From contig DASSYA010000024.1 of NCBI GenBank assembly GCA_035703525.1, positions 69,309 through 133,308 of the forward strand: DNA of 64,000 nt, in the 5' to 3' direction. Positions 1 through 64,000 of the stretch are shown here, one piece after another. Numbering within the stretch: position 1 is the first letter of the stretch; the number at the start of each line of letters is the position of its first letter. The DNA is from Gemmatimonadales bacterium. Its GTDB lineage: Bacteria; Gemmatimonadota; Gemmatimonadetes; Gemmatimonadales; GWC2-71-9. Made by a program: the position numbers and the translations under genes. Below the pieces are notes generated by a model. The model saw only the letters and a list, made by a program, of their open reading frames with translations. It was not told the DNA's origin and did no database searches.

Positions 1-179
1 TCACGACGCGGGAGGGGACGGCATGTCCGGTCCCGAGAATCTGGGTATGAGGCATGACGGAAGCTACGACTGCTGGGCGATGCCGAGAAGTGGCCTGTGC
101 GAGGGGATCCACGGCGACCGTCACTAGGTTCCAGACAGCTGCACCATCCTGACCCATCCAAGTCCCACGGAGACCCGCG

Positions 180-539
180 ATGCCCAGACTGATCCTGTTG
201 GCCGCACTCGCCACAATCGCCACCGCCAGCCTCACCGCCCCAGTGACCGCCCAGACCGCGAGCACGGTCGATGTCTCGGCAATCGATCGCGCCCTGACGG
301 CGCCGGCGACGGATGCTCGTGCCACGCTCACCCGACTGTTCGCCACCGAGCAGGGCAAGGCCGCGAGCTCAACGCTGGGATTGAGCCCGGATGCCGTGGC
401 CGCCAGGGTGGCGATCCTGGATGATGCCGGGGCGGAGCGCCTTGCCGATCGAGTGCTGGCCGGCGGACGTGGCAATGTCGTGATCAGCACGACCGCGATC
501 ATCATCATCCTCCTCGTCCTGATCCTGATCACCGACTAG
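180..539 (+). CDS. Small secreted protein with C-terminal membrane anchor, PA2779-family-like
   Basis: 119-aa ORF with a GGAG about 8 nt upstream of the ATG. Signal peptide LILLAALATIATASLTAPVTAQ. Segment RVAILDDAGAERLADRVLAGG is followed by the hydrophobic tail IIIILLVLILITD. It lies 21 nt upstream of a C39-like peptidase gene, the pairing I recall for PA2779/PA2778 families. Confidence 0.7.
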   Translation: MPRLILLAALATIATASLTAPVTAQTASTVDVSAIDRALTAPATDARATLTRLFATEQGKAASSTLGLSPDAVAARVAILDDAGAERLADRVLAGGRGNVVISTTAIIIILLVLILITD

Positions 540-560
540 CCGACCACTCCGGGCTCCAGC

Positions 561-2606
561 ATGCGGTGCGCGTGGCGAGCCCTCGGGGCCGCGGCCTGCC
601 TGCTGGTTCCCGGTGGCTCGGCCGTCGCGGCACCGGCGGCGGCACCGGCCGATACGCTCCACGTGCCATATCTGGCGCAATCGTGGCTGCTCTGTGGTGG
701 TGCCGCCATTGCGATGGTTGAACGGTGGTGGGGTCGTCGTGGGGTCTTCGGCGAGGACTTTCAGGACCTCGTCCATCCGGAACTTGGCGGGATCCGGACG
801 ACCGACCTGATCCATGCCACGCGCGCGCGCGGGTGGGATGTCGAGCCGTTCGTGGGTACCGCAGCGCGCGTCCGGGCCTCGCTCCACGACCGCAGGCCGG
901 TGGTGGCATTGATCCAGGTGTCCACCGAACGGTTCCACTACGTCGTGATCGTCTCGTGGCATGACGACACGGTCGTCTTCCACGATCCGGCGGTCGGGCC
1001 ATATCGGTCCCTCGACGCGCATGCGTTCATCGGGAAATGGGAGGCCGCCGATCGTTGGGCGCTCCTGGTGACACCGCCCTCCTCACCGGTCGAGATCCCC
1101 GCGACCCCGCGCGCGGCCGCCCCGGATGCACCGCGGCCCCTCCCCTGCCCGCCGTGGCTCAACCGTGCCGTCGAGGCGACACGCCGGAATGATCTCGCGC
1201 TGGCCGAGGAACAGCTCGAGCATGCGCGGGCCGCGTGTCCAGCCGAACCACTCGTGCTCCGGGAGCGCGCGGGCGTGGCGTTTCGGCTGGGGGACCACGA
1301 GATGGTGATCGATCTGGCCACGACCTACCTGCAGCAGGTGCCGACCGACAGCCTCGCCCGCCGAATGCTCGCGGCGAGTCAGTACCTGATCGGCGACCGC
1401 GAGGGTGCCCTCGCCTCGTGGAATCGGATCGGCCGCCCGACCCTCGATCTGCTCCGGGTCGATGGGAGTCACCGGATCCGCTTCGGCGTCCTGGCCGACG
1501 CGATCGATCTTCCGCTCGATCGCCCCCTCACCAGCCGAGCCCTGGCCCTCGCCCGACGGCGACTCGTCGATGTCCCGGGCGTCTCGGCCGCACGGGTCGG
1601 GTACGTCCCCGTCACCGGCGATCGGGTCGAGGGGGAGGTTCGCGTGACCGAGTATCCGCGGCTGCCGTCACTCCCGCACGTCCTGGCGCTGGGCGCCGCC
1701 CGGGCGGTGGCATCGGATCTGGCAGCCATCGACGTTGCCAACCTCACAGGGGGGGGAGAGCGCCTGACCGTGGAGTGGCGATGGCGACGAAGCAATCCCG
1801 GCCTGACCACGCGCCTCGAAGCACCGATGCACCTTGGCATCCCGCTCGTCGTCGGTGTGAGTGGCCGATGGGAGCGCTTCCGGTTCGATGATGGTACCGA
1901 GACGGCCCGGCGCCGGAGTGGCGGGATCGATCTGCATGGCTGGCTCACACCAGGATTCGAGGTCCTGAGTGGCGTGCAGCGTGAGGGATGGGGAGACCAG
2001 CACTATCTCGTGATCACTCTGGGGGGGGGACTGCACGATCGGCGCGATCACGTGGCGCTGACCGCTGCGGTCCAGCAGGCCTTCGCGGATGGCACGCGGT
2101 CGGACTACCAGCGTGTGCGCACGAACCTCGCGTGGCGGTCGACGACGGTCCCCGATGCGCCGGTGGTCGCCGCGCGGTTCGGGATCTCGCACGCCACCGA
2201 TGCCACACCTCGCGGGCTCTGGCCTGTCGCAGGCGGTGGCATCTCGACCCCGATCCCGCTCCGATCCCGGCCACTCCTGATCCACGACCTGCTCCCGAGC
2301 GCGCGGACGGCGCGGACCGTCGTGCATGGTGGCATCGCCGCCGACCACCCGCTCGGGACCCTGGGACCTGTGGCCATCGGTCTCGGCGGGTTTGTCGACG
2401 CGGCCGTGCTCACCCGGCGCACTGCCACACCGCGCACGTCGCGCTGGCTCCTGGACGCCGGCCTCGGACTCCAGATCGGCGCACCGGTGCTCACGACGAT
2501 GCAGTTCCGCCTGGACCTCGCACGGGGCCTGTCCCGTGATGGTCGTTGGGGGCTGAGCGCCGGGCTGGCCCACCCGTGGCCACCGAGGGCCGACGGATTC
2601 CGGTGA
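561..2606 (+). CDS. C39-like cysteine peptidase fused to TPR-like region, POTRA-like domain and Omp85-type beta-barrel
   Basis: 681-aa ORF with a signal peptide (CLLVPGGSAVAAPAAAPA). Papain/C39-type motifs: Q40 and C45 (YLAQSWLLCGGAA), H126 (RFHYVVIV) and FHDP. A helical TPR-like stretch is followed by a POTRA-like unit (LDLLRVDG...VEGEVRVTE). The C-terminal ~310 aa have alternating beta-strand patterns with LRSRPLL, GGFVDAAV, GLGLQIG and FRLDLARGL. Confidence 0.75.
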   Translation: MRCAWRALGAAACLLVPGGSAVAAPAAAPADTLHVPYLAQSWLLCGGAAIAMVERWWGRRGVFGEDFQDLVHPELGGIRTTDLIHATRARGWDVEPFVGTAARVRASLHDRRPVVALIQVSTERFHYVVIVSWHDDTVVFHDPAVGPYRSLDAHAFIGKWEAADRWALLVTPPSSPVEIPATPRAAAPDAPRPLPCPPWLNRAVEATRRNDLALAEEQLEHARAACPAEPLVLRERAGVAFRLGDHEMVIDLATTYLQQVPTDSLARRMLAASQYLIGDREGALASWNRIGRPTLDLLRVDGSHRIRFGVLADAIDLPLDRPLTSRALALARRRLVDVPGVSAARVGYVPVTGDRVEGEVRVTEYPRLPSLPHVLALGAARAVASDLAAIDVANLTGGGERLTVEWRWRRSNPGLTTRLEAPMHLGIPLVVGVSGRWERFRFDDGTETARRRSGGIDLHGWLTPGFEVLSGVQREGWGDQHYLVITLGGGLHDRRDHVALTAAVQQAFADGTRSDYQRVRTNLAWRSTTVPDAPVVAARFGISHATDATPRGLWPVAGGGISTPIPLRSRPLLIHDLLPSARTARTVVHGGIAADHPLGTLGPVAIGLGGFVDAAVLTRRTATPRTSRWLLDAGLGLQIGAPVLTTMQFRLDLARGLSRDGRWGLSAGLAHPWPPRADGFR

Positions 2607-2658
2607 CCTCGCCACCGTGGTAGCTTGGCAACTCCTCCCCATCCGTCCGGAGTTCCGC

Positions 2659-3156
2659 ATGCGACCGACGATTCTCGCCGTCCTGCTCCTGGCCGCGATG
2701 GCCTGCACCCCGGCCAACGACGGCACCACGCCCCCTGCTGGCGAGCATGTGGCAACAACGGCCACAGACTCCGCCGCCCGATTCGCGCACAGCGCCTACA
2801 CCGCTGCGATCAACTCCAATGACCTCGCGCAGCTGAGTGCGATGTTCACCGACGATGTCGTGTTCCTCGTGCCCAACGCACCACCGCTCGTGGGCCGCCA
2901 GGCGGTCATGGACTGGGCCAAGGGCTACGTGGAGGCCTTCGCGACCCATTGGGACAAGACCACCGAGGAGTTCGAGGTGGCGGGCGACTGGGCCTTCGAG
3001 CGCTACAGCTACCGCTCGGTCGACACCCCGCGGAGCGGCGGTGCGCCGATCGAGGATACCGGGTGGGGACTCGTGATCTATCATCACGATCCCGACGGCA
3101 CCTGGCGCGTGGCACGCGACGCGTTCGGTCCCGATCACCCAGCCGCCACACCCTGA
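2659..3156 (+). CDS. Lipoprotein, SnoaL-like / DUF4440 (NTF2 fold)
   Basis: Internal ATG at 2659 gives MRPTILAVLLLAAMAC, a lipobox. The body resembles DUF4440/SnoaL-like proteins (FTDDVVFLVPNAPPLVGRQAV, WRVARDAF). Confidence 0.7.
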   Translation: MRPTILAVLLLAAMACTPANDGTTPPAGEHVATTATDSAARFAHSAYTAAINSNDLAQLSAMFTDDVVFLVPNAPPLVGRQAVMDWAKGYVEAFATHWDKTTEEFEVAGDWAFERYSYRSVDTPRSGGAPIEDTGWGLVIYHHDPDGTWRVARDAFGPDHPAATP

Positions 3157-3171
3157 CAGGATGATTTGACC

Positions 3172-3648
3172 ATGTCGACCCACTCGGCACGGATCAGCTG
3201 GCAGCAGCGGCCGGGCGATCAGTTCACCGCCTCCCGCTACAGCCGAAGCCATCACTGGAGTTTCGACGGTGGGCTCGAGATCCCGGCCTCCGCGTCGCCG
3301 GATCTCGTGCGGCCGCCGTGGTCGGACCCTGCCGCCATCGACCCCGAGGAGGCCTTCGTCGCCAGCCTCGCGAGTTGTCACATGCTCTGGTTCCTCGGCC
3401 TCGCCGCCGAGCAGGGGTTCTCGGTCGCGTCGTACGTCGATGACGCCGCTGGCACACTCGGACGGAACGCGGCCGGGAGGCTTGCCATCACGGCGGTCAC
3501 GCTCGCACCCCGGGTGCGATTCAGCAATGACACCCGACCCACTGAGGCAGAGTTCATGGCGTTGCACCACCTGGCCCACGAGCGGTGCTTCCTCGCCGCG
3601 TCGGTCACCAGCGTCGTGACCTGCGTACCGGCGATGGACACGGCCTGA
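3172..3648 (+). CDS. OsmC family protein
   Basis: ATG at 3172, preceded by AGGA. Typical OsmC/Ohr-like pattern: ARISW..., LASCHMLWFLGLAAEQG, HERCFLAASV. Confidence 0.8.
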   Translation: MSTHSARISWQQRPGDQFTASRYSRSHHWSFDGGLEIPASASPDLVRPPWSDPAAIDPEEAFVASLASCHMLWFLGLAAEQGFSVASYVDDAAGTLGRNAAGRLAITAVTLAPRVRFSNDTRPTEAEFMALHHLAHERCFLAASVTSVVTCVPAMDTA

Positions 3649-3695
3649 CGCTTCCGGTGCCCCGCCCCGGATGGCGCCTCCCTCGGCCAGGTGCG

Positions 3696-6149
3696 CTATC
3701 GCATGCGCGTCGCGGTGAAGGGAAACCGGTAGCCTTCCGGGCTGCTGACGTTGCCGGTATCGCCGTCCGAGAACCAGATCACGAAGGTCAATGTCCCCGT
3801 CATGCTGCTGCCGTTGCGCGTGGCCGCCATCTGGATCACCGTCGCAGGTCCGCTCTGGCTCCCGGCATCCTTCACCTGATATGACACCAGAGGAAAGATG
3901 AATTGCGATTCCATCGTCCCCGACGATGGGTCTTCGGTCGACTGCGTGAGGTAGGTGCGGTCCCACCCGGCGAAGAACGGCCCGACGGCAAACTGCACGG
4001 GCGGGGTCCGGCCGAGCAATTGGACCCACTCGCCGCCGCCCTGGGGCGCCACCGGACAACACGACGAATTGGTCCAGGTCCCCACCTTGCGGACACGCAG
4101 GTCGAGTCGAAGGTGCGTCGGGAGCCGTGTGTCGTCGGGCGCGATCGCGATCATCCCCGAGGCGGGTGACGCCAGCAACCGGTGGAGCAGGTCGTACAAG
4201 TCCCCGGAACCGGTGGCATCCCCGTCAAACAGCTCGTCCGCATCGCCGATGGTTTCGATCTGCCAGGACGTCGAGACCTGCGGGACTTCGAGTGAATCCA
4301 CGGCGAGCCGGATTCCCGCATTACTGAAGAGCTCCACCTTCGCGTACTTGGTGACGTCGGAACGATGCTCGTACTGGAAGCTGTGCGGGTCGGTGATACT
4401 CGTTTCCCCGAGGACGTCGGCTCCGAGGCTCCAGCGGAGGAACGACGCGTCACGGCTGATCGGTTCGTCGGCGAGTGTGAGCGTGACCTGTTCTCCGACC
4501 TGGGGCCGCTCGGGCTCGCTACTCAGATCGAAGTGGACCCGTCGGGTCACCAGCCAGGTCCAGTCGATCGTGGTGGCCTTCGGTTCTGTGAAATTCGGAA
4601 ACCACGTGTGGAGCAGTCCACCGCCATAGTCGGCGTCATATTGCTCCATCCGGAGCCGGGTGCCATCGACATCATCCGGGATATCCGAGTTGACCAGTTC
4701 GCCGGCTCCCGTGTACGCCGGCGTGAAAATGCGGTCTCGCGCCTTCCCTCCCGCGCGCTTGACGTTGCAACCGGGGCAGCGGGTCCGGACGAACAGCGAT
4801 TCACTGGCCGTGATGATGGTGTCGGTCAGCGGACGCCACGCGGTATCGACCGGATCCCGGAATTCCTTGATCAGGGCGGGGAATTGGCCGTCACCGATGG
4901 TGCCGTTGTCAAACGCGGCCCAATGGGCGCGCATCCGTTGCTCCGACTGGAGTGTGGAGAGCGACATCACGAACACCTGCGAATTGTAGCGTATCGCCTC
5001 GTCGAGGCTGGATCCGAAGGCAAATTGCTGCCATTCACCATGCGTGAATTGGACATCCAGCCCCGCGCCCGGTGACTGTGAACTCGAGAACGAGAACACA
5101 CCGTGCTTCACCGCATAGGCAATGATGTTCAGGGACGTTCCGGCTGTGGTCTCGTAGGCGGCGGCAAGCTGTGGGGCCTTCGTCACATAGAGGGCGAGCG
5201 CGAGCGCGCGCGCCTGGTTGAGCACCCAATGCTCACCGACCGATCTTGCGGAATCGAGCACGAAGGCGATCCGCTGCTGGAAAGTGGCATTGGCCCGGAC
5301 TTCGGCCTGGATGACCGACGACAACCTGACACCGCGTGGATTGTCATAGTTGAAGTCCGGGATGCGATCGTAGCGACCGAAGAGGGGCCCTTCGGATGCG
5401 CGCCGCTTGTAGAAGTGCCAGAGTGCTCCAAGGGCCGCCCCTGCGCCGTACCCGCGAGGCGTCAGGTACGAGCCGCGATTGGCCAGATCCCAATCGTCCA
5501 CACCGACCTTGAATCCAGTGTCGACGTCGAGCAACAGCGGGTCGCCGACAGCGGCGATGACGACCGAGGCAGGAGTCTTGCCGCCCTGCAGGCCAGGCAT
5601 GACCAGGGTCGAAGTGGGAGGCGCGCTCAGCAACTCGGCACCATCGACGTGACGCGTCAGCACCGTGATTGTCGAGTCGGTTCGGCCGAGCAGCGGAATG
5701 AGTTCAAGCTTGCCCGAGCTGGCGTCGAAGAAGAAGGCAGCGACCGCCGTGTCCTGGGAGACCCGCGCGGGTAGCGTGATGGTGAACGGCAGGGCCCCGT
5801 AGCCCTGACTGTTCTCGAACCGGATCGTCGGACCGATCTGCACTGCGCCAGGCGGCAAGGTCGGACGACTCCCCGTGAGCGCCGTGACCTGCCACGTTCC
5901 AGCCACCTGGTAGGTGCCCCGAGGCACGGCGATGGTCAGCCCGTTGAGAGGGCTCGCGGGATTCTCCACCCGGAGCACCCCACCATCAGGCCCGAGCGGT
6001 GCGTTGTCGATCACGACGGTGCCCGTCGGGGGTGGTGGCGGTGGTGGAGGCGGTGGCGGGGAACCGGGCTCGGTGGGCGGACTCCCGCAGCCCAGGAAGA
6101 CACCCAGACAGCAGACGACGGTGGCAGCATATCGAAAATCGACTCGCAT
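3696..6149 (-). CDS. Large lipoprotein of unknown function with poly-proline tether
   Basis: 817-aa ORF. N-terminus MRVDFRYAATVVCCLGVFLGC carries a lipobox and is followed by GSPPTEPGSPPPPPPPPPPPTG. The frame is consistently GC3-rich. I recognise no catalytic motif. Confidence 0.75.
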   Translation of the reverse strand: MRVDFRYAATVVCCLGVFLGCGSPPTEPGSPPPPPPPPPPPTGTVVIDNAPLGPDGGVLRVENPASPLNGLTIAVPRGTYQVAGTWQVTALTGSRPTLPPGAVQIGPTIRFENSQGYGALPFTITLPARVSQDTAVAAFFFDASSGKLELIPLLGRTDSTITVLTRHVDGAELLSAPPTSTLVMPGLQGGKTPASVVIAAVGDPLLLDVDTGFKVGVDDWDLANRGSYLTPRGYGAGAALGALWHFYKRRASEGPLFGRYDRIPDFNYDNPRGVRLSSVIQAEVRANATFQQRIAFVLDSARSVGEHWVLNQARALALALYVTKAPQLAAAYETTAGTSLNIIAYAVKHGVFSFSSSQSPGAGLDVQFTHGEWQQFAFGSSLDEAIRYNSQVFVMSLSTLQSEQRMRAHWAAFDNGTIGDGQFPALIKEFRDPVDTAWRPLTDTIITASESLFVRTRCPGCNVKRAGGKARDRIFTPAYTGAGELVNSDIPDDVDGTRLRMEQYDADYGGGLLHTWFPNFTEPKATTIDWTWLVTRRVHFDLSSEPERPQVGEQVTLTLADEPISRDASFLRWSLGADVLGETSITDPHSFQYEHRSDVTKYAKVELFSNAGIRLAVDSLEVPQVSTSWQIETIGDADELFDGDATGSGDLYDLLHRLLASPASGMIAIAPDDTRLPTHLRLDLRVRKVGTWTNSSCCPVAPQGGGEWVQLLGRTPPVQFAVGPFFAGWDRTYLTQSTEDPSSGTMESQFIFPLVSYQVKDAGSQSGPATVIQMAATRNGSSMTGTLTFVIWFSDGDTGNVSSPEGYRFPFTATRMR

Positions 6150-6202
6150 CAGTCCTCACAGCAGGGGAAACCTCTGGAGAACACGCGCAGTCACCGAATG
6201 AA

Positions 6203-6940
6203 ATGGCTCACCCGGGTCTGCGGGGGCCAGACTCGCAACTGACCTCCGACATGGCAGTGCCTTACCTTTCCGGGGTGTCACACTCACCGTCGCGCCCGCG
6301 CCAACTTCCGTCCCGGCCCGACGACGAACGAACACGGCGTGAGCGCATCGCCGCCCTCTGCGTCGAGGGCTGGCGGCTGTGGGACCGCTTCGACGCGACC
6401 ACCGTCGAGCGTCCGTTCCATCCCTTCGTTGCGGCCGATTACGATGTGGTCCGCGAGGCGCTCCTGCCCCACCCCGGTGAGGGGCGACGCTTCCTCGAGT
6501 GGGGGTCCGCGACCGGCGTGATCACCATCATGGCTGACCTGCTCGGGTACGAGGCCTTCGGCATCGAACTCGACGGAAACCTGACCACGGTTGCCCAGGA
6601 GCTCGCCACCCAGTTCGACTCCGGGGCACGATTCGTGACGGGCTCCTTCCTGCCGGCGGGATACACTTGGCGCTCGGGCAACGGCGACACCCGCACCGGC
6701 ACCCTCGGCCAGGGCCGATCGGGCTACCAGGAACTCGGCATGCCACTCGATGACTTCGAGGTCGTCTTCGGCTACCCCTGGGATGGCGAAATTGCCACCA
6801 TGTTGGACCTGATGCACCGGCACGGGCACGAGGACGCCCTGCTCCTGATCAACAGCCTGAGTGACGGCGTGGTGGGCTATCGCAGCGGGCGGGTGGTATC
6901 GCCCGCCGACTGGTTCCCGGGAAGGCCGTCGCCGGGCTGA
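6203..6940 (+). CDS. Putative class I SAM-dependent methyltransferase-like protein
   Basis: Motif-I-like FLEWGSATGVITIMADLLGYEAFGIELD. The start is ambiguous (ATG 6203 or ATG 6251). The upstream part of the 313-aa track ORF overlaps the divergent lipoprotein gene and is rejected. Confidence 0.55.
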   Translation: MAHPGLRGPDSQLTSDMAVPYLSGVSHSPSRPRQLPSRPDDERTRRERIAALCVEGWRLWDRFDATTVERPFHPFVAADYDVVREALLPHPGEGRRFLEWGSATGVITIMADLLGYEAFGIELDGNLTTVAQELATQFDSGARFVTGSFLPAGYTWRSGNGDTRTGTLGQGRSGYQELGMPLDDFEVVFGYPWDGEIATMLDLMHRHGHEDALLLINSLSDGVVGYRSGRVVSPADWFPGRPSPG

Positions 6941-6966
6941 CACCGCGCACCGATGAGGGGATTGCA

Positions 6967-7593
6967 ATGGCCATCTCGGAGGAACTCCACCACTTCGTGC
7001 GCGAGAGCCTGAAACAGGGGCAGCCTCGTTCCGCGATCGAGCACGCCCTGCGGGCCGCGGGCTGGCCACCCGACCAGATCCGAAGCGCGCTCGGGAAATT
7101 CGCCGATGTCAAGTTCCCGATACCGGTCCCGACCCCGGTGCCGTACGTGTCGGCCCGGGAGGCATTCCTCTACCTGCTCCTCTTCACCACCCTCTACCTC
7201 AGCGCATTCAACCTCGGCGGATTGCTCTTCCAGCTCATCGAACTCGGCTTCCCCGAGCCGGGGGCCTCGGCGGCGCCGGTGCACCAGGCAATGCGCTGGT
7301 CGATTGCCATCCTGGTGGTCGCGTTCCCCGTGTTCCTGTTCCTTGCCAGACTGACGGCCAGGGAAGTGAAGTCGGACCCCACCAAGCGTGCCTCCACGGT
7401 CCGGCGCTGGTTGACCTACGTGACCTTGTTCGTGGCGGCAAGTGCATTGCTGGGTGACGGTGCCGCGCTCGTCTACCATCTCTTGGGTGGCGAGCTCACC
7501 GTCCGATTTGTGCTCAAGGTGGCCACGATTGTCGTGATCGCCAGTGCCGTGTTCTGGTACTACCTCCGTGATCTCGACACCGACCCCACCTGA
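6967..7593 (+). CDS. Membrane protein, DUF5671-like
   Basis: 208-aa ORF. Soluble N-terminal helix-rich part (SLKQGQPRSAIEHALRAAGWPPDQIRSAL) followed by about 4 TM segments. The family name is from memory. Confidence 0.65.
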   Translation: MAISEELHHFVRESLKQGQPRSAIEHALRAAGWPPDQIRSALGKFADVKFPIPVPTPVPYVSAREAFLYLLLFTTLYLSAFNLGGLLFQLIELGFPEPGASAAPVHQAMRWSIAILVVAFPVFLFLARLTAREVKSDPTKRASTVRRWLTYVTLFVAASALLGDGAALVYHLLGGELTVRFVLKVATIVVIASAVFWYYLRDLDTDPT

Positions 7594-7610
7594 GTGTCGA
7601 GCCGCGAGCG

Positions 7611-8063
7611 ATGACGAGCTGGCATGATCCCGAACATTGGCGCGGCCTGCTCGATGGCAGCGCGTGCCCCATCTGCATCCGGGGTGAGCCACTCGACATC
7701 ATCGCCACGCTCCCCGCCACCTGGCTCACCATGACCGATCGGGCACCGATGGTGGGCTACGTCTGCCTCGTGTCACGGATCCACGCAGTCGAGTTGCACG
7801 ATCTGGATGAGACGGAGGCATGTGCGTTCATGCGCGACGCACGGACCGTGTCCCGGGCATTGCAGGCGGTCACGGGTGCGGTCAAGCTCAACTACGCGAT
7901 GCACGGCAACGTGCTGCCGCATCTCCACATGCACCTCTTCCCGCGCCACCGGGGTGACGCCTTCGAAGGCCGCGTCGTTGATCCCGGTGCCATCCACCCT
8001 CCGGTCTACACCGCCGGGGCGTTCGAGGCGATGCGCGGGGAGCTGCAGCGCGTGCTCGGCTAG
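7611..8063 (+). CDS. HIT family protein
   Basis: Histidine triad HLHMHLFPR; CPIC zinc-like motif near the N-terminus; 150 aa. Confidence 0.85.
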   Translation: MTSWHDPEHWRGLLDGSACPICIRGEPLDIIATLPATWLTMTDRAPMVGYVCLVSRIHAVELHDLDETEACAFMRDARTVSRALQAVTGAVKLNYAMHGNVLPHLHMHLFPRHRGDAFEGRVVDPGAIHPPVYTAGAFEAMRGELQRVLG

Positions 8064-8257
8064 CCGAGCACGCGAAGCGATCGGTGGCCGAGCAGTACCG
8101 CGATCCGACCCAGGACCGAGGCAGAAGGGATCCTGACCTGAGCGACCCTCGCCGCTCTGGCGGGGGTCGCAGTACCTTCCCCGGAGGCACGTGCGCTCGT
8201 CCCCGCGACGGGAGCAGGCGCGACGGTGCAACAACAATCCCAGACCCCGGGGGGGAC

Positions 8258-9058
8258 GTGACGACCACACTCATCACCGGTGCCAACCGCGGCATCGGCA
8301 TGGCCACCGCCGTCTCGCTCGCCCGGGCAGGGCATCGTGTCCTGGCCACCATGCGCGACACCGCATCCGGCGATGCACTGCGCACGGTGGCCGCCGCCGA
8401 GTCGCTGGCCGTGCACATCGCACAACTGGACGTCAATTCGGATGCCTCGGTGCGGGCGGCCGTCACGGCCCTCGAGTCCGCACATGGCCCGGTCGACGTC
8501 CTCGTCAACAATGCCGGGATCGGCCGCTTCGGCAGCGTCGAGGAGTTGCCGCTCGAGGCGTTCCGCGCCGTGATGGAGACCAACTATTTCGGCACCATCC
8601 GATGCATCCAGGCGGTCCTGCCCGGCATGCGCGAGCGCGGACAGGGGTGCATCGTCAACATCTCCTCGGTGTCCGGACGGCTCTCGACCTCTCCGCTCGG
8701 GCCCTATGCGGCATCGAAGTTCGCGGTCGAGGCGTTGAGCGAGGCGCTGGCACAGGAGGTCCTGCCATTCGGGATCCGGGTCGTGGTGGTGCAACCCGGG
8801 ACCATCGACACGGCCATGCCACGGTCGGTCGCCGAACACCCCGGTCACTCGATCTATCCCAATGCCCAGCGCGTGGCCCGGATGTTCTCCTCGGCGTTGC
8901 GCGGGGCGAGTGACCCGAGCGAGGTCGGGGATGCCATCCGCGACATCCTCGCTGACCCCTCGAAACAGTTCCGCTACCCCGTCGGGGCCGACGCAGAAGC
9001 GCTGCTTGCCATGCGCACCGTGATCAGTGACGAGGAGTGGATCCGGGTCATCGCCTGA
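8258..9058 (+). CDS. SDR family oxidoreductase
   Basis: GTG at 8258 gives VTTTLITGANRGIGMATA (TGxxxGIG). Also NNAG, and the catalytic YAASK. The upstream part of the track ORF is Arg/Pro-rich non-coding-like sequence. Confidence 0.85.
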   Translation: MTTTLITGANRGIGMATAVSLARAGHRVLATMRDTASGDALRTVAAAESLAVHIAQLDVNSDASVRAAVTALESAHGPVDVLVNNAGIGRFGSVEELPLEAFRAVMETNYFGTIRCIQAVLPGMRERGQGCIVNISSVSGRLSTSPLGPYAASKFAVEALSEALAQEVLPFGIRVVVVQPGTIDTAMPRSVAEHPGHSIYPNAQRVARMFSSALRGASDPSEVGDAIRDILADPSKQFRYPVGADAEALLAMRTVISDEEWIRVIA

Positions 9059-9217
9059 GGGTGGCCGTGCCCACGATTCCAGGCATGCCGCCCCACGGGG
9101 CGACCTCGCCACTCGCCACGAGGATGCGCCGCTGCCGATCACGTCGCGATGGCGTACCTTCCCTCAGCCGCTGCACGCGCACCGCCTGATCCAGGACCGC
9201 CCACACTGGAGTCTGCC

Positions 9218-11575
9218 ATGCCCTGCCGTCATCCCTCACTGCTCATTGCCGTGCTAGTTGCGATGCCTGCCGCCTCCGCCCAGTCACCCAACTACGGTCG
9301 CGCCATCGCGGCGAGCGGCTCCGACCTGTTCGTCGGCCAGCCACTCAACTGGTATGGACCGGGAACGGTCTATACCTACCGTGTCGATGCCTCGGGCCGA
9401 TGGCAGGAGCAGAGTCGGTTGATTGCGGCTGATTCCGGACGCATGGATTCCTTCGGCCACGCGATCGCGGTCGACGAGAACTTTCTGGCCATCGGGGCCC
9501 CCGAGAAGGGCGACGGGGCAGGACGGGTCTACACCTTCTCGCGTCGCACCTCGAACGCAGCCTGGGAGCCGTCCACCCCGCTCTCCACGACCAGTGGGGG
9601 CGCGTTCGGCAGCACGCTGGTCGCGACGACGAACGGGCTCCTGGTCGGCGCCCCGGGTGCCATGGGACATGGTGCCGTCCATCTGTTCACCCGGTCGGGC
9701 AATGCCCTGTCTGGTGGGACGACGCTCACCCCGATCGATACTGCGGGTGTCGAGAAGTTCGGGACAGCACTCAGCGTCTCGGGTGACTGGCTGTTGATCG
9801 GTGCACCTGATGCCAACGCGAACGCCGGGATGGCTTACGTGGTGCACCGCGACACCGATGGGAGCTGGGGCGCACCGGCCCCGCTCGGCATCCCCGCCGC
9901 CCTCACCGGCACTCGCGCTCGCCTCGGGGCCGCGGTCCTGCTCGACGGCGACCGCGGCTACGTCGGTGCACCCGGGTCAGGTGTGGTGATCACCCTCGAA
10001 CGCACCGACAGCACCTGGCGCGTCACGGGGCTGCTGCAACCGTACGATGGAGGCCGCGGAACCGGCTTCGGCGCCGCGATCGCCCGTGTCGGCAGCGAGA
10101 CCTGGGTGGGAGCACCGAACGCCAACCGGGGCAACGGGTACGTCTACCGCTACCTCATGAATGCGGTGGGCGAGGCGACCGCGGCCGTGCGCGTCACGGC
10201 AGACTCCGCCGATGGCACCAATTGGCCGTTCCAGTTCGGGTACAGCATCGCCTCGACCGACGACCGCGCGTTCGTCGGGATGCCGATGCGCGACTTCGGC
10301 GAGGGTCGCGTGCTGGTCACCGCACGAACGGACGGCGCCTGGCAGACTCGCCAGCTCCTCACCGGCGAGATCGCGGTGCTGGGCGGTGGCGCCGCGACGT
10401 CCGCCAAGTGCGAGAATGGTCGCAACGGGGTCTACACCTGCAACAATGTCGAAGTCCTGGCACACCTCCCGACCGCTGCCCTGGGCGGCGCCCGTGGCGC
10501 ATGGGTCAATGACGTCTGGGGGTGGACGGATCCGGAGACCAACCGCGACTACGCCCTCGTCGCACGGCGTGATGGCGCCTCATTTGTCGATGTCACCAAT
10601 CCGGCCGCACCACGGGTGGTGGGTGACCTGCCGCGCACCGCCGGCTCACCACCATCGGTCTGGCGCGATATCAAGGTCGCCAACAACCACGCGTACATCG
10701 TCGCCGACGGGTCGGGTGCCCACGGGATGCAGGTGTTCGACCTCACGCGCCTGCGCCAGGTGCGAGGTACTCCGGTGGTGTTCACCCCGGACACCACCTA
10801 CCACGAGGTCTTCAGTGCCCACAACGTGGTGGCCAACCCCGCGACGGGGTTCCTCTATGTCGTGGGCAGCAACAGCGGCGGCGAGACCTGTGGCGGGGGC
10901 TTGCACATGGTCGACGCGCGGACCCCGGACCGCCCCGTGTTTGCCGGCTGCTATCACAGCCCCGCGGGGAGTGCCCGTGGTTACACGCACGACGCCCAGT
11001 GTGTCGTGTACCACGGACCCGACAGCGAGCACCGCGGACGCGAGATCTGCGTCGGGTCGAATGAGAGCGAGATCAACATCGCCGACGTCACCGACAAGGC
11101 GCACCCACGCGTCCTCGGCCGCAACAGCTATCCCAATGTCGTCTACGCGCATCAGGGGTGGTTCGACGCCGAGCAACGCTACTTCTACATGAACGACGAG
11201 AACGACGAGGCAGCCGGCAAGGTCGAGGGGACCCGGACCATCGTCTGGGATCTGACCGATCTCGATGATCCTGTCGTCGCCAACATGTACTTCGGGCCGG
11301 TGAACTCATCCGATCACAACCTGTTCGTGGTGGGCAACCGAGTCTTCGAGTCGAACTACGGCAGCGGCCTCCGAGTCCTCGACATCAGTGATCGTGCCCA
11401 TCCTCGCGAAGTGGCCTTCTTCGACAGCGCGCCACTCAACGACGACGGCCCGGGCCACAGCGCCACCCAGAGCGGGGCGTGGAGCAACTACCCGTTCTTC
11501 AAGAGCGGCATCGTGGTCTTCACCTCGGTGCGCGAAGGACTGTTCATCGTGAAGGTGCAGGACCTGGTGCCATGA
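9218..11575 (+). CDS. Secreted FG-GAP repeat / choice-of-anchor B (LVIVD-like) beta-propeller fusion protein
   Basis: ATG 9218 gives the signal peptide MPCRHPSLLIAVLVAMPAASAQ. There are 6-7 FG-GAP-like repeats (FGHAIAVDENFLAIGAP, FGSTLVATTNGLLVGAP, FGTALSVSGDWLLIGAP and others). The C-terminal half matches my recollection of the choice-of-anchor B family (VWGWTDPETNRDYALV, WRDIKVANNHAYIVADGSGAHGMQVFDL). Confidence 0.8.
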   Translation: MPCRHPSLLIAVLVAMPAASAQSPNYGRAIAASGSDLFVGQPLNWYGPGTVYTYRVDASGRWQEQSRLIAADSGRMDSFGHAIAVDENFLAIGAPEKGDGAGRVYTFSRRTSNAAWEPSTPLSTTSGGAFGSTLVATTNGLLVGAPGAMGHGAVHLFTRSGNALSGGTTLTPIDTAGVEKFGTALSVSGDWLLIGAPDANANAGMAYVVHRDTDGSWGAPAPLGIPAALTGTRARLGAAVLLDGDRGYVGAPGSGVVITLERTDSTWRVTGLLQPYDGGRGTGFGAAIARVGSETWVGAPNANRGNGYVYRYLMNAVGEATAAVRVTADSADGTNWPFQFGYSIASTDDRAFVGMPMRDFGEGRVLVTARTDGAWQTRQLLTGEIAVLGGGAATSAKCENGRNGVYTCNNVEVLAHLPTAALGGARGAWVNDVWGWTDPETNRDYALVARRDGASFVDVTNPAAPRVVGDLPRTAGSPPSVWRDIKVANNHAYIVADGSGAHGMQVFDLTRLRQVRGTPVVFTPDTTYHEVFSAHNVVANPATGFLYVVGSNSGGETCGGGLHMVDARTPDRPVFAGCYHSPAGSARGYTHDAQCVVYHGPDSEHRGREICVGSNESEINIADVTDKAHPRVLGRNSYPNVVYAHQGWFDAEQRYFYMNDENDEAAGKVEGTRTIVWDLTDLDDPVVANMYFGPVNSSDHNLFVVGNRVFESNYGSGLRVLDISDRAHPREVAFFDSAPLNDDGPGHSATQSGAWSNYPFFKSGIVVFTSVREGLFIVKVQDLVP

Positions 11576-13536
11576 TCCATGCACCGAGTACCTCGTCGCG
11601 GCGACGCTTGACCAGATGGTTCACCGCGGTGGCGTCGCTGCTCGCCGTCACGAGTTGTGGCTCGGACGGCGGCGGCACGATCCCACCGCCGCCACCACCG
11701 CCGACCGTGGCCTCACTCACCATTCAGGGCCTCCCGGCATCCCTCCAGGTCGGCGAGACCGTCCAGCTTTCGGTCGTCTCGCGCGACGCAGGCGGGGGAC
11801 AGGTCGCAAACCCGGTCATCCAATGGACCAGCACGGTGAAGACTGTCGCCACGGTGTCATCCAACGGGCGTGTCACCGGCGTCTCCGCAGGGCAGACCAT
11901 CGTCCGGGCCGAGGGTGCGGGCCACCAGGATGAGGTGTCGGTGGTCGTCATCGCACCGACCCCAACCGTCGTCTCACTGTTGCCCGCCACGGTGGCCCTG
12001 GCACCGGGCGGGTCTGCGCAGCTCACCTCGGCCGTCCTCGGTGCCAACGGGATCATCCCGGGCCTGACCGTCACCTACGTGAGTTCGCATTCCGACGTCG
12101 CGACGGTCGATGCGACCGGCAAGATCACCGCACTCCGTACCGGACTCACCACCATCACCGCGCGTCACGGATCGCTCACGCAGGTCACCGGCGTGACGGT
12201 CTCGGACCAGGTCCAGAATGTCCGGCTCGCGCGACTCGACATCATCCAGGTCGCCCAGACTGCCGAGGCGGATGTCCCGATCGTGCAGGGCAAGCCGTCG
12301 GCCATCCGCATCTATCCGGTCGCGACGCTTCCCGGGGCGACCGGGGTCACGATCGACGTGCGGCTCGCCCGGGGTGGGGCAAGCGTCTTCACGCAGCGGA
12401 TCACCACGGGAGCCGTGCCGACGTCCTTCGCCCCGCTGCTCGATGGGCGTGCAATCTACCTGCCGCTTCCCGTCGGATTGGACCTCAACGGCGCCCAGCT
12501 GTCCGCGGTGATCGACCCCGATGGTGTGCTCGCGGAGGCGGATGAATTCGACAACACCTTCCCGACATCTCGCGAGCCACCGCTGACCCTGGCCGCAGAA
12601 ACGCTCTTCCCGATCAAGGTGCGCCTGATTCCCTTCGCACCGGCCGGTCAGCCGCTGCCCTCCGTCAGCCAGAGCCAGGCCAGCGAGCTTGTCGCGTTCA
12701 TGCAGGAGATCTATCCGACCGCCACGGTGACCGTGACGGTAGGGGGGGGGATCAACACCACCACGGCCGACTGGAACTCGAGCTTCGGCGTCGGGCAGGC
12801 ACTCAACCAGCTGCAGGCGCAACGCACGCAGGATGGTTCGGATGCCTACTACTACGGGGTGACCGATGGCAGCCCCATCAACGGCGCCGCCGGCTGGGGC
12901 CAGCTCTCGGGCACGGTCTCGATGGGCTGGCCCACGGCCCACATCGTGGCACACGAGGTCGGCCACAATTTCGGGTTGTCGCATCCGGTCGGCTGCGGTA
13001 ACGGGACACCCGGCGCCCCTGGGGCCGTGATCGGCTTGCCGGGCTACAACCCGATGACCGAATCCGAAGTGCCATCGAGTGCGGTGAGCGTGATGAGCTA
13101 CTGTCCGGGCTATGTCTGGATCCAGCCGACGGCCTATCGCACCATTCTCCTGCGACGCCGGAGCGCCACCTCGCTGCGCGCGGAGTCAGGGGGAGGCGCC
13201 GTGGCAGGCCAGGCGGTCGTGCTCCAGGGACAGGTCACGACACAAGGCGATCTCGTGATCGACGCGCCTCGGACCGTCACGGCACCTCGTGGCGTCTCCC
13301 CCGATCTGGGGCCTGTACGGGTTTCCCTGCTGGATGCCGCCGGGGTCGAAGTCCTGCGATGGCACCTGACCCCAACCGCCGTGGCGAACGAGGCGACGGA
13401 GGCGGTGACTGCGCGGGGCTTCGTGGGCGTCATCCCGATGGCACCGATCATGGCTTCAGGGGTCCGGTCCGTGGCCATCGAGATGGACGGCCACGTGACG
13501 GTGCGCCCCCTCCGTGTGGGGGCTGATCCTACTTGA
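11572..13536 (+). CDS. Lipoprotein with Big_2 (bacterial Ig-like) domains and metzincin zinc-protease domain
   Basis: ATG 11572 overlaps the upstream stop (ATGA). Lipobox LLAVTSC is followed by GSDGGGTIPPPPPPPT. Repeated Big_2-like units (ATVSSNGRVTGVSAGQTIV, ATVDATGKITALRTGLTTI). Zinc motif HEVGHNFGLSH (HExxHxxGxxH). Confidence 0.8.
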   Translation: MIHAPSTSSRRRLTRWFTAVASLLAVTSCGSDGGGTIPPPPPPPTVASLTIQGLPASLQVGETVQLSVVSRDAGGGQVANPVIQWTSTVKTVATVSSNGRVTGVSAGQTIVRAEGAGHQDEVSVVVIAPTPTVVSLLPATVALAPGGSAQLTSAVLGANGIIPGLTVTYVSSHSDVATVDATGKITALRTGLTTITARHGSLTQVTGVTVSDQVQNVRLARLDIIQVAQTAEADVPIVQGKPSAIRIYPVATLPGATGVTIDVRLARGGASVFTQRITTGAVPTSFAPLLDGRAIYLPLPVGLDLNGAQLSAVIDPDGVLAEADEFDNTFPTSREPPLTLAAETLFPIKVRLIPFAPAGQPLPSVSQSQASELVAFMQEIYPTATVTVTVGGGINTTTADWNSSFGVGQALNQLQAQRTQDGSDAYYYGVTDGSPINGAAGWGQLSGTVSMGWPTAHIVAHEVGHNFGLSHPVGCGNGTPGAPGAVIGLPGYNPMTESEVPSSAVSVMSYCPGYVWIQPTAYRTILLRRRSATSLRAESGGGAVAGQAVVLQGQVTTQGDLVIDAPRTVTAPRGVSPDLGPVRVSLLDAAGVEVLRWHLTPTAVANEATEAVTARGFVGVIPMAPIMASGVRSVAIEMDGHVTVRPLRVGADPT

Positions 13537-14023
13537 CGCTGAGGTTCGGTGGGTCCTCGCCCAGCGCCTCGGCGAGCTCGATCAGATGGTCCTGCTCCTG
13601 CTTGAGGATCTCGCGGATGTGTTCGGCCGTGGCGTACTCCTGGAGTGCGTCGCATTGACGAACGCGCTCGCGATAGGCCGTGATGGTGTCGACCTCGTTC
13701 TGGAGATCGTAGCGCAACAGCGTCTTGGGATCATCCGACATCTTGACAGCCTTCGGCGTCACGGTCGGGGTCCCGCCGAAGTAGTCGATCTGCTTCGCGA
13801 TCGTGATCGCGTGGGCGAGCTCCTGGGCGGCATGCAGCTCGAGTTCCTTGGCGATCGTCATGTACTGGGCACCGGTGATCACCTGTGAGTAGACGGTGTA
13901 GGCGATGATCGCCTGGAACTCGCGGGCAAGATCCTCGTTGAGCAGGTCGATGAGGCGGGCCCGCGTGATCGTCCCGCCCTTGTCGGCAGCGGGCTTGGTG
14001 GTGCTTCCGGACTTGGTAGCCAT
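13529..14023 (-). CDS. Ferritin-like domain protein (bacterioferritin/Dps superfamily)
   Basis: ATG at 14023 (MATKSGSTTKP). Four-helix ferritin-like motifs: EFQAIIAYTVY, ELELHAAQELAHA, EQDHLIELAE. Confidence 0.75.
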   Translation of the reverse strand: MATKSGSTTKPAADKGGTITRARLIDLLNEDLAREFQAIIAYTVYSQVITGAQYMTIAKELELHAAQELAHAITIAKQIDYFGGTPTVTPKAVKMSDDPKTLLRYDLQNEVDTITAYRERVRQCDALQEYATAEHIREILKQEQDHLIELAEALGEDPPNLSVK

Positions 14024-14151
14024 TGATGAATTCCCGTGAACAGAGGTGAATGGTGGCGTCGGAAAGCCAGCACTGTAAGTGACGGCAATGCAGCGGAACG
14101 CCGCACAGTCACCTTCCCCCGGGCCACCTCCCACCATGGAGAATCGTTCTC

Positions 14152-15282
14152 ATGACGCACCGATGGCGGGCCATCCTCTTCCTGCACCTCCTGACCGTGG
14201 GCTGCGCCAATGCCGCGCGGTCCGTGCCCGCAGGGCCGGCGCGAACCGACCTTGCAGAGAGTGGCGTCGAGTATCCGGTGTACCGCATTCCGGCCCTCGC
14301 GGTCACGAACCGGGGCACCCTCATCGCGGCCTATGACGGCCGGCCCGCCGGTGCGGACCTGCCGGCCCGGATCGCCGTGCTGATCCGACGGAGCACCGAC
14401 GGGGGCGCGACCTGGCTGCCGCGACAGGTCGTGCGTGCCGATACCGCACCACTCGGATTCGGGGATCCCTCCCTGATCGTGGACCGCCAGACGGGTCGGA
14501 TCTTCCTCTTCCATGCGGCCTCGATCCGTCAGGGGTACCACGGGGCGCATGCCGGCAACGATCCATCGGATCCCGATGTGCTCCACGCCGATTATGCGTG
14601 GTCCGATGATGACGGCCGCAGTTGGCAGCACCGTCGCATCACCAGGACGATCAAGGACAGCGCGTGGGGGGGCATCTTCGCGGCCTCGGGCACTGGCATC
14701 CAGCTCCGCCACGGGCCACACGCCGGCCGGCTGGTGCAGCAGTATGTCGTTCGATCGGAGGGCAGGAACTTCGGCGTGTCGATCTGGAGTGATGATCACG
14801 GCACGACGTGGCAGCACGGCACGCTGGTCGGCCCCGACGTCGATGAGAACAAGACCGTCGAACTCTCCGATGGTCGAGTCATGCTCAATGGCCGATTTCG
14901 GACCGGCCGCCAGGTGGCGCTCTCGACCGATGGTGGGGCGTCCTACACGGGATTGCACCTCGACTCGACGCTGGTCGACCCGGGAAACAACGCGGCAATC
15001 CTTCGGGTGGCGCCCGACGCCGCCCCCGATGATCCGCGCTCGCACTGGCTTCTCTTCAGCAATACCAACGACCTCCGGACGCGGCGCAATCTCACCGTGC
15101 GCCTGTCCTGCGACGATGGCACCACCTGGTCCGGTGGCCATGTGATCGAACCGGGGGCCGCCGGATATTCCACGCTGGCGATGCTCCCGGACAGCCGGAT
15201 CGGTGTACTCTACGAACGCGGTGACTACGAATGGATCACCTTCACCACACTCGCGCTCGCCGACGTCGGCTCGTGTCAGTGA
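14152..15282 (+). CDS. Exo-alpha-sialidase (BNR/Asp-box repeat), lipoprotein
   Basis: Lipobox LLTVGC. RIP motif YRIPAL. Asp-boxes STDGGATW, SDDDGRSW, SDDHGTTW, STDGGASY and CDDGTTW. Confidence 0.85.
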   Translation: MTHRWRAILFLHLLTVGCANAARSVPAGPARTDLAESGVEYPVYRIPALAVTNRGTLIAAYDGRPAGADLPARIAVLIRRSTDGGATWLPRQVVRADTAPLGFGDPSLIVDRQTGRIFLFHAASIRQGYHGAHAGNDPSDPDVLHADYAWSDDDGRSWQHRRITRTIKDSAWGGIFAASGTGIQLRHGPHAGRLVQQYVVRSEGRNFGVSIWSDDHGTTWQHGTLVGPDVDENKTVELSDGRVMLNGRFRTGRQVALSTDGGASYTGLHLDSTLVDPGNNAAILRVAPDAAPDDPRSHWLLFSNTNDLRTRRNLTVRLSCDDGTTWSGGHVIEPGAAGYSTLAMLPDSRIGVLYERGDYEWITFTTLALADVGSCQ

Positions 15283-15298
15283 GAAAGGTCTGGCCAGC

Positions 15299-16882
15299 AT
15301 GTCACTCTCGAGACGCGATGCACTCGGTCGGCTCGGGGCGCTCTTGGTAGTTCCGCGCCTCCGCTGGCCCATGGCGGTGAGTGATCCCCTCGCGGGGACC
15401 ATCCTCGACTTCCAGGCCGGGCGCGCGCGCGGACAATGGAGTGCGGTCGAGGTGACACAAGCCGCGATCGACCGAAGTCTCGCATGGAACCGGTTCCTCC
15501 ACTCCACCGACCTGCTCTCGAACACGGCGCTCACCGATGCACGGGCCTCGGATGCCCGCGCTCGCCGGGGAGACCTGCGTGGTCCCCTCGATGGCGCACC
15601 CCTCTTTGCCAAGTCGATCTACGACATGCGAGGACTGCCGACCACCGCATCGAGCGCGGAATGGTCCCGGCTCTTTCCGGGGCCGGTGCAGGCCGATGCG
15701 CTCGAGGTTGCGCGACTCCGCGCCGCCGGCGCGATCGTCCTCGGGAAGACCAGCGCCGACGACTTCGCGTATCGGGGCAACGGGACCAGTTCACTCGCGG
15801 GACAGGTCCGGAACCCGTACGATCCGACCCACACCCGGACGCCGGGCGGCTCGAGCGCCGGATCGGCCGTGTCGGTGGCGTGCGGGATCGCCTTCGCCGC
15901 GTTGGGGACCGACGACGGGGGATCGAACCGCATCCCGGCGCAGTTCACGGGCGTGGTCGGGATGAAGCCGACCTTCGGCCTCGTGCCGCGTACCGGGGTC
16001 ATCCCGACCTGGCCGTACCTCGACACGCATGGTCCGCTCGCCCGCCATGTCGCCGATGCCGCGCTCATGCTCGATGTGATCGCGGGACCCGATGCATCGG
16101 ATGGTCTGGCGCTCACCGCGCCGTGGCAGCGCGGCACGCTGGCCATGCTGCCGGATGACGCACTCCGTGGGGCGCGGCTGGGAGTGGTCACCGCGCATGT
16201 GCCGCGCGGCCAGATGACTGCCGTGTCGCTCCAGCTCTGGGATCGCACCCTCCGTGACCTCGCCAGTGCCGGTGCCGTGGTCGAGGAATCGGCTCCATCG
16301 GTCACGCTCCGCACCGTGCGCCAGCAGTTCGCCGATGCCGCGGAGGCACGCGGCGACGTTGTGCCCGATTCGCGCTCACCGGCGGCCACCGCCAACGCCC
16401 TGCTTCGCTACTTCGAGCGTCACGGTGGCGATGCACACGAGATGGTGCGCCGTGGGCTCGCCGAGTACCAGTCGTTCTATGACGTCCTTCCGACCGAATG
16501 GCCGGAGATGTCACGCATCATGAGCCAACCGTATGAGCGTGACCCGGCCGGGCGCTCCTTTGCGCGCTCACGAGATCAGGTCGTCGCGCAACTCGCCGAG
16601 ACCTTCCGGTCGGAGCGGATCGAGGCGATGATCTATCCGACTATGCCGTTCCCCGCGCCACGGGCTGTCGATCCGTGGCCCGACATCCGCACCACCCTCG
16701 GCTACGGCAATTGGCTCGGGCTTCCCGAGGTGTCGGTCCCGACCGGGCTCGGCCCCGATGGCATGCCCGGTGGGAACATCTCGTTTGTCGGATTGCCGGG
16801 GAGTGACGCGCGATTGCTGGCGCTGGCCCACGGATATGAACAGGCATCACGGCGGTTTGTGGCGCCGCCGGTGCCAGCCTGA
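15299..16882 (+). CDS. Amidase (amidase-signature family), probable Tat-exported
   Basis: ATG 15299 gives MSLSRRDALGRLGALLVVP, with a twin-arginine motif. Amidase-signature sequence GGSSAGSAVSVA and catalytic-Lys context FAKSIYD. Confidence 0.85.
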   Translation: MSLSRRDALGRLGALLVVPRLRWPMAVSDPLAGTILDFQAGRARGQWSAVEVTQAAIDRSLAWNRFLHSTDLLSNTALTDARASDARARRGDLRGPLDGAPLFAKSIYDMRGLPTTASSAEWSRLFPGPVQADALEVARLRAAGAIVLGKTSADDFAYRGNGTSSLAGQVRNPYDPTHTRTPGGSSAGSAVSVACGIAFAALGTDDGGSNRIPAQFTGVVGMKPTFGLVPRTGVIPTWPYLDTHGPLARHVADAALMLDVIAGPDASDGLALTAPWQRGTLAMLPDDALRGARLGVVTAHVPRGQMTAVSLQLWDRTLRDLASAGAVVEESAPSVTLRTVRQQFADAAEARGDVVPDSRSPAATANALLRYFERHGGDAHEMVRRGLAEYQSFYDVLPTEWPEMSRIMSQPYERDPAGRSFARSRDQVVAQLAETFRSERIEAMIYPTMPFPAPRAVDPWPDIRTTLGYGNWLGLPEVSVPTGLGPDGMPGGNISFVGLPGSDARLLALAHGYEQASRRFVAPPVPA

Positions 16883-16956
16883 TGCCTGGCCGCAGCCGCC
16901 AGGTTGCGGCTCGTCGGACCCCGACCACCACCTGCGCGAACGAAGGAGCGCTCCAC

Positions 16957-17481
16957 ATGCGTGTTCCCGCCCCGGTAGGCCGCACCCTGATCCTCCCGAT
17001 GATCTGCCTGACGGTCCTCGTCTTGCCAGTCGCCGCGCAAGACCCGCAGATCGCGCCGAACGCACCCGCCGACTGTGCGCTCGCGCTCAGCGCCACCCAG
17101 CAGGACCAGATCGACGTGGCACTGGCACCACTCTTCGCGGAGGCCAGACGGACCTGGCCAGCCGTGCGGGACCGGTATCGCCAGGGACTCCCCGGCGAGA
17201 GGAGCCTCTTCGTGACCACCCGAATCTTCGACCCCGATGGCCGGAACGAGACCGTCTTCATCGCGGTCGATTCAGTCGCATCCAACCGGATCACCGGTCG
17301 GATCTGGAACCGGTTGATGAGTGTGCGCAGCTTCCGGCCGCGCCAACAGATCAGCTTCGCCGACTCATTGCTCCTGGACTGGACGATCACGCAGCCGGAC
17401 GGCTCCGAGGAAGGCAATGCGGTCGGCAAGTTTCTCGATCGATGTCAGCAGCAGGGACGCCCCGGGGAGGGGCGGCCCTGA
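16957..17481 (+). CDS. Secreted DUF2314-like protein
   Basis: ATG 16957 preceded by GAAGGAG. Signal peptide LILPMICLTVLVLPVAAQ. The body (LFVTTRIFDPDGRNETVFIAVD...ITGRIWN...DWTITQPDGSEEGN) resembles DUF2314/YegJ-type domains as I recall them. Confidence 0.6.
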   Translation: MRVPAPVGRTLILPMICLTVLVLPVAAQDPQIAPNAPADCALALSATQQDQIDVALAPLFAEARRTWPAVRDRYRQGLPGERSLFVTTRIFDPDGRNETVFIAVDSVASNRITGRIWNRLMSVRSFRPRQQISFADSLLLDWTITQPDGSEEGNAVGKFLDRCQQQGRPGEGRP

Positions 17482-17500
17482 CGGGCTCGGTGAACGCTCC

Positions 17501-17920
17501 CTACTCCCCCATGAGCTTGATGATCACCCGCTTGCGACGCAGGCCGTCCCACTCGCCGTAGAACACGCGCTGCCACGGTCCGAGATCGAGTTCGCCGTCG
17601 GTGATGGGCACGATCACCTCGTGTCCGATGGTGAGCGAGCGGAGATGGGCCGCGGCGTTGTCCTCGCCGGTCTCGTTGTGGCGATACCGTGACGGATCCC
17701 ATGGCGCGACACTGTGCTCCAGCCAGTACAGGATGTCGTGCCAAAGTCCCGATTCGTGATCATTGACGAAGACGGAGGCGGAGATGTGCATCGCCGAGAC
17801 GAGTGCCATCCCTTCGCGGATGCCGGAGAGAGTGAGCTGCGCCGCCACCGTGTCGGTGATATCGATGATCTCCTGCCGGCGTCGGGTCTCGAACCAGAGG
17901 TAGTGGGTGTGTGATTTCAT
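17501..17920 (-). CDS. YjbQ family protein (secondary thiamine-phosphate synthase-like, UPF0047)
   Basis: 139 aa. ITDTV...SGIREGMALVSAMHISASVFVNDHESGL...NAAAHLRSLTIGHEVIVPITDGELDLGPWQRVFYGEWDG is typical of YjbQ. Confidence 0.85.
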   Translation of the reverse strand: MKSHTHYLWFETRRRQEIIDITDTVAAQLTLSGIREGMALVSAMHISASVFVNDHESGLWHDILYWLEHSVAPWDPSRYRHNETGEDNAAAHLRSLTIGHEVIVPITDGELDLGPWQRVFYGEWDGLRRKRVIIKLMGE

Positions 17921-18117
17921 CGTTCAATGATAGGGGATGGGTTGCCTTGGCAGGCTGCCTCCCATGCGATTCTCGCGGGGTCATGACTGCCACCGCCGCG
18001 ATCCCGGTCGAGATGCGCTACCTCGGTTGGCAGGAGTCCCTTGCGCAACTCGCCCAGCTGGTCGAGCCGGAGATTCCGGACGGGACCTGAGCCATGACGG
18101 CACACTGTTCCGCGCGT

Positions 18118-18147
18118 GAGGCGATGGGGAGCGCGTGCCATCGCCTC
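18118..18147. terminator. GC-rich hairpin downstream of the thioredoxin-like gene (possible bidirectional terminator)
   Basis: GAGGCGATGG (18118-18127) pairs with CCATCGCCTC (18138-18147) across a 10-nt loop; the stem can extend by several pairs. It lies 11 nt beyond the stop at 18159. There is no U-tract. Confidence 0.3.
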
Positions 18148-18158
18148 GCGTTGCGGGC

Positions 18159-18395
18159 CTACTTCAGGTCGGCCATGCTCGCACCGAAGTTGATGTGGAA
18201 CGGGGCACCGTCGAGCACGAGCGCCGGCACCGACTTGACCCCTGCCGCCTCCGCTTCGGCGATGCGCGCCTTGTCCTGGCCCAGGTGCACGACCTCGACG
18301 TCGTAGCGATCGCCGTCGATCGCGGTGGCAAGGTTCGACTCGGCCTCGACACAGACCGGGCAGCCGGCGTGATAGAAGATTGCCTTCCGACTCAT
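18159..18395 (-). CDS. Small thioredoxin-fold protein with CPVC motif (glutaredoxin-like)
   Basis: ATG at 18395 gives MSRKAIFYHAGCPVCVEAE. 78 aa. Divergent from the HxlR regulator gene. Confidence 0.7.
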   Translation of the reverse strand: MSRKAIFYHAGCPVCVEAESNLATAIDGDRYDVEVVHLGQDKARIAEAEAAGVKSVPALVLDGAPFHINFGASMADLK

Positions 18396-18531
18396 GTTGA
18401 CACTCCTGATGGTAGAATTGGTACATCGCGGACCACGGCATGGTACTGCGCGGCCGCGACCGCGTACACCGGGCACTTCCTGGTGGGGTACCCACCATCT
18501 GGTCGGCTTTGGCACCACGAATGGAGAAGGC

Positions 18532-18867
18532 ATGACCCCGATCGCATCGCAGGGGACCTACCGGAAGCTCGAAGACGTGATCGGTTGCAAGTGGTCCGTC
18601 TCGGTGCTGCTCGCCGTCAACGACCGCGTCGTCCGGCCCGGTGAGCTCCAACGACACATCGCGGGGATCTCCACCAAGGTGCTCGCGGAACGGTTGCGCA
18701 AACTGACGGCCTACGGATTGCTCGAGAAGACGAGCTATCCCGAAGTGCCGCCGCGGACCGAGTACGCCCTCACCTCTTCGGGGAAACGCCTGATCGTGAT
18801 CCTGCAGCAAGTGCGGTCCCTGGATGCGGAACTCGGCGTGTCGGGAGCGGTCGATCCTCGCAGGTAG
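18532..18867 (+). CDS. HxlR family transcriptional regulator
   Basis: ATG 18532 preceded by GGAGAAGG. CKWSVSVLLAV...RPGELQRHIAGISTKVLAERLRKLTAYGLLEKTSYPEVPPRTEYALT is the HxlR winged-helix signature. Confidence 0.8.
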   Translation: MTPIASQGTYRKLEDVIGCKWSVSVLLAVNDRVVRPGELQRHIAGISTKVLAERLRKLTAYGLLEKTSYPEVPPRTEYALTSSGKRLIVILQQVRSLDAELGVSGAVDPRR

Positions 18868-18976
18868 ACTCGTGGCTTGACTGGCCCCTCGCCTCGCTCG
18901 GGATCTCCCCGCTGGAGCGACGAGCTTCCGGTTAGGATTCTGGGAGTTCGAGAATCACTTCTGAGAGAGTCTTCCG

Positions 18977-19408
18977 ATGCCCCTGATCCGATGTTCTGCG
19001 GTCGCGCTGCTGTGGCTGGCGCCCGGCGCCGCGGCACCGGCCCAGTCCACCGTGACCCTTCCGCCACCACTCGCACGTGTGCTCCGTGACTACGAAGCCG
19101 CCTGGCAGGGTCGCGACCCGAAGGCGCTGGCGGCCTTGTTCACGACCGATGGCTTTGTCCTCTCCACTGGACGGCCTCCAGTGCAGGGTCGGGGGCGGAT
19201 CGAGGCACATTACCGGAACGCCGGTGGTTCGCTCATGCTCCGGGCGTTTGCCTACGCGACCCAGGATTCGCTCGGGTACATTCTCGGTGGCTATACATAC
19301 ACTCCCGGCGGGAACGACATCGGCAAGTTCACGCTCACCCTGCGTCAATCATCGACCGGGGCCTGGCTGATTTTCTCGGACATGGACAATTCCAACACGC
19401 GACCGTGA
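18977..19408 (+). CDS. Secreted SnoaL-like / DUF4440 protein
   Basis: Signal peptide MPLIRCSAVALLWLAPGAAAPAQS. NTF2-like pattern: YEAAWQGRDPKALAALFTTDGFVL, GAWLIFSDMDN. Confidence 0.7.
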   Translation: MPLIRCSAVALLWLAPGAAAPAQSTVTLPPPLARVLRDYEAAWQGRDPKALAALFTTDGFVLSTGRPPVQGRGRIEAHYRNAGGSLMLRAFAYATQDSLGYILGGYTYTPGGNDIGKFTLTLRQSSTGAWLIFSDMDNSNTRP

Positions 19409-19435
19409 CGGCACGGCCCGGTGACAGGAGGCGAG

Positions 19436-19939
19436 ATGGCCCAAACCGAATGGTGGCAACGCGGTCCGATCGAGGGCGTCCCTGTTGCCCTGCAACCGGT
19501 CGCCCACATCCTGCTGCAGGTCCATGAGACCGTGGCGGCATTCGTGGCCGACCACGGCGACACGGATTGGAATGCGCGTCCGGCCAACGTGGCGTCGCCC
19601 GCGTTCCACCTCCGACACATGACCGGGGTGATCGATCGCCTCTTCACGTATGCGCGCGGCGAGGCGCTCGTCGAGGAACAGTTCGCCGATCTCAAGCGCG
19701 AGAGGGAACCCCTCGCGCCCGGTGAGGTCGGGCCGGCACTCGAGGCCCTCCGGCAACGCGTCGACGACTCGGTCGAGCAACTCCGCGCCACTGATCCAGC
19801 CACCCTGGGCGCGTTCCGTGGCGTCGGGCGCGCCCAACTGCCCTCGACCGTGATCGGCTGTCTGGTCCACGGCGCCGAGCACGCCATGCGACATGTCGGG
19901 CAACTCTCGGTGACGTTACGCGTGGTCCGGGGTCACTGA
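19436..19939 (+). CDS. DinB family protein
   Basis: ATG 19436 has AGGAGG 4-5 nt upstream. DinB-type His triad context (LLQVHETV, FHLRHMTGVIDR, HGAEHAMRHVGQL). Confidence 0.75.
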   Translation: MAQTEWWQRGPIEGVPVALQPVAHILLQVHETVAAFVADHGDTDWNARPANVASPAFHLRHMTGVIDRLFTYARGEALVEEQFADLKREREPLAPGEVGPALEALRQRVDDSVEQLRATDPATLGAFRGVGRAQLPSTVIGCLVHGAEHAMRHVGQLSVTLRVVRGH

Positions 19940-19974
19940 TTCCATATGCCTGATGCTCCATTCGGCAGGTTCGT

Positions 19975-21948
19975 GTGAATCCCACGCGGATGTTGGCCAT
20001 CACGACCACGATCACCCTGGCCTTGCTGCTCGTCATCCTGGTCCTGCTGCGCCGCCATCGGCGGACGGCTCGTCTCCATGCGATCGAGCGTGAGGAACGG
20101 GCCCTCCTCGAATCCGTGCTCGACAATGTCCCGGGTACGCTCTATCTGTTCGATGAGGGCGGGCGGTATCTCCGCTGGAACCAGCCGTTTCTCGAGGCCT
20201 CCGGCTATACCGCAGATGAGTTGTCGAGGCTCAGTCCCCTCGACTTCTTTCGTGGCGACGATATCCAGCGGGTCACCGAGCGCATCGCGGAAGTGATGGC
20301 AGTTGGTGAATCCAGCGTGGAGGCCAGACTGGTCGCGAAGGATGGCCACAGCACCCCCTATTTCTTCACGGGCCGCCGGATCAGCTACCGCGGCCGGCCG
20401 GCGCTGGTCGGAATGGGACTCGACATCACCGCACGCGTGCGGATGGAGACCAAGCTCCGCGAGAGCGAGGAACGATTCCGACAGCTCACCGAGACGATTG
20501 ACGAGGTCTTCTGGATCAGCGATCCCGTGGCCCAGCGGGCGCTCTACGCCAGTCCGGCGTTCGAGGCCATCTGGGGACGGCCCTCCTCGGCGCTCTACGA
20601 TGATCCCTCCCTGTGGATCAACTCCGTGCATGCCGAGGACCGTGCCGCCGTGGCAGAGGCGACGCCGCGCCAGCTCACCGGCGACTATGACATGACCTAT
20701 CGGATCGTGCGCCCGGATGGAACCATCCGGTGGGTGCGTGATCGCGCCTATCCCGTGCGCGATGCAGCCGGAGTTCCGCATCGCATTGTCGGCCTCGCCG
20801 AGGATGTCACCGAACGGAAGGCGATCGAGGCGCAATTCCTCCGTGCACAGCGGATGGAGAGCATCGGGACCCTGGCCGGCGGGATCGCACATGACCTCAA
20901 CAACGTCCTGACGCCGATCCTGATGTCCGTCGAAATGCTGCGTATGGAGGACGACACGGCGGAACGGCGAGAGACACTCGACAACATCGAGGCCACGGCG
21001 CGGAAGGGCGCCGACATGATCCGCCAGGTCCTGCAGTTCGCGCGGGGGGTCGATGGTCGACGCGTCGAGATCGACGTGCGCGAGCTGGTCGACGACGTGG
21101 TACGGATCGGCAACGACACCTTCCTCAAGGCCGTCCAATTGACCGCCCACATCGATCGGGACCTGCCACCGGTCTCTGGCGATCCGACGCAACTGCACCA
21201 AGTGCTCCTCAACCTCGCGGTCAATGCGCGCGATGCGATGCCGGATGGTGGCACCATCACCATCACGGCCCGGAGTGAAGACCTCCTCCGCCCCGAGGCC
21301 GATGTGCTCGTCGAGGTGACCGATACCGGCACCGGAATTCCGCCGGAACTGGTCGATCGCATTTTCGAGCCGTTCTTCACCACCAAGGCACAGGGCAAGG
21401 GCACCGGACTCGGCCTGTCGACATCGCTCGCCATCGTGACCAGTCATGGCGGGACACTCCGGGTCCGATCGACGCCTGGCAAGGGCACCACCTTCACGAT
21501 GCGCTTGCCCACCATGGAGGGAGCCCGACCCGCGACATCCGCGCGATCGGCCGGGTGCGCCCAGCGGGGCAATGGCGAGATGATCCTGGTCGTCGACGAC
21601 GAGGCGGCCATCCGTTCGGTGACCGCGCGGCTCCTCCAGGCGCACGGGTACGGTGTCATGCTCGCCAGCGATGGTCGCGAGGCGGTGGAGTGCTACGCCG
21701 AACACCGGGCGTCGATCGCGGTCGTGCTCACCGACATGATGATGCCGGTCATGGATGGTGCCACGGCCATCGCGCGCCTCCGGGCCATCGACCCCGGTGT
21801 GCGGCTCATCACCGTGAGCGGACTCGCCGATCAATCGGGGCTGCCACCGACCGGTCCGGACCAATACCCGATCCGCCATCTCGCGAAGCCCTATACCGCA
21901 GGTGAATTGATCGCCGTCATCGGTCAGGCACTGCGCGGGGACGCGTAG
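19975..21948 (+). CDS. Hybrid sensor histidine kinase / response regulator with PAS domains
   Basis: N-terminal TM segment and two PAS-like modules. H-box GGIAHDLNNVLTPI. HATPase motifs (NLAVNARDAM, DTGTGIP, GKGTGLGLS). C-terminal receiver (ILVVDDE...DMMMPVMDG...KP). The start could be GTG 19975 or ATG 19990. Confidence 0.85.
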   Translation: MNPTRMLAITTTITLALLLVILVLLRRHRRTARLHAIEREERALLESVLDNVPGTLYLFDEGGRYLRWNQPFLEASGYTADELSRLSPLDFFRGDDIQRVTERIAEVMAVGESSVEARLVAKDGHSTPYFFTGRRISYRGRPALVGMGLDITARVRMETKLRESEERFRQLTETIDEVFWISDPVAQRALYASPAFEAIWGRPSSALYDDPSLWINSVHAEDRAAVAEATPRQLTGDYDMTYRIVRPDGTIRWVRDRAYPVRDAAGVPHRIVGLAEDVTERKAIEAQFLRAQRMESIGTLAGGIAHDLNNVLTPILMSVEMLRMEDDTAERRETLDNIEATARKGADMIRQVLQFARGVDGRRVEIDVRELVDDVVRIGNDTFLKAVQLTAHIDRDLPPVSGDPTQLHQVLLNLAVNARDAMPDGGTITITARSEDLLRPEADVLVEVTDTGTGIPPELVDRIFEPFFTTKAQGKGTGLGLSTSLAIVTSHGGTLRVRSTPGKGTTFTMRLPTMEGARPATSARSAGCAQRGNGEMILVVDDEAAIRSVTARLLQAHGYGVMLASDGREAVECYAEHRASIAVVLTDMMMPVMDGATAIARLRAIDPGVRLITVSGLADQSGLPPTGPDQYPIRHLAKPYTAGELIAVIGQALRGDA

Positions 21949-22058
21949 CCGACCTCCTCGCCTCGGCCCCGATCGAGCATTAGACTCCGGGACCCTGCCC
22001 CGCCGAGATCGACAGCGGACCCCGAACCTTGTATTCCTTGCAGGAGCACTGCGAGCCC

Positions 22059-22454
22059 ATGACACGAGATCGCCAGTACAAGCCCACCGGATACACCTCG
22101 CTCTCACCCTACCTGCTTGTTGACGGGGCGGAGCGCACGATCGACTTCCTGCGAACAGTCTTCGATGCCGTCGACCTGCGGCGCATCCCGGGCGAGAACG
22201 GCACACTGCGGCACGCCGAAGTGCGGATCGATGACACCGTGCTGATGCTCGCCGACAGCATCGAAGGCTGGCCACCGATCGCCACGAATGTTCACATCTA
22301 CGTGCCCGATGTCGATGCGACATATGCGCGTGCCCTCGCAGCCGGTGCCGAGTCGGTGCAGCCGCCGATGCAGAAGGACGACCCGGATCGGCGGGGCGGC
22401 GTGAAGGATGCTGGCGGGACCACCTGGTGGATCTCGACGATGCAGCTCACCTGA
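22059..22454 (+). CDS. VOC (glyoxalase/bleomycin-resistance fold) family protein
   Basis: ATG 22059. YLLVDGAERTIDFLRTVF...LRHAEVRIDDTVLMLAD...GGVKDAGGTTWWI is typical of PhnB-like VOC proteins. Confidence 0.8.
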   Translation: MTRDRQYKPTGYTSLSPYLLVDGAERTIDFLRTVFDAVDLRRIPGENGTLRHAEVRIDDTVLMLADSIEGWPPIATNVHIYVPDVDATYARALAAGAESVQPPMQKDDPDRRGGVKDAGGTTWWISTMQLT

Positions 22455-22481
22455 ATCCGTCTCACTACCAAGGATCCGACC

Positions 22482-22892
22482 ATGATTGAACCACTCCCCA
22501 ATCGCTATCTGCCCGTCGCCCAGACCGCGCTCCGCGTCATGGCCGGTGCCGCCTTTTTCTCCCATGGCGCCGGAAAGCTCTTCGGGTGGTTCGGTGCGGA
22601 CGGCACGGTCGAGTTGATGAGCAAGTTCGGCGTCGCCGGCGTCATCGAAGCCTTCGGGGGCCTGCTCCTCATCATCGGCCTCGGCACCCGGCTGGTGGCC
22701 TTCATCGCCTCGGGGGAGATGGCGGTTGCGTACTTCTGGATGCATGCCATGGGGAGTGAGAGCATCTGGTGGTGGCAGAATCGCGGCGAGACCGTGATGC
22801 TCTTCTGCTTCATCTGGCTCCTGTTTGCGGCGTGGGGTGCGGGACCGTACAGCATCGATGCCAGACTGGCGCGTGCGCGAACCGATGGCTGA
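22482..22892 (+). CDS. DoxX family membrane protein
   Basis: LRVMAGAAFFSHGAGKLFGWFG motif; 4 TM segments; 136 aa. Confidence 0.8.
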   Translation: MIEPLPNRYLPVAQTALRVMAGAAFFSHGAGKLFGWFGADGTVELMSKFGVAGVIEAFGGLLLIIGLGTRLVAFIASGEMAVAYFWMHAMGSESIWWWQNRGETVMLFCFIWLLFAAWGAGPYSIDARLARARTDG

Positions 22893-23595
22893 CTCGACCG
22901 ACACCGGGCACCGTTTCTCCGACCAGGAGGTGGCACTCGTCCTGCAACGCGCCACCGAGATCGAGGAACATCGTCCGGGGCCGGGAAGCGGTCGCGGACT
23001 GACTCTCCGCGAGTTGCACGAGATCGCGCACGAAGTCGGCCTCAGCCCCGAGGTGATCAACGAGGCCGTCATGGCGGTACAGGCCGGCCACCGTTCGCGT
23101 CCCCATGCGTTGCTCGGTGCCCCGCTTACCACCAAATCGGTCCGTGCCCTCCCGATGGCACTCGACAGTGCCGCGATGCAGCAACTCATCCGAGTGATCG
23201 ATGACCGGATCGAGACGACCGGCACGGTGACCGAGGCCTTGGGAATCGTGCGCTGGACCAGTGCCGACCGCGGCCGCGGGATGGATCGGAGCACCCAGGT
23301 CTCCCTGACCGTGCGCGGCGACGAGACCCAGGTGCAGGTGGTCGAGCGGCACCCCGCCAGGCTCCGTGTCGTGCTCCATCTGCTTCCAGCGTCATGGGGG
23401 GCGATGATCGCCGGAGCGATGGCGGCCTCCGCGAGCATCGGACCGGTCAGCGGGGTCGGACTGGCGCTCGGCGGTGCCGCTCTGGGCCTGGGGCTCGGCC
23501 GCACGGTCTGGCAGGCCCTGGCCCGGCGACGAGCTCGTGACACCCAGGCGCTGGCGGACTCCCTCGCCGGCGCGGCAGTGGGTCGTGTCGACTGA
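22885..23595 (+). CDS. Hypothetical protein with C-terminal Gly/Ala-rich TM segments
   Basis: ATG 22885 overlaps the DoxX stop by 8 nt. Coding-like GC3. Soluble N-terminal region (FSDQEVALVLQRATEIEE...LTLRELHEIAHEVGLSPEVINEAV) followed by hydrophobic AMIAGAMAASASIGPVSGVGLALGGAALGLGLG. No family recognised. Confidence 0.55.
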   Translation: MADSTDTGHRFSDQEVALVLQRATEIEEHRPGPGSGRGLTLRELHEIAHEVGLSPEVINEAVMAVQAGHRSRPHALLGAPLTTKSVRALPMALDSAAMQQLIRVIDDRIETTGTVTEALGIVRWTSADRGRGMDRSTQVSLTVRGDETQVQVVERHPARLRVVLHLLPASWGAMIAGAMAASASIGPVSGVGLALGGAALGLGLGRTVWQALARRRARDTQALADSLAGAAVGRVD

Positions 23596-23923
23596 TCAAT
23601 TGCGGCTGGATGCCGCGACGATCTCCATCGCGGCCGTGATTGGCAGCCTGATCGGCTATGTCGACACCCGCCCCGCGTGGGATGACACCGGTGTCACCGT
23701 TGGTGCCATCGTGCTCGTCGCGGCAGCCTTGGCCGCCTTCCGCCCCAACATGCGGTGGCTCAGCGGCACCGCAGTCGGCATCCCCGTTCTGGGGATGAAT
23801 CTTGTCCTCGTGGGCGGCTGGGGTGCCGCGATGGCGCCGCTCGCCGCGCTGCTGGCGGCAGGAATGGGTGGCGCCGTCGGGGCATCCCTGCGTGGGCCGA
23901 CTGCCCGCTCTCGGCGCTCCTGA
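23585..23923 (+). CDS. Hypothetical small membrane protein
   Basis: GTG 23585 overlaps the upstream stop region. Three predicted TM segments (ISIAAVIGSLIGYV, VGAIVLVAAALAAF, GIPVLGMNLVLVGGWGAAMAPLAALLAAGMGGAV). Start uncertain. Confidence 0.4.
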   Translation: MSTDQLRLDAATISIAAVIGSLIGYVDTRPAWDDTGVTVGAIVLVAAALAAFRPNMRWLSGTAVGIPVLGMNLVLVGGWGAAMAPLAALLAAGMGGAVGASLRGPTARSRRS

Positions 23924-23933
23924 TCCGCTGGCA

Positions 23934-24494
23934 TCATGCCATGGGTTGGGTGAGTGCGACGTCGATCGTGAACTTCACCTCGTCACCCACCGTCACGCCG
24001 CCCGCCTCGAGCATCTGGTTCCAGGTCAGACCATAGGCACTCCGACTCAGCTTCCCGCGCGCGCTGTATCCCGCGCGACGATTGCCCCACGGATCGACCG
24101 TGACACCATGTGCCTCCACCTCGAACGAGATCGGCTTGGTGACATCGCGAATGGTCAGGTCACCAGTCAGGGTGAAGGTCTGATCCAGGTCCCCCTCGAC
24201 CTCCGACGCGGTAAAAGTCATGGTCGGATAGCGCTCGACATCGAAGAAGTCGGCCGAACGAAGATGCTTGTCGCGCTGGTCGTTGCTGGTGGTGATGGTC
24301 GAGGGATCAATCGTGACCTCGACCCTCGGGGCCCCGCCGTTCGCGTCGATCGAGCCCACCCGCCCCGCGATGCTCCCGAATCGGCCCCGTACCGTCGAGA
24401 TCATGAGGTGGCGGACCGAGAAGTCGATCCCGGAGTGTGCCGGGTCGATCTGCCAGCCTGTGGTGGTGTCCGGGGCCATGGTTGCCTGGGTCAT
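23934..24494 (-). CDS. YceI family protein
   Basis: WQIDPAHSGIDFSVRHLMISTVRGRF and FTLTGDLTIRDVTKPI match YceI. AAGGAG lies 6 nt upstream of the ATG at 24494. Confidence 0.85.
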   Translation of the reverse strand: MTQATMAPDTTTGWQIDPAHSGIDFSVRHLMISTVRGRFGSIAGRVGSIDANGGAPRVEVTIDPSTITTSNDQRDKHLRSADFFDVERYPTMTFTASEVEGDLDQTFTLTGDLTIRDVTKPISFEVEAHGVTVDPWGNRRAGYSARGKLSRSAYGLTWNQMLEAGGVTVGDEVKFTIDVALTQPMA

Positions 24495-24521
24495 CGGATG
24501 CTCCTTGAATGAGTTCCCTTC

Positions 24522-24550
24522 AATATAGTTTACATGTAAACTAATTGCAA
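24522..24550 (-). promoter_or_regulatory. Sigma-70-like promoter of yceI-like gene with embedded 18-bp perfect palindrome
   Basis: On the minus strand: TTGCAA (24550-24545), a 17-nt spacer, then TATATT (24527-22). AAGGAG and the ATG follow about 20-30 nt downstream. The spacer and -10 are spanned by the palindrome TAGTTTACATGTAAACTA (24526-24543). This is the only markedly AT-rich patch I noticed in the window. Confidence 0.45.
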
Positions 24551-24622
24551 GGGCCCCCTCGTCCCCGGTTTCCTCCCCCGGTCTCCCCCGCTCGGACCGA
24601 CCCCGCCCGCGTATCTTCCCCC

Positions 24623-26296
24623 ATGACTGACACTGCCACCTTCGCTGACCTCGGCATCATCCCCAGACTGGTTGACGCCCTCACTGCCCTTGGCTACGAG
24701 GAGCCGACGCCGGTCCAGCGCGAGGCCATCCCGCATCTGCTGGTCGGCCGCGATCTCCTCGCCCAGGCGGCCACTGGCACCGGCAAGACCGCCGCGTTCG
24801 CCCTGCCGCTCCTCCAGCGCCTCCCGAACAAGGCCCCCGAGCCCTCGCGCCCTGCCGTCCTGGTGCTGACCCCGACTCGCGAGCTCGCGGTGCAGGTTGC
24901 CGAGGCGTTCCACCGGTACGGACGCGCCTTCGGGGCACTTACGGTGCCGATCTACGGTGGCCAGGAGTTCTCCTCCCAGATCCGGATCCTTCGGCGCGGC
25001 GTGCATGTGGTGGTCGCCACGCCGGGCCGGGCGCTCGATCACATGCGACGCGGCACCCTCGACCTGAGCGGACTCGCGACGGTGGTGCTCGACGAGGCCG
25101 ACGAGATGCTCGACATGGGGTTCGCCGACGAGATCGAGAGCATCCTCGAGGCGGCCCCCGCGACGCGTCAGACCGCGCTCTTCTCCGCCACGATGGCGCC
25201 CCGCATCGCGAAGATCGCCGAGCGTCACCTCAACGATCCGATCAAGGTGCTGGTCGCCCGCGAGAAGGGCACCGCCGGCACGATGCCGAAGGTGCGGCAG
25301 ACGGTGTATGTCGTGCATCGCGCGCAGAAGGTGCAGGCGCTCGGTCGTGTGCTCGACCTCGAGTCGCCCACGCTGGCGCTGATCTTCTGTCGCACGCGTC
25401 ACGAGGTCGACAGTCTCGCGGAGAGCCTGGGCGGCCGCGGTTATCAGGTGGAAGCGTTGCACGGGGGGATGACGCAGGTCCAGCGCGATCGCGTGATGAA
25501 GAAGACGCGTGCCGGGAAGGTCGACATCCTGGTCGCCACCGATGTGGCGGCGCGCGGGCTCGATATCGAGCAGATCTCGCATGTCGTCAACTTCAACGTG
25601 CCCGAATCGCCGGCCGCGTACGTGCATCGCATCGGGCGAACCGGCCGCGCGGGTCGCGAGGGTGTCGCGATCACCCTCGCGGAACCGCGCGAGCACCGGA
25701 TGATCCGGAACATCGAGGTGCTCACCAGGCAGAAGCTCGACATGGCACAACTGCCGACGGTGATGGACGTGCGCGCCATGCAACTCGAGGTCACACGGGC
25801 GTCGGTGCGCGAGGCGATCGTGGCCGGTGAACTCGATGGCTATCGGGTGATCGTCGATGCACTCGCGGAAGAATACGACCTGGTCGAGATCGCGACGGCG
25901 GCGATCAAGGTTGCGCACGAGGCCACCGGCGGTGTGGTCGGTGCCGACGAGCCCGAGCTCACGGCGCCAGCGGCGCCGGTCACGAAGGCCTCCCGCGAGC
26001 GAACGCGTGAGAAGTCAGGCGAGAAGGCACCGCGCAAGAAGGCGCCCGGCATGTCGCGGATCTACATCGGCGCGGGGCGCAAGGACAACATGCGACCGGC
26101 CGACCTCGTCGGCGCCATCGCCAACGAGGCCAGCCTCACCTCGAAACAAATCGGCTCGATCGAGATCTTCGACAAGTTCTCCCTCGTGGAACTCCCCGAG
26201 GAACTGATCGACCAGGTGATCACCGCACTCCGCGCGACCAAGGTCAAGGGCAAGCGCCAGACGGTTCGCCGAGACATGGCGACCACCCGGCGCTGA
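24623..26296 (+). CDS. deaD: DEAD-box ATP-dependent RNA helicase with DbpA-like C-terminal RNA-binding domain
   Basis: ATG 24623 (MTDTATFADLGI). Q-motif region, AQAATGTGKT, DEAD, SAT, HGGMTQVQRD and HRIGRTGRAG. C-terminal IYIGAGRKDNMRPADLVGAI...KVKGKR is DbpA-like. Confidence 0.85.
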   Translation: MTDTATFADLGIIPRLVDALTALGYEEPTPVQREAIPHLLVGRDLLAQAATGTGKTAAFALPLLQRLPNKAPEPSRPAVLVLTPTRELAVQVAEAFHRYGRAFGALTVPIYGGQEFSSQIRILRRGVHVVVATPGRALDHMRRGTLDLSGLATVVLDEADEMLDMGFADEIESILEAAPATRQTALFSATMAPRIAKIAERHLNDPIKVLVAREKGTAGTMPKVRQTVYVVHRAQKVQALGRVLDLESPTLALIFCRTRHEVDSLAESLGGRGYQVEALHGGMTQVQRDRVMKKTRAGKVDILVATDVAARGLDIEQISHVVNFNVPESPAAYVHRIGRTGRAGREGVAITLAEPREHRMIRNIEVLTRQKLDMAQLPTVMDVRAMQLEVTRASVREAIVAGELDGYRVIVDALAEEYDLVEIATAAIKVAHEATGGVVGADEPELTAPAAPVTKASRERTREKSGEKAPRKKAPGMSRIYIGAGRKDNMRPADLVGAIANEASLTSKQIGSIEIFDKFSLVELPEELIDQVITALRATKVKGKRQTVRRDMATTRR

Positions 26297-26304
26297 CCTT
26301 CACA

Positions 26305-26979
26305 TCACGGTGTGCCCCGCTCCAGCAGCTGCTTCCGATACGCCTCGCTGGCGTAGATCGCCACCTCGACCCGACGATTCGCCGCGCGCCCGGCCTCGGT
26401 GTCGTTGCTCGCGATCGGCTCGGTCACCCCGCGGCCCTCGGTATGGATCCGTGAACGGCTCACGTTCTGTGAGACGAGATAGGCCGCGGCGGCGCTGGCA
26501 CGACGTTCGGAGAGCTCCTGATTGTAACTTGCCGCCCCGATTGCATCGGTGTGCCCGACGATCAGCAGGTCGGTATTCGGATAGTGGTCGAGGCTGGTGG
26601 CGAGTGCATCCAGGTTGGCACGTGCGGCCGGCTTGACCACATCCGAATCGAAGTCATACAGCAGGCCTGAATCGAAGGTGACGTGGATGCCCTCGCCGAT
26701 CCGTTGGACGGTCGCCCCCGGGATGTTCTGGGCGAGTTCGGCGGCCTGCTTGTCCATCCGCTGGCCGATATACGCCCCCACACCCCCGCCGACCACCGCC
26801 CCGATGATGGCACCACGGGAGGTCGAGCCGGTCGCCTTGCCGACCGCCGCTCCGACCCCGGCTCCGCCGGCCGCACCAATGACGGCGCCCGTCCGCGCCT
26901 TGTTGGCACAGCCGGCGACGGGAACAAGGAGGCACGACGCGAGCAACAACACATGGGGCCTACGAAGCGGACTGGACAT
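26305..26979 (-). CDS. OmpA family lipoprotein with glycine-zipper region
   Basis: ATG 26979 gives MSSPLRRPHVLLLASCLLVPVAGC, a lipobox. Gly-zipper GAVIGAAGGAGVGAAVGKATG. OmpA-like C-terminal domain (FDSGLLYDFDSDVVKP...IVGHTDAIGAASYNQELSERRA...NRRVEV). Confidence 0.85.
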   Translation of the reverse strand: MSSPLRRPHVLLLASCLLVPVAGCANKARTGAVIGAAGGAGVGAAVGKATGSTSRGAIIGAVVGGGVGAYIGQRMDKQAAELAQNIPGATVQRIGEGIHVTFDSGLLYDFDSDVVKPAARANLDALATSLDHYPNTDLLIVGHTDAIGAASYNQELSERRASAAAAYLVSQNVSRSRIHTEGRGVTEPIASNDTEAGRAANRRVEVAIYASEAYRKQLLERGTP

Positions 26980-27207
26980 GATGGGCCTCTCTCCTGGGGT
27001 TTGCCAGCCGAGCTCCGGCCGGCGATACTGGACGTTGCACTCGTGAACTGGGACGCCCGGCTCCGGGACAGGGACACAACAGGCCCCACGAACCCGAGCG
27101 GATCTGGCCCGCGCAACTACACGGCCCCGCCACTCGTATAGACCCTGTTGGACCCCGCTTCTCCTCTCTGACCCCGACCTGCTTGTTCCTTCCACCCTGG
27201 ATCCCAC

Positions 27208-28890
27208 ATGTCCCGTCACCGGATGCTCACCATCGCCGCATTGGCCACCTTGGCCGGTGTGGCGCCACTGCATGCCCAGTCCTTCCCGACCGACGATCCC
27301 GTCATCAAGCACATCTACGCGATCGGCATGGACAGCACCGACCTCTACCGCCAGGCCCACGTGCTCTTCGACTCGGTCGGTCCGCGCCTCATGGGCACAC
27401 CGAACCTGAGCCGCGCCCAGGATTGGCTGGTCGACACCTACAAGGCGTTCGGCATCGACGCGAAGAAGGAGCGCTTCGGCACCTGGCGTGGCTGGGAGCG
27501 GGGTCCCTCGCACATCGACCTCGTCTCGCCCCGGATCCGGTCGCTCGAGGGACAGATGGTCGGCTACTCGCCCGGCACCAATGGCAAGCCGGCGACCCTG
27601 CCGGTGGTGATCCTGCCCCGGTTCGCCGATAGTACGGCTTTCGTCGCGTGGCTCCCGAAGGCGAAGGGCAAACTGGTGATGATTTCCGCCCCGATGCCGA
27701 CCTGCCGGGCGCAATCCCAGTACACCGCCCTGGGCACGCCGGAGGAAGCGGCCGAGATGGCCAAGGCGGTCACGGAATCGAAGGCGGAATGGGCCTCCGC
27801 GCGTGCGCGAGATGGCGAGGGTGCCAGCGCCGGTGTCCGAGGCACCGGCTACTCCGCAGCGCTTGGCGGCGGCGAACTCGGTGTCCGGCTCGAGCAGGGG
27901 GGCGCCGCCGGGATCATCACGTCACGGCCCAAGCTGACCTGGTCAACCGGCGGTGGTGCGGGTGGCCGCGGTGGCTTTGGTGGCGGTGGGGCAGGGAGTC
28001 AGGGCGGCGTTTCGGCGATGGAGATCTTCGAGACCTACAACACCCGCACCCCCGCCATCGCCCTCAACTGCGAGGATTACGGCCTGGTCTTCCGGCTCGC
28101 CGAGGCGGGTGACGCACCGACGCTTCGGCTCGACCTCGACGCCCGCCTGCTCGGCGAGCAGCCGGTGTTCAACGTCGTCGCGACGATCCCGGGCACCGAG
28201 AAGCCGAACGAATATGTGGTGCTCTCGGCGCACTACGACTCATGGGATGGCTCGTCGGGCGCCACCGACAACGGCACCGGCACGCTCACCATGCTCGAGG
28301 CGATGCGCATTCTCAAGCAGGTCTATCCGCATCCGAAGCGCACCATCATCGCCGGGCACTGGAGCGGCGAGGAAGAGGGTGAAGTCGGCTCCAAGGCCTT
28401 CACCGAGGATCACCCCGAGGTGATCGCCGGCCTGCAGACCGTGTTCAACCAGGACAACGGCACCGGACCGATCCGGAGCATCGGAGGGGGGGGGATGGTC
28501 GGCTCGCCCGAACATGTCAATCGCTGGCTGAGTGCCATCCCGACCGAGTGGCGAGACAGTCTTCGCACCAGCCTGCCCGGCGGTCCCTCGGGCTCCGGCA
28601 GCGACGGGTACGCGTTCACCTGCTACGGGGTCCCGACCACCGACCTCGGCTCCTCGAGCTGGGACTACTTCTCGCTCACATGGCACACCGAGCGGGATAC
28701 CTATGACAAGGTGGTCTTCCCGGCCCTCAAGTACAACGCGACCTTGACGGCGATGCTCGCCTACGAGGCGTCGGAGGATCCGACGATGATTCCGCACCAG
28801 AAGGTCGACCTCGCGTCGGCCGGTGGGCGGACCCGGACCTGGCCGACCTGCGAGAAGGCACCACGGTCGACCAATCCGCGTCTCAAGTAG
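27208..28890 (+). CDS. M28 family metallopeptidase with PA domain
   Basis: Signal peptide MLTIAALATLAGVAPLHAQ. Zinc-ligand context LSAHYDSWDGSSGATDNGTGTLTMLEAMRIL...WSGEEEGEVGS...GSDGYAF. Confidence 0.85.
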   Translation: MSRHRMLTIAALATLAGVAPLHAQSFPTDDPVIKHIYAIGMDSTDLYRQAHVLFDSVGPRLMGTPNLSRAQDWLVDTYKAFGIDAKKERFGTWRGWERGPSHIDLVSPRIRSLEGQMVGYSPGTNGKPATLPVVILPRFADSTAFVAWLPKAKGKLVMISAPMPTCRAQSQYTALGTPEEAAEMAKAVTESKAEWASARARDGEGASAGVRGTGYSAALGGGELGVRLEQGGAAGIITSRPKLTWSTGGGAGGRGGFGGGGAGSQGGVSAMEIFETYNTRTPAIALNCEDYGLVFRLAEAGDAPTLRLDLDARLLGEQPVFNVVATIPGTEKPNEYVVLSAHYDSWDGSSGATDNGTGTLTMLEAMRILKQVYPHPKRTIIAGHWSGEEEGEVGSKAFTEDHPEVIAGLQTVFNQDNGTGPIRSIGGGGMVGSPEHVNRWLSAIPTEWRDSLRTSLPGGPSGSGSDGYAFTCYGVPTTDLGSSSWDYFSLTWHTERDTYDKVVFPALKYNATLTAMLAYEASEDPTMIPHQKVDLASAGGRTRTWPTCEKAPRSTNPRLK

Positions 28891-28920
28891 GGCCGGGGGT
28901 CACTGGTCGGTGGGCTGCTC

Positions 28921-30459
28921 GTGACGTTGCCATGGCTGATGCTCCTGGGGCCAGCCACCCCGGATGTCGCGAGCACCACCGATCCCGTTTCCCAGGGGAT
29001 CGTGGCGCTGCTGCTGGTGCTGCTGTTCGTGCTGCTGGCGCGCGAGACCGCCCACCGGGTCCTGATCGTCTTCAGCACCGTGGCGATCCTCTGGTGCTTC
29101 ACCTACCTCACCCCGTTCAGGCTCATCTCGTTCGAACGGGCATGGGCCGCGGTCGACATCAACGTGCTGCTCCTCCTCGCTGCCATGATGGCGGTGGTGG
29201 GCGTGCTCAAGTCAACCGGCTTCTTCGCGTGGGCCATGGGGTGGGTGATGAATCGCACCCGTGGCGAACCTCGCCGACTGCAGGGCATGCTGAGCTGGTT
29301 CACCGCGATCACCTCCGCGATGCTCGACAACGTCACGACCGTGATCTTCGTGACCCCGATGGCCACCGGCATGAGCGCCCGGCTCGGCATCGCGCCCGCC
29401 GCGATCCTGCTGCCCCTGGTGATCGCCTCGAACGTCGGTGGTACCGCCACGCTGATCGGTGATCCGCCGAACATCCTGATCGGCTCGGGAGCGGGGCTCT
29501 CATTCCTCGATTTTCTCGAGGCCCTCACCGCGCCGGTGCTGATCATGATGGTGGTGGTCCAGGCCTGGTCGGCGTGGTACTTCCGGAAGGAACTTGGGGT
29601 CCCGCATCCGGAGGGTGGCTTCGCGCCCGAACCGCCCCCCGCCCCCACCGATCCGCTCCTGCTGCGCTGGATGGGCGTGATCTGTGTCGGGATCCTGATC
29701 GGCTTCCTCTCCCACGCCGCCACCGGCATGCCACCGGCCGTGCCCGCGGTGATCGGCGCCGCGGCAGCCCTGATCGTCCAGGACGTCCTGTATCTCAAGC
29801 GCCAGCAGCCGACCCACGAGGAGCGCGTCCACGGCATCCTCGAGGTCCTCGATCGCGAGATCGAATGGCCCACCCTGTCCTTCTTCTTCCTGCTCTTCAT
29901 CGTGGTCGGCGCCGCGGTCGAGACCGGACTGATCGCGACGATCGCCGGCGGTCTCGACTGGACCATCACGAGTGTCAAGGCGCAGTTCGGTCTCGGCGAT
30001 GCCGGGACCCTGCTCTTTGCCGCCTTGCTCATCTGCTGGGTGAGTGCGGTGCTCTCGGCCTTCATCGACAACATCCCCTACGTGATCGTGAGCATCCCGA
30101 TCGTGATGACCTTGTCGACGACGCTGCCGGGCAACACCGACGTCCTCTGGTGGGCTCTGGCGCTTGGCGCGTGTCTCGGTGGCAACGGGACGATGGTCGG
30201 TGCGTCTGCGAACGTGACGCTGGTCGGGCTCGCCGAGAAGGCGGGCGTGCGCATCGGCTTCGCGGAGTTCATGCGGTTCGGTTGGCCCGCGATGATGCTG
30301 ACCGTGGGTGTCGCGTCGGTCTTCCTCACGCTCCATGTGCTGCTGGGGGAGATGCCGGCGCGACTGATCGGCTGGCTGATCGCGGTGCCCCTGGTGCTGG
30401 TCACGACGTTCGGTCGCCGACGGCGCCCGGCGCCCGGGGAACCGCGCGCGACTACCTGA
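28921..30459 (+). CDS. ArsB/NhaD-superfamily (SLC13/CitMHS-like) anion permease
   Basis: 512 aa, 10 or more TM segments. Duplicated motifs SAMLDNVTTVIFVTPM and SAFIDNIPYVIVSIPIV, plus GGTATLIGDPPN and GGNGTMVGASAN. Confidence 0.75.
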   Translation: MTLPWLMLLGPATPDVASTTDPVSQGIVALLLVLLFVLLARETAHRVLIVFSTVAILWCFTYLTPFRLISFERAWAAVDINVLLLLAAMMAVVGVLKSTGFFAWAMGWVMNRTRGEPRRLQGMLSWFTAITSAMLDNVTTVIFVTPMATGMSARLGIAPAAILLPLVIASNVGGTATLIGDPPNILIGSGAGLSFLDFLEALTAPVLIMMVVVQAWSAWYFRKELGVPHPEGGFAPEPPPAPTDPLLLRWMGVICVGILIGFLSHAATGMPPAVPAVIGAAAALIVQDVLYLKRQQPTHEERVHGILEVLDREIEWPTLSFFFLLFIVVGAAVETGLIATIAGGLDWTITSVKAQFGLGDAGTLLFAALLICWVSAVLSAFIDNIPYVIVSIPIVMTLSTTLPGNTDVLWWALALGACLGGNGTMVGASANVTLVGLAEKAGVRIGFAEFMRFGWPAMMLTVGVASVFLTLHVLLGEMPARLIGWLIAVPLVLVTTFGRRRRPAPGEPRATT

Positions 30460-31741
30460 ACACCACCCCGTCCTTCATCACATGACGCACGTCGCCCAGC
30501 TCGGCGATGTCGTCGAGCGGATTGCGATCGGTGGCGATCAGGTCGGCGAACCGACCGACCTGCACGCTGCCCACCTGATGCTCCTGGCCGAGCGTCGTCG
30601 CGGCGACGATGGTCGCGGATCGGATCGCCTGCATCGGTGTCATGCCGTAGCGCACGAGATAGCCGAAGTCGCTGGTCTCGGGTTCGGTCCATGCGTAACC
30701 CCCCGCATCGGTGCCGTAGGTGATCCGCACCCCCCGACGCACGCCCTCACGCACCGCGATCGCCTCCAGCTCGACCATCTTCTGCCAGATCCCGCCGCGC
30801 CCGGGCGCGACATAGGCCACCACATGAATCGTCGGGCACCACGCGGTGCCCTGCTTCGCGGCCCGGTCGAGCAGGTCGGGTGTGAAACCGACACCGTGCT
30901 CGATCGAATCGAAGCCATGGCGGAGCGCCATGTCGATGCCATCCCAGCCCATCGCGTGTCCCGCCACCCGGCGCCCGAGCCGATGGGCCTCCTGCACGAA
31001 CGCGTCGAGTTCGTCGTCGGTATAGTTGGTGCGCGAACGCAGTCGACCGTCCTCCGCGAGGTAGTAGCCGCCGTCGACATAGACCTTGATCCAGTCGGCG
31101 CCGTGGCTCACCTGTTCGCGCACCGCCTTGCGGATCTCCTCGACGCCGTCGGCGAACTGCACGCCACCCGGCAGGGGAAGCTCCCATGAGAACCCGTTGG
31201 GTGGGTACTTGCCGGTCGGCGCAAAGGCACGAGTCGCCACCGACATCCGCGGGCCGGGGACGACCCCGCGCTGGATCGCGCGCTTGAGATCGACATCGGC
31301 ATACATCGCGCCCTCCGTCCCGACGTCGCGGATCGAGGTGAACCCTTGATCGAGCGCCCGTCGCGCGGCCGCGGTTGCCCGGATGGCACGATAGGGGATG
31401 CTCTCCCGGAGCAGCTGATCGTCCCATTCGAGCTGGGTGATGTCACCCTGCAGGAGCACGTGCGTGTGGGCGTCGATCAGGCCAGGCAGCACGGTCTGGG
31501 CCGACCAGTCGACCACCGCGGCCGTGCCGGCCTGCGCGTGGATGGTGGCCCATGGACCGACTGCGGTGATCCGACCGTTCTCGACGAGGATCCCCTGATC
31601 CGACCTCGCCTCGTCGGCGATCCCGTCGATCAGCGTTCCGGCGTGGATCACCGTGCGGATCGGCGCAGTGACGGGCGACTGGGCAGTGAGTGGCAGGGCG
31701 AGACAGGCCGCGGCAAGCAGTGGCTGCGTCAGGCGGAGCAT
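30452..31741 (-). CDS. Secreted amidohydrolase family protein (metal-dependent hydrolase, TIM barrel)
   Basis: ATG 31741 gives MLRLTQPLLAAACLALPLTAQ. LPGLIDAHTHVLL (HxH), and later HA..., IEHG and GTDAG motifs. Confidence 0.8.
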   Translation of the reverse strand: MLRLTQPLLAAACLALPLTAQSPVTAPIRTVIHAGTLIDGIADEARSDQGILVENGRITAVGPWATIHAQAGTAAVVDWSAQTVLPGLIDAHTHVLLQGDITQLEWDDQLLRESIPYRAIRATAAARRALDQGFTSIRDVGTEGAMYADVDLKRAIQRGVVPGPRMSVATRAFAPTGKYPPNGFSWELPLPGGVQFADGVEEIRKAVREQVSHGADWIKVYVDGGYYLAEDGRLRSRTNYTDDELDAFVQEAHRLGRRVAGHAMGWDGIDMALRHGFDSIEHGVGFTPDLLDRAAKQGTAWCPTIHVVAYVAPGRGGIWQKMVELEAIAVREGVRRGVRITYGTDAGGYAWTEPETSDFGYLVRYGMTPMQAIRSATIVAATTLGQEHQVGSVQVGRFADLIATDRNPLDDIAELGDVRHVMKDGVVFR

Positions 31742-31882
31742 CGGGACCTCGAGGCGTGTGGGAAGAACTCTCGCTTCAAGTGTCGCGTCGGATCGGATGA
31801 CTGGCAAGGTGGGGGCTCACCTTCACGAGGGATCCCGGCCGTGCGATCTTCCGATGTCCTCGCCACCCGGAGCCTCAACCCG

Positions 31883-32107
31883 ATGCGCACCATTCCGCTC
31901 GTCGCCGTGCTTGCACTGTTCCTGATCGGTTGCTCGGAGCCACCGCCCGATCCGGCCCAGCGCGATTCCGCCCAACAGCGCCAGCACGACAGCATGATCG
32001 GGGCATCCGGGCTGCCTGGCGCGAGCGGCGTGCACGGTGCCCTCCGCGCCGCCGACTCGGCCGCAGCCAGGCGGCTTCGTGAAGCCGCCACGACCGACTC
32101 CTCGTGA
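31883..32107 (+). CDS. Small lipoprotein, unknown function
   Basis: ATG 31883 gives MRTIPLVAVLALFLIGC, a lipobox. 74 aa. Its stop overlaps the next gene's GTG. It is the only coding-like part of the 253-aa track ORF. Confidence 0.45.
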   Translation: MRTIPLVAVLALFLIGCSEPPPDPAQRDSAQQRQHDSMIGASGLPGASGVHGALRAADSAAARRLREAATTDSS

Positions 32108-32496
32108 CCCGGACCGTCACCCGCTGGCTCTTTGGTGTGCTGCTTGTGGTGGCGGGCACCAATCACTTTCGGCATCCGGAGGGTTTCGTCCGGATCATGC
32201 CCAGCTACCTGCCGTGGCATCTGGAGCTGGTCTACCTGAGCGGCATCGCCGAGTGCGGGTTGGGCGCAATGTTGCTGGTGCGGCGGTGGGCGCGCGTGGC
32301 CTCATGGGGCATCATCGTGCTCCTGGTCGCGGTCTTTCCGGCTAACATCAACATGACCATCCATCCCGAGATCTACCCGCAGGTGCCGGTCTGGGCGCTC
32401 TGGCTGCGGTTGCCGGTGCAGGGACTGCTCATCTGGTGGGTGTACCAGTACACGAAGCATGCACCTCGCCGATTCACGCCGATGGAGGCCGCATGA
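32104..32496 (+). CDS. DoxX-like small membrane protein
   Basis: 130 aa, 4 TM segments. GTNHFRHPEGFVRIMPSYLPW...VFPANI resembles DoxX-like proteins. GTG start overlaps the upstream stop. Confidence 0.6.
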   Translation: MTRTVTRWLFGVLLVVAGTNHFRHPEGFVRIMPSYLPWHLELVYLSGIAECGLGAMLLVRRWARVASWGIIVLLVAVFPANINMTIHPEIYPQVPVWALWLRLPVQGLLIWWVYQYTKHAPRRFTPMEAA

Positions 32497-32951
32497 AGAT
32501 CTGGATCGATGCCGACGCCGCCCCACGCGACGTCAAGGAGATCGTCTTCAAGGCATCCAGACGCCTCACCATTCCGGTGATCATGGTCGCCAACATGCAT
32601 CTTCGGGTACCCAATGGCTATCCCCAGGTCTCGGCGGTCTGGGTCGATGGCGGGCCCGATGTCGCGGATGCCCACATCGCCAGGGAGGCGGTTGCAGGGG
32701 ATCTCGTGGTGACGCAGGACATTCTGCTCGCCGCCCTGCTAGTCCCGAACGGGGTGGTCGTGCTCGATCCGCGCGGTGACGAGCATACCGCGGAGACCAT
32801 CGGTGAACGGCTCTCGATCCGCGACTTCATGGAGGATGCCCGGATGGCCGGCATCGTGACCGGCGGACCGCCGCCATATGACGCACGAGCGAAGCAGGCG
32901 TTCGCCGCCGCGCTCGATCGTGCCTTGACCCGCTTGATGCGGGTCCGCTAG
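32493..32951 (+). CDS. YaiI/YqxD family protein (DUF188, UPF0178)
   Basis: ATG 32493 overlaps the upstream stop (ATGA). [22 protein letters not shown]...DVADAHIA...[13 protein letters not shown] is typical of the family. Confidence 0.8.
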
Positions 32952-32959
32952 CCTCCCCG

Positions 32960-34210
32960 ATGCCTCATCCCATGCGCCGAGTGTTGGGCCGTGCCGAACG
33001 GGCGGTCCGACATGTCATCGAGCAGGCCCAGAGCTCGCTCCAGGATTTCCTCCGACTGTCGGCCTCCGGCGGCATCGTGCTGATGCTCGCGGCAGTGCTG
33101 GCGATGATGGTGGCCAATTCCCGCTTCGCCCCGGCCTATGTCGATTTCCTCGCACTCCCCGTGGTCGTGACCATCGGTGGCGTCGGCGTTGCCAAGCCGA
33201 TGCTCCTCTGGATCAACGACGGCCTGATGGCCATCTTCTTCCTCCTGATCGGGCTCGAGCTCAAGCGGGAGCTGCTCGAGGGCCACCTGGCGAGCTTCCG
33301 TCAGGCCGCGCTCCCGATCGCTGCGGCCGTCGGTGGGCTCATCTTCCCGGCGCTCATCTATGTCACCATCAATCGTGGTGACGCCGTCGCGCTCAATGGT
33401 TGGGCGATTCCCGCAGCCACCGACATCGCCTTCGCCCTCGGCGTGCTCGCCCTGCTCGGATCGCGCGTGCCGACGGCCCTCAAGGCATTCCTGCTCAGCA
33501 TCGCGATTCTCGACGACCTCATGGCGATCGTGATCATCGCCCTGTTCTATACCTCGAGCCTGTCGACCGACGCCCTGACGGTCGCCGGGATCCTGGTCGC
33601 GGTGCTCGCCCTGATGAACCGATTCGGCGTCCGGAAGAGTGCTGCCTACATCCTGATCGGCGTCCCGCTCTGGCTCGCGGTGCTCAAGTCTGGCGTGCAT
33701 GCCACGCTGGCGGGCGTGGTCCTCGCCTTCTTCATCCCGATGGGGAAGGCGGGCGACGGACACGAGCGTTCACCGCTCCGTGATCTCGAGCATGCCCTGC
33801 ACCCCTGGGTCGCGTACCTGGTGCTGCCGATCTTCGCCTTCGCGAATGCGGGCGTGTCGCTCGCCGGTGTCGCCCCGGCCGAGCTCCTGCGCCCCATCCC
33901 GCTCGGCATCGTCGCCGGACTCTTCGTCGGCAAGCAGGCCGGAATCATGACAGCCGCGTTCCTCGCGGTCCGCTTCCGGGTCGCGTCGCTCGGCCAGGAG
34001 CTCCGGTGGTCGCATCTGTATGGAGTGGCGCTCCTCGCCGGCATCGGCTTCACGATGAGCCTCTTCATCGCCTCGCTCGCCTTCGCCCAGCGTGGGGCCA
34101 GCACCCATGGACTCGAACGCATCGGCATCCTCGCGGGATCCCTGCTCGCCGGCACTGTCGGGTATCTGGTGCTCCGGCGCGTGCTGCCCGCGACGAAGGC
34201 CGCCGATTGA
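32960..34210 (+). CDS. nhaA: Na+/H+ antiporter NhaA
   Basis: [33 protein letters not shown] and [16 protein letters not shown] are diagnostic NhaA motifs; 416 aa. Confidence 0.9.
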
Positions 34211-34243
34211 GGCGAGTCCTCCGGGCCGCGGCCGCGCGGGTCG

Positions 34244-34423
34244 TCAGCTTGCCGTGACCCAGACCTGCACACCGCCGCGACCATAACTCACCTGGACCTG
34301 CCATGGGCGGCAGCACACATCGCAATCCTGGATGTATTCCTGCTCGGCCCCTCCGCCCGGGTCGAGGGCGATCGACACCACTTCGCCACAACAGGGGCAG
34401 GTGACGTCGGCCTCCGACGTCAT
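34244..34423 (-). CDS. CPXCG motif cysteine-rich small protein
   Basis: ATG 34423 gives MTSEADVTCPCCGEVVSIALDP...YIQDCDVCCRPW. 59 aa, matching the size and motifs of the CPXCG family. Confidence 0.65.
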   Translation of the reverse strand: MTSEADVTCPCCGEVVSIALDPGGGAEQEYIQDCDVCCRPWQVQVSYGRGGVQVWVTAS

Positions 34424-34575
34424 GAATGCGCCCGTGTCCGGTTGGTCGTATGATTCGTTGTCCGATCCGAGCATCGACCCCCCGAGGTTTCCATCCGTGA
34501 TGACCACGTGCTGGTCATGCTGACCCACTCAATTTCGCCTGTCTGGCGCGCAGAGACCATCCACCCGGGATCCAG

Positions 34576-35418
34576 ATGACCACACCCGTTCGTCGACCGC
34601 TCGCGGGTCCGTTGCCACCAGACTGGCCCGCGTGGCGCGTGCAGCTGCACGATGTGATCTTCGGCCACGAATCGAAGGCCGGCAAGACCTTCGATCTGGC
34701 GCTCATGGTGAGCATCATCCTGAGTGTCGCCGCCGTGATGCTCGACTCGATCGCGAGCATTCGGCTCGAGTACGGTAGCCTGCTCTACGCCCTCGAGTGG
34801 GTCTTCACGGTCCTCTTCACGGTCGAGTACGCGCTCCGCCTGATCTGCGCACCGCGTCCGGTGAGATATGCCCGGAGCTTCTTCGGCCTGGTCGACCTCG
34901 CCTCGATCCTGCCGACCTACATCTCGCTGATCCTCCCCGGCAGTCAGTACTTCCAGGTGATCCGGATCCTGCGCGTGCTCCGGGTGTTCCGCGTGCTGAA
35001 GGTCGCCGAGTACATGGGCGAGGCCGACGTGCTGCTGGATGCGATCCGCGCGAGTCGACGCAAGCTGTCGATCTTCATTGCGACCGTGTTCGTGCTCGCC
35101 ATCATCCTCGGTGCGGCGATGTACATCGTCGAGGGGCGGACCCACGGTTTCACGAGCATCCCGCAGTCGATCTACTGGACGATCGTCACGATCACCACCG
35201 TCGGCTATGGTGACATCTCGCCCGAGACACCGCTCGGCCAGACACTCGCGAGTGCGATCATGTTGCTGGGGTATGCGATCGTCGCGGTGCCGACCGGGAT
35301 CGTGACCGTCGAGCTGACCCGGAAGCAGGGCGCCATGCGGCGGCACTGCGATCGCTGTGGCCAGGCGGGACACGATCCCGATGCCCGGCACTGCAAGTAC
35401 TGTGGGGAGCGGTTGTAA
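34576..35418 (+). CDS. Voltage-gated K+ channel (6TM, Kv-type) with C-terminal zinc-ribbon
   Basis: S4 with Arg every third residue (VIRILRVLRVFRVLKV). Selectivity filter TTVGYGD. C-terminal CDRCG...HCKYCG. Confidence 0.85.
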   Translation: MTTPVRRPLAGPLPPDWPAWRVQLHDVIFGHESKAGKTFDLALMVSIILSVAAVMLDSIASIRLEYGSLLYALEWVFTVLFTVEYALRLICAPRPVRYARSFFGLVDLASILPTYISLILPGSQYFQVIRILRVLRVFRVLKVAEYMGEADVLLDAIRASRRKLSIFIATVFVLAIILGAAMYIVEGRTHGFTSIPQSIYWTIVTITTVGYGDISPETPLGQTLASAIMLLGYAIVAVPTGIVTVELTRKQGAMRRHCDRCGQAGHDPDARHCKYCGERL

Positions 35419-35485
35419 GGAAGCCCGTCGCGGCCTGACAACCACGGCTCGGCCAGCGTCGCTGTCTCGCTTCTCGCTTGTCGTG

Positions 35486-36853
35486 TCACATCACGTACAC
35501 CGTCTTCGCGTTCTGGAATTCCAGGAGGCCGTGCCTGGCGAGCTCGCGGCCGTAGCCGCTCTCCTTGATGCCGCCGAACGGGAGGCGCGGGTCGGATTTG
35601 ACGAACGCATTCACGAAGCACGATCCGGCGTCGAGCTGGTCGGCTGCGATCTTCTCGCCCGCGATTACGTCGCGCGTGAACACGGCCGCGCCGAGGCCGA
35701 ACACCGAATCGTTGGCCACCCTGATGGCCGCCGCCCGATCCTTGACCGGAATGATCGCGGCGACCGGACCGAACAACTCCTCCTTGTACGCGACCATCCC
35801 CTTCTTCACGTCGGTGAGCACGGTCGGCGGATAGTACGCCCCCGGTCCGTTCGGCACGGTCCCGCCGAGCAGCACCCTGGCGCCCTTCGCCACGCTCGCC
35901 TCGACCTGACGGTGCAACTCGTCGCGCAGGTCGGTTCGGGCCTGTGGCCCGATGGTGGTCTCGTCCTGCATCGGATCGCCCATCTTCGCCGCGCGCATCC
36001 GCTCGACCAGCCGTCGCTCGAACGCCTCGCGCACCTCGGGGACCACGATGAAGCGCTTCGCGGCGATGCAACTCTGTCCGGAGTTGAGCATCCGACTCGT
36101 GGCGCATGCCTCGACCGCGAGATCGAGGTCGGCATCCTTGAGGATCAGGTACGGATCACTGCCCCCGAGCTCGAGCACACACTTCTTGAGCCGCGCCCCC
36201 GCCTCCTTGGCCACCGCCTTGCCAGCACGCGTGCTCCCGGTCAGCGTCACCGCCATCACCTCCTTGTGGCGGATCACCCGCTTCGACTGGTCATGCGAGA
36301 TCAGCAGCGTCCGGAAGAGCCCCTCGGGGAAGCCGGCTTCACGGAAGACGGTCTCGATCGCCAGGGCACAGCCGGGCACATTTGCCGCATGCTTGAGCAG
36401 GGCACCATTGCCGCCCATGAGCGCAGGTGCCGCGAAGCGGAGCACCTGCCAGAACGGGAAGTTCCACGGCATCACCGCGAAGACCACACCGAGCGGTCGA
36501 TAGGCCACGTAGCTCCGAGAGGCATCGGTCTCGACCAGTTCGGGCGCCAGGAATTGTTCCGCGTGGTCGGCGTAGTACTCGCACACCCAGGCACACTTCT
36601 CGATTTCGCCCCGACCCTGCGTGACCGGCTTCCCCATTTCGTGCGCCATCAGGGTCGCGAACTCGTCGGCTCGGGCCCGCAGCACCGCCGACGCCTTCCG
36701 CATCAGCGCAGCACGCTCCGCGAAGCTGGTCTTCCGCCACGCGCGTGCCGCCTTCGCGGTCTGGGTGATCGCCTTCCCCAGCTCGGGGTTGGTGAGTTCC
36801 GGATGGCTGGAGACGGTCTCGCCGGTGGCGGGATTGATGGCGACATGACTCAT
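35486..36853 (-). CDS. NAD(P)-dependent succinate-semialdehyde dehydrogenase (ALDH family)
   Basis: 455 aa. ELGGSDP and QSCIAAKR (catalytic Cys), PWNFPFWQ, PFGGIKESGYGRE. Confidence 0.85.
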   Translation of the reverse strand: MSHVAINPATGETVSSHPELTNPELGKAITQTAKAARAWRKTSFAERAALMRKASAVLRARADEFATLMAHEMGKPVTQGRGEIEKCAWVCEYYADHAEQFLAPELVETDASRSYVAYRPLGVVFAVMPWNFPFWQVLRFAAPALMGGNGALLKHAANVPGCALAIETVFREAGFPEGLFRTLLISHDQSKRVIRHKEVMAVTLTGSTRAGKAVAKEAGARLKKCVLELGGSDPYLILKDADLDLAVEACATSRMLNSGQSCIAAKRFIVVPEVREAFERRLVERMRAAKMGDPMQDETTIGPQARTDLRDELHRQVEASVAKGARVLLGGTVPNGPGAYYPPTVLTDVKKGMVAYKEELFGPVAAIIPVKDRAAAIRVANDSVFGLGAAVFTRDVIAGEKIAADQLDAGSCFVNAFVKSDPRLPFGGIKESGYGRELARHGLLEFQNAKTVYVM

Positions 36854-36958
36854 GATGCGGTCCTTTCACGGAATGGGCAGCGCCCAACGCCCCGTTCAGC
36901 ATACCTTCATTGGAAGGTACGTGGTGATCTGCGAGAGCCCCAGTGGTATGGAGGACGC

Positions 36959-38230
36959 ATGGCCAGGGACAAGCTCGGATTCAACGCCACCTGGTCGATG
37001 GCCGTCGGTGGGATGGTCGGCGGAGGGATATTCTCGACCCTGGGAGTGGTGGTCGGCATCTCGGGTGCGCTCGCCTGGCTGAGTTTCCTGGTCGCCGGCC
37101 TCATCGCCCTCGCCGCCGGCTACAGCTATGTGAAGCTGGCGGCCGAGTCTCAGGAGGGCGGCGGCAGCTTCACCTTCCTGCGGAGGATCGGTGCGGACGG
37201 CGCCGCCGGTTCACTCGCCTGGGTCCTGATCGTCGGCTACATCCTCACCAACGCGGTCTACGCCTTCACCTTCGGCCAGTATCTGGGTCATGTTGTTGGC
37301 CTCGGCCCCTGGTTCCCGCGCGTCGCGGCAGTCGGCATCCTCGCCCTCTTCGTCGGCGTCAATCTCCGTGGCGTCGGCGAGGCGGGCGGGCTCGAGATCA
37401 TTCTCGTCTGGTTCAAGCTGGCCGTGTTGCTCGGACTTGCCGGGTGGGGGATCGCCACGTGGAATCCGCCCATGCTGTCGCAGGGGATCCCACCGAGCGG
37501 TATCGGGACGGCACTGTTCGGTGCGGCCTCGGTGTTCATCGCCTATGAGGGTTTTCAGCTTCTCACCTACGACTATGACGACATCGAGCATCCGGATACC
37601 ACCCTGCCGCGTGCCGTCTTGTCGGCGATCGTCGTGGTCATCGTGGTGTATATCGCCGTCGCCCTCGGGACGGTCATGCTGGTCGGTGCGGATCAGGTGA
37701 TCACCAACAAGGAGGTCGCCCTGGCCATTGCGGGTCGTCAGGCGTTCGGGACGACCGGTTTGATCGTGGTCACGACCGCCGCCGCGTTCTCGACCGGTTC
37801 CGCCATCAACTCCACGCTGTTCGCGACCGCACGACTCGCCGAGACGGTGGCGCATGCTGCGGAGCTGCCCGCAGGGCTGGCCAGGGAGAATCACGCGGGT
37901 GTCCCCGACCGGGCGGTCCTCTGGCTCGGCGGCGTGGCGGCACTCCTCGCCGCCGTCGGCACGTTGACCTCGCTGGTCGAGGCGGCCAGCCTCGCCTTCC
38001 TCGCCACGTTCTCGATCGTGTGCGGACTCGCCTGGCACGCCAAGGCTGGCCACCGCGGCATCACCAGTGCCGGGGCCATTGCAGAGACAGCGGCGACCGT
38101 CGCCCTCGTGATTCGCCTGTTGGCGACCGAGCCACTCGCCCTGGCCTTCCTCGCGGTGCTGATCCTGATTGCGGTCTTCGGGCGCTCCACCATCCTCGCG
38201 CACACCCGGACCTTGCCCCCGAGCAGCTAG
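36959..38230 (+). CDS. APC family amino acid permease
   Basis: ATG 36959 preceded by GGAGG. MARDKLGFNATWSMAVGGMVGGGIFSTLG. About 12 TM segments. The 534 codons upstream in the same track ORF are antisense to the ALDH gene and rejected. Confidence 0.8.
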   Translation: MARDKLGFNATWSMAVGGMVGGGIFSTLGVVVGISGALAWLSFLVAGLIALAAGYSYVKLAAESQEGGGSFTFLRRIGADGAAGSLAWVLIVGYILTNAVYAFTFGQYLGHVVGLGPWFPRVAAVGILALFVGVNLRGVGEAGGLEIILVWFKLAVLLGLAGWGIATWNPPMLSQGIPPSGIGTALFGAASVFIAYEGFQLLTYDYDDIEHPDTTLPRAVLSAIVVVIVVYIAVALGTVMLVGADQVITNKEVALAIAGRQAFGTTGLIVVTTAAAFSTGSAINSTLFATARLAETVAHAAELPAGLARENHAGVPDRAVLWLGGVAALLAAVGTLTSLVEAASLAFLATFSIVCGLAWHAKAGHRGITSAGAIAETAATVALVIRLLATEPLALAFLAVLILIAVFGRSTILAHTRTLPPSS

Positions 38231-38263
38231 CGTGCGGACGATCAGGTCACGGTATCTTCCACC

Positions 38264-38698
38264 ATGCCGATCCATACCGACACCCATGCGCACGGCGGTC
38301 CCGGCTCGACCATCACGGGTCCGTTCGATGTCACCATGACCCCCACCTCGATGGTGGCTCAACCCGAGGGCACCCCCCTCGCCCGGATGACCCTCGTCAA
38401 GCGATTCCGTGGTGATCTCGACGCCGAGAGTCACGGCGAGATGCTTGCCGCGATGACCGCCACACCAGGCTCGGCCGGTTATGTCGCGATCGAGTGGGTG
38501 CGGGGTACGCTCCTGGGGAAGCGCGGCACCTTCGTGCTGCAACACAGCGGCAGCATGGATCGCGGCGTGCCGTCGCTCGACCTGCACGTCATCCCCGACT
38601 CCGGCACCGACGAGCTCACCGGCCTGCGCGGCACGATGACCATCCAGAACGAGCAGGGCGCGCATGCGTACGAGTTCACCTTCGTGCTCCCGCGCTGA
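38264..38698 (+). CDS. DUF3224 domain protein
   Basis: 144 aa. RFRGDLDAESHGEMLAA...GYVAIEWVRGTLLGKRGTFVLQHSG...GSGTDELTGLRGTMTI matches my recollection of DUF3224. Confidence 0.7.
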   Translation: MPIHTDTHAHGGPGSTITGPFDVTMTPTSMVAQPEGTPLARMTLVKRFRGDLDAESHGEMLAAMTATPGSAGYVAIEWVRGTLLGKRGTFVLQHSGSMDRGVPSLDLHVIPDSGTDELTGLRGTMTIQNEQGAHAYEFTFVLPR

Positions 38699-38722
38699 TC
38701 CCCCTCCCAGGAGCCGTCGATC

Positions 38723-39193
38723 ATGTCGAAAACCCGCGATGTTGCCGGACTGGCTGGCTGGGTGATCGTCGCATTCACAGCGGCAGCCATCGGTTCACAG
38801 TTCATGCCCGACGTCTGGTACGAGTCTCTTGCGAAACCGTCGTGGAATCCACCGAACAGCGTGTTCGGACCGGTCTGGACCGTGCTGTACACGATGATGG
38901 GCACCGCCGCATGGCTGGTATGGCGTCGAGGTGGCTTTCGGGGCGGGAGCGTCGCCCTGGTGCTCTTCGGGAGTCAGCTGGTGCTCAATGCGGCATGGTC
39001 ATATCTCTTCTTCGGCGCCCATTACATCGGCTACGCCCTGCTCGATATCGTGGCCTTGCTCGTGCTGATCGTGATGCTCATCTGGCGGTTCGGCCGCATC
39101 GATCGTCGGGCAGGATGGCTGATGGTGCCGTACGCCGCCTGGGTCGCGTTCGCGACCGCACTCAACGCCTCGATCTGGCAACTCAACCGATGA
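38723..39193 (+). CDS. tspO: TspO/MBR family tryptophan-rich sensory protein
   Basis: WYESLAKPSWNPPNSVFGPVWTVLYTMMG, LVLNAAWSYLFFG, PYAAWVAFATALN; 5 TM segments. Confidence 0.85.
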   Translation: MSKTRDVAGLAGWVIVAFTAAAIGSQFMPDVWYESLAKPSWNPPNSVFGPVWTVLYTMMGTAAWLVWRRGGFRGGSVALVLFGSQLVLNAAWSYLFFGAHYIGYALLDIVALLVLIVMLIWRFGRIDRRAGWLMVPYAAWVAFATALNASIWQLNR

Positions 39194-39200
39194 GGCACGG

Positions 39201-40553
39201 GTGATGCCCGACATCATCCGACTCCAGTGGCAGCGGCTCCGAGGCAGCCTCTGGTTCCTGCCGACCGGCATGGCAGCCATGGCCGCGGCCCTGGCGTTCA
39301 TCCTGGTCGGCATTGATCGCTCCGCACCAACCGAGTGGCTGCTGAAGCAGGCGTGGGTCTACTCCGGAGGAGCCGACGGCGCGAGCGCGGTGCTCCAGAC
39401 GATCGCCGGTTCGATGATCACGATCGCCGGGGTGGTGTTCTCGCTCACCCTGGTCGCCCTCACCCTTGCCTCATCGCAATTCGGCCCTCGCCTGCTCCGC
39501 AACTTCATGCGCGACACCACCAATCAGGTGGTGCTCGGCACCTTCGTTTCGACGTTCCTCTATTGCCTGCTGGTGCTCCGCACCATCCGGCACGACACCG
39601 AGGCGCTCTTTGTGCCCCATCTGTCGGTCACCTTCGGCCTCGTGTTCGCGCTCGCCTCGCTCTGGGTCCTGATCTATTTCATCCACCATGTGTCGACCTC
39701 GATCCAGGCCGACTCGGTCATTGCACGGGTGGCCCACGACCTCACCGATGCCATCAATGCGCAGTTTCCACTGGTCCGCAGCATCACCGACACCGCAGCG
39801 TCCGATCAACGCGTCGACGCGACATGGCTGCGTGAGAAGTCCGATGGGTCACTGCCACTCGCGGCGTCGCGCGCCGGCTACCTGCAGTGGATCGATCTCG
39901 ACCGACTCACCGCGCTCGCCGAATCCCGTGATCTTGTGCTGCAGGGACAGCGCCGGGTCGGGCAGTATCTCATCGAGGGCGGTGCCGTGCTGCTCGTGCA
40001 GCCCGGTCACCGACTGGACGATGACCTCACCACACGACTCCGTGACTGTTTCCGACTCGGCGACCAGCGATCGGACCTGCAGGATGTCGAGTTCGCGGTC
40101 CATCAACTGGTCGAGGTCGCGGTGCGGGCGCTCTCACCAGGCATCAACGATCCGTTCACCGCGATTTCGTGTGTGGACCGGCTCGGAGCAGCACTCGGAC
40201 GACTCGCCACGCGGCCGATGCCGTCCGGGGTTCACCTGGGCGGCACCCGGGAGGTGCGCCTCGTGATGCCCGTCAGCGACTTCGAGGGAGTGGCCGACGC
40301 CGCATTCAATCAGATCCGTCAGTATGCCCGGACCGATGTCGCGGTGACGCTCCGATTGCTTGAGGTGATTGCCCAGGTCGCGGCCGTTGCCGACCGATCC
40401 GGTGACCGTGACACACTCCGCCACCACGCCGACAGGATTCTGGCCGGTGCCGAAGGCGCGCTGCCGGACACATCGGATCGCGAGACGGTGCGCCGGCGCC
40501 ATGCGGTTGCCGTGCGGGCAGTCCATCGTGGTGAAGTGCCGACGCTCACGTGA
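39201..40553 (+). CDS. DUF2254 domain membrane protein
   Basis: 450 aa. N-terminal LRGSLWFLPTGM, 4 TM segments, then a soluble region with SPGINDPFTAI typical of DUF2254. Confidence 0.75.
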   Translation: MMPDIIRLQWQRLRGSLWFLPTGMAAMAAALAFILVGIDRSAPTEWLLKQAWVYSGGADGASAVLQTIAGSMITIAGVVFSLTLVALTLASSQFGPRLLRNFMRDTTNQVVLGTFVSTFLYCLLVLRTIRHDTEALFVPHLSVTFGLVFALASLWVLIYFIHHVSTSIQADSVIARVAHDLTDAINAQFPLVRSITDTAASDQRVDATWLREKSDGSLPLAASRAGYLQWIDLDRLTALAESRDLVLQGQRRVGQYLIEGGAVLLVQPGHRLDDDLTTRLRDCFRLGDQRSDLQDVEFAVHQLVEVAVRALSPGINDPFTAISCVDRLGAALGRLATRPMPSGVHLGGTREVRLVMPVSDFEGVADAAFNQIRQYARTDVAVTLRLLEVIAQVAAVADRSGDRDTLRHHADRILAGAEGALPDTSDRETVRRRHAVAVRAVHRGEVPTLT

Positions 40554-40556
40554 GCC

Positions 40557-41516
40557 TCACCTGCGCTCGCTCGGGTCCGCCTTCGTGTCGACCGGTGTCC
40601 ATTCGGGCGGCGCAATCAGCGTCGAGGTCGCGACCGCAATCGCCACGCGACCGTCACTCGCCTCGACCTCCTCGAGGATCCGGCTGAAGAGTCGGTCCTT
40701 GGTGATCCGACGACTCTTGTAGTCGACCACATAGCGGACCGTGAACGTGATCCAGCTCTGGTCAAAGGTCATCGTCACCATCGGCTCGACTCGCGCATCC
40801 TCGACCAGAAAGCTTCGACGGATCGCGTTCCAGCCATTGCGCGCTCCGGTCGTGTACTCCCCCACCACGTCATCGGCGACGCGCTCGAGGACGGCACGTG
40901 CCTCCTTCGGGTCGGAACCGAACCTGACGGGCACCGTGATCTCGTCCCAGAGGAACGCGAAATCACCGGAGTAATTGACCACCGGTTCCTTGAACACGAA
41001 GCTGTTGGCCACCCGCACGACACGACCGTTGTAGAGGTCGCCGTTCACCCATTCGCCCAGTTCCATGAGTGTGGTGCGCAACACACCGATATCGATCACG
41101 TCGCCCTTGATGCCACCGAGCTGCACGCGGTCACCGGTGCGATAGAACCCCGACATCGCGATGGCGAACCACCCGGCAAACGAGGCGATCACTTCCTGCA
41201 GCGCAAACGCGATGCCTGCGCCCGCGACCCCGAGCGTCACGGTGAGCCCGCCCAGCCGACCACTGTAGATGCTGAGCAACAGGATGATCACCGTGACGTA
41301 GCCGGCGAAGACGACCAGCTTCCGACCGCGATAGCGCGCCTCGGGGTCGCTCACCCACCGACTGAGTGACTTGTTGACGAACCGGACCACCGCTACCGTG
41401 ATCAGGATGCCGACGAACAGCGTCACCAGTTTCCCGATCGTGGGATCGGCGAGCCAGGTTTGCACGGTCGCGGTGAGCGAGTCCATCAGCGACTCCGGCA
41501 GATGGGGAACGAGCAC
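40557..41516 (-). CDS. Mechanosensitive ion channel family protein (MscS-like)
   Basis: 3 TM segments, then the MscS pore/beta domain FYRTGDRVQLGGIKGDVIDIGVLRTTLMELG...NSFVF. Confidence 0.85.
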   Translation of the reverse strand: MLVPHLPESLMDSLTATVQTWLADPTIGKLVTLFVGILITVAVVRFVNKSLSRWVSDPEARYRGRKLVVFAGYVTVIILLLSIYSGRLGGLTVTLGVAGAGIAFALQEVIASFAGWFAIAMSGFYRTGDRVQLGGIKGDVIDIGVLRTTLMELGEWVNGDLYNGRVVRVANSFVFKEPVVNYSGDFAFLWDEITVPVRFGSDPKEARAVLERVADDVVGEYTTGARNGWNAIRRSFLVEDARVEPMVTMTFDQSWITFTVRYVVDYKSRRITKDRLFSRILEEVEASDGRVAIAVATSTLIAPPEWTPVDTKADPSERR

Positions 41517-41543
41517 ACTGCAATCTACCTCGGCATCCGCCCG

Positions 41544-41813
41544 TCAATGCCCTCGCGCGGATGAGCGCTTCGGCCAATGGACGAACTCCGGCTCGTACAG
41601 CGTCGCCTCCATGTCGTCCAATCGCTCGCGCAGGAAGGCCTGGGTGTCGGCGATTGCCTGGTTCCGGACCGATGGGGCGATCTCCTGCAGGATGTATTGC
41701 AGAAGTTGTCGCACCTGGATGTCACTCAACTCGATCTCGAGTTCGGTGTCGGCAAATCGCTGGAGCGAGGCGATCGCCAGTTTCGTGTGGTCCGGGGAAA
41801 GTGTGATGGACAG
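41544..41813 (-). CDS. DUF2164-like small protein, apparent non-canonical (CTG) start
   Basis: The track ORF starts at TTG 41729. The same frame stays open upstream and reads (L)SITLSPDHTKLAIASLQRFADTELEIELSDIQVRQLLQYILQEIAPSVRNQAIADTQAFLRERLDDMEATLYE, which looks like a full-length DUF2164 domain. CTG at 41813 has GAGGTG 4 nt (5 nt from the GAGG core) upstream. No ATG/GTG/TTG occurs in frame upstream. Confidence 0.55.
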   Translation of the reverse strand: MSITLSPDHTKLAIASLQRFADTELEIELSDIQVRQLLQYILQEIAPSVRNQAIADTQAFLRERLDDMEATLYEPEFVHWPKRSSARGH

Positions 41814-41904
41814 GATGCACCTCGAGGTGTGGGCGTGAGCGGCCGCAGGATGGTTCGACCTGGCGTTGCGGGCGGGGCGGCCCCCGACCGCGTCGTACCA
41901 GCTG

Positions 41905-43362
41905 CTATCCGCTGGTCAGACCATGACGATGCACCGACACGGGGTGATCGGGAAGTGGGGCTGCCACGGTGAACGCCACCACGAACGTCGTCCCCTCACC
42001 AACCCGGGATTCGACCGTGATGGTTCCACCCATCGCCTCGACCAGACGACGCGACACGGGCAGTCCCAGACCCATGCCCCCGGTCGCGCGGTCGCGCGAG
42101 CGGTCGACCCGGTAGAAGCGTTCCCAGATCCGGTCCAGCTCCCCCGCCGGAATGCCATTCCCCTGATCGGACACGACGATGCGGACCCCATCCGCACCGC
42201 TGGTCACCGCGATCGACACCGAGCCCACGACCGGCGAATGGGTGAGGGCATTCCGGAGCAGGTTGCGAACGACCTGGCCAAGTCGCCGGGGATCGGCCTG
42301 CGTCACATGCTCCCCTGCCGGACGAGCGCACACGATCCCATGGTCCATCCCGAACGACGCGACCGCCGCGTCCACCACCGCGGCCACCTCGACGGGCTCG
42401 AGCGAGACAACGAGCTCCCCGGCCTCGGCGAGGCTCAGGTCGCGCAGGTCATCGACCAACCGTGTCAGCAGTCCGGCTTCCTCCTGCAGTACCGCGATCA
42501 GCTCGGCATCGGGAACTCGCAGCCCGTCCTCGACCGCTTCGAGCAAGCCGGTGATGTTGGTGAGCGGTGTCCGGAGTTCGTGCGCCACATCGGTCACCAT
42601 CTGGCGACGCTGCTCCTCCGATCGCTGGAGGTCGCCGGCCATCGCATTGAACGAGGCACCGAGCTGGGCGATCTCGTCGGAACCCTGCACCGGGACCCGG
42701 GCCGCAAGGTCTCCCCGGCCGAGACGCGAGGTCGCCCGCACCAACTCGCCGACCCGACCCAGCAGCGGTCCGGAGATGGCGAACGTGACCAGCGCTGCCA
42801 GGATCGACCCGATCACCAGCGCCCACCGTACTCGTCCCAGCAATGCCGTCGAGGCCTGCGGGGTGCGGTTCGATGTCAACCTGTCGGTGTGGATCGCTGG
42901 CAAGACCACCAGATACCGCGGGTCGAGGGAATCCCGCGGATCGATCAAGCGGCCGGTGCCGACGAGACGGATGGTCGCCTGATGGCCGTCCGAGGCTTCC
43001 TCACGTCGCCATTCGAACTCACCGTCGGGTTGTCCGACAAAGCCCCCGGGCGCCATTTCCGGCAGTGCGCTGGCGCGGACGCGACCCGACCCGTCGATGA
43101 TCGCGGCGCCGAGCAGGAGGGAGTCTGCCGCCACCCGCTCTGCCAGCAAGGTGGACAAGGCAACCGAGTCGTCCTCGGGAGCGCGCAGCACAAGCTCCGT
43201 CAGGTCACCGTCGGCAGCGGTGAGCATCCGATCGACCCGTGCCTCTGCGGTGACGCGACGGATCTCGACCGTGCTCCAGCGGCCGAGGAGCGTGCCGAGG
43301 CCGACCAACCCGACCACGAGCAGGGCCCAGACCACGATGAAGAAGCGAAGCCGGAGTGACAT
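41905..43362 (-). CDS. Sensor histidine kinase (TM-sensor-TM-HAMP-HisKA-HATPase)
   Basis: H-box VAHELRTPLTNI. N/G boxes (LLRNALTHS, DQGNGIP, GMGLGLPVS). Start ATG overlaps the regulator stop (ATGA). Confidence 0.85.
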   Translation of the reverse strand: MSLRLRFFIVVWALLVVGLVGLGTLLGRWSTVEIRRVTAEARVDRMLTAADGDLTELVLRAPEDDSVALSTLLAERVAADSLLLGAAIIDGSGRVRASALPEMAPGGFVGQPDGEFEWRREEASDGHQATIRLVGTGRLIDPRDSLDPRYLVVLPAIHTDRLTSNRTPQASTALLGRVRWALVIGSILAALVTFAISGPLLGRVGELVRATSRLGRGDLAARVPVQGSDEIAQLGASFNAMAGDLQRSEEQRRQMVTDVAHELRTPLTNITGLLEAVEDGLRVPDAELIAVLQEEAGLLTRLVDDLRDLSLAEAGELVVSLEPVEVAAVVDAAVASFGMDHGIVCARPAGEHVTQADPRRLGQVVRNLLRNALTHSPVVGSVSIAVTSGADGVRIVVSDQGNGIPAGELDRIWERFYRVDRSRDRATGGMGLGLPVSRRLVEAMGGTITVESRVGEGTTFVVAFTVAAPLPDHPVSVHRHGLTSG

Positions 43363-44060
43363 CAGTCCGGCTCAACCAGTCTGTACCCGACGCCCATCAC
43401 CGTTTCGAGCATGGCACTTGCCCCGTCGCGCGCCAGATCGAACTTGCGGCGGATGTTGCGCACGTGGACATCGACCGTCCGCTCGAGGACGTCCGGCGAG
43501 TCACCTGGCAGATGACCGAGCAGCTGGCTTCGCGACAGGGGTCGCGCAGCTCGATCCGCGAGCGTCGTCACGATCGCGTATTCGCTCGGTGTCAGCGCGA
43601 GTCGCGCACCGGCCAGACGAACCTCGTGTCGGGCGCCATCGATCTCGAGGTCTCCGAGGCGCCGGATCGGCTCGGCGTCAAGGGGAGCCCGTCGGAGCAA
43701 CGCATTGGCGCGCGCGACCAATTCGCGTGGCGAGAAGGGTTTCGTGACGTAGTCGTCGGCACCCACCGCGAATCCCGCGATCCGGTCCTCCTCGAGCGTC
43801 CGCGCCGTCACGAAGATCACCGGCACACCGCGCTCGGCGGTGAGCGTGCGGCAGATCTCGAGGCCGTCGGCTCCCGGAAGCATCCGGTCGAGAATCAACA
43901 GGTCGAATGGTTCGCGCCGCGCACGGGCGATGGCGGTCCGGCCATCGTGTTCGACTGCCACCCGATGCCCAGCATGACGGAGGTAGAGGGCGATCACCTC
44001 AGCGGTCCGTCGATCATCCTCGACGACCAGGACACGACGCCCCGTGATGGACTCAGGCAT
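43362..44060 (-). CDS. OmpR/PhoB-type response regulator
   Basis: ATG 44060 (MPESITGRRVLVVEDD). Receiver motifs (DLLILDRMLPG, KP). Winged-helix C-terminus (LTPSEYAIVTTLA...VDVHVRNIRRK...VMGVGYRL). Confidence 0.85.
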   Translation of the reverse strand: MPESITGRRVLVVEDDRRTAEVIALYLRHAGHRVAVEHDGRTAIARARREPFDLLILDRMLPGADGLEICRTLTAERGVPVIFVTARTLEEDRIAGFAVGADDYVTKPFSPRELVARANALLRRAPLDAEPIRRLGDLEIDGARHEVRLAGARLALTPSEYAIVTTLADRAARPLSRSQLLGHLPGDSPDVLERTVDVHVRNIRRKFDLARDGASAMLETVMGVGYRLVEPD

Positions 44061-44089
44061 GGGTCGTCGCGCCGGCCCGTGCGGCACGG

Positions 44090-45229
44090 TCAGAACGGCA
44101 GGAGGTAGCGCTCGAGGTAGAGCAGGTCATCCGCATCATTCCTCGCCAGATACACGGTCTGCTCTCCCATCCCGACGATCCGTCGCGACGGTCCGACCTG
44201 GATGGTGGCGGCACGATTCCCGTTGGGAAGGAAGATATCGTAGGCGAACGGTGTCCCGGCGGGCGTGTACCGGCGGACCCAGAGCCGATCCATGCTGTCG
44301 ACCCAGAGATCGCTGGCGCTGAACGCCGGCTTCGTCGCCGGCCATGTCACGTCCTTGAACGTGCCGGATGGCATGGCACCGCGCTTGAGCGAGAACGACA
44401 TGTTGCCGTTGTTGTTCTCGACCGAGACACTCACCCCGCCCTGACGACGACGCTCCTCCAGGTACGCCGCCTTCTCGGCCTCGGTGATGGGCACGGGTTG
44501 ATAGGCGACAGGCGCACCGCGGTACACCTCACCGGTCGGCGTCCGGACATCGACATGATAGTCGGCCGCACGCACGACATACACCAGACCCGAGCGCGCC
44601 ACAGCCCAGCCATCGGTCGGCGAGAGCGGCACCGGGGCTGATTGTTCGCTGCGATTGTTGGGTCCGCCCGACGAGGTTCGCGTGATCTCCGGGCCACGCA
44701 GTCGAGCCACGGTCATGGTCGGTCCACCACCCACCGGGAGGCGTTGCACCCTGATCGAGTCACCCTCGGGAATGCCCGCAAAGTAGAGTGCTCCCTGCGC
44801 ATCGGTCCCGCCGACATTGATCATCGTCGGTCGTCCCCCCGCACCCTCCGCGAGGATCGGCTGGACGGCACCGAATCCACCGGACCGACCGAGCCGCACG
44901 AGCCGGTTGTTGCCGAGATCCACGAGCAGCGTCGAATCGTTGGTGAGCGGCCAGACCCGGTCGGGTTGGATGTACTCCCCGGGACCGCTTCCCCGGCGAC
45001 CCAGGATCGTCACGGTGTGCATTCCGGCGTCGACATGCCGGAGCACGCCGTCGATCGGGTCTGCAATGAGCAGTGACCCATCATGGAGCTCGCGGACGCC
45101 ATTGATCATCCCGAATGGCTTGGTGATCTGACCCGTGGGCGCGGCGAGGGAAAGCGTGCGGGGCGTCTGGGCCCTGAGCGGGGCCACACTCGCGGCGATG
45201 ACCCCGGCAAGCAGGGGGATGGTGCGCAT
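44090..45229 (-). CDS. Secreted beta-propeller-like protein, unknown function
   Basis: Signal peptide MRTIPLLAGVIAASVAPLRAQ. Repeated strand patterns (GSLLIADPIDGVLRHVD, STLLVDLGNNRLVRL) suggest a 6-bladed propeller. The fold call is tentative. Confidence 0.65.
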   Translation of the reverse strand: MRTIPLLAGVIAASVAPLRAQTPRTLSLAAPTGQITKPFGMINGVRELHDGSLLIADPIDGVLRHVDAGMHTVTILGRRGSGPGEYIQPDRVWPLTNDSTLLVDLGNNRLVRLGRSGGFGAVQPILAEGAGGRPTMINVGGTDAQGALYFAGIPEGDSIRVQRLPVGGGPTMTVARLRGPEITRTSSGGPNNRSEQSAPVPLSPTDGWAVARSGLVYVVRAADYHVDVRTPTGEVYRGAPVAYQPVPITEAEKAAYLEERRRQGGVSVSVENNNGNMSFSLKRGAMPSGTFKDVTWPATKPAFSASDLWVDSMDRLWVRRYTPAGTPFAYDIFLPNGNRAATIQVGPSRRIVGMGEQTVYLARNDADDLLYLERYLLPF

Positions 45230-45334
45230 GGGACAGCCTCCGGGGGATCCGTCGATCGTTGAGTGAGCAGCGTTCAGCGTCGAGTCTACCCAGCGCGCAT
45301 GAAGACGATGTGAAGGGACCCTGCCTCCTGCCTC

Positions 45335-47632
45335 CTACAATCGAAACAGGTACGCCAGCTTGAGGAAGAACGCATCGTCATCCCGCTGCAGGTTCCGGAG
45401 CGTCAGTGCGCGATCACCGCGGAGCGTACTGCCATAGCCGATGAACGCCACCGTGCCGGCCGTGGGTTCGAGCGAGGCTAGCCAGTCCATCCGGAGGCGA
45501 TCGGACCTGCGCGCGGCGACCGGTGTGCCCCCCCGCAGCAGCGCCCGGCCCGTCGCCGGGTCGACGAGTGCCGCCTGACGTTCGCTGCGATACTCCGCCA
45601 CGACCCGGAAAAAGAGCGCCCGGCTCGGTTGCACCTCGAGCTTGACGCGCGGCAGGATCGTGCGCGCGAATTCGCTGCCATCGCGTTCGCGCGTGATGCG
45701 CTGCATCGTGAGCGAGCCACTCAGTCGCACCGCACTGGTCGGCCGCAGGTTGAGCGCACCACGCACCGAGGTCAGTCGCCCCTCCGCGGCCTCGGGGAAG
45801 ATGGCGCTTGCACCGCGCTCGACCCGGACATTCGCATCCCAGAGCGGCCACGTCGGCGTGTTGATGCTCACGTTCCCCGACACGGCATCGAAGACGCCAT
45901 GCGTCGGCTCGAACGCATCCGGCATCTCCGTGGGCCCATCCACAGTGAGACCGGCATAGTCCGTCGGATCGAAGCGGACGAACTCGTGACTCGCCTTCCC
46001 GCTCAGGTTCCAGCCGCCCCGCAGTCGCATGCTTCCGTTGAGTTCGTTGGAGCCCTCGAGTGCTCGACGTCCCAGGAGCGTGCCGTAGTCATAGGTGCGG
46101 TTGACACCGGCGAACACCGTGAACTGCTCCAGCAAGGCGCCGCGAGGACCGTAGCCACTGTAGCGATTGAAGGCGCGAAGCGTGGTGACGCCGGAACGAT
46201 TGACGAATCCGCTCCAGGTCCGGAAATCGTCGCCGACGGCCACCACCTTGTAGTTGAAACCGAACGCGCGTCCCGTGCGGTCCAGCTCGAGCTGCCAGAT
46301 CGGGGCGCTCCGTGTCTCGGCACTGCCGCCGGCACGCGTGAAGGCCTGGCCCAACTGTCCCTGGAAGTAGTAGAGCTTGCCGAACACGATCCGGGTATCG
46401 GCCGCAATGACCCGGTTGAAGTCACTCCCCTCGTCCCGATTGGTCAGGGTGAGTCCCGCGACGGAGTTGTCCCCGATGTCGCGTCGAACCCGGGTGATGT
46501 TGGCCACCGCATTGCGGTCGAGGTCGCCGCCGGGCGCCTGACGATACTCGTCGATCGCGGTGAGCTGCGCGAACGTCCACCGACCGAGCTTGCCGGTGAG
46601 CTTCGCGCCCGCGAGCGGGTTCGCCACGGTCCGCGTGTATACCAGATTGTTGGGCGAGGCAAAGAGTTCGATCCCTTCGAGAAAGAAGGGTCGGCGTTCG
46701 GGAAAGAACAACGCGAAGCGTTCGTTGATCGTGACCAGTCCGACATCGGACTCGACCTGGGAGAAGTCGGGGTTGATGGTGCCATCCAGGGTCATCCGGG
46801 TGAAGCCGAGTCGAAGATTGCCACCAAATTCGCCGGCGACATCGCCACGACCGAACCGTCCGTCCGGACCTCGGGATCCCGGGGCATTGGCCACGAAGGT
46901 CGGCTGCAACTCGGTGACCACGCCCCGATGGATGCCCTCGAGGCCAGTGATGACCCCGGCCTGCCCGAGAAACGAGGCGTTCGCACGGCGCACATCCGTC
47001 CAGGTGTCCTCGTACCCCGTGCGCTTGGTGATCCGCTGGACGTTGAAGCCCCAGCTCTGGATATCACCCCCACCCCAGCGGAGGGACTTGAACGGGATCC
47101 GGATCTCCGCCGCCCAGCCGAAGTCGGTCCGGCGACCGCCGCTCTGCCAGAGAAAATCCGGGTTGCGGTCGGTCGTCCCGGATCCGCCACTCGACGAGCT
47201 GAAGCCGCCCTCGGATCGCACCCCATCATCCTGGATGCCGAAGGGGTTCACTCCGAAGAAGTAGGCGCGTCGATGGTCGTTGAACGTGTCCAGATAGATG
47301 GTGATCCGGTCATCGTTGTCGATGTTGTCCCGATCCGACACCGTGGCACGGACACTGCCTGGCACCCGGTCATAGGCGAGGATCCCCACATGCAGCGCAT
47401 CGGTGTCGTACCACAAGAGGACGACCGTCGAATCCTCGGCGGGCCGACCGTCGACCGGCGCCGACTGGTGAAAGCCATCCAGTCGCACGGCACGCTGCCA
47501 GACCGGCTCATCGAGCACGCCATCCTGCACGGTGGTGTCAGCGAGTGCCCCGCGGGGGATGGTCACCCGAGGCGTCTGGGCCGCGAGCGGGCCCGCCAGC
47601 AGCGCCAGCAAGGAGAGAGCGTGTCGATTCAT
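45335..47632 (-). CDS. CBM9-like / DUF5916 outer-membrane protein
   Basis: Signal peptide LLALLAGPLAAQ. N-terminal DGVLDEPVWQRAVRLDGFHQSAPVDGRPAEDSTVVLLWYDTDALHVGILAYD is typical of the carbohydrate-binding family 9-like domain of DUF5916 proteins. Long beta-rich C-terminus ending FFLKLAYLFRL. Confidence 0.75.
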   Translation of the reverse strand: MNRHALSLLALLAGPLAAQTPRVTIPRGALADTTVQDGVLDEPVWQRAVRLDGFHQSAPVDGRPAEDSTVVLLWYDTDALHVGILAYDRVPGSVRATVSDRDNIDNDDRITIYLDTFNDHRRAYFFGVNPFGIQDDGVRSEGGFSSSSGGSGTTDRNPDFLWQSGGRRTDFGWAAEIRIPFKSLRWGGGDIQSWGFNVQRITKRTGYEDTWTDVRRANASFLGQAGVITGLEGIHRGVVTELQPTFVANAPGSRGPDGRFGRGDVAGEFGGNLRLGFTRMTLDGTINPDFSQVESDVGLVTINERFALFFPERRPFFLEGIELFASPNNLVYTRTVANPLAGAKLTGKLGRWTFAQLTAIDEYRQAPGGDLDRNAVANITRVRRDIGDNSVAGLTLTNRDEGSDFNRVIAADTRIVFGKLYYFQGQLGQAFTRAGGSAETRSAPIWQLELDRTGRAFGFNYKVVAVGDDFRTWSGFVNRSGVTTLRAFNRYSGYGPRGALLEQFTVFAGVNRTYDYGTLLGRRALEGSNELNGSMRLRGGWNLSGKASHEFVRFDPTDYAGLTVDGPTEMPDAFEPTHGVFDAVSGNVSINTPTWPLWDANVRVERGASAIFPEAAEGRLTSVRGALNLRPTSAVRLSGSLTMQRITRERDGSEFARTILPRVKLEVQPSRALFFRVVAEYRSERQAALVDPATGRALLRGGTPVAARRSDRLRMDWLASLEPTAGTVAFIGYGSTLRGDRALTLRNLQRDDDAFFLKLAYLFRL

Positions 47633-47653
47633 GGGCGGGAAGATAGAGGGAAA

Positions 47654-47712
47654 GCGAGAGAGCGAGAAAGCGTGAAGGCCATGAAAGCCTTCTCGCCTTC
47701 TCGCTGTCTCGC
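47654..47712 (-). terminator. Long imperfect hairpin after macB-like stop (putative intrinsic terminator)
   Basis: 26-nt arms (47654-47679 and 47687-47712) with 23/26 complementary positions and a 7-nt loop CATGAAA. It starts 5 nt after the TAA at 47717. On the minus-strand RNA the stem is followed by UUUCCCUCUAUCUUCCC. The arms are built of GCGAGANA-like octamers. Confidence 0.45.
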
Positions 47713-47716
47713 TGTC

Positions 47717-48931
47717 TTACTCGTACCGCAGTGACTGGATCGGGTCGAGGCGTGCGGCGCGGCGCGCCGGCCACATCCCGAAGAAGAGGCCGACCACGGC
47801 GGAAAACCCGAAGGCCACGACCACGGCCGTCGGCGAGATCTGGGTCGCCCACCCCAGCTTGATGGCCACGAGTCTCGACGTGCCGACCCCGAGCAGGATG
47901 CCCAGGATGCCGCCGGTGAGGCAGAGCACCAGCGCCTCGATCAGGAACTGGCTCATCACCGTGAAGCCGGTGGCGCCGAGCGCCTTCCGGATCCCGATCT
48001 CCTTGGTCCGTTCGGTGACCGACACCAGCATGATGTTCATGATGCCGATACCACCCACGAGCAGCGAGACGGCCGCGATCGAGAGCAGCAGGGCGCTGAA
48101 CGTCTTGGTGGTTTCCTCGGCCGTCGCGAGGAAGTCGCTCGGGCTCCGCATGGTGAAATCGTTTCCGGCACCCGGGCGAATGCGGTGCTCGCGCCGCATG
48201 ATCCGCTCGAGCGAGACGAGTGCCATGTCGCGGTTGATCCCGGGCCGGACCGTGACCGAGATCGTCCGGAGTCGGTCGGTCCCCATCACCCGGTACTGTG
48301 CCGTGCTGAGCGGGATCAGGATCTGCTCATCCGGGTTGGACCACCCCTGTGACCCCTTTGCGCTCAGGACGCCGATCACCTCGAACGGGATCGAGCGAAT
48401 CACGATCGTCTGCCCGATCAAGGCCCGTGGGTTCTGGCCGAGCATGTCGGGCACATCCGATCCGACCACGGCATAGCGCTGCCGTGAGGCGTTGTCACCC
48501 TCGGTGAACATCCGCCCGTTGGTGATCTCGTAGTTGCGGGCCTTCAGGTACTCCGCCGTGGTGCCCACGACACTGACATTGATGTTGGTGTTGCCCAGTT
48601 CGACCTGCTGGCGTCGCTCCATCTCTGGCGCCATGGCGTCGATCACGTCACCGGCATCCCGCTTCAGGGCGAGCGCGTCGTCGGTCTTGAGCGGCGCACC
48701 ATCGGATCGGGCCACGCCCGCGAAGCGATCCTGACCGGCGTTGATCTGGATCAGGTTCGCGCCGAGCGAGTTGATCCGCTCCTCGACCGACTTCTGGGCG
48801 CCCGTCCCCATCGCCACCACGGTGATCACCGCGGCGACGCCGATGATGACACCGAGCATGGTGAGCATCGCCCGAAGCTTGTTGGCGCGGATGCTCCCGA
48901 AGGCCACCCGCACGGTTTCGCTGAGCATCAT
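47717..48931 (-). CDS. ABC transporter permease, MacB/FtsX type
   Basis: 404 aa. N-terminal TM, a large periplasmic domain, and a C-terminal FtsX 3-TM bundle (GIGIMNIMLVSVTERTKEIGIRKALGA). Confidence 0.85.
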   Translation of the reverse strand: MMLSETVRVAFGSIRANKLRAMLTMLGVIIGVAAVITVVAMGTGAQKSVEERINSLGANLIQINAGQDRFAGVARSDGAPLKTDDALALKRDAGDVIDAMAPEMERRQQVELGNTNINVSVVGTTAEYLKARNYEITNGRMFTEGDNASRQRYAVVGSDVPDMLGQNPRALIGQTIVIRSIPFEVIGVLSAKGSQGWSNPDEQILIPLSTAQYRVMGTDRLRTISVTVRPGINRDMALVSLERIMRREHRIRPGAGNDFTMRSPSDFLATAEETTKTFSALLLSIAAVSLLVGGIGIMNIMLVSVTERTKEIGIRKALGATGFTVMSQFLIEALVLCLTGGILGILLGVGTSRLVAIKLGWATQISPTAVVVAFGFSAVVGLFFGMWPARRAARLDPIQSLRYE

Positions 48932-48953
48932 GGTGCGTTCTCCCCCCGCCGCC

Positions 48954-50378
48954 CTAGCGGCTCTGGCCTGGCAGTCCGGAGTTGCGGCTCATCCGGTCCT
49001 GCAATCCTTGCTGCGCCTGGATCAGCGAGGCACTCGGCAGCAGCAGCACCGTGTCCGCCATCGTCAGGCCACTCTTCACCTCGCTCCAGTCGAGATCGGT
49101 GATCCCGGTCTGGATGTACACCGCGGTCGGCTTGCCCCCGCGCATCGTGAAGACGATGTACCGCCCGCCAAACATCGCATCCTGCGATCCGGCCCCGCGG
49201 CCGTTCTTGCGCCCATTGCCGCCGGCATTGCCGCCCGCAGCCGCCAGGGTGGCTCGGTCCGCCTGGGTGAGGGTGCCACCCGACGCCGCCTTGGCCATCA
49301 ACGCCTTGATCTGCTCCTGGGTCGGCTTGGCCCCACCGGTCGAATCCTTGGGAAGTGCCGTACCCGATCCGGTATCACCCGCCACCGGGCTCGCCGGAGC
49401 ACTCGCCAGATCGAGCTGAGCCTTGAGATCCGCATCAGAGATGCCGAGCACCGAGGCGGCACTCGCGACATCCCGCTCAGTGCGCAGCGCCGCGTTCGGC
49501 ACCGCCAGCACATCGTTCGCACTGCCGACGCCGATATTCACCTCGGCGTTCATCCCCGGGCGGAGCAACCCATCGCGATTGTTGATCCGGATCAGCACCG
49601 GGAACATCGTCACGTTCTGGATCGTGTCGGCCTGCGGCTCGATCTTCAGCACGGTGCCCTGGAATGGCCGGTTGGGGAACGCCTCCACCGAGACACGCGC
49701 ATCGAGGCCCGGCTTCAGCTTGCCGATGTCGGTCTCGTCGACGAACGTCTTGACCTGCACCAGCGAGAGGTCAGCCATCTTCGCGAGCACGGTGCCGCCA
49801 CCGACGTCACTCGTCGGCGAGGAGATGACCGCGCCACGCTCGACATTCTTCGCGATGATCGTCCCGGTGATCGGGGCGCGCACCTCCGTGTCGTCGAGTG
49901 CGATCTTCGCATTGTCGAGCTCGATCTGGGCCGAGATCACGGCCGACCTCGCGTTGGCGACGTCGAGCGTCGTGCCCTCGAGTTCCTGCTCGGTGATCGC
50001 CTTCGCCTCGAACAGTTCCTGCGAGCGCTTGAGCTGCGTCTCGGCGTTCTTGAGCCGGGCGTTGGCGACATCCAGCTGCGCCTGCGCCTGATTGTAGCGG
50101 TTCTGGGGCACGCGCCGGTCGATCCGGGCCAGCAGCGTCCCGCGCTGCACCAACTGGCCGGTCTCGACATTGAACTCGAGGATCTCCCCCGAGGCCTTCG
50201 ACTTGACCTCGACGACGGTGTCGGGCAATGCCGCACCGGCCGCCTGGACGGTCACCGAAATGTTGCGGGTCTCGACCGGGACGGCCTGGTACACGGGCGC
50301 ATCGCTGGCCTTCTTGGCGCAGGCGGAGATGGCGACGCCGAGCACGAGGGCGGGTACAACAAGACGAACATGGGTCAC
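48954..50378 (-). CDS. Efflux periplasmic adaptor (MacA/HlyD family)
   Basis: Lipoprotein-like N-terminus (VLGVAISAC), a coiled-coil hairpin, and barrel-sandwich motifs ([25 protein letters not shown]). GTG start overlaps the ATPase stop (GTGA). Confidence 0.85.
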
Positions 50379-51133
50379 GCGTGGATCTCCGAGGTCAGGC
50401 CGTCGCTCGACACCTTGCCATCCCGGAGGACGATCTGGCGCTTCGCGTGCTCAGCAATGTCAGGCTCGTGGGTCACGAGAATGATGGTCTGGCCCTGTGC
50501 ATGCAGGGCCTCGAACAGGTCCATGATCTCGACCGAGGTGGCCGAGTCCAGGTTGCCGGTCGGTTCATCCGCGAGGATGATCGACGGGCGATTGACCAGC
50601 GCACGCGCCACCGCGACACGCTGGCGCTGTCCACCGGACAGCTCGTTCGGGCGGTGATGCATCCGCTCCCCGAGCCCGACCGAGGTGAGCACCGATTCGG
50701 CGCGCTCGCGACGCTCCTTGCCACCCACCCCCGCATAGACGAGCGGGAGCTCGACGTTGGCGAGTGCCGAGGCGCGCGGCAACAGGTTGAACGTCTGGAA
50801 GACGAAGCCGATCTCCTTGTTCCGGATCCGGGCCAGCGCATCGTCATCGAGCTCGCTCACCCGATGGCCATTGAGCCAGTACTCGCCCTCGGTCGGCGTG
50901 TCGAGGCAGCCGATCATGTTCATCAACGTCGACTTGCCGGAACCGGACGGGCCCATGATCGCCACGAACTCGTTGCGACGGATCGTGATGTCGACCCCGT
51001 TGAGGGCGCGCACGACTTCGCTGCCCATCACGTATTCGCGGTGCAGATTGCGCGTCACGATGACCGCATCCCTCGGGATATCCGAGGGGAGGAGCGCCAT
51101 CCGTTCACCGGTGTCCAGCATGTCGCGGGCCAT
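50375..51133 (-). CDS. ABC transporter ATP-binding protein (MacB/LolD-type)
   Basis: Walker [11 protein letters not shown]-loop, signature [15 protein letters not shown], Walker [13 protein letters not shown]. Confidence 0.9.
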
Positions 51134-52474
51134 CTAGAGCCTCCGTCCGATCAGCGCTTCGATCTGGGTCTTGGCGCGCAGGTACGAGAACCGCGCCTGG
51201 ATCTCGGACACCTGGGCCGAGGTGAGCTGCTCCTGGGCCTGCAACAGGTCGAAGATCGTGGCGACGCCGAGTCGGTAGCGCTGCTCGGTGATCCGCACAT
51301 TCTCCTCGGCAGCTTGCACCGAAAGCTGGGCCACGTCGATCGACTCGCGCGCATTGCCGAGCGACGCGAACTGCTGCGTGAGCTGGGCCGAAATCTGGCG
51401 CTTCTGGTCGGCGACCTGGGCGATCTGGTTGTCGAGTGTGATCGAGGCGTTCTCGATCTGGGTCTCGCGCTGCAGATTGCTCCACGGTGAGAAACTCATC
51501 TGCAGCAGGAAGTTTCGTCGGGGTGTCAGCGAATAGTCATTCGACTTGTTGGCGGTCCAGTCCGATGATGCCTGCGCACTGATGGTCGGCCAGTAGCCGG
51601 ACTTGGCCGCACGGAGCTGCTGGCGTGACGCCTCGAGATTCGCTTCGGACGCCTGGATCGCGGGAGAGGCAGCGACCGCCTCCACCCGGATGCCAGCGGT
51701 GTCGAGCAGGACAGGTTGGACGTAGAAGCTGGAATCGTCGACTGCGGCGACCCGACCGTCCTCGCCAACCAGTCGGCCCAGGTTGGCCTCGGCCGTCGCC
51801 ACGGCTGCCTGCGCGTTCAAGAGTTGCTGCCGGGCCTGGCCGAGCTGGACCAGCGCCGAGAGTGAATCACTCCGCTGGCCGGCCCCACTCTGCAGACGCG
51901 CCGACGCGACCGCGAGCTGTTGCTGCGCGCGCGAGACGGCCGCCTCGTTGACCTTGAGCAGTTCCTCGTTGGCAAGGGCATCGAAGAAGGCGTTGGTCAC
52001 CGTCAACCGATTCTGGAAGATCGTGCTGGTGATGCTCGCCGCCGCAGCATCCTCGCGCGCCCGGGCCGCGTCGAGGCCCCGCTCGCGGTTGAATCCGTCG
52101 AACAGCGTCAGGTTTGCCCGGGCCCCAACCGAGTAGCTCGGGTTGGTGACCGACCCACCGATGACCTGGCCGGTGACCGGATCGAGCCGTGACTGACCGG
52201 TCGAGACGTTGTACGCCGCGCCGACCGGGAACGTCAGCGTGGGGACATACTGCATCTTGCTGGTACGGACCGAGAGCTCGGCAGTCCGCAGCGCACCCTG
52301 TGCCTGGAGGACCGACGGCGTGGTCGCTTGCGAGCGCTCCAGCGCTTCCGCGAGCGTGATCCGCTCGGGGCCGGCCTGGGCCACGACGGCGGCGATCGGG
52401 ACGAGTACCAGGAGCGTCAGCATGCCTGCGACGGTGCCGACAGCGTTACGGACGGCCACGCGGCGGCCCTCCAT
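51134..52474 (-). CDS. TolC family outer-membrane efflux protein
   Basis: Two TolC repeats (LTLAEALERSQ..., YWPTISAQASSDW...). The stop abuts the ATPase ATG. The start is uncertain: ATG 52474 gives MEGRRVAVRNAVGTVAGMLTLLVLVPIAAVVAQA, and the alternatives are 52423, 52492 and 52540. Confidence 0.8.
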   Translation of the reverse strand: MEGRRVAVRNAVGTVAGMLTLLVLVPIAAVVAQAGPERITLAEALERSQATTPSVLQAQGALRTAELSVRTSKMQYVPTLTFPVGAAYNVSTGQSRLDPVTGQVIGGSVTNPSYSVGARANLTLFDGFNRERGLDAARAREDAAAASITSTIFQNRLTVTNAFFDALANEELLKVNEAAVSRAQQQLAVASARLQSGAGQRSDSLSALVQLGQARQQLLNAQAAVATAEANLGRLVGEDGRVAAVDDSSFYVQPVLLDTAGIRVEAVAASPAIQASEANLEASRQQLRAAKSGYWPTISAQASSDWTANKSNDYSLTPRRNFLLQMSFSPWSNLQRETQIENASITLDNQIAQVADQKRQISAQLTQQFASLGNARESIDVAQLSVQAAEENVRITEQRYRLGVATIFDLLQAQEQLTSAQVSEIQARFSYLRAKTQIEALIGRRL

Positions 52475-52910
52475 TTCCCTTGCTGTTGCCATCGCGACCC
52501 TTGCGGCGTTCCTCGTCGTAGGCGCGTGTCGTGGAATCATACTTTTCTCGCTGGATGGGGGTGAGAATCGAGCGGACCTCTTCCCGGAGGATCGTGCGCT
52601 GTGAATCGACCCGCGGTCGAATGGTCTGATAGATCGAATCCATCGCGGGACGAATCGTCCCATGAATCGAATCCGTCGCCGATTCGCTGCTACGGTAGAT
52701 CTTCACCAGGCTGTCCTGCTGGTCCGACGTGAGTTGCAGCATCCCCGCCCAGAAGCAGACGCGCCCGCTCCGTACCGTGCACGAGGAGTCGTGGCGTCGG
52801 CCGTCCTGCTCACGGTTGGCCACCGCCATCGCAAGCGCACCCACCGTGAGTCCGATCGAGAAGGCGGCACCCAGGAGCACCACGGCCCGTGTTTTCGAGG
52901 TGGTGGTCAC
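52446..52910 (-). CDS. Periplasmic LTXXQ-motif protein (Spy/CpxP / heavy-metal-sensor-like)
   Basis: N-terminal TM/signal (AVVLLGAAFSIGLTVGALAMAV). LTXXQ-like motifs LQLTSDQQDSL and LTPIQREKY. GTG 52910 overlaps the anti-sigma stop (GTGA). Confidence 0.6.
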   Translation of the reverse strand: MTTTSKTRAVVLLGAAFSIGLTVGALAMAVANREQDGRRHDSSCTVRSGRVCFWAGMLQLTSDQQDSLVKIYRSSESATDSIHGTIRPAMDSIYQTIRPRVDSQRTILREEVRSILTPIQREKYDSTTRAYDEERRKGRDGNSKGNGGPPRGRP

Positions 52911-53245
52911 CGGATCCCCGCCATCGCCGTCATGAGCACATCGGTGCCCGGCCGTTCGGCATCGAGAAGCTGCACTGCCACGGATTCCTCATTGACGGCC
53001 GGGGTCGCAGGCACCTCGAGGACGCGAAGAGCCACCGTACCGAGCACGGCCGCCAGTGATGCCGCGAGGACACCCTGCCAGAACCAGCCGGCAAGCACCT
53101 CGTCCCAGCCCCGTGCACGCTGCTGACGCACCAGCGCCCGCATCCGGGTCACGAACGGACCCTCGTGCGGCATCGCCAGCGCCTCGCGGAGCGCGACGCC
53201 CAGCTCGGCGTCGGGCGCCATTTCGTTGTGCGACAGATCAGTCAT
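52907..53245 (-). CDS. Putative anti-sigma factor (single-pass membrane protein)
   Basis: ATG 53245 overlaps the sigma-factor stop (ATGACTGA). 112 aa with one central TM (WFWQGVLAASLAAVLGTVAL). The call rests on position after an ECF sigma gene, with no zf-HC2 motif, so it is positional only. Confidence 0.5.
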   Translation of the reverse strand: MTDLSHNEMAPDAELGVALREALAMPHEGPFVTRMRALVRQQRARGWDEVLAGWFWQGVLAASLAAVLGTVALRVLEVPATPAVNEESVAVQLLDAERPGTDVLMTAMAGIR

Positions 53246-53792
53246 CCCACTCCTCCTTGACACTCTCGAGCACCTTGCGAAGTGCTCGGCGTCCATGAAA
53301 CACATCGGATTTGACAGTTCCCTCGGGTATTCCCAGCATCTTCGCGATCTCGGACTGCGGGTACCCTTCCGCATCAAACAGCACCACGGCCAACCGTTGT
53401 CGTTCCGGCAGCGTCGCCAGCGCTTCCTTGAGTTTGTCACCCAGGTCGAGCGCCCCCACCTCCCGAGCCGGATTGTCGCGCGAGGTAGCCGCGACGAACT
53501 CGAGTGGCTCGGTGGTCCGGACCTTTCGTCGTCGGCGCAGGTCGCGAGCGGCATTGACCACGATCTGCATCAGCCACGGACGAAAGGCCCGTCGAACATC
53601 GTACCGCCCGATCGCCTGCCAGGCCGACAGGAAGCCTTCCTGGGCTGCATCGTCTGCGTCCTGCTCGTTCCCCAACACGGCATGCGCAACCCGCCGAGCC
53701 ATCGGTGCGTGTCGAGCCACCAGCTCTCCGAACGCCTCGGGATCCCCCTCGGCGGCGCGGAGCGCGAGGTCGCTGTCGTCCACGCCGGTCAT
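53238..53792 (-). CDS. ECF-type RNA polymerase sigma-70 family factor
   Basis: Region 2 (DADDAAQEGFLSAWQAIGRYD...FRPWLMQIVVNAARD) and region 4 (LPERQRLAVVLFDAEGYPQSEIAKMLGIPEGTVKSDVFHGRRAL). Confidence 0.85.
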   Translation of the reverse strand: MTGVDDSDLALRAAEGDPEAFGELVARHAPMARRVAHAVLGNEQDADDAAQEGFLSAWQAIGRYDVRRAFRPWLMQIVVNAARDLRRRRKVRTTEPLEFVAATSRDNPAREVGALDLGDKLKEALATLPERQRLAVVLFDAEGYPQSEIAKMLGIPEGTVKSDVFHGRRALRKVLESVKEEWDD

Positions 53793-53819
53793 ACGCGGCG
53801 TCCGAGAATGAGGTTGAGG

Positions 53820-55214
53820 TCAGCCATGGCGACGCCGGTTGATGGAACCGAGAAGGAAGAAGATCCCGAGCAGGCCAAAGATGGCCGCCGTGGAGTAGGC
53901 GGCCAAGCGCGGGAAGAGCGCCAGAACCACCGCAAAGGCGATGAAGACCCCCGACGCGGTGGCCAGTAATGCCGCCCGTGCCGCCCGGATCAGTGCCACG
54001 GCCCGCACGACGGCCTGTTTCCGCCTCGCCCGGAGTCCCTTGGCCCGGTGCCGGACGGCCCCCCCCTCGATCACGAGTGATGTCGGTCGGCCAAGCACCG
54101 GCATCGGTGGCAGTGCCCTGGGACGGGTGATGATCTCCCCACTCCCCCCAAGGTCGCCACTGTACTGCCGCTCCATCGCCTCAGCCAACCCGGCGTCCTC
54201 GATGAAGAGGTCGATCTCCCAATTCGCGAGCAGGGACGAGTGGTTGAGATTGCTTGAACCCACCCGGATCCAACGGCCGTCGATCGTGGCCGTCTTGGCG
54301 TGGAGCATGATGCCACTCCACTCCCAGATCCGCACCTTGGAGCGTAGTAGTCGGCGATACCCCGTCCGCGAGATGTTGCGAACCAACGGAATATCGGATC
54401 CGCCTGGTACCAGCAGTCGGACATCCACGCCATCGCTCGCGGCATCCTGGAACATCTGATACAGCCTCGCCGGCGCCGCCAGATAGGCGTCGGTGACCCA
54501 GATTCGTTCGGTGGCGAGGCCGAGCAGCAGATCGAGCACGCGCCACGCGCGGCCATCGCCCGGCCTGGTGGCCACGACCCTGACGGCCGTCGTCCCTGCC
54601 GGGGTGACCTCGGCGTCGACCTCCACGGAATCATCCGGCGTCGTTCCACCCGCATGGCTCCAGGTCGTGGCGAAGGCATGGTCCATCGCGCGAGCCGCGG
54701 GGCCCTCGACCAGGATCCCGGTATCCCGCCACGGCTCGCGATGCCGACTCGGGTCACCGACCCACTCATCCCCGATACAGAGCCCCCCGGTCACTGCCTT
54801 GGCGCCGTCGACCGTCAGCAGCTTGCGGTGATCACGGCTCACCAGTGCCAAGGGATCGGTCACGCGAGGTGGACTGAACGCCCGGACCTCCACGCCGGCA
54901 TCCCGGAGCATGCGCCAGTGCCGCCGCGGGGTGGAGATCGACCCGAGCCAGTCATGAAGCACCCGGACCCGGACGCCGCTCAACGCCTTCAGGGCCAGCG
55001 CATCGGCGAACGTCTTGCCGATGGTGTCGGAGCGAAAGATGTAGTTCTCGACGTGAATTCGGCGGGTGGCCGACTCGATCATCGCCAGCATTTCGGTGTA
55101 GTTCTCCGGCCCGTCGATCAGGAGCCGGACCCGATTGCCGGGAATCGCGCTGCAGTTGGCCGCCCGGTCGATGGCGCGGTTCAGCTCGTCGCCATCGGCT
55201 GGACGGTCGCTCAC
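53820..55214 (-). CDS. Phospholipase D / cardiolipin synthase-like protein with two HKD motifs and C-terminal TM hairpin
   Basis: HKD motifs DHRKLLTVDG and MLHAKTATIDG...VGSSNLN. The C-terminus has two hydrophobic helices (LLATASGVFIAFAVVLALF, AAIFGLLGIFFLLGSI). The start overlaps the HD gene stop by 4 nt. Confidence 0.8.
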   Translation of the reverse strand: MSDRPADGDELNRAIDRAANCSAIPGNRVRLLIDGPENYTEMLAMIESATRRIHVENYIFRSDTIGKTFADALALKALSGVRVRVLHDWLGSISTPRRHWRMLRDAGVEVRAFSPPRVTDPLALVSRDHRKLLTVDGAKAVTGGLCIGDEWVGDPSRHREPWRDTGILVEGPAARAMDHAFATTWSHAGGTTPDDSVEVDAEVTPAGTTAVRVVATRPGDGRAWRVLDLLLGLATERIWVTDAYLAAPARLYQMFQDAASDGVDVRLLVPGGSDIPLVRNISRTGYRRLLRSKVRIWEWSGIMLHAKTATIDGRWIRVGSSNLNHSSLLANWEIDLFIEDAGLAEAMERQYSGDLGGSGEIITRPRALPPMPVLGRPTSLVIEGGAVRHRAKGLRARRKQAVVRAVALIRAARAALLATASGVFIAFAVVLALFPRLAAYSTAAIFGLLGIFFLLGSINRRRHG

Positions 55215-55798
55215 GTGGCGCCCAGACCCAACTCCCGCTCGGCGGGGCGGAGCGCAACAAGCACCTCAGCGATCACATCGGCCACCGGGTGGCCGAGTTC
55301 GGCCGCGCCATCGAGCACGTCCTCCCGACTGACGCCTCGGGCGAACCCCTTGTCCTTGAGTTTCTTGGTGACCGACCTCACCTCGAGGTCAGCGAGAGAA
55401 CGCGAGGGGCGCACCAGGCCACAGGCGACCACAAAACCCGAGAGTTCGTCGACCGCGAAGAGGGTCCGCGCCATCGCGGTGGTGCGCGCGACCCCCGTGA
55501 ATCGGGCATGGCCGAGGATCGCCTGGCAGCCCTCCTCGGGGAAACCCAGCGTCCGGAGATGCTCGACCCCTGCCGTGGGATGCTCCCGGTCGGCGTGCCG
55601 CTCGTTGTTGGGGAATCGCTCGTAGTCGAAGTCGTGGAGCAGGCCGACCACACCCCACCACTCGGGGTCGGCGCTCTGGAGCCCGGCGAAATGCCGCATC
55701 GAGAGTTCCACGGCGCGCATATGCTGACGGAGCGCCTGGGAGGGCGTCCACTCCGTCATCAACGTCCAGGCCCAGTCGCGGGAGAAGGGGTCAGGCAT
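55211..55798 (-). CDS. HD domain phosphohydrolase
   Basis: HMRAVE...VVGLLHDFDYE...EHP...LGHA pattern (H...HD...H); 195 aa. Confidence 0.8.
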   Translation of the reverse strand: MPDPFSRDWAWTLMTEWTPSQALRQHMRAVELSMRHFAGLQSADPEWWGVVGLLHDFDYERFPNNERHADREHPTAGVEHLRTLGFPEEGCQAILGHARFTGVARTTAMARTLFAVDELSGFVVACGLVRPSRSLADLEVRSVTKKLKDKGFARGVSREDVLDGAAELGHPVADVIAEVLVALRPAERELGLGAT

Positions 55799-55823
55799 CC
55801 GGGAAAGCTACCGCCACTCGTAA

Positions 55824-55926
55824 GGGCGCAACATGTTGCGTCCGGGACGGCACCCCTCACGACGCGCTGGTACGCCCGGGACGGCACCCGGCGGTGCACT
55901 GGCCGGGGCGCAACATGTTGCGCCCC
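55824..55926. repeat. Twin palindromes GCGCAACATGTTGCG(T/C) plus a 17-nt direct repeat
   Basis: P1 GGGCGCAACATGTTGCGTCC at 55824-55843. P2 GGGGCGCAACATGTTGCGCCCC at 55905-55926. Centre-to-centre distance is 82 bp. Direct repeat CG(T/C)CCGGGACGGCACCC at 55839-55855 and 55873-55889. Confidence 0.7.
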
Positions 55927-56327
55927 TAGTGCACCGCCGGTTGCTGACGCGGCGGCTCCGTCACGGTGAACGGCACACGAGCCGCCTCGATACCATCGAT
56001 CGTCACCACGATCGCGTGTGGGCCGGTGCTCTGGACCGGGATATCGAGCACGATCACCCCTGGCGACACGATCTCCTCGATCCCGGGGTCGGGCTCGGGC
56101 ATGTGCATCATGCCATGATGCTCGAACCGGACCACCGAGGTCGGGTCGAGGAGCGAGAGCCCGACACGATGCTCCCCGACATCCTCGCGTCGCCCCGAGA
56201 GGAGCAGCACGAGGTGAGCGCGCGGATGGATGCCGGGCAGCTGGGGCACGACCACATGCCGCCAGATGCCGATGACCGAGAGCTTGCCCTGACTGTCGAC
56301 CAGGGCGTGGTCGGCCAGCGCGGCCAA
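55926..56327 (-). CDS. Small conserved beta-rich protein (DUF6941-like, tentative); start codon uncertain
   Basis: The coding-like part begins right after the cyclophilin stop: (L)T(I)KIALAALADHALVDSQGKLSVIGIW... The first canonical start is TTG 56327. ATC 56339 or CTG 56345 would give the family-typical N-terminus MKIAL. The upstream 70 codons of the track ORF overlap the cyclophilin gene and look non-coding. Confidence 0.5.
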   Translation of the reverse strand: MAALADHALVDSQGKLSVIGIWRHVVVPQLPGIHPRAHLVLLLSGRREDVGEHRVGLSLLDPTSVVRFEHHGMMHMPEPDPGIEEIVSPGVIVLDIPVQSTGPHAIVVTIDGIEAARVPFTVTEPPRQQPAVH

Positions 56328-56341
56328 GGCGATCTTGATGG

Positions 56342-56788
56342 TCAGGCCACCCGGATCGAGTTCACGACGTCGCCCTGGGCAATCTTCATCACGATGTCGA
56401 GCCCGTCGGTCACCTGACCGAACACCGTATGCACGCCATCGAGATGGGGTTGCGGCGAATGGGCGATGAAGAACTGGCTCCCGCCGGTATTCTTGCCGGC
56501 ATGCGCCATCGAGAGCGCGCCCGCCTTGTGCTTGTGCGGATTGCCCGCGGTCTCGCACTTGATCGTCCAGCCCGGACCGCCGGTCCCGACGCGCGGGTTC
56601 GACGGATCCTTCGAGAGCGGGTCGCCGCCCTGGATCACGAAGTCCTTGATCACCCGATGGAACCGGGTGCCGTCGTAGTACTCGCTGTTGGCGAGCTTCT
56701 CGAAGTTGGCGACGGTCTCGGGCGCTGCGTCGTCGTAAAGTTCAGCGGTGATGGTGCCGCGGGCAGTGTCGATGGTTGCTGTTTTCAT
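56342..56788 (-). CDS. Peptidyl-prolyl cis-trans isomerase, cyclophilin type
   Basis: ATG 56788 ([32 protein letters not shown]). [33 protein letters not shown]. Confidence 0.9.
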
Positions 56789-56789
56789 G

Positions 56790-56910
56790 GTGAGGTGTGA
56801 GTCCTGGGTCCTGAGAAGTGAGAAGTGAGAAGTGAGAAGTCGGAAGTCGGAAGTCGGTCCCAATCTAGCAGGATGTGAGATCACCTCAGGACTCGGGACT
56901 CACACCTCAC
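56790..56910. repeat. 26-bp inverted repeat enclosing a heptamer tandem repeat
   Basis: Arms at 56790-56815 (GTGAGGTGTGAGTCCTGGGTCCTGAG) and 56885-56910 (CTCAGGACTCGGGACTCACACCTCAC). 24 Watson-Crick positions, plus 2 that are G-U wobbles only on the plus-strand RNA. The loop holds 6.7 copies of a 7-mer (plus strand GAGAAGT x4 then CGGAAGT x2.4, about 56811-56857). One arm ends 1 nt before the cyclophilin ATG and the other covers the nth stop codon. Confidence 0.75.
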
Positions 56911-57553
56911 GTCTCGATGGGCAGAGCGCCGCCACCACACATTCCCCGCATTTCGGTCGATTGGCGATGCAGACGCGGCGCCCGTGCCAGATCAGCAGGT
57001 GACTCACCAGCGCCCAGTCCTCGCGCGGGACCAGCGGCATCAGCTCGCGCTCGATCTTCTCGGGATCGGTGGCCGGGGTCAGCCGCAGCAGATTGGCGAG
57101 ACGCCGCACATGGGTATCGACCGTGATTCCCTCATTGAGGCCGAAGGCATTGCCGAGGATCACATTGGCCGTCTTCCGGCCGACGCCGGGGATCGGTCGG
57201 AGTTCCGCCATGCTCCGCGGGACCACGCCCTCGTGGTCGGCGACGAGCGCCTGGGCCATCCCGATGAGCGAGCGCGCCTTGTTGCGGAAGAACCCGGTCG
57301 AGCGGATCACGTCCTCGACCTCGCCCTGCTCGGCGTCGGCCAGCGCGGCGGCCGTGGGCCAGCGCCGGAACAATTCGGGCGTGACCATGTTGACGCGCAC
57401 GTCGGTGCACTGTGCCGAGAGGATCGTGGCCGCGAGCAGTTCGAACGGTGTCCGGAAATCCAGTTCGCAGTGCGCATCGGGGTATTCCGCCTTGAGGCGC
57501 GCCAGGATCTCGTGCGTACGTGCGATGCGCGCCGCGTTCGATTCGCGTGGCAC
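56900..57553 (-). CDS. nth: Endonuclease III
   Basis: HhH-GPD motif (LRPIPGVGRKTANVILGNAF, DTHV) and 4Fe-4S cluster loop C..NRPKCGECVVAALC. The GTG start overlaps the PolX stop by 1 nt. Confidence 0.9.
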   Translation of the reverse strand: MPRESNAARIARTHEILARLKAEYPDAHCELDFRTPFELLAATILSAQCTDVRVNMVTPELFRRWPTAAALADAEQGEVEDVIRSTGFFRNKARSLIGMAQALVADHEGVVPRSMAELRPIPGVGRKTANVILGNAFGLNEGITVDTHVRRLANLLRLTPATDPEKIERELMPLVPREDWALVSHLLIWHGRRVCIANRPKCGECVVAALCPSRREV

Positions 57554-59271
57554 TACCGGCGGCGTGCGCGTGCGAAGGCGAGGAACTCCTCGGCACGGCG
57601 GCTGTTGAGGATGTCCGCCGGCCCGAGGCCGCCTTTCCGCGCGATCGCCACACCGAAGTCGACGTTGTCGAGCCCACCGAGATTGTGTGCATCCGATCCG
57701 ATCGAGATCATCACCCCCGCCGCGCGCGCGCGGCGGAGCACGCGCCAGTCGAGATCGAGTCGGTGCGGATCGGCGTTGATCTCGATCCCCACCCCGGCCC
57801 GGCCAGCGGCCTCGAAGAGCTGGTCAAGGTCGACCGGGTACCCTTCGCGCGACAGGAGCAGGCGGCCGGTCGGGTGGCCGATCAGCGTGACATACGGCGA
57901 CTCGATCGCCCGGAGGAACCGGGATGTCATCTCGGCCTCGTTCATGGTGAAACGCGAGTGCACACTCGCGATGATGAAGTCGAATCCTGCGAGCACCTCG
58001 TCGGGATAGTCCAGGGCACCATCGGCGAGGATATCGCTCTCGATGCCCTTGAACACCGTGATGCCGAGGTCCAGCGCGTTGACCGCATCGATCTCGTCCC
58101 ACTGACGTCGGATGTCGTCGGCCTGCATGCCGCCCGCGTACGCCGCCGAGCGCGAGTGATCGGTGATGCCAAGCCACTCGTACCCCGCCGCCCGCACGCC
58201 GCGGGCGAGTTCCTCGACGGAGTTGGTGCCATCGGAGTAGGTCGTGTGACAGTGGAGGAATCCTCGCAAGTCACGCCGGTCGAGCAGCGTCGGGAGGGGC
58301 CGATCGAGCTCATCACCATTCTCGCGCAACTCGGGCGGGATCCACGGGAGCCCGAGCGCGGCGTAGAGGGTCTCCTCGTCGGGTGTGGGCACGAATCGAC
58401 TGCCCTGCCAGAGCGCCGTCCCTGCGAGCGTGAATCCGCGCGCTTCGGCCTGGGCCGTGAGCCGGGCCAGGTGCCCCGCATTCCCGGTGGCCTGCACAAG
58501 TACCGCCCCGAGATTCTGGGGTGGCGTCACCACGACCTGGACCGGAGCACCGCCCTGAAAGCGCAGCGTCGCACGCCGCTCGTCCTGCCCGGCGACCTCG
58601 CTCACTCCCACCCCGGCCCCGATCGAGCGGAACACCTCCGCGGGCGCGACATCGGCGACCACAACGAGGATCTGCTCCTGAACCACCTCGTCCCGCCGCC
58701 GGACGGCACCCGCGGGATGCACCGCCAACACATGCGGCTGCGCCGACAGGGCGTCCGCAATCGCTGTCGCCTCGTCGCGGGCGTGATGCGCCAGACGCCA
58801 GACCGAGGCGGCCCGCAGGAAGGCGATCGCCTTGAGGACGTTCTCCGCCGTGCGCGCGCCGAAGCGGGGCAGGGCGGCGAGACGACCATCGCGGGCAGCG
58901 GCCTCGAGTTCAGGCAGGGTCTCGATCCCGAGCCCTTCGTGGATCTGTCGGATCTTCGCGACGCCGAGTCCGGAGATGGCCAGCATCTCGACGAGTCCCG
59001 GAGGCACCGCCTCGCGCAAGGACTCGAGCAACGAGGAACGTCCGGTGGTGACCAGCTCGGTGATGACCTCGAGGATGGCTGGACCGATACCCTTGGCTTC
59101 GGCGAGACTGCCATCCGCGATGGCGGCCTCGAGTTCACTCGGGAAGCCTTCGACGGTCTTCTCCGCGGTGCGGAACGCCCGAACCCGGAACGGGTTCTCT
59201 CCCTGCAGTTCGAGATAGGAGGCGATGCGTTCCAGCGTCACCGCCACACCCTTCCGGTCCATCATCGGCAT
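57553..59271 (-). CDS. polX: Family X DNA polymerase with C-terminal PHP domain (PolX)
   Basis: N-terminal 8-kDa/HhH region (FRVRAFRTAEKTV, GIGPAILEVITE, GLGVAKIRQIHE). PHP motifs (FLHCHTTYSDG, ITDHS, ASVHS, IGSDAH). Confidence 0.9.
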   Translation of the reverse strand: MPMMDRKGVAVTLERIASYLELQGENPFRVRAFRTAEKTVEGFPSELEAAIADGSLAEAKGIGPAILEVITELVTTGRSSLLESLREAVPPGLVEMLAISGLGVAKIRQIHEGLGIETLPELEAAARDGRLAALPRFGARTAENVLKAIAFLRAASVWRLAHHARDEATAIADALSAQPHVLAVHPAGAVRRRDEVVQEQILVVVADVAPAEVFRSIGAGVGVSEVAGQDERRATLRFQGGAPVQVVVTPPQNLGAVLVQATGNAGHLARLTAQAEARGFTLAGTALWQGSRFVPTPDEETLYAALGLPWIPPELRENGDELDRPLPTLLDRRDLRGFLHCHTTYSDGTNSVEELARGVRAAGYEWLGITDHSRSAAYAGGMQADDIRRQWDEIDAVNALDLGITVFKGIESDILADGALDYPDEVLAGFDFIIASVHSRFTMNEAEMTSRFLRAIESPYVTLIGHPTGRLLLSREGYPVDLDQLFEAAGRAGVGIEINADPHRLDLDWRVLRRARAAGVMISIGSDAHNLGGLDNVDFGVAIARKGGLGPADILNSRRAEEFLAFARARRR

Positions 59272-59280
59272 GGGGCCTCG

Positions 59281-59913
59281 TCAGGTATCGGGAACATTCC
59301 AGGCGAGCAGGAGCAGCTCCTCGCGAGTGTCGACGCTCGCCAGTCCGGCGGTGTCGCCGCCGTCCATCCTCGGCGCAAAAGTCGGACTGCAATCGGGACG
59401 CTGCCAGCCGGTCGGCCGCTCCCCCTCCGCGAGCAGGACCGAGAGCCCGGGCCGGCTCCCGTGCAACCCCAGACAGGCAACCACCCGTCGCCTGGGACCG
59501 TGCGTCATCACAAACCAGCCGTCGATCGGCTCGTGGACTCCTGCCTCGTCGAGCCGCGCCCAGATCTGCCTCGGATCCACCTGAATGTAGCAGACGATGG
59601 CAGTCGGAGTCGCGTTCGCGCGGTCGGGCGTGGGCTCGAGCAGCGCGGCGGTTGCAGCCGCATCGAGGTGCCGGTCGACTCCACCGCTCGCCCACCACAG
59701 CCAGGCGGCATGCACAAACGCCACGAACTCCTGGGCCGCCTCACCCAGGCCATCCTCCGGCCGAAGCTCCTGCAGCAACGTGAGCGCCGGTTCGACCAGC
59801 AGGAACCGCTCGAGCGAGGTCGCCTCGCCCATCGCCTCGCTGATCGCCGGAAATCGCTCGGCAACGATCGCCCCGAAGACGTGCTCGACCGGGTGGAGTC
59901 TGGGTGCACTCAT
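59281..59913 (-). CDS. Hypothetical protein (210 aa) embedded in the PolX/Nth operon
   Basis: Coding-like GC3. The ATG overlaps the hydrolase stop (ATGA) and the stop lies 10 nt before the PolX ATG. No recognisable motif. Confidence 0.6.
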   Translation of the reverse strand: MSAPRLHPVEHVFGAIVAERFPAISEAMGEATSLERFLLVEPALTLLQELRPEDGLGEAAQEFVAFVHAAWLWWASGGVDRHLDAAATAALLEPTPDRANATPTAIVCYIQVDPRQIWARLDEAGVHEPIDGWFVMTHGPRRRVVACLGLHGSRPGLSVLLAEGERPTGWQRPDCSPTFAPRMDGGDTAGLASVDTREELLLLAWNVPDT

Positions 59914-60746
59914 GCGCGGGGCAGGAACGCGTCGAGTACCCGGACGAATTCCGCGTGCGCTTCGACATAGGGGACATGCCCGGCGTCCGGCACGCTCACG
60001 AACGCTGCGCCGAGCGCCTCGGCGGTACGGCGCGCACTGTCGACCGGGATCGGGTCATCCTCGCCATGCAGGACAATCGCCGGCAGGTGCAGTTCCCGGA
60101 GTCGGGGACGAAGATCATAGTCATCGCCGAGCGAGGCCCAGACCTCGCCCTGCGTGCGGCCCGTGACTCGAAAGGGTGTGAGATCGCGTGCCCGGACGGG
60201 ATCGTGGAAATATCCCGCGACCGCCAGCTCGAACAGCCGGCGGGCATGCGCCTCGGGATCGCGTTGCCGGAGCCCGCTGGCTTGCAGTGCTTCCCGGGCC
60301 GCCACGAGGTCCGGCGTCCGTGATCTCGCAGCCAGTGCGGCCTCGAATTCCGTCCGCTCGGCTCGGTTGGCCGGGGCGGGGGAGACCAGCGCCAGCGACC
60401 GGACCCGATCGGGATGGCTGATCGCGTAGAGCATCGCCAGCAGCGCGCCCCACGAATAGCCCAGCAGATCCAGCCGCTCGACTCCCCAGATCGCCCGGAG
60501 CGCCTCGAGGTCGGCGACCTGCTCCGTCCAGCCGACGGGCACGTCGCGATCGACCGCCGACCTCCCCCCCCCACGCTGATCGTAGTAGACCAGGGTGCGT
60601 CCATGGGCGAGAGCATCGAAGCCGGGCAACAGGTAGTCGTGGTGCGCACCCGGACCGCCGTGGAGCACGGGCACCAGCGGGCCACCGGCACCGGCACGAC
60701 GTTCGTACAGCTCGACGCCGCGCACGTGCCGCGTGCATTCGGTCAC
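59910..60746 (-). CDS. Alpha/beta hydrolase (proline iminopeptidase-like)
   Basis: GTG 60746 lies 15 nt after the GAF gene stop. HGGPG oxyanion motif, nucleophile elbow GYSWG, C-terminal His context (DAGHVPYVE). Confidence 0.8.
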   Translation of the reverse strand: MTECTRHVRGVELYERRAGAGGPLVPVLHGGPGAHHDYLLPGFDALAHGRTLVYYDQRGGGRSAVDRDVPVGWTEQVADLEALRAIWGVERLDLLGYSWGALLAMLYAISHPDRVRSLALVSPAPANRAERTEFEAALAARSRTPDLVAAREALQASGLRQRDPEAHARRLFELAVAGYFHDPVRARDLTPFRVTGRTQGEVWASLGDDYDLRPRLRELHLPAIVLHGEDDPIPVDSARRTAEALGAAFVSVPDAGHVPYVEAHAEFVRVLDAFLPRA

Positions 60747-60760
60747 TGCGACCTCGCCGC

Positions 60761-61219
60761 TCAGAGCAGCACCGCCAGGCCATCGGCCACTTCGCGCACG
60801 GCGGCGACCTCGTCGGGAGTGAAGGGGTCGACCACGTCGGAGTCGACGTCGATCTGGCCCAGGATCTTGCCGGCGCGGCGGATCAGTACCACGAGTTCCG
60901 ACTTCGTGAACAGGTTGCACGCGATGTAGTTCTCACGTCCCTGCACGTCGCCGACATTCTGGTCGAGTCCGGTGGCGACGGCGGTGCCACAGACGCCCTT
61001 GCCGACCGGAATCGAGGTGTGGTCGGTCTCGCGACCCGCGTAGGCCTCAAGCTGTAGGTCGTCGCCGTGGAGCATGTACAGGTAGACCGAGGTGTAGGGC
61101 GGCCCCGCATCCTGGATGAGTGTCGCGGCCAGCGTGAGCAGGGTGGCCCGATCGGCCTCATGCGTGAATGCGCTCCGGAGCCGGGTGATGACCCGATTGG
61201 CGTCGAGAACCGTACTCAT
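60761..61219 (-). CDS. GAF domain protein, free methionine-(R)-sulfoxide reductase-like
   Basis: ATG 61219. 152 aa. GKGVCGTAVATGLDQNVGDVQGRENYIACNLFTKSELVVLI resembles the fRMsr/YebR GAF active-site region. Confidence 0.8.
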   Translation of the reverse strand: MSTVLDANRVITRLRSAFTHEADRATLLTLAATLIQDAGPPYTSVYLYMLHGDDLQLEAYAGRETDHTSIPVGKGVCGTAVATGLDQNVGDVQGRENYIACNLFTKSELVVLIRRAGKILGQIDVDSDVVDPFTPDEVAAVREVADGLAVLL

Positions 61220-61590
61220 CCGCCGGGCCGCTTGCCGAGGGTGACCTTGACCTTCCGCTCGAGGAAATCGCGCATGTAGACCACCTCGATGGTCTCGCCG
61301 GGCGGGTGCGCGCGGAGCACCTCGACCATGGCGCGGAGATCGACCACCGGGGCGCCGGCCATCGCGACGATCCGGTCGCCCTTCCGGAGGCCGGCCTTCG
61401 CGGCTGGGGAGCTGTCGGAGACGCCGGCGAGGGTGATCCCGGCCTCGGTGGCATCCATGTCCGGCACCGACCCGAACCAGGCGCCGTAGCCGGTGGTCGC
61501 CGGCTGGGGCCGGGTGGTGTCGGTGGGGGACTGGGCCCGGACCGGGAGGGCCAGCAACAGGCAGGCGAGAGTCGTGCCGATGCGTCGCAT
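61216..61590 (-). CDS. Small secreted PDZ domain protein
   Basis: ATG 61590 gives the signal peptide MRRIGTTLACLLLALPVRAQ. PDZ core GITLAGVSDSSPAAKAGLRKGDRIVAMAG. The stop overlaps the GAF gene ATG (ATGA). Confidence 0.7.
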   Translation of the reverse strand: MRRIGTTLACLLLALPVRAQSPTDTTRPQPATTGYGAWFGSVPDMDATEAGITLAGVSDSSPAAKAGLRKGDRIVAMAGAPVVDLRAMVEVLRAHPPGETIEVVYMRDFLERKVKVTLGKRPGG

Positions 61591-61680
61591 CTGGTGTATC
61601 CTGAATGAGGGAAGTGGAGTCTGTCCCAGTGACTGGCCCTGATGGTATCGGGGGATCCACGGATGGAACCAGCCCACGGA

Positions 61681-62748
61681 ATGAGGATAATGCCGACCAC
61701 GCTGACTGCTCTCCTCGCCGCCGTCGTCCATGACGCGCGTGCCGCCGCGGCCAACGCCGACACGGTGGGGCTGGATCATGCCGCCGCGATGCTGACCAGC
61801 GCCGCCGCCGGCCAACCGCTCCACCTCGAGCGCGATCGGGGGCGGTTGATTGTCAACGGCCTGCCGATGACCGAGGACGCTCCGGGGGCCGCCCTGCTCA
61901 ACAACGCCATGCGCCAGCACGGCACGGTCCGGATCGACTTTCCGGCCGGGCTCCAACCCGCTGATTGGGCCGCAATCGGGATGCTCTACGCATCAGCCGC
62001 CGCCCTCTACCCGACCGGCGAGCACTTCCGCGCCGCGCTCGAGGGCACCGCTCCCGGGATCGCCGTGCAGGCGGAACAGGACTTCGGGATCGTGATCGAC
62101 GATCGGACCGACTGGATGGAACCATCGGCAGGCCCCCGCGACGAACCGGCGACCGATGTGACCTCGAGCGTGGGGGAACGTGCCGGACTCTCACTCGAGC
62201 TCGATCCGCTCATCGCGGAGGCACACGCCGCCGTCTCGAAGCGTGACTGGTTCGCCATCGCCGAGGTGGTGATCCGGATGCACGCGCTCGAGACCGCCGA
62301 CCACGACGGGTCACGCGCGATCCTGGTGCGCGAGTGCCGTCGTGTCGTCCCCGAGATGGCCCGGGCAGGGCTGGTCAGGCTCATCGCGGCCGGCGGCGCG
62401 CCACCGACGATCGTGGAGGCGGTCCGGCTCCTCGGGCACGACGGAGCCAATGCCCTGATCGATGCGATCGCCGCCGATCCGACGCGCACCGAGCGACGGG
62501 CGCTGCTGGAGGTGCTGGGGCGGATCGAGGGGATCGACGGGCTGATCATCGATTCGATCCTGTCGCCTTCGGCCGATCTGGCGCGCGACATGGCGGACCT
62601 TGCCGGCCGACGACGGATCGACGCGGCCGTTGACAACCTGACGCGTCAACTCAGGCATCCCGACGAATCGGTCCGCACCGCGGCCTGGCGCGCGCTCGAG
62701 GGGATCGGCACGGTCGAGGCCATCGAGGCGCTCAACCGCGGACGCTGA
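61681..62748 (+). CDS. Hypothetical protein with C-terminal HEAT-like repeats
   Basis: Coding-like frame. C-terminal LRHPDESVRTAAWRALEGIGTVEAIEAL is HEAT/PBS-lyase-like. Start uncertain (ATG 61681 or 61690; the track start at 61642 is GTG). Confidence 0.55.
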   Translation: MRIMPTTLTALLAAVVHDARAAAANADTVGLDHAAAMLTSAAAGQPLHLERDRGRLIVNGLPMTEDAPGAALLNNAMRQHGTVRIDFPAGLQPADWAAIGMLYASAAALYPTGEHFRAALEGTAPGIAVQAEQDFGIVIDDRTDWMEPSAGPRDEPATDVTSSVGERAGLSLELDPLIAEAHAAVSKRDWFAIAEVVIRMHALETADHDGSRAILVRECRRVVPEMARAGLVRLIAAGGAPPTIVEAVRLLGHDGANALIDAIAADPTRTERRALLEVLGRIEGIDGLIIDSILSPSADLARDMADLAGRRRIDAAVDNLTRQLRHPDESVRTAAWRALEGIGTVEAIEALNRGR

Positions 62749-62750
62749 GG

Positions 62751-63827
62751 TCAGCGCGGCACGAAGTCGGTCGCGCTGTCGACTCGCCGCGCGAAGGCGG
62801 CCAGCAATCGGGCGGCCTGCGTGATATCCTCGAGTGCAGCCATCTCCGACGGCGAGTGCATGTAGCGAAGCGGCACCGAGACGAGGCCAGTCGCGACACC
62901 GCGGTGTGCCGTGAAGATGGCATCGGCATCGGTGCCCGTGGTGCGCGGCGCGGCCTGGAGCCGATACGGAATCCCCTCTGCCGTGGCGACCTCGACCAGC
63001 AAGTCGGCCACCACCGGGTTGACCGCGGCACCCCGCGAGATCACCGGACCACCCCCGAGGCGGACGTCGCCGTGACGCTTCTTCTCGACTCCGGGCGAGT
63101 CGGTCGCATGCGTCACGTCGACCACGATCGCGACCCGTGCGGCGAGCGCCGATGCCGAGGTACGTGCTCCCCCCCCCGTATAGGCGATCTCCTCCTGGGT
63201 CGTGGCCACCGCAGTCACGGGCACGGGCGCCCGTTCCTCACTCAGCAGTCGTGCCGCCTCGAGGACCACGTAGGCACCGATCCGGTTGTCGAGTGACCGG
63301 GACACGATCCGGTCGTTCGGCAGTCGCATGACAGGGCTGGCGAGCACGCCAGCCGTCCCGATGTCGACCATGGTGAGCGCCTCGTCGCGGGAGCGCGCCC
63401 CGATGTCGATCCACAGCTCGTGGACCTTGCTCAACTTGTCGCGCGCCGCCTGATCCATCAGGTGGATCGCCTGCTTGCCGATCACACCCGGCACCGGACC
63501 ACCGCGCCCGATCAGTGTGACCCGCTGGCCGACAAAGACCTGCGAATCCCAGCCGCCGATCACGTCGAACCAGCAGATCCCCTCGTCGTCGATGTGGACC
63601 AGCATGACCCCGATCTCGTCGATGTGGCCGGCAAACATCACGCCCGGACCCTCCCCGACGCCGCCCTGACCGAAGACAGTCGCGAGGGAGTTGCCGTTGA
63701 CATCGACGGTGACGGTGTCAGCGAAGGTTGCGGCTTCGCGCCAGAGCCGCGCAGGCGCGCGCTCGAAGCCGGACGGACCCGGGGCGTCGAGCAGCCGGGT
63801 GAGCAGGGCAAACGGGTCGGTAGTCAT
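62751..63827 (-). CDS. M42 family metallopeptidase (glutamyl aminopeptidase / FrvX-like)
   Basis: LLDAPGPSGFE, AGHIDEIG, SRSLDNRIG, TTQEEI.. and GVATGLVSVPLRYMHSP are typical M42 motifs. Confidence 0.85.
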   Translation of the reverse strand: MTTDPFALLTRLLDAPGPSGFERAPARLWREAATFADTVTVDVNGNSLATVFGQGGVGEGPGVMFAGHIDEIGVMLVHIDDEGICWFDVIGGWDSQVFVGQRVTLIGRGGPVPGVIGKQAIHLMDQAARDKLSKVHELWIDIGARSRDEALTMVDIGTAGVLASPVMRLPNDRIVSRSLDNRIGAYVVLEAARLLSEERAPVPVTAVATTQEEIAYTGGGARTSASALAARVAIVVDVTHATDSPGVEKKRHGDVRLGGGPVISRGAAVNPVVADLLVEVATAEGIPYRLQAAPRTTGTDADAIFTAHRGVATGLVSVPLRYMHSPSEMAALEDITQAARLLAAFARRVDSATDFVPR

Positions 63828-63908
63828 GCCCCGGAAACTAGGGGGCCATCCCGGCGGCGAAAAGCGCCGAAGGTCCCGGGCCCGGATTCAGGGCGATATC
63901 TTGGACGG

Positions 63909-64000
63909 ATGATGTCCCGACTCCGCGACACCCTCGCCTCGATCTGGACCTGGACCGTCCTGGCGGTCCTGGTCGTCGTGTATTTCCCGATCATCCTGCT
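63909..64000 (+). CDS. 5' end of a membrane protein gene (partial, runs off the window)
   Basis: ATG 63909 gives MMSRLRDTLASIWTWTVLAVLVVVYFPIIL, an N-terminal TM helix. The frame is open to the window edge. Function cannot be assigned. Confidence 0.3.
   Translation, partial: MMSRLRDTLASIWTWTVLAVLVVVYFPIIL

Follow-up and report, generated by a model that had tools for sequence, protein, structure and literature searches.

A conserved two-gene unit of Gemmatimonadota pairs a small membrane-tethered protein with a C39 cysteine peptidase carried on a predicted, very divergent Omp85-type barrel

We analyzed two adjacent genes in a 64,000-nt stretch of DNA from a Gemmatimonadales bacterium (hereafter, the window; assembly GCA_035703525.1, contig DASSYA010000024.1, positions 69,309–133,308, forward strand). 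The first gene, at 180–539 on the + strand, encodes a 119-aa PA2779-like protein, recognized by its open reading frame (ORF), its PA2779_fam match and the matches of 30/30 homologues. The second, at 561–2606 on the same strand, encodes a 681-aa fusion of C39 peptidase, TPR, POTRA and Omp85-type barrel, delineated by its ORF, its homologues and an AlphaFold2 model. The two ORFs, which an earlier note had placed 21 nt apart from the DNA letters alone, are indeed so spaced and both bear a coding signature (third-position GC of 0.82 and 0.80 in ORFs 180–539 and 561–2606, respectively), and a GGAG lies 9 nt 5′ of the ATG of the small gene.

The earlier note had also called for a survey of whether the small gene always accompanies the large one, and the pairing proved strict. 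The small gene and a C39 peptidase gene were syntenic in 47/47 informative loci, comprising 3 + 30 genome loci, 3 further loci and 11 metagenome loci, which belong to Gemmatimonadota and one Acidobacteriota MAG. The small gene lay directly upstream of the large gene in 3/3 and 30/30 of the genome loci and in 3/3 of the further loci. Of the 12 metagenome loci carrying the tail of the small protein described below, 11 had the small gene directly upstream of the peptidase gene, and in the twelfth no peptidase sequence followed the small gene on the contig. Gaps within the pair ranged from ~100 nt down to a 4-nt overlap and, apart from the pair, neighbouring genes varied from locus to locus (3 + 3 further loci compared). 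The pair is a conserved two-gene unit of Gemmatimonadota, and the combination, in which a membrane-tethered small protein accompanies a cysteine peptidase borne by an outer-membrane barrel protein, appears to be undescribed.

Both proteins resemble the Pseudomonas pair PA2778/PA2779, in which a small protein likewise adjoins a C39 peptidase; a literature search returned no published function for either family. Against the NCBIfam PA2778 equivalog model (NF033920), the large protein scored 45.8 bits versus a cut-off of 150, with only positions 4–149 of 255 matched, and the same model was the best family for 64/64 large-protein homologues (best E 2.7e-22). A score below the cut-off combined with matches throughout the homologues indicates that the large-protein family is related to PA2778 and is not a member by the NCBI criterion. 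The small protein aligned end to end, tail included, with the PA2779 model (NF033919; E 1.4e-8, positions 4–111 of 123, 34.9 bits versus a cut-off of 40), which was the best family for 30/30 small homologues (best E 4.7e-11). It was a near miss for Pfam DUF6627 (24.8 bits versus a cut-off of 27), and the precomputed Pfam column of the protein database assigns PF20332 to exactly this protein. The kinship with PA2778/PA2779 proposed in the earlier note thus stands as adjacency and best-family relatedness, whereas family membership does not, as both proteins fall below the NCBIfam cut-offs. Its suggestion that PA2778 peptidases have no barrel agrees with the length of the PA2778 model, whose 255 positions are too few for POTRA plus barrel, so that the large protein has gained an Omp85 part of ~390 aa relative to that model.

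The small protein starts with a predicted signal peptide (aa 1–25; 180–254, + strand) containing a hydrophobic helix at aa 3–16 and a conserved A-Q end at the putative cleavage site, A24 and Q25 being nearly invariant in an alignment of 30 sequences. Its structure model, which is of low confidence (pLDDT 55.6), opens with the signal-type helix, continues with five short helices and, beyond a flexible GG hinge, ends in a hydrophobic helix at aa 104–118; model and alignment together match the arrangement of signal peptide, soluble part, LAGG and hydrophobic tail that had been read from the sequence beforehand. LAGG occupies aa 93–96 at the end of a conserved segment, the pre-GG helix plus LAGG (aa 77–96; 408–467, + strand), in which L80, D81, A89, A94, G95 and G96 are nearly invariant, and the GG falls within a low-confidence hinge (aa 95–101) that has helix 82–94 before it and the tail helix after it. 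The residues L-A-G-G-R-[AG] match the canonical C39 pattern 'lv-x-GG-kag' (PMC5557850). Because LAGG fits a C39 site and sits at a flexible hinge after a conserved helix, we take the bond between LAGG and R as the candidate cleavage site. As read from the alignment, the pre-GG helix is without the classical −4/−7/−12/−15 hydrophobic spacing of bacteriocin leaders.

The hydrophobic C-terminal tail (aa 101–119, VISTTAIIIILLVLILITD; 480–536, + strand), defined by conservation in the 30 sequences, is invariant at V101–I109, L111, L112, I115 and L116. Pairwise identity was 55% in the pre-GG helix, 80% in LAGG and 93% in the tail, compared with 41% in the remaining periplasmic part, the least conserved portion of the protein; a simple anchor role would fail to explain this near-invariance of the tail. 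Its DNA pattern occurs once in the window (chance expectation 0). Across genome and metagenome loci the tail motif was found solely at the ends of small proteins of ~115–165 aa, a restriction to one family that suggests one substrate for one enzyme. Relatives of the small protein form at least 2056 clusters at 90%.

The large protein matches, at 100% identity, a protein of a Gemmatimonadales MAG whose annotation mentions the C39 domain only. It has at least 239 full-length homologues, and its relatives fall into at least 235 clusters at 50% identity (E ≤ 1e-30), the best 150 of these matches being mostly 635–775 aa long. In its AlphaFold2 model (pLDDT 89.7, pTM 0.84), the putative signal peptide region (aa 1–27, MRCAWRALGAAACLLVPGGSAVAAP; 561–641, + strand), in whose letters n-, h- and c-regions can be recognized, has pLDDT <50, and identity there is just 22%. 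A C39 papain-like cysteine peptidase domain is placed at aa 31–172 (651–1076, + strand) by Pfam C39 models and by its catalytic residues, with codons for Q40 at 678–680, C45 at 693–695, H126 at 936–938 and D142 at 984–986 (all + strand). The Pfam models Peptidase_C39 (PF03412; 30.4 bits versus a cut-off of 22) and C39_2 (PF13529; 26 bits versus 24) both scored above threshold, Pfam C39 models matched 64/64 homologues, and Q40, C45, H126 and D142 were invariant among 115 homologues. C45, H126 and D142 align onto the Cys, His and Asp of the PCAT1 and ComA peptidase domains; the PCAT1 mutant entry 7n87 has Ala at the position aligned with C45. By Pfam score and predicted catalytic residues, the large protein belongs to peptidase family C39. 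The C39 core that the earlier note had built around Q40, C45 and H126 is borne out by these results, and the sequence motifs that it had quoted are all present in the large protein.

A Pro-rich, flexible linker (aa 173–195; 1077–1145, + strand; pLDDT <50 at aa 177–186, pairwise identity 26%) leads from the peptidase to a TPR domain (aa 196–292; 1146–1436, + strand) that is modelled as six helices, or three repeats, spanning aa 199–288. Pfam TPR_14 and TPR_19 matched 62/64 and 55/64 homologues, in keeping with the TPR-like helical stretch recognized at the outset, and the family profile matched the TPRs of LpoP (E 5e-6) and BepA (E 1e-3), with NCBIfam M48_BAM_BepA matching 50/64 homologues. C196 and C226, invariant in the 115-sequence alignment, flank the TPR and may form a disulfide. 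In the model the TPR joins the next domain, a POTRA, without a linker.

This single POTRA (aa 293–366; 1437–1658, + strand), identified by Foldseek and by DSSP on the AlphaFold2 model, consists of beta 294–301, alpha 308–315, alpha 325–336, beta 341–351 and beta 355–364 at pLDDT ~89–95, and Foldseek alignments of 417–488 columns to TamA and BamA leave room for a POTRA besides the barrel. With the family profile, F. nucleatum BamA (9ccg) was matched weakly in its POTRA region (E 1.6). The segment at the expected position of beta1 (aa 367–386; 1659–1718, + strand) is modelled as a helix (371–385) whose hydrophobic profile includes the conserved R381. An Omp85-type beta-barrel (aa 387–669; 1719–2567, + strand) follows, assigned from Foldseek and invariant motifs. 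In searches against the PDB, Foldseek returned TamA (8us2/8us3/8us1/4c00) and many BamA structures with E values of 7e-16 to 2e-11 and probability 1.0, in alignments of 416–548 columns at 10–17% identity; these are longer than the barrel alone and long enough for POTRA plus barrel. DSSP gave 15 strands, 10 before and 5 after an L6-like loop of 37 residues (aa 546–582; 2196–2306, + strand), plus the helix at the beta1 position, in place of the 16 strands expected, which makes closure of the predicted barrel tentative. The loop contains the L6-type motif AGG-x7-P566-L567-R568, with PLR invariant in 115 homologues. The beta13-type motif F611-x-D613-x-A lies on strand 604–620, with D613 invariant and F611 nearly so; D632, G634 and G636 are invariant, and the GLG motif is invariant or nearly so. 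Compared with the E. coli BamA motifs, (V/I)RG(F/Y) in L6 and (F/G)xDxG in beta13, the large protein has variant forms.

Sequence models gave a different picture. Pfam POTRA, Omp85 and ShlB models (PF01103, PF03865, PF07244/PF08479) matched neither the large protein of the window nor any of its homologues (0/64) at E ≤ 10, a family-profile search of PDB sequences yielded no barrel match, NCBIfam Omp85_fam matched weakly in 1/64 homologues (E 0.005), and hhalign set GGFVDAAV opposite GFADAG of a Pfam-certified Omp85 protein with a weak E of 0.16. Omp85 membership consequently rests on fold and motifs, by which the large protein, as modelled, belongs to the Omp85 superfamily as a highly divergent member. 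The domain order C39–TPR–POTRA–barrel that had been proposed holds, through Pfam for the C39 domain and through AlphaFold2, DSSP and Foldseek for POTRA and barrel. Of the checks that the earlier note had set, the HMM searches returned C39 above cut-off and no POTRA, Omp85 or ShlB match, and structure prediction returned a POTRA (294–364) and a TamA/BamA fold match, with 15 strands and a helix in place of the 16 strands anticipated. BamA and TamA, which share L6 AGG...(V/L)R and beta13 FxD motifs with the large protein, differ from it in having three to five POTRA domains, whereas the large protein has one, plus an N-terminal peptidase; HMM-level similarity to them was not detected, and beta1 of the large protein is modelled as a helix. 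We rejected an identity as a TpsB transporter, a type with two POTRA domains, an N-terminal plug helix and a TpsA partner bearing a TPS domain: there is one POTRA and not two, the partner is a 119-aa helical protein, and no TpsB structure (FhaC, CdiB) was among the best 50 Foldseek matches listed.

The closest precedent in layout is PlpD ('type Vd'), which has a Sec signal, an N-terminal enzyme, a single POTRA and an Omp85 barrel, as does the large protein; its enzyme domain is periplasmic and packed against the POTRA, with the barrel as a scaffold (PMC11116518). The PlpD enzyme is a patatin-like phospholipase, whereas the large protein carries a C39 cysteine peptidase and TPR (Pfam found C39 and TPR only, and no N-terminal patatin-like phospholipase domain, in the large protein or its 64 homologues), and a dedicated small partner and a barrel undetected by Pfam further set it apart. 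A second precedent, FapD, is a Sec-exported, active periplasmic C39 peptidase working with the outer-membrane beta-barrel FapF, through which secretion requires FapD activity (PMC5557850). FapD and FapF, however, are two distinct proteins, FapF forms a trimeric barrel of 12 strands and is not an Omp85 protein, the fap amyloid subunits have no counterpart in the window pair, and NCBIfam C39_FapD matched weakly in 1/64 large homologues.

We propose, with moderate confidence, that the pair forms a dedicated envelope module in which an outer-membrane-tethered periplasmic C39 peptidase cleaves its small partner between LAGG and R, with the barrel as anchor. The small protein would be co-transcribed with the large one, exported by Sec and anchored to the inner membrane through its hydrophobic tail, and would serve as the dedicated substrate of the large protein's peptidase. 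The TPR and C39 domains would bind the pre-GG helix and cut after LAGG, freeing a ~70-residue periplasmic domain from a 23-residue hydrophobic tail, and the barrel, not a proven channel, would mainly anchor and scaffold the protein in the membrane. The periplasmic location of the peptidase is suggested by the Sec signal, the linker-free TPR–POTRA junction and the analogies with PlpD and FapD, which make the periplasmic-face placement in the earlier note plausible (PMC11116518, PMC5557850); we likewise infer which protein is the substrate, where it is cut, and what becomes of the two fragments and what they do. PCAT1 and ComA are a further parallel: they share the C39 fold and Gln/Cys/His/Asp with the large protein, their peptidase is likewise fused to a membrane transport-type protein, and an L-x-G-G follows a helix in their substrates as in the candidate site here. 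Their peptidase domains, however, are cytoplasmic and sit on an inner-membrane ABC exporter, whereas that of the large protein would be Sec-exported and sit on an outer-membrane barrel.

Several features argue against this proposal, among them the missing bacteriocin-leader spacing and the near-invariance of the tail noted above. The GG would lie ~4 residues from the inner-membrane anchor and the peptidase would be tethered to the outer membrane, with only the 23-residue Pro-rich linker plus TPR and POTRA to provide reach in the model. In addition, in classical C39 substrates the leader precedes the GG and the cargo follows it, as in the soluble peptide cargo of PCAT substrates, whereas here the C-terminal fragment would be a bare hydrophobic segment, a membrane anchor.

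A less likely possibility is export through the barrel. A processing-and-export machine, likened to an outer-membrane counterpart of peptidase-containing ABC transporters, FapD/FapF or TpsA/TpsB, would cut at the GG by its C39 domain, after which POTRA and barrel would carry either the hydrophobic peptide or the ~70-aa N-terminal domain into or through the outer membrane. POTRA domains bind substrates in Omp85/TpsB proteins, which favours this reading, as do the strict coupling of the two genes, the tendency of C39 domains to be fused to or work with exporters, and the helix modelled in place of beta1, a possible sign of an atypical seam or gate. The need for FapD activity in secretion through FapF points the same way (PMC5557850). 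The 'own pore' and export device envisaged in the earlier note nevertheless fits poorly with best structural matches that are closed-lumen BamA/TamA proteins, with no TpsB among the best 50 listed, and with PlpD, whose enzyme domain is not translocated and in which an enzyme–POTRA–Omp85 arrangement evidently need not move any cargo. There is also one POTRA only and a partner without a TPS-like domain, the small protein is least conserved in its periplasmic part, which would be odd for a functional cargo, and the 19-residue hydrophobic peptide must first leave the inner membrane, with no energy source encoded by the module.

A second alternative, which we regard as unlikely, is that the large protein is a BepA-like quality-control or regulatory protease acting on other envelope proteins, with the small protein as regulator, pseudo-substrate inhibitor or immunity-like partner. 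Mere binding of the small protein would avoid the problem of reach between inner and outer membrane, the TPR resembles those of BepA and LpoP (with M48_BAM_BepA in 50/64 homologues), and a T6SS TraDIS screen (preprint 10.1101/733030) listed PA2778, beside a protective gene, as a possible toxin candidate. The Sec signals on both proteins, however, indicate that the pair is not a T6SS effector–immunity pair. BepA, a periplasmic protease–TPR module tied to an Omp85 barrel (BAM), is similar to the large protein in its TPR only, a generic similarity; it is a zinc metalloprotease that exists as a soluble protein of its own, whereas the large protein is a fused C39 cysteine peptidase. Nor did the 3 + 3 further loci contain another conserved neighbour hinting at a client, and the nearly invariant GG behind a conserved helix resembles a genuine cleavage site.

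We give a slim chance to a variant of cleavage in which the freed 23-residue peptide, rich in beta-branched residues, is itself the functional product, handed to the Omp85 barrel to complete or gate its seam or moved into or across the outer membrane; the apparent replacement of the canonical beta1 by a helix would provide the candidate seam. A type Vd-like autotransporter, whose barrel would export the C39 (and TPR) passenger to the surface or medium to act on external substrates, is highly improbable: its passenger, single POTRA and Omp85 barrel are the layout first described for type Vd (Salacha et al. 2010, as cited in PMC4104836) and a 23-residue flexible linker follows the C39 domain, but that model has been overturned for PlpD (PMC11116518), the POTRA follows the TPR without a linker, the passenger has a compact alpha/beta fold and is no beta-helix, and the partner with its GG site would be periplasmic or in the inner membrane, beyond the reach of a surface enzyme.

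The large proteins represent a large, previously missed branch of Omp85, nearly phylum-wide in Gemmatimonadota, with at least 235 clusters at 50% identity, an N-terminal cysteine peptidase and a barrel undetected by Pfam, which surveys based on Pfam Omp85/POTRA models (e.g., Heinz & Lithgow 2014) would have missed. They would be the second case, after PlpD, of an Omp85 scaffold bearing an enzyme. They also pose a mechanistic puzzle in the meeting of an outer-membrane-tethered peptidase with an inner-membrane-proximal site and in the invariance of a membrane tail; if the peptide were the product, the pair would be a self-contained machine that processes and inserts a peptide at the outer membrane, unlike any described so far. 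For the uncharacterised PA2778/PA2779-type pairs, the unit supplies a testable hypothesis, that the peptidase may cleave its tail-anchored partner at the GG.

Two adjacent open reading frames on the plus strand of the window, at 180–539 (119 aa; the small protein) and 561–2606 (681 aa; the large protein), are separated by 21 nt and show the third-position GC excess that is usual for genes of this 68–70% GC window, bearing out the earlier note, which had called both genes from the sequence alone. A Gemmatimonadales metagenome-assembled genome (MAG) encodes a protein with 100% identity to the large one, under the bare label "cysteine peptidase family C39 domain-containing protein". A divergent minus-strand gene, whose start is near nt 55 and whose remainder lies beyond the window edge (1–55), has the N-terminus MPHTQILGTGHAVPSRVV..., which we take to resemble that of a FabH/chalcone-synthase-type condensing enzyme; because of this opposed start, the small gene heads its own transcription unit. 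Scans of the gene-pair region for promoters, terminators and Rfam families returned no matches. The two ORFs (180–2606) share one reading frame, with only a TAG and six codons between them, such that readthrough would fuse them. Fusion by stop-codon readthrough was ruled out, since the two genes lie in different frames at locus L001, from a Gemmatimonadota genome, and at a homologous locus, L127, share 4 nt (GTGA); the shared frame in the window is probably a coincidence.

At every informative locus, a C39-TPR-POTRA-barrel gene is immediately preceded by the small gene: three loci reached from two large-protein homologues, all 30 genome loci, three further loci, and 11 of the 12 tail-bearing metagenome loci; on the contig of the twelfth, no peptidase sequence follows the small gene. 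Contigs that lack the barrel part end before it. The constant co-occurrence raised in the earlier note thus held in genomes and metagenomes alike, and because the other neighbouring genes vary from locus to locus, we regard the pair as a two-gene module. It occurs in Gemmatimonadota, in one MAG of the Vicinamibacterales (Acidobacteriota) and in another that is labelled delta proteobacterium. The C39-TPR part matched 235 clusters at 50% identity (E ≤ 1e-30), most of the best 150 matches being 635–775 aa long, and the small proteins form at least 2056 clusters. In the window, the large gene is followed at 2617–3648, with gaps of ~10 nt, by two short same-strand genes, one SnoaL/DUF4440-like with a lipoprotein-like N-terminus and one OsmC-like, neither of which is kept beside the module at other loci. 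Farther along are a minus-strand gene (3696–6149) for an 817-aa predicted secreted protein that has 11 prolines in a row close to the N-terminus and no Pfam match at E ≤ 0.001, and two large putative secreted proteins (9149–13536), an FG-GAP/LVIVD repeat protein and a Big_2 protein with weak reprolysin/M66-type metallopeptidase matches.

On the large protein, each of the two Pfam C39 models exceeds its gathering cut-off, and weak TPR matches follow. Across 115 aligned full-length homologues, residues Q40, C45, H126 and D142 never vary, and in pairwise alignments C45, H126 and D142 fall on the catalytic Cys, His and Asp of PCAT1, so the Cys and His singled out earlier do occupy the C39 catalytic positions. 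The family profile also found the ComA peptidase domain. On these grounds, the C39 domain is predicted from sequence to be an active peptidase rather than a degenerate C39-like domain. Two further invariant cysteines, C196 and C226, bracket the TPR segment, and we infer a disulfide between them.

The C-terminal half escaped the HMM search that the earlier note had proposed for its POTRA and Omp85-type barrel: the Pfam POTRA, Omp85 and ShlB models gave no match at E ≤ 10 in the window protein or in 64 homologues, only one of which had a weak NCBIfam Omp85_fam match, and PDB sequences searched with a profile yielded no match for the barrel. An AlphaFold2 model built from the 115-sequence alignment (mean pLDDT 89.7, pTM 0.84) contains a beta-alpha-alpha-beta-beta unit at aa 294–364 and a strand array at aa 387–669, and a Foldseek search of the PDB with this model matched TamA (8us2, 8us3, 8us1, 4c00) and dozens of BamA structures with E-values from 7e-16 to about 2e-11, probability 1.0 and 416–548 aligned columns. 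A 37-residue loop (546–582) bears AGG-x7-PLR, with P566, L567 and R568 invariant; we liken it to the L6 motif AGG...VRG(F/Y). On strand 604–620, F611-x-D613 is similar to the beta13 (F/G)xDxG motif, and in a weak hhalign match the strand aligned with GFADAG from an Omp85 protein of locus L001 that Pfam certifies as such. The structural part of the earlier proposal stood as to the POTRA-type unit, the strand array and the TamA/BamA likeness; closure as a 16-strand barrel is putative. DSSP assigns 15 strands, ten before L6 and five after, and at the expected Omp85 beta1 position (aa 371–385, window ~1671–1715) the model has a helix that is mostly hydrophobic and in which Arg381 is conserved. Hydrophobic periodicity at aa 371–385 fits neither helix nor strand decisively, and the barrel seam would be unusual if the helix is real. 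Predicted fold and sequence hallmarks agree on an Omp85-type POTRA and barrel.

The lone small-protein model has low confidence (pLDDT 55.6), below what is usable for a fold search, and comprises a signal-type N-terminus, five short helices, a flexible hinge with G95–G96 and a terminal hydrophobic helix. Pairwise identity across the family is 41% in the periplasmic part (aa 26–76), 55% in the helix before GG, 80% in LAGG (aa 93–96) and 93% in the hydrophobic tail (aa 101–119), where VISTTAIIIxLLxLIL is essentially invariant. The sequence L-A-G-G-R-[AG] matches the canonical C39 peptidase site, "lv-x-GG-kag" (PMC5557850), making it a candidate cleavage site. Two homologues (P0314 and P0384) carry the JGI label "Skp family chaperone for outer membrane proteins" and others carry unrelated labels; the Skp label is probably a weak automated annotation, but it hints that the periplasmic domain may be helical and chaperone-like. 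The tail motif is confined to small proteins of ~115–165 aa adjoining the peptidase gene (33 genome/assembly loci and 12 metagenome loci), which, together with the lack of a basic cluster behind it, leaves a general C-terminal sorting signal of the sortase/exosortase type unsupported. A degenerate tail pattern also matched a recurrent low-GC sequence, translating to MLMTALMPYNSKVISTTAIIITNDFDAISC..., in many human-gut metagenome contigs (L049, L063, L067, L080 and others); this match is due to chance and unrelated to the gene pair.

Strict gene coupling and the conserved helix-GG site suggest that the small protein is a dedicated substrate. We favour, with roughly even credence, a model in which the C39/TPR module of the large protein would be periplasmic, tethered to the outer membrane, and would cut its partner after LAGG, parting the ~70-aa periplasmic domain from the hydrophobic tail. 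Among known systems, the enzyme domain of PlpD remains periplasmic and packs on the POTRA, while the barrel serves as its scaffold (PMC11116518), and FapD, a Sec-exported C39 peptidase, shows periplasmic activity and can cooperate with a barrel in the outer membrane (PMC5557850). Against this cleavage model, the candidate site lies about four residues from the inner-membrane anchor, far from the outer-membrane tether; as a matter of speculation, cleavage might occur during transit of the large protein across the periplasm, or within an envelope-spanning complex. Classical C39 cargo, moreover, is C-terminal to GG, and cleavage leaves the near-invariance of the tail unexplained. Among rival readings, we consider it possible but unlikely that the pair serves export through or into the outer membrane; no TpsB transporter was among the best 50 Foldseek matches. 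Quality control or regulation in the manner of BepA, in which the small protein would be the regulator, ranks next and is likewise doubtful; the TPR segment is similar to those of LpoP and BepA. A passenger exposed at the surface, as in type Vd secretion, is very improbable, the PlpD enzyme itself being periplasmic.

The window pair is related to the Pseudomonas PA2778/PA2779 pair but falls below both curated cut-offs. The kinship held at the level of related families, with NCBIfam PA2779_fam matched by all 30 small-protein homologues, but not at that of membership: the window small protein reaches 34.9 bits, a little short of the 40-bit cut-off, and the large protein aligns only with the first 149 positions of the PA2778 model, which has 255. 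A barrel would not fit into a model of that length, by which PA2778 proteins would lack one, in line with the earlier note, whereas the large protein is barrel-fused. A tblastn search against plasmids for a barrel-less PA2778 protein gave only a cyanobacterial ABC exporter, and a representatives search and a profile search, both saturated by the fusion family, gave none. The literature searched contained no functional study of PA2778 or PA2779, PA2778 being merely listed as a candidate in a T6SS screen (preprint 10.1101/733030), and no description of a C39-Omp85 fusion. An Omp85 architecture census describes patatin, WD40, metallo, lipid-anchored and other classes, with peptidase nowhere in its text (Heinz & Lithgow 2014). 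At L001 (10789–14094), an 846-aa Pfam-Omp85 protein adjoins a Metallophos (PF00149) gene, recalling the "Metallo" fusion class of that census, but as two separate genes. With PlpD, the large protein has in common the layout of Sec signal, enzyme, one POTRA and Omp85 barrel. The gene pair is not a categorically new system; the large protein is a new enzyme-bearing branch of Omp85 and a barrel-fused PA2778-type peptidase.

Follow-up and report, generated by a model that had tools for sequence, protein, structure and literature searches.

Paired heptamer arrays of variable copy number between nth and a cyclophilin gene of a Gemmatimonadales bacterium: a putative insulator and variable leader

The 121-base element that separates nth from a cyclophilin gene on the minus strand of a Gemmatimonadales genome is a lopsided pair of heptamer arrays. 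The element, whose copy number varies, belongs to a family of 7-base arrays found between genes throughout the genome and is not locus-specific; it represents a variant of a bacterial repeat type that has been described before but is still unexplained, not a unique riboregulator. For its function we favor, with a probability of about 0.5, a composite reading drawn from comparative sequence analysis: the purine-rich (R) half would be the 3′ end of nth, the central core would contain the cyclophilin promoter, the pyrimidine-rich (Y) half would be a variable leader devoid of a Shine-Dalgarno (SD) motif, and the pair would act as an insulator. On this reading, the element would insulate and supply a leader of variable length; it would not be a dedicated device of the riboswitch type.

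Architecture and alleles of the nth-cyclophilin element

All coordinates refer to the window, the whole stretch of 64,000 nucleotides that was analysed (positions 69,309 to 133,308 of contig DASSYA010000024.1). The features of the locus are as follows.

56900-57553, minus strand: coding sequence of nth (endonuclease III, HhH-GPD), from the ORF list, our own gene calling and Pfam PF00730/PF00633.
56881-56915, minus strand: R array of five GAG-initiated heptamers (GAGACGT, GAGGTGT, GAGTCCC, GAGTCCT, GAGGTGA on the mRNA strand) that starts inside nth, from sequence and register.
56885-56910, minus strand: 5′ arm (mRNA) of the 26-bp stem, which holds the nth TGA at 56900-56902, from the inverted-repeat search and folds.
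56857-56880, minus strand: unique 24-nt core TCTCACATCCTGCTAGATTGGGAC, identical in all same-species assemblies covering the core.
56862-56870, minus strand: promoter-type box TGC-TAGATT (-10 or Bacteroidetes-like -7 type, with upstream TG), the putative cyclophilin promoter, from orthologous spacers and genome-wide distribution.
56815-56856, minus strand: copy-number-variable Y part, (CGACTTC)3 at 56836-56856 and (TCACTTC)3 at 56815-56835 (mRNA strand), from Tandem Repeats Finder (TRF) and alleles.
56790-56815, minus strand: 3′ arm (mRNA), outer Y units TCAGGAC, CCAGGAC, TCACACC and TCAC, ending 1 nt before the ATG, from sequence, repeat search and register.
56342-56788, minus strand: gene of a cyclophilin-type peptidyl-prolyl isomerase (ppi), ATG at 56786-56788, from Pfam PF00160 and homologues.

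The original prediction had described a hairpin with 26-nt arms and a 69-nt loop containing heptamers, with the nth stop codon inside one arm and the other arm ending 1 nt from the cyclophilin ATG, and the repeat search, TRF and the ORFs all agree with this geometry. The arms (56790-56815 and 56885-56910) are complementary at 24/26 positions (92%) and lie 69 nt apart, and TRF places TGAGAAG x4.1 at 56812-56840 and GAAGTCG x3.1 at 56836-56857 in the loop. What requires revision is the picture of a stem that encloses a microsatellite: both are present, but the arms share the 7-nt register of the loop repeats, so that the stem is not an unrelated structure. Read in register, five R units are followed by the 24-nt unique core and then by about ten Y units, the last of which stops 1 nt short of the ATG. 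Mirror symmetry between the two arrays is confined to their outer 26 nt; the inner six Y units (56815-56856) have no partner on the R side, and the "loop microsatellite" is thus the unpaired surplus of the Y array. The first heptamer units encode the last four codons of nth (RREV) and its stop, and the C-terminal tail of the protein past CPS is variable across the genus. At the other end of the spacer, the homologues of the cyclophilin begin at the same Met; an alternative 180-aa ORF that runs from a GTG at 56884 through the Y array, in frame with the cyclophilin, was rejected because those homologues start at the ATG and because changes of 7-nt units break the frame.

The arms exceed what two arrays of merely similar units would give and are truly mirrored, since permutation of the Y-side units equalled the observed complementarity in 0.15% of 2000 trials (P = 0.0015). 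The arm sequence has no second match in the window at ≤3 mismatches (0 expected from 100 shuffles) and is single-copy in the genome by BLAST, and two of the R units, GAGACGT and GAGTCCT, are family units at other sites. Both strands fold into structures that are more stable than shuffled sequences, at -54.6 kcal/mol for the mRNA strand (z = -4.1) and -68.2 kcal/mol for the plus strand (z = -4.7). These energies bear out the earlier remark that the two non-Watson-Crick positions of the stem are G-U pairs on the plus strand but A-C mismatches on the mRNA strand.

The suggestion that the heptamers are copy-number variable and alter the length of the loop was correct. Independent same-species assemblies carry surplus Y units in the numbers 3+3, at least 4+3, 7+2 and ..+2, that is, at least three alleles, and contigs break within the heptamer array. 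The arms and core are invariant in all of the alleles seen, and the core is identical even in a lineage with about 91% flank identity. Against this diverged lineage, in which third codon positions differ by 7.5-13%, the arms and core show 0 changes in 69 nt (P about 2-4e-4), a value that rests on a single lineage and becomes nonsignificant (P = 0.057) with the all-site coding rate. The arms, whose lack of conservation in relatives the original prediction had counted as evidence against it, are identical in same-species assemblies and are not conserved in the other species that make up the genus. Since the arms are identical within the species and non-homologous across species, no covariation signal is obtainable for the stem. 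A 14-mer of the core, CCTGCTAGATTGGG, is common to the same-genus genome G006. The order nth then ppi is conserved across the order Gemmatimonadales; the spacer between these genes holds unrelated units in different species, and some array is kept there in 15/20 genus-mates. Samples that contain the species include SRR30616678, SRR25158252, SRR30566757, DRR859400 and JGI 3300009868. A metagenome scan, which may leave out near-identical records, gave 0 matches to the junction of Y arm and ATG, and an exact-protein look-up returned no record of the L124 Nth variant.

The genome-wide array family

When the loop sequence was used as a BLAST query, it gave 68 matches in the genome, and TRF reported 410 period-7 rows across its 3.05 Mb. 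There are 292 oriented heptamer arrays, 230 of them intergenic although non-coding DNA is only about 9% of the genome. Their placement obeys a strand rule. R arrays occupy the sense strand beginning at the stop codon, with a median start 1 nt past it, and 114 of the 144 R arrays near stops begin inside the stop codon or ≤3 nt after it; solo R arrays are likewise anchored at stop codons and leave about 100 nt of spacer unoccupied downstream. Y arrays lie on the sense strand up to the start codon, with a median end 19 nt before it. Adjacent arrays are nearly always arranged as R then Y (72 pairs, versus a single pair of the reverse order), which makes hairpin folding possible, and such pairs occupy 7.1% of convergent, 2.0% of co-directional and 1.3% of divergent spacers.

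Two properties of the nth-cyclophilin stem do not extend to this family. Mirrored unit order between arms was found at P ≤ 0.05 in only 2/63 pairs, a null result on which we rejected arm-to-arm copying as a family property, with our locus as an exception. There is also no family-wide preference of the sense strand for wobble pairs over A-C mismatches: among 44 co-directional members, the more stable strand was the sense strand in 24 and the antisense strand in 20 (p = 0.97), so that the wobble asymmetry of the nth-cyclophilin stem is no more than family noise. With neither wobble preference nor mirrored order, most pairs bear no sign of selection on RNA pairing.

This last result lends some credit to a neutral or selfish view, in which the arrays are slippage-prone DNA that expands until it meets a constrained stop codon, promoter box or start codon, the hairpin is unselected and any effects on expression are incidental. 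The arrays do adjoin functional boundaries exactly, and copy number differs among near-identical strains. Unit families differ from species to species and are replaced rapidly: GAGAAGY is present in 10/25 genomes within the genus and in 0/16 outside it, CGGAAGT, among the same genomes, in the source genome only, and the nth-ppi spacer itself carries unrelated units in different species. However, undirected slippage would not be expected to produce a 72:1 orientation rule or solo R arrays anchored at stops. Nor does it sit well with the truly mirrored arms of this locus, with arms and core that stayed unaltered in a lineage whose synonymous sites have diverged, or with the retention of an array by most genus-mates in spite of the turnover of its units. 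We regard the neutral view as a possible but rather unlikely account of the element.

The promoter-type box and the leader

The core lends support to the composite reading. A box of the type found there is conserved across the order: it is present on the sense strand in 34/38 orthologous nth-ppi spacers, versus 2/38 for the antisense strand. It mostly stands 22-38 nt before the start codon and is shifted to 56-90 nt from it exactly where a Y array intervenes. The spacer boxes TATATTTG, TAGTTTTC, TATTTTTC and TAGATT resemble the -7 box of Bacteroidetes sigma-A, TAnnTTTG (PMC9723704), and that of Chlorobaculum RpoD, TA[ATC][ATC][AT]T (bioRxiv 10.1101/172254), and have a promoter-like genomic distribution; the element's own TAGATT differs in that it fits only the relaxed TAnnTT and TAnAnT forms. 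Genome-wide, the density of TAnnTTT is 0.95/kb where the flanking genes diverge and 0.09/kb where they converge; in co-directional spacers the motif occurs 65 times in the forward and 4 times in the reverse orientation. The roughly 10-fold depletion in convergent spacers also disposes of the possibility that the conserved T-rich box is the U-tract of an nth terminator. Throughout the genome, the TAnnTT(T) type is thus distributed like a promoter element, and TAGATT is a putative cyclophilin promoter. A scan with the strict sigma-70 consensus gave no full promoter at the locus, and the literature searched held no mapped transcription start sites for Gemmatimonadota; in that literature, the distribution described here is the first sequence-based indication that we could find of a Bacteroidetes/Chlorobi-like promoter box in Gemmatimonadales.

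Elsewhere in the family, boxes just upstream of start-proximal Y arrays are sense in 14 cases versus antisense in 4, and the loops of 43 co-directional RY pairs contain 9 sense boxes and 1 antisense box. Since the loop contains a box in only about 19% of the co-directional pairs, the composite reading cannot account for the whole family.

The SD scan agrees with the earlier observation that no SD-like motif precedes the cyclophilin ATG. The argument that had been built on it, in which an SD-like sequence in one arm faces an anti-SD-like sequence in the other, is weak: starts without an SD-like motif are the majority in this genome (about 60% of genes), and sequestration is non-specific as a special feature, since the GAGGTG words derive from the heptamer units. 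Among genes abutted by a sense-strand Y array, 37/50 have no SD-like motif. At the nth-ppi spacer, the sequence GAGGATC is kept in genus-mates whose box is 28 nt from the start and is lost in 4/5 genomes with a Y-array leader.

According to the composite reading, nth and the cyclophilin gene would be separate transcription units, the R half forming the 3′ end of a polX-nth transcript and the core holding the cyclophilin promoter. The Y half would then be a 5′ leader of about 65 nt, C-rich, G-poor, unstructured and SD-less, whose length would shift in 7-nt steps through replication slippage; folded by itself, this leader reaches -4.8 kcal/mol and is less stable than its shuffles, and the read-through RNA reaches -54.6 kcal/mol. 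With the promoter-type box inside the loop, transcripts that come through from nth would be the only ones able to form the stem. The cyclophilin transcript would lack the R arm and be open for SD-independent initiation; read-through RNA would carry both arms, and the 26-bp stem would bury positions -2 to -27 before the ATG. The hairpin could terminate or stabilise such RNA; alternatively, the RNA might not be translated for cyclophilin unless the ribosome finishing nth melts the R arm.

The original prediction had proposed a terminator, an attenuator or a translational gate between the two genes; taken as written, this would mean a single nth-cyclophilin transcript without an internal promoter. 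The stem is indeed stable on the mRNA strand and covers the stretch that immediately precedes the ATG; because its 5′ arm contains the nth stop, a terminating ribosome would melt it; and the gene order is conserved across the order. Enrichment of R-then-Y pairs at gene 3′ ends and the scarcity of classical U-tract terminators in the genome point the same way. Nonetheless, a sense promoter-type box lies between the arms, as it does in the spacers of most relatives, and in the family as a whole the sense strand does not favor wobble pairs. Downstream of the stem comes C-AUG without U residues, and the loop varies from 69 to 90 nt across alleles, which is not the GC-rich stem, short loop and 3′ U-tract of a Rho-independent terminator; a consensus scan of 56600-57100 detected no intrinsic terminator-like site. 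As written, then, the single-transcript scheme is improbable, and only its modified form, in which the stem acts on read-through RNA, survives within the composite reading.

A close parallel to the proposed leader is (ATCTTTC)n in the 5′-UTR of hmw1A of H. influenzae, where expression falls in inverse proportion as units are added and the hairpin is cut by RNase III (Rapun-Araiz et al. 2025, PMC12721329). In both cases a heptanucleotide repeat, variable in unit number between strains, stands between promoter and start codon in the leader (promoter and leader both being putative here) and forms one arm of a long hairpin. The hmw1A arms, however, share one 5′-UTR, whereas our element has its partner arm on the far side of the putative promoter, at the 3′ end of the upstream gene; and hmw1A encodes a surface adhesin, whereas the Gemmatimonadales gene is a housekeeping cyclophilin.

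Comparison with described repeats

The statement that none of this corresponds to a described element was wrong at the level of the class. Dispersed heptameric simple-sequence repeats, convergent pairs included, were reported as GGGAATC in Xanthomonas and GGGGAYT in Nostoc PCC 7120 (Rehm et al. 2015, PMC4692102), a paper that also names REP/BIME elements and cites the cyanobacterial STRR heptanucleotides for Calothrix. Xanthomonas transcripts start or stop at these repeats more than at controls; the paper bases its interpretation on G-quadruplexes, together with a preference for four units (PMC4692102). In common with them, the Gemmatimonadales arrays have a 7-nt unit, hundreds of copies and intergenic over-representation. 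The purine/G-rich strand is on the coding strand 0-50 nt from the stop or overlapping it, the complement is just upstream of starts, and spacers between divergent genes contain the repeats less often than those between aligned or convergent genes. Many pairs are in convergent orientation, with potential stem-loops, and unit number varies. Our element and its family thus display the unit length, dispersal, positional rule, convergent pairs and strain variation of the Rehm class. They depart from it in that GAGAAGY, CGGAAGT, GAGTCCY and TCACTTC have no run of three G, hence no G-quadruplexes, in that the unit sequence is species-specific even inside one genus, and in that the nth-cyclophilin pair encloses a promoter-type box and its outer arms form a true palindrome. 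The same strand rule near stops and starts has therefore been seen in the heptamer repeats of Xanthomonas, of cyanobacteria and now of Gemmatimonadales; these repeats have no accepted function, and the sole published rationale is inapplicable to the Gemmatimonadales units.

The REP/BIME elements of enterobacteria and pseudomonads are numerous intergenic hairpins, enriched at gene 3′ ends, to which a role in stabilising or ending transcripts is ascribed; all REPs derive from a single conserved imperfect palindrome and have a link to RAYT transposases. The element's family is likewise intergenic, enriched at gene 3′ ends, hairpin-forming and numerous. The arms of the nth-cyclophilin element, in contrast, are single-copy and made of tandem 7-mers, so that the recurrent palindrome linked to a RAYT or other transposase that marks REP/BIME or MITE-type elements is absent. 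RAYT-mediated mobility was also considered and rejected, the three Y1-transposase (PF01797) genes of the genome being flanked by different, GC-rich REPs.

A function at the level of DNA, such as cruciform extrusion or a replication or recombination hotspot, or as binding sites for a species-specific nucleoid or RNA-binding protein that reads GAGAAGY or CGGAAGT, is in our opinion very unlikely. It would suit the equal stability of the two strands across the family, which a DNA-level palindrome predicts, and the genomes G010 and G006, in which arms flank a conserved REP-like core; moreover, one species carries a given unit at >100 dispersed loci and its sister species have different units, which calls for either a mechanism of dispersal or convergent selection. 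But neither a candidate protein nor a mobilising enzyme shows a link to the arrays, the element's arms occur once in the genome, and the sense-strand rule tracks gene orientation and so points to transcription or translation. A structured antisense RNA made from the plus strand, as had also been proposed, is highly improbable: folding of the plus strand gains about 10-14 kcal/mol in stability, since the two non-Watson-Crick positions are G-U there, but this asymmetry falls within the symmetric spread of the family, the plus strand of the spacer has neither a promoter-type box nor a sigma-70-type promoter, Rfam 15 gave no match at E ≤ 1 on either strand of 56300-57600, and the arms are not conserved in other species.

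If the composite reading is true, slippage-prone repeats can rebuild UTRs and the insulation between neighboring transcription units; if it is false, the element is one more unstable intergenic microsatellite. A broader and more speculative generalization, which we think unlikely, would make the heptamer arrays of this Gemmatimonadales lineage modular, fast-evolving UTRs and not junk. R arrays, laid down from the stop codon, would be 3′ ends and Y arrays leaders that replace the SD route, unstructured and C-rich, running from the transcription start to the start codon; the units would act as a rheostat with 7-nt steps for housekeeping genes such as the cyclophilin. RY pairs around a promoter would be self-renewing insulators, their pairing ending or silencing read-through transcripts of the upstream operon and no others. 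The species-specific words would point to something that writes or reads them and co-evolves with them, be it a protein or templated copying. The locus offers a concrete and testable case, a housekeeping gene whose SD leader has apparently given way to a copy-variable repeat, joined to a nested promoter-type box and to natural alleles that differ in unit number only.

Heptamer register of the nth-cyclophilin element

The 121-bp element between nth and the cyclophilin gene (ppi), at 56790-56910, was predicted from sequence to be an inverted repeat with the nth stop codon in one arm and the other arm 1 nt from the cyclophilin ATG, and all of this was borne out. The arms, of 26 nt each, are complementary at 24 of 26 positions and enclose 69 nt; since nth spans 56900-57553, its TGA (56900-56902) falls within one of them. 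Its overlap with polX is 1 nt.

56342-56788, minus strand: cyclophilin-type prolyl isomerase gene
56790-56815 and 56885-56910: arms of the inverted repeat
56900-57553, minus strand: nth, endonuclease III

At up to three mismatches no second copy of the arm sequence was found in the window, and 100 shuffles gave 0 matches. Folding of both strands had been called for, and each proved more stable than its own shuffles (mRNA strand, -54.6 kcal/mol, z -4.1; plus strand, -68.2 kcal/mol, z -4.7). Classification as a REP or MITE was ruled out, the arm sequence being without other match in the window or the genome, and so was an intrinsic terminator: a consensus scan of the locus returned neither a terminator of that type nor a sigma-70 promoter.

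Read on the minus strand, the element is periodic throughout in a 7-nt register. The purine-rich (R) side runs ...TC, then GAGACGT, GAGGTGT, GAGTCCC, GAGTCCT and GAGGTGA; directly after it comes a 24-nt unique core, TCTCACATCCTGCTAGATTGGGAC, and then the pyrimidine-rich (Y) side, CGACTTC x3, TCACTTC x3, TCAGGAC, CCAGGAC, TCACACC, TCAC, C and the ATG. The 5' arm is a portion of the five-unit, GAG-initiated R array, which sets in four codons upstream of the end of nth, the stop TGA spanning the junction between the second and third units. On the other side stands a Y array of roughly ten units, whose outer end makes up the 3' arm. Tandem Repeats Finder reported TGAGAAG x4.1 at 56812-56840 and GAAGTCG x3.1 at 56836-56857, and the "microsatellite in the loop" amounts to six inner Y units for which the R side offers no pairing partner. 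When the Y units were permuted, the observed complementarity was attained in 0.15% of 2000 trials; the arms are a true palindrome. Across the family the same permutation gave P<=0.05 in 2 of 63 pairs, with 3 expected, and most pairs therefore behave like two independently slipping arrays, but the 26 nt of the element do not.

A genome-wide family and its known relatives

Judged by its Nth relatives, the organism belongs to the Gemmatimonadales. A BLAST search of its genome (3.05 Mb, 28 contigs, 67% G+C) with the loop sequence gave 68 matches, and period 7 is strongly over-represented among the tandem repeats (410 Tandem Repeats Finder rows), with GAGAAGC, CGGAAGT, GAGAAGT, GAGACGT and GAGTCCT as the chief family units. 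Relative to genes from a simple, rather crude codon-usage caller (2,768 genes, 90.8% coding), 230 of the 292 oriented heptamer arrays are intergenic. Neighbouring arrays stand in the order R then Y in 72 cases and Y then R in one. Sense R arrays of co-directional spacers begin a median of 1 nt past the stop (67 of 70 are nearer the stop), and for sense-strand Y arrays the median gap to the following start is 19 nt. Among 144 stop-near R arrays, 62 begin within the stop or last codons and 52 at 0-3 nt past the stop. R/Y pairs occupy 7.1% of convergent, 2.0% of co-directional and 1.3% of divergent spacers. The nth-cyclophilin element belongs to this family and conforms to all its rules of position and order; that it is a copy-variable member is close to certain.

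At genes followed by an R array the stop codon often belongs to the first repeat unit, and such stops are TAG in 41% and TAA in 8% of cases, versus genome averages of 24% and 5%. An octamer relative of the family, the period-8 arrays GAAAGCGA, GCCTTCTC and TCTCGCTG, forms a hairpin after a macB-like gene (window 47650-47717).

The element had been thought to be of no described kind, but the class is already known from Xanthomonas and Nostoc, where dispersed heptamers GGGAATC / GGGGAYT (Rehm et al. 2015, PMC4692102) are depleted between divergent genes, form 70-75 convergent pairs and vary in unit number, and where transcripts start or stop at the repeats more often than at controls (PMC4692102). 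These heptamers share the stop/start positional rule with the arrays described here. However, G-quadruplex formation, the defining feature proposed for them (PMC4692102), does not extend to the element, which we therefore file as a variant of the kind, outside the "quadruplex-forming" family. The nearest functional analogue for a variable leader is the heptamer repeat in the 5'-UTR of Haemophilus influenzae hmw1A (PMC12721329). In the Gemmatimonadota literature we found no description of such repeats, promoters or terminators.

Copy number, apparent constraint and turnover

Copy-number variation, one of the options in the original prediction, is seen as several unit-number alleles among independent assemblies that encode exactly identical proteins. 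The window's allele of 3 + 3 units occurs in two samples; at least 4 + 3 units are present in a sample of 99.5% identity, both of whose contigs break off within the array; 7 + 2 are carried by a lineage whose flanks are ~91% identical; and a further sample carries a CGACCTC variant followed by 2 units on a contig that begins inside the array. Long arrays also lie at contig ends in the window's genome (C1:3-107, C13:1-171, C10:162-339). Arrays are thus one cause of fragmented assemblies, and may in truth be longer than the assemblies show.

Wherever contigs cover them, arms and core are invariant in all alleles. None of their 69 nt differs from the diverged lineage, for which divergence at third codon positions is 13% (nth), 11.4% (the cyclophilin gene) and 7.5% (DUF6941); such identity has a probability of ~2-4e-4 if the synonymous rate is assumed and of 0.057 under the all-site coding rate. 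This one comparison gives modest evidence for constraint on arms and core.

The arm conservation looked for in relatives does not reach past the species group. In order-level relatives nth still adjoins the cyclophilin gene across short spacers (8-100 nt) free of arrays. In 15 of 20 genus genomes this spacer does contain arrays or pairs, often beginning within the last codons of nth, but their units are unrelated (GACACGC, GATGATC, GTGACCA, GGGCGAG, GATGACN). GAGAAGY arrays were found in 10 of 25 genus genomes and in 0 of 16 from other genera; among all these, CGGAAGT arrays are confined to the window's genome. Past the conserved CPS motif, the C-terminal tail of Nth takes its sequence from whichever array abuts (SRQDDR, SRRDDG, SKRREI, SRQQ in same-genus loci L103-L122), and in one genus-mate, G006, the R array is translated as a 15-residue tail, GKREGEKERKREREG; that genome has two nth-ppi loci (C27, C28) and 6% bin contamination, and may mix two strains.

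The next spacer downstream, from DUF6941 to the HD-domain gene (window 55799-55925), holds twin perfect palindromes, GGGCGCAACATGTTGCGCCC, in whose place the ~91%-identity lineage (L124:2364-2489) has an R-then-Y pair of heptamer arrays, GAAAGAG.../...CTCTTTC; from the TAGCTT box onward the sequence is conserved in both. A third allele (L145:723-888) has 31 nt more. In the slot from stop codon to next promoter box, one kind of hairpin seems exchangeable for another. In G006 and a second genus-mate, G010 (L129-L138), GAGAAGC arms with a spacing of exactly 55 nt enclose a conserved hairpin core, GCGTGGCCCAGCGGAGAGATCTCCCCGCCGGGCCACGC, which has compensatory variants (GGGGCCC/GGGCCCC, GTGGTGT/GCACCAC); the whole is a dispersed, REP-like element whose arms are heptamers. 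Several R-then-Y loops of the window's genome hold other dispersed palindromes (GTCATTGCGAG...CTCGCAATGAC, GGAGGGATCTGCAC...GTGCAGATCCCTC, GAGTACGGGCGCA.CATGTTGCGCCCGTAC); it is therefore common for heptamer arrays to border hairpin elements that were there before.

R-then-Y loops with dispersed palindromes: C10:58361, C13:121739, C3:15261, C25:160313; C14:232333, C22:135092, C5:190883; C10:24620, C5:142114, C13:1

Three Y1-transposase genes (PF01797, RAYT/IS200-like) lie outside the window (C8:11798-12133, C20:32879-33223, C6:8173-8499) in GC-rich REP-like clusters (e.g., GGGCGGGTAAACCCGCC, CCCACGGGTGGTCGCTCGC) unrelated to the heptamers.

A putative promoter in the core and the competing readings

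Of the 38 orthologous nth-ppi spacers that are 25 nt or longer, 34 contain a sense TAnnTT / TAnAnT box (TATATT, TAGTTT, TATTTT, TAGATT) and 2 an antisense one. The box lies 22-38 nt from the start in 27 spacers, 73 nt in the window and 56, 60 and 90 nt in three genus-mates, the extra distance in these four being taken up by a Y array. In the window's genome TAnnTTT reaches 0.95/kb in divergent versus 0.09/kb in convergent spacers of equal A+T content, and is forward in 65 and reverse in 4 cases in co-directional ones; for TAnnTT the figures are 3.47 versus 0.81/kb and 213 versus 49. On this promoter-like distribution, a role of the box as U-tract in terminating nth is rejected; the genome has few T5 tracts. 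The box resembles TAnnTTTG, the sigma-A -7 box of Bacteroidetes (PMC9723704), and the -7 box of Chlorobaculum RpoD (bioRxiv 10.1101/172254), and its distribution suggests that Gemmatimonadales have a -7 promoter box of Bacteroidetes/Chlorobi-like type. The nested arrangement is found again at other loci of the genome: boxes number 9 sense and 1 antisense in the loops of 43 co-directional pairs, and 14 sense and 4 antisense in the 34-nt stretches ahead of start-proximal Y arrays (p=0.03), and TAGATT stands 4 nt ahead of the first Y unit in several genes. TAnnTT(T) boxes peak 30-50 nt and 0-10 nt ahead of start codons, the latter peak suggesting leaderless mRNAs.

We propose, with a probability of about 0.5, a composite element. 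Its R half would form the 3' end of the polX-nth transcript, its core a putative cyclophilin promoter (TGC-TAGATT, 56862-56870), put forward from motif distribution and conservation, and its Y half a leader of ~65 nt (44% C, 10% G), whose length slippage would shift in 7-nt steps. Alone, the leader folds at -4.8 kcal/mol, more weakly than shuffles, and such an open leader may suit SD-independent initiation; in Flavobacterium, mRNA structure rather than SD tunes initiation (PMC6847099). Genus-mates with the box 28 nt from the start retain a GAGGATC SD, which is lost in 4 of 5 genomes with Y-array leaders, the window's included. Both arms would be present solely in RNA reading through from nth, where the 26-bp stem would cover -2 to -27 and might end or stabilise that RNA, or block cyclophilin translation unless it has been melted by a ribosome that terminates on the nth stop codon within the 5' arm.

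Neutral slippage DNA bounded by constrained neighbours is the most serious rival, with perhaps half the standing of the composite reading; the 72:1 order rule, the anchoring of solo R arrays at stops and the mirrored, conserved arms are the strongest counterpoints to pure neutrality. A single-transcript terminator or translational gate, as first proposed, is doubtful. Its SD/anti-SD argument is weak, the GAGGTG/CACCTC words being merely heptamer units: SD-like 4-mers at -18 to -3 precede ~40% of genes (control 14%) and are lacking in 37 of 50 genes abutted by a sense Y array, so the SD-less cyclophilin start is ordinary. The family-wide nulls for wobble bias and mirrored unit order are the strongest points against any RNA-pairing function; a role at the DNA level or in protein binding has a slim chance. 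A plus-strand antisense RNA is very improbable, for the wobble asymmetry does make that strand ~10 kcal/mol more stable, yet this lies inside the family's symmetric spread (sense RNA more stable in 24 of 44 co-directional pairs, antisense in 20; Wilcoxon p=0.97) and so carries no weight, the plus strand of the spacer has no promoter-type box, and the element has no match in Rfam.
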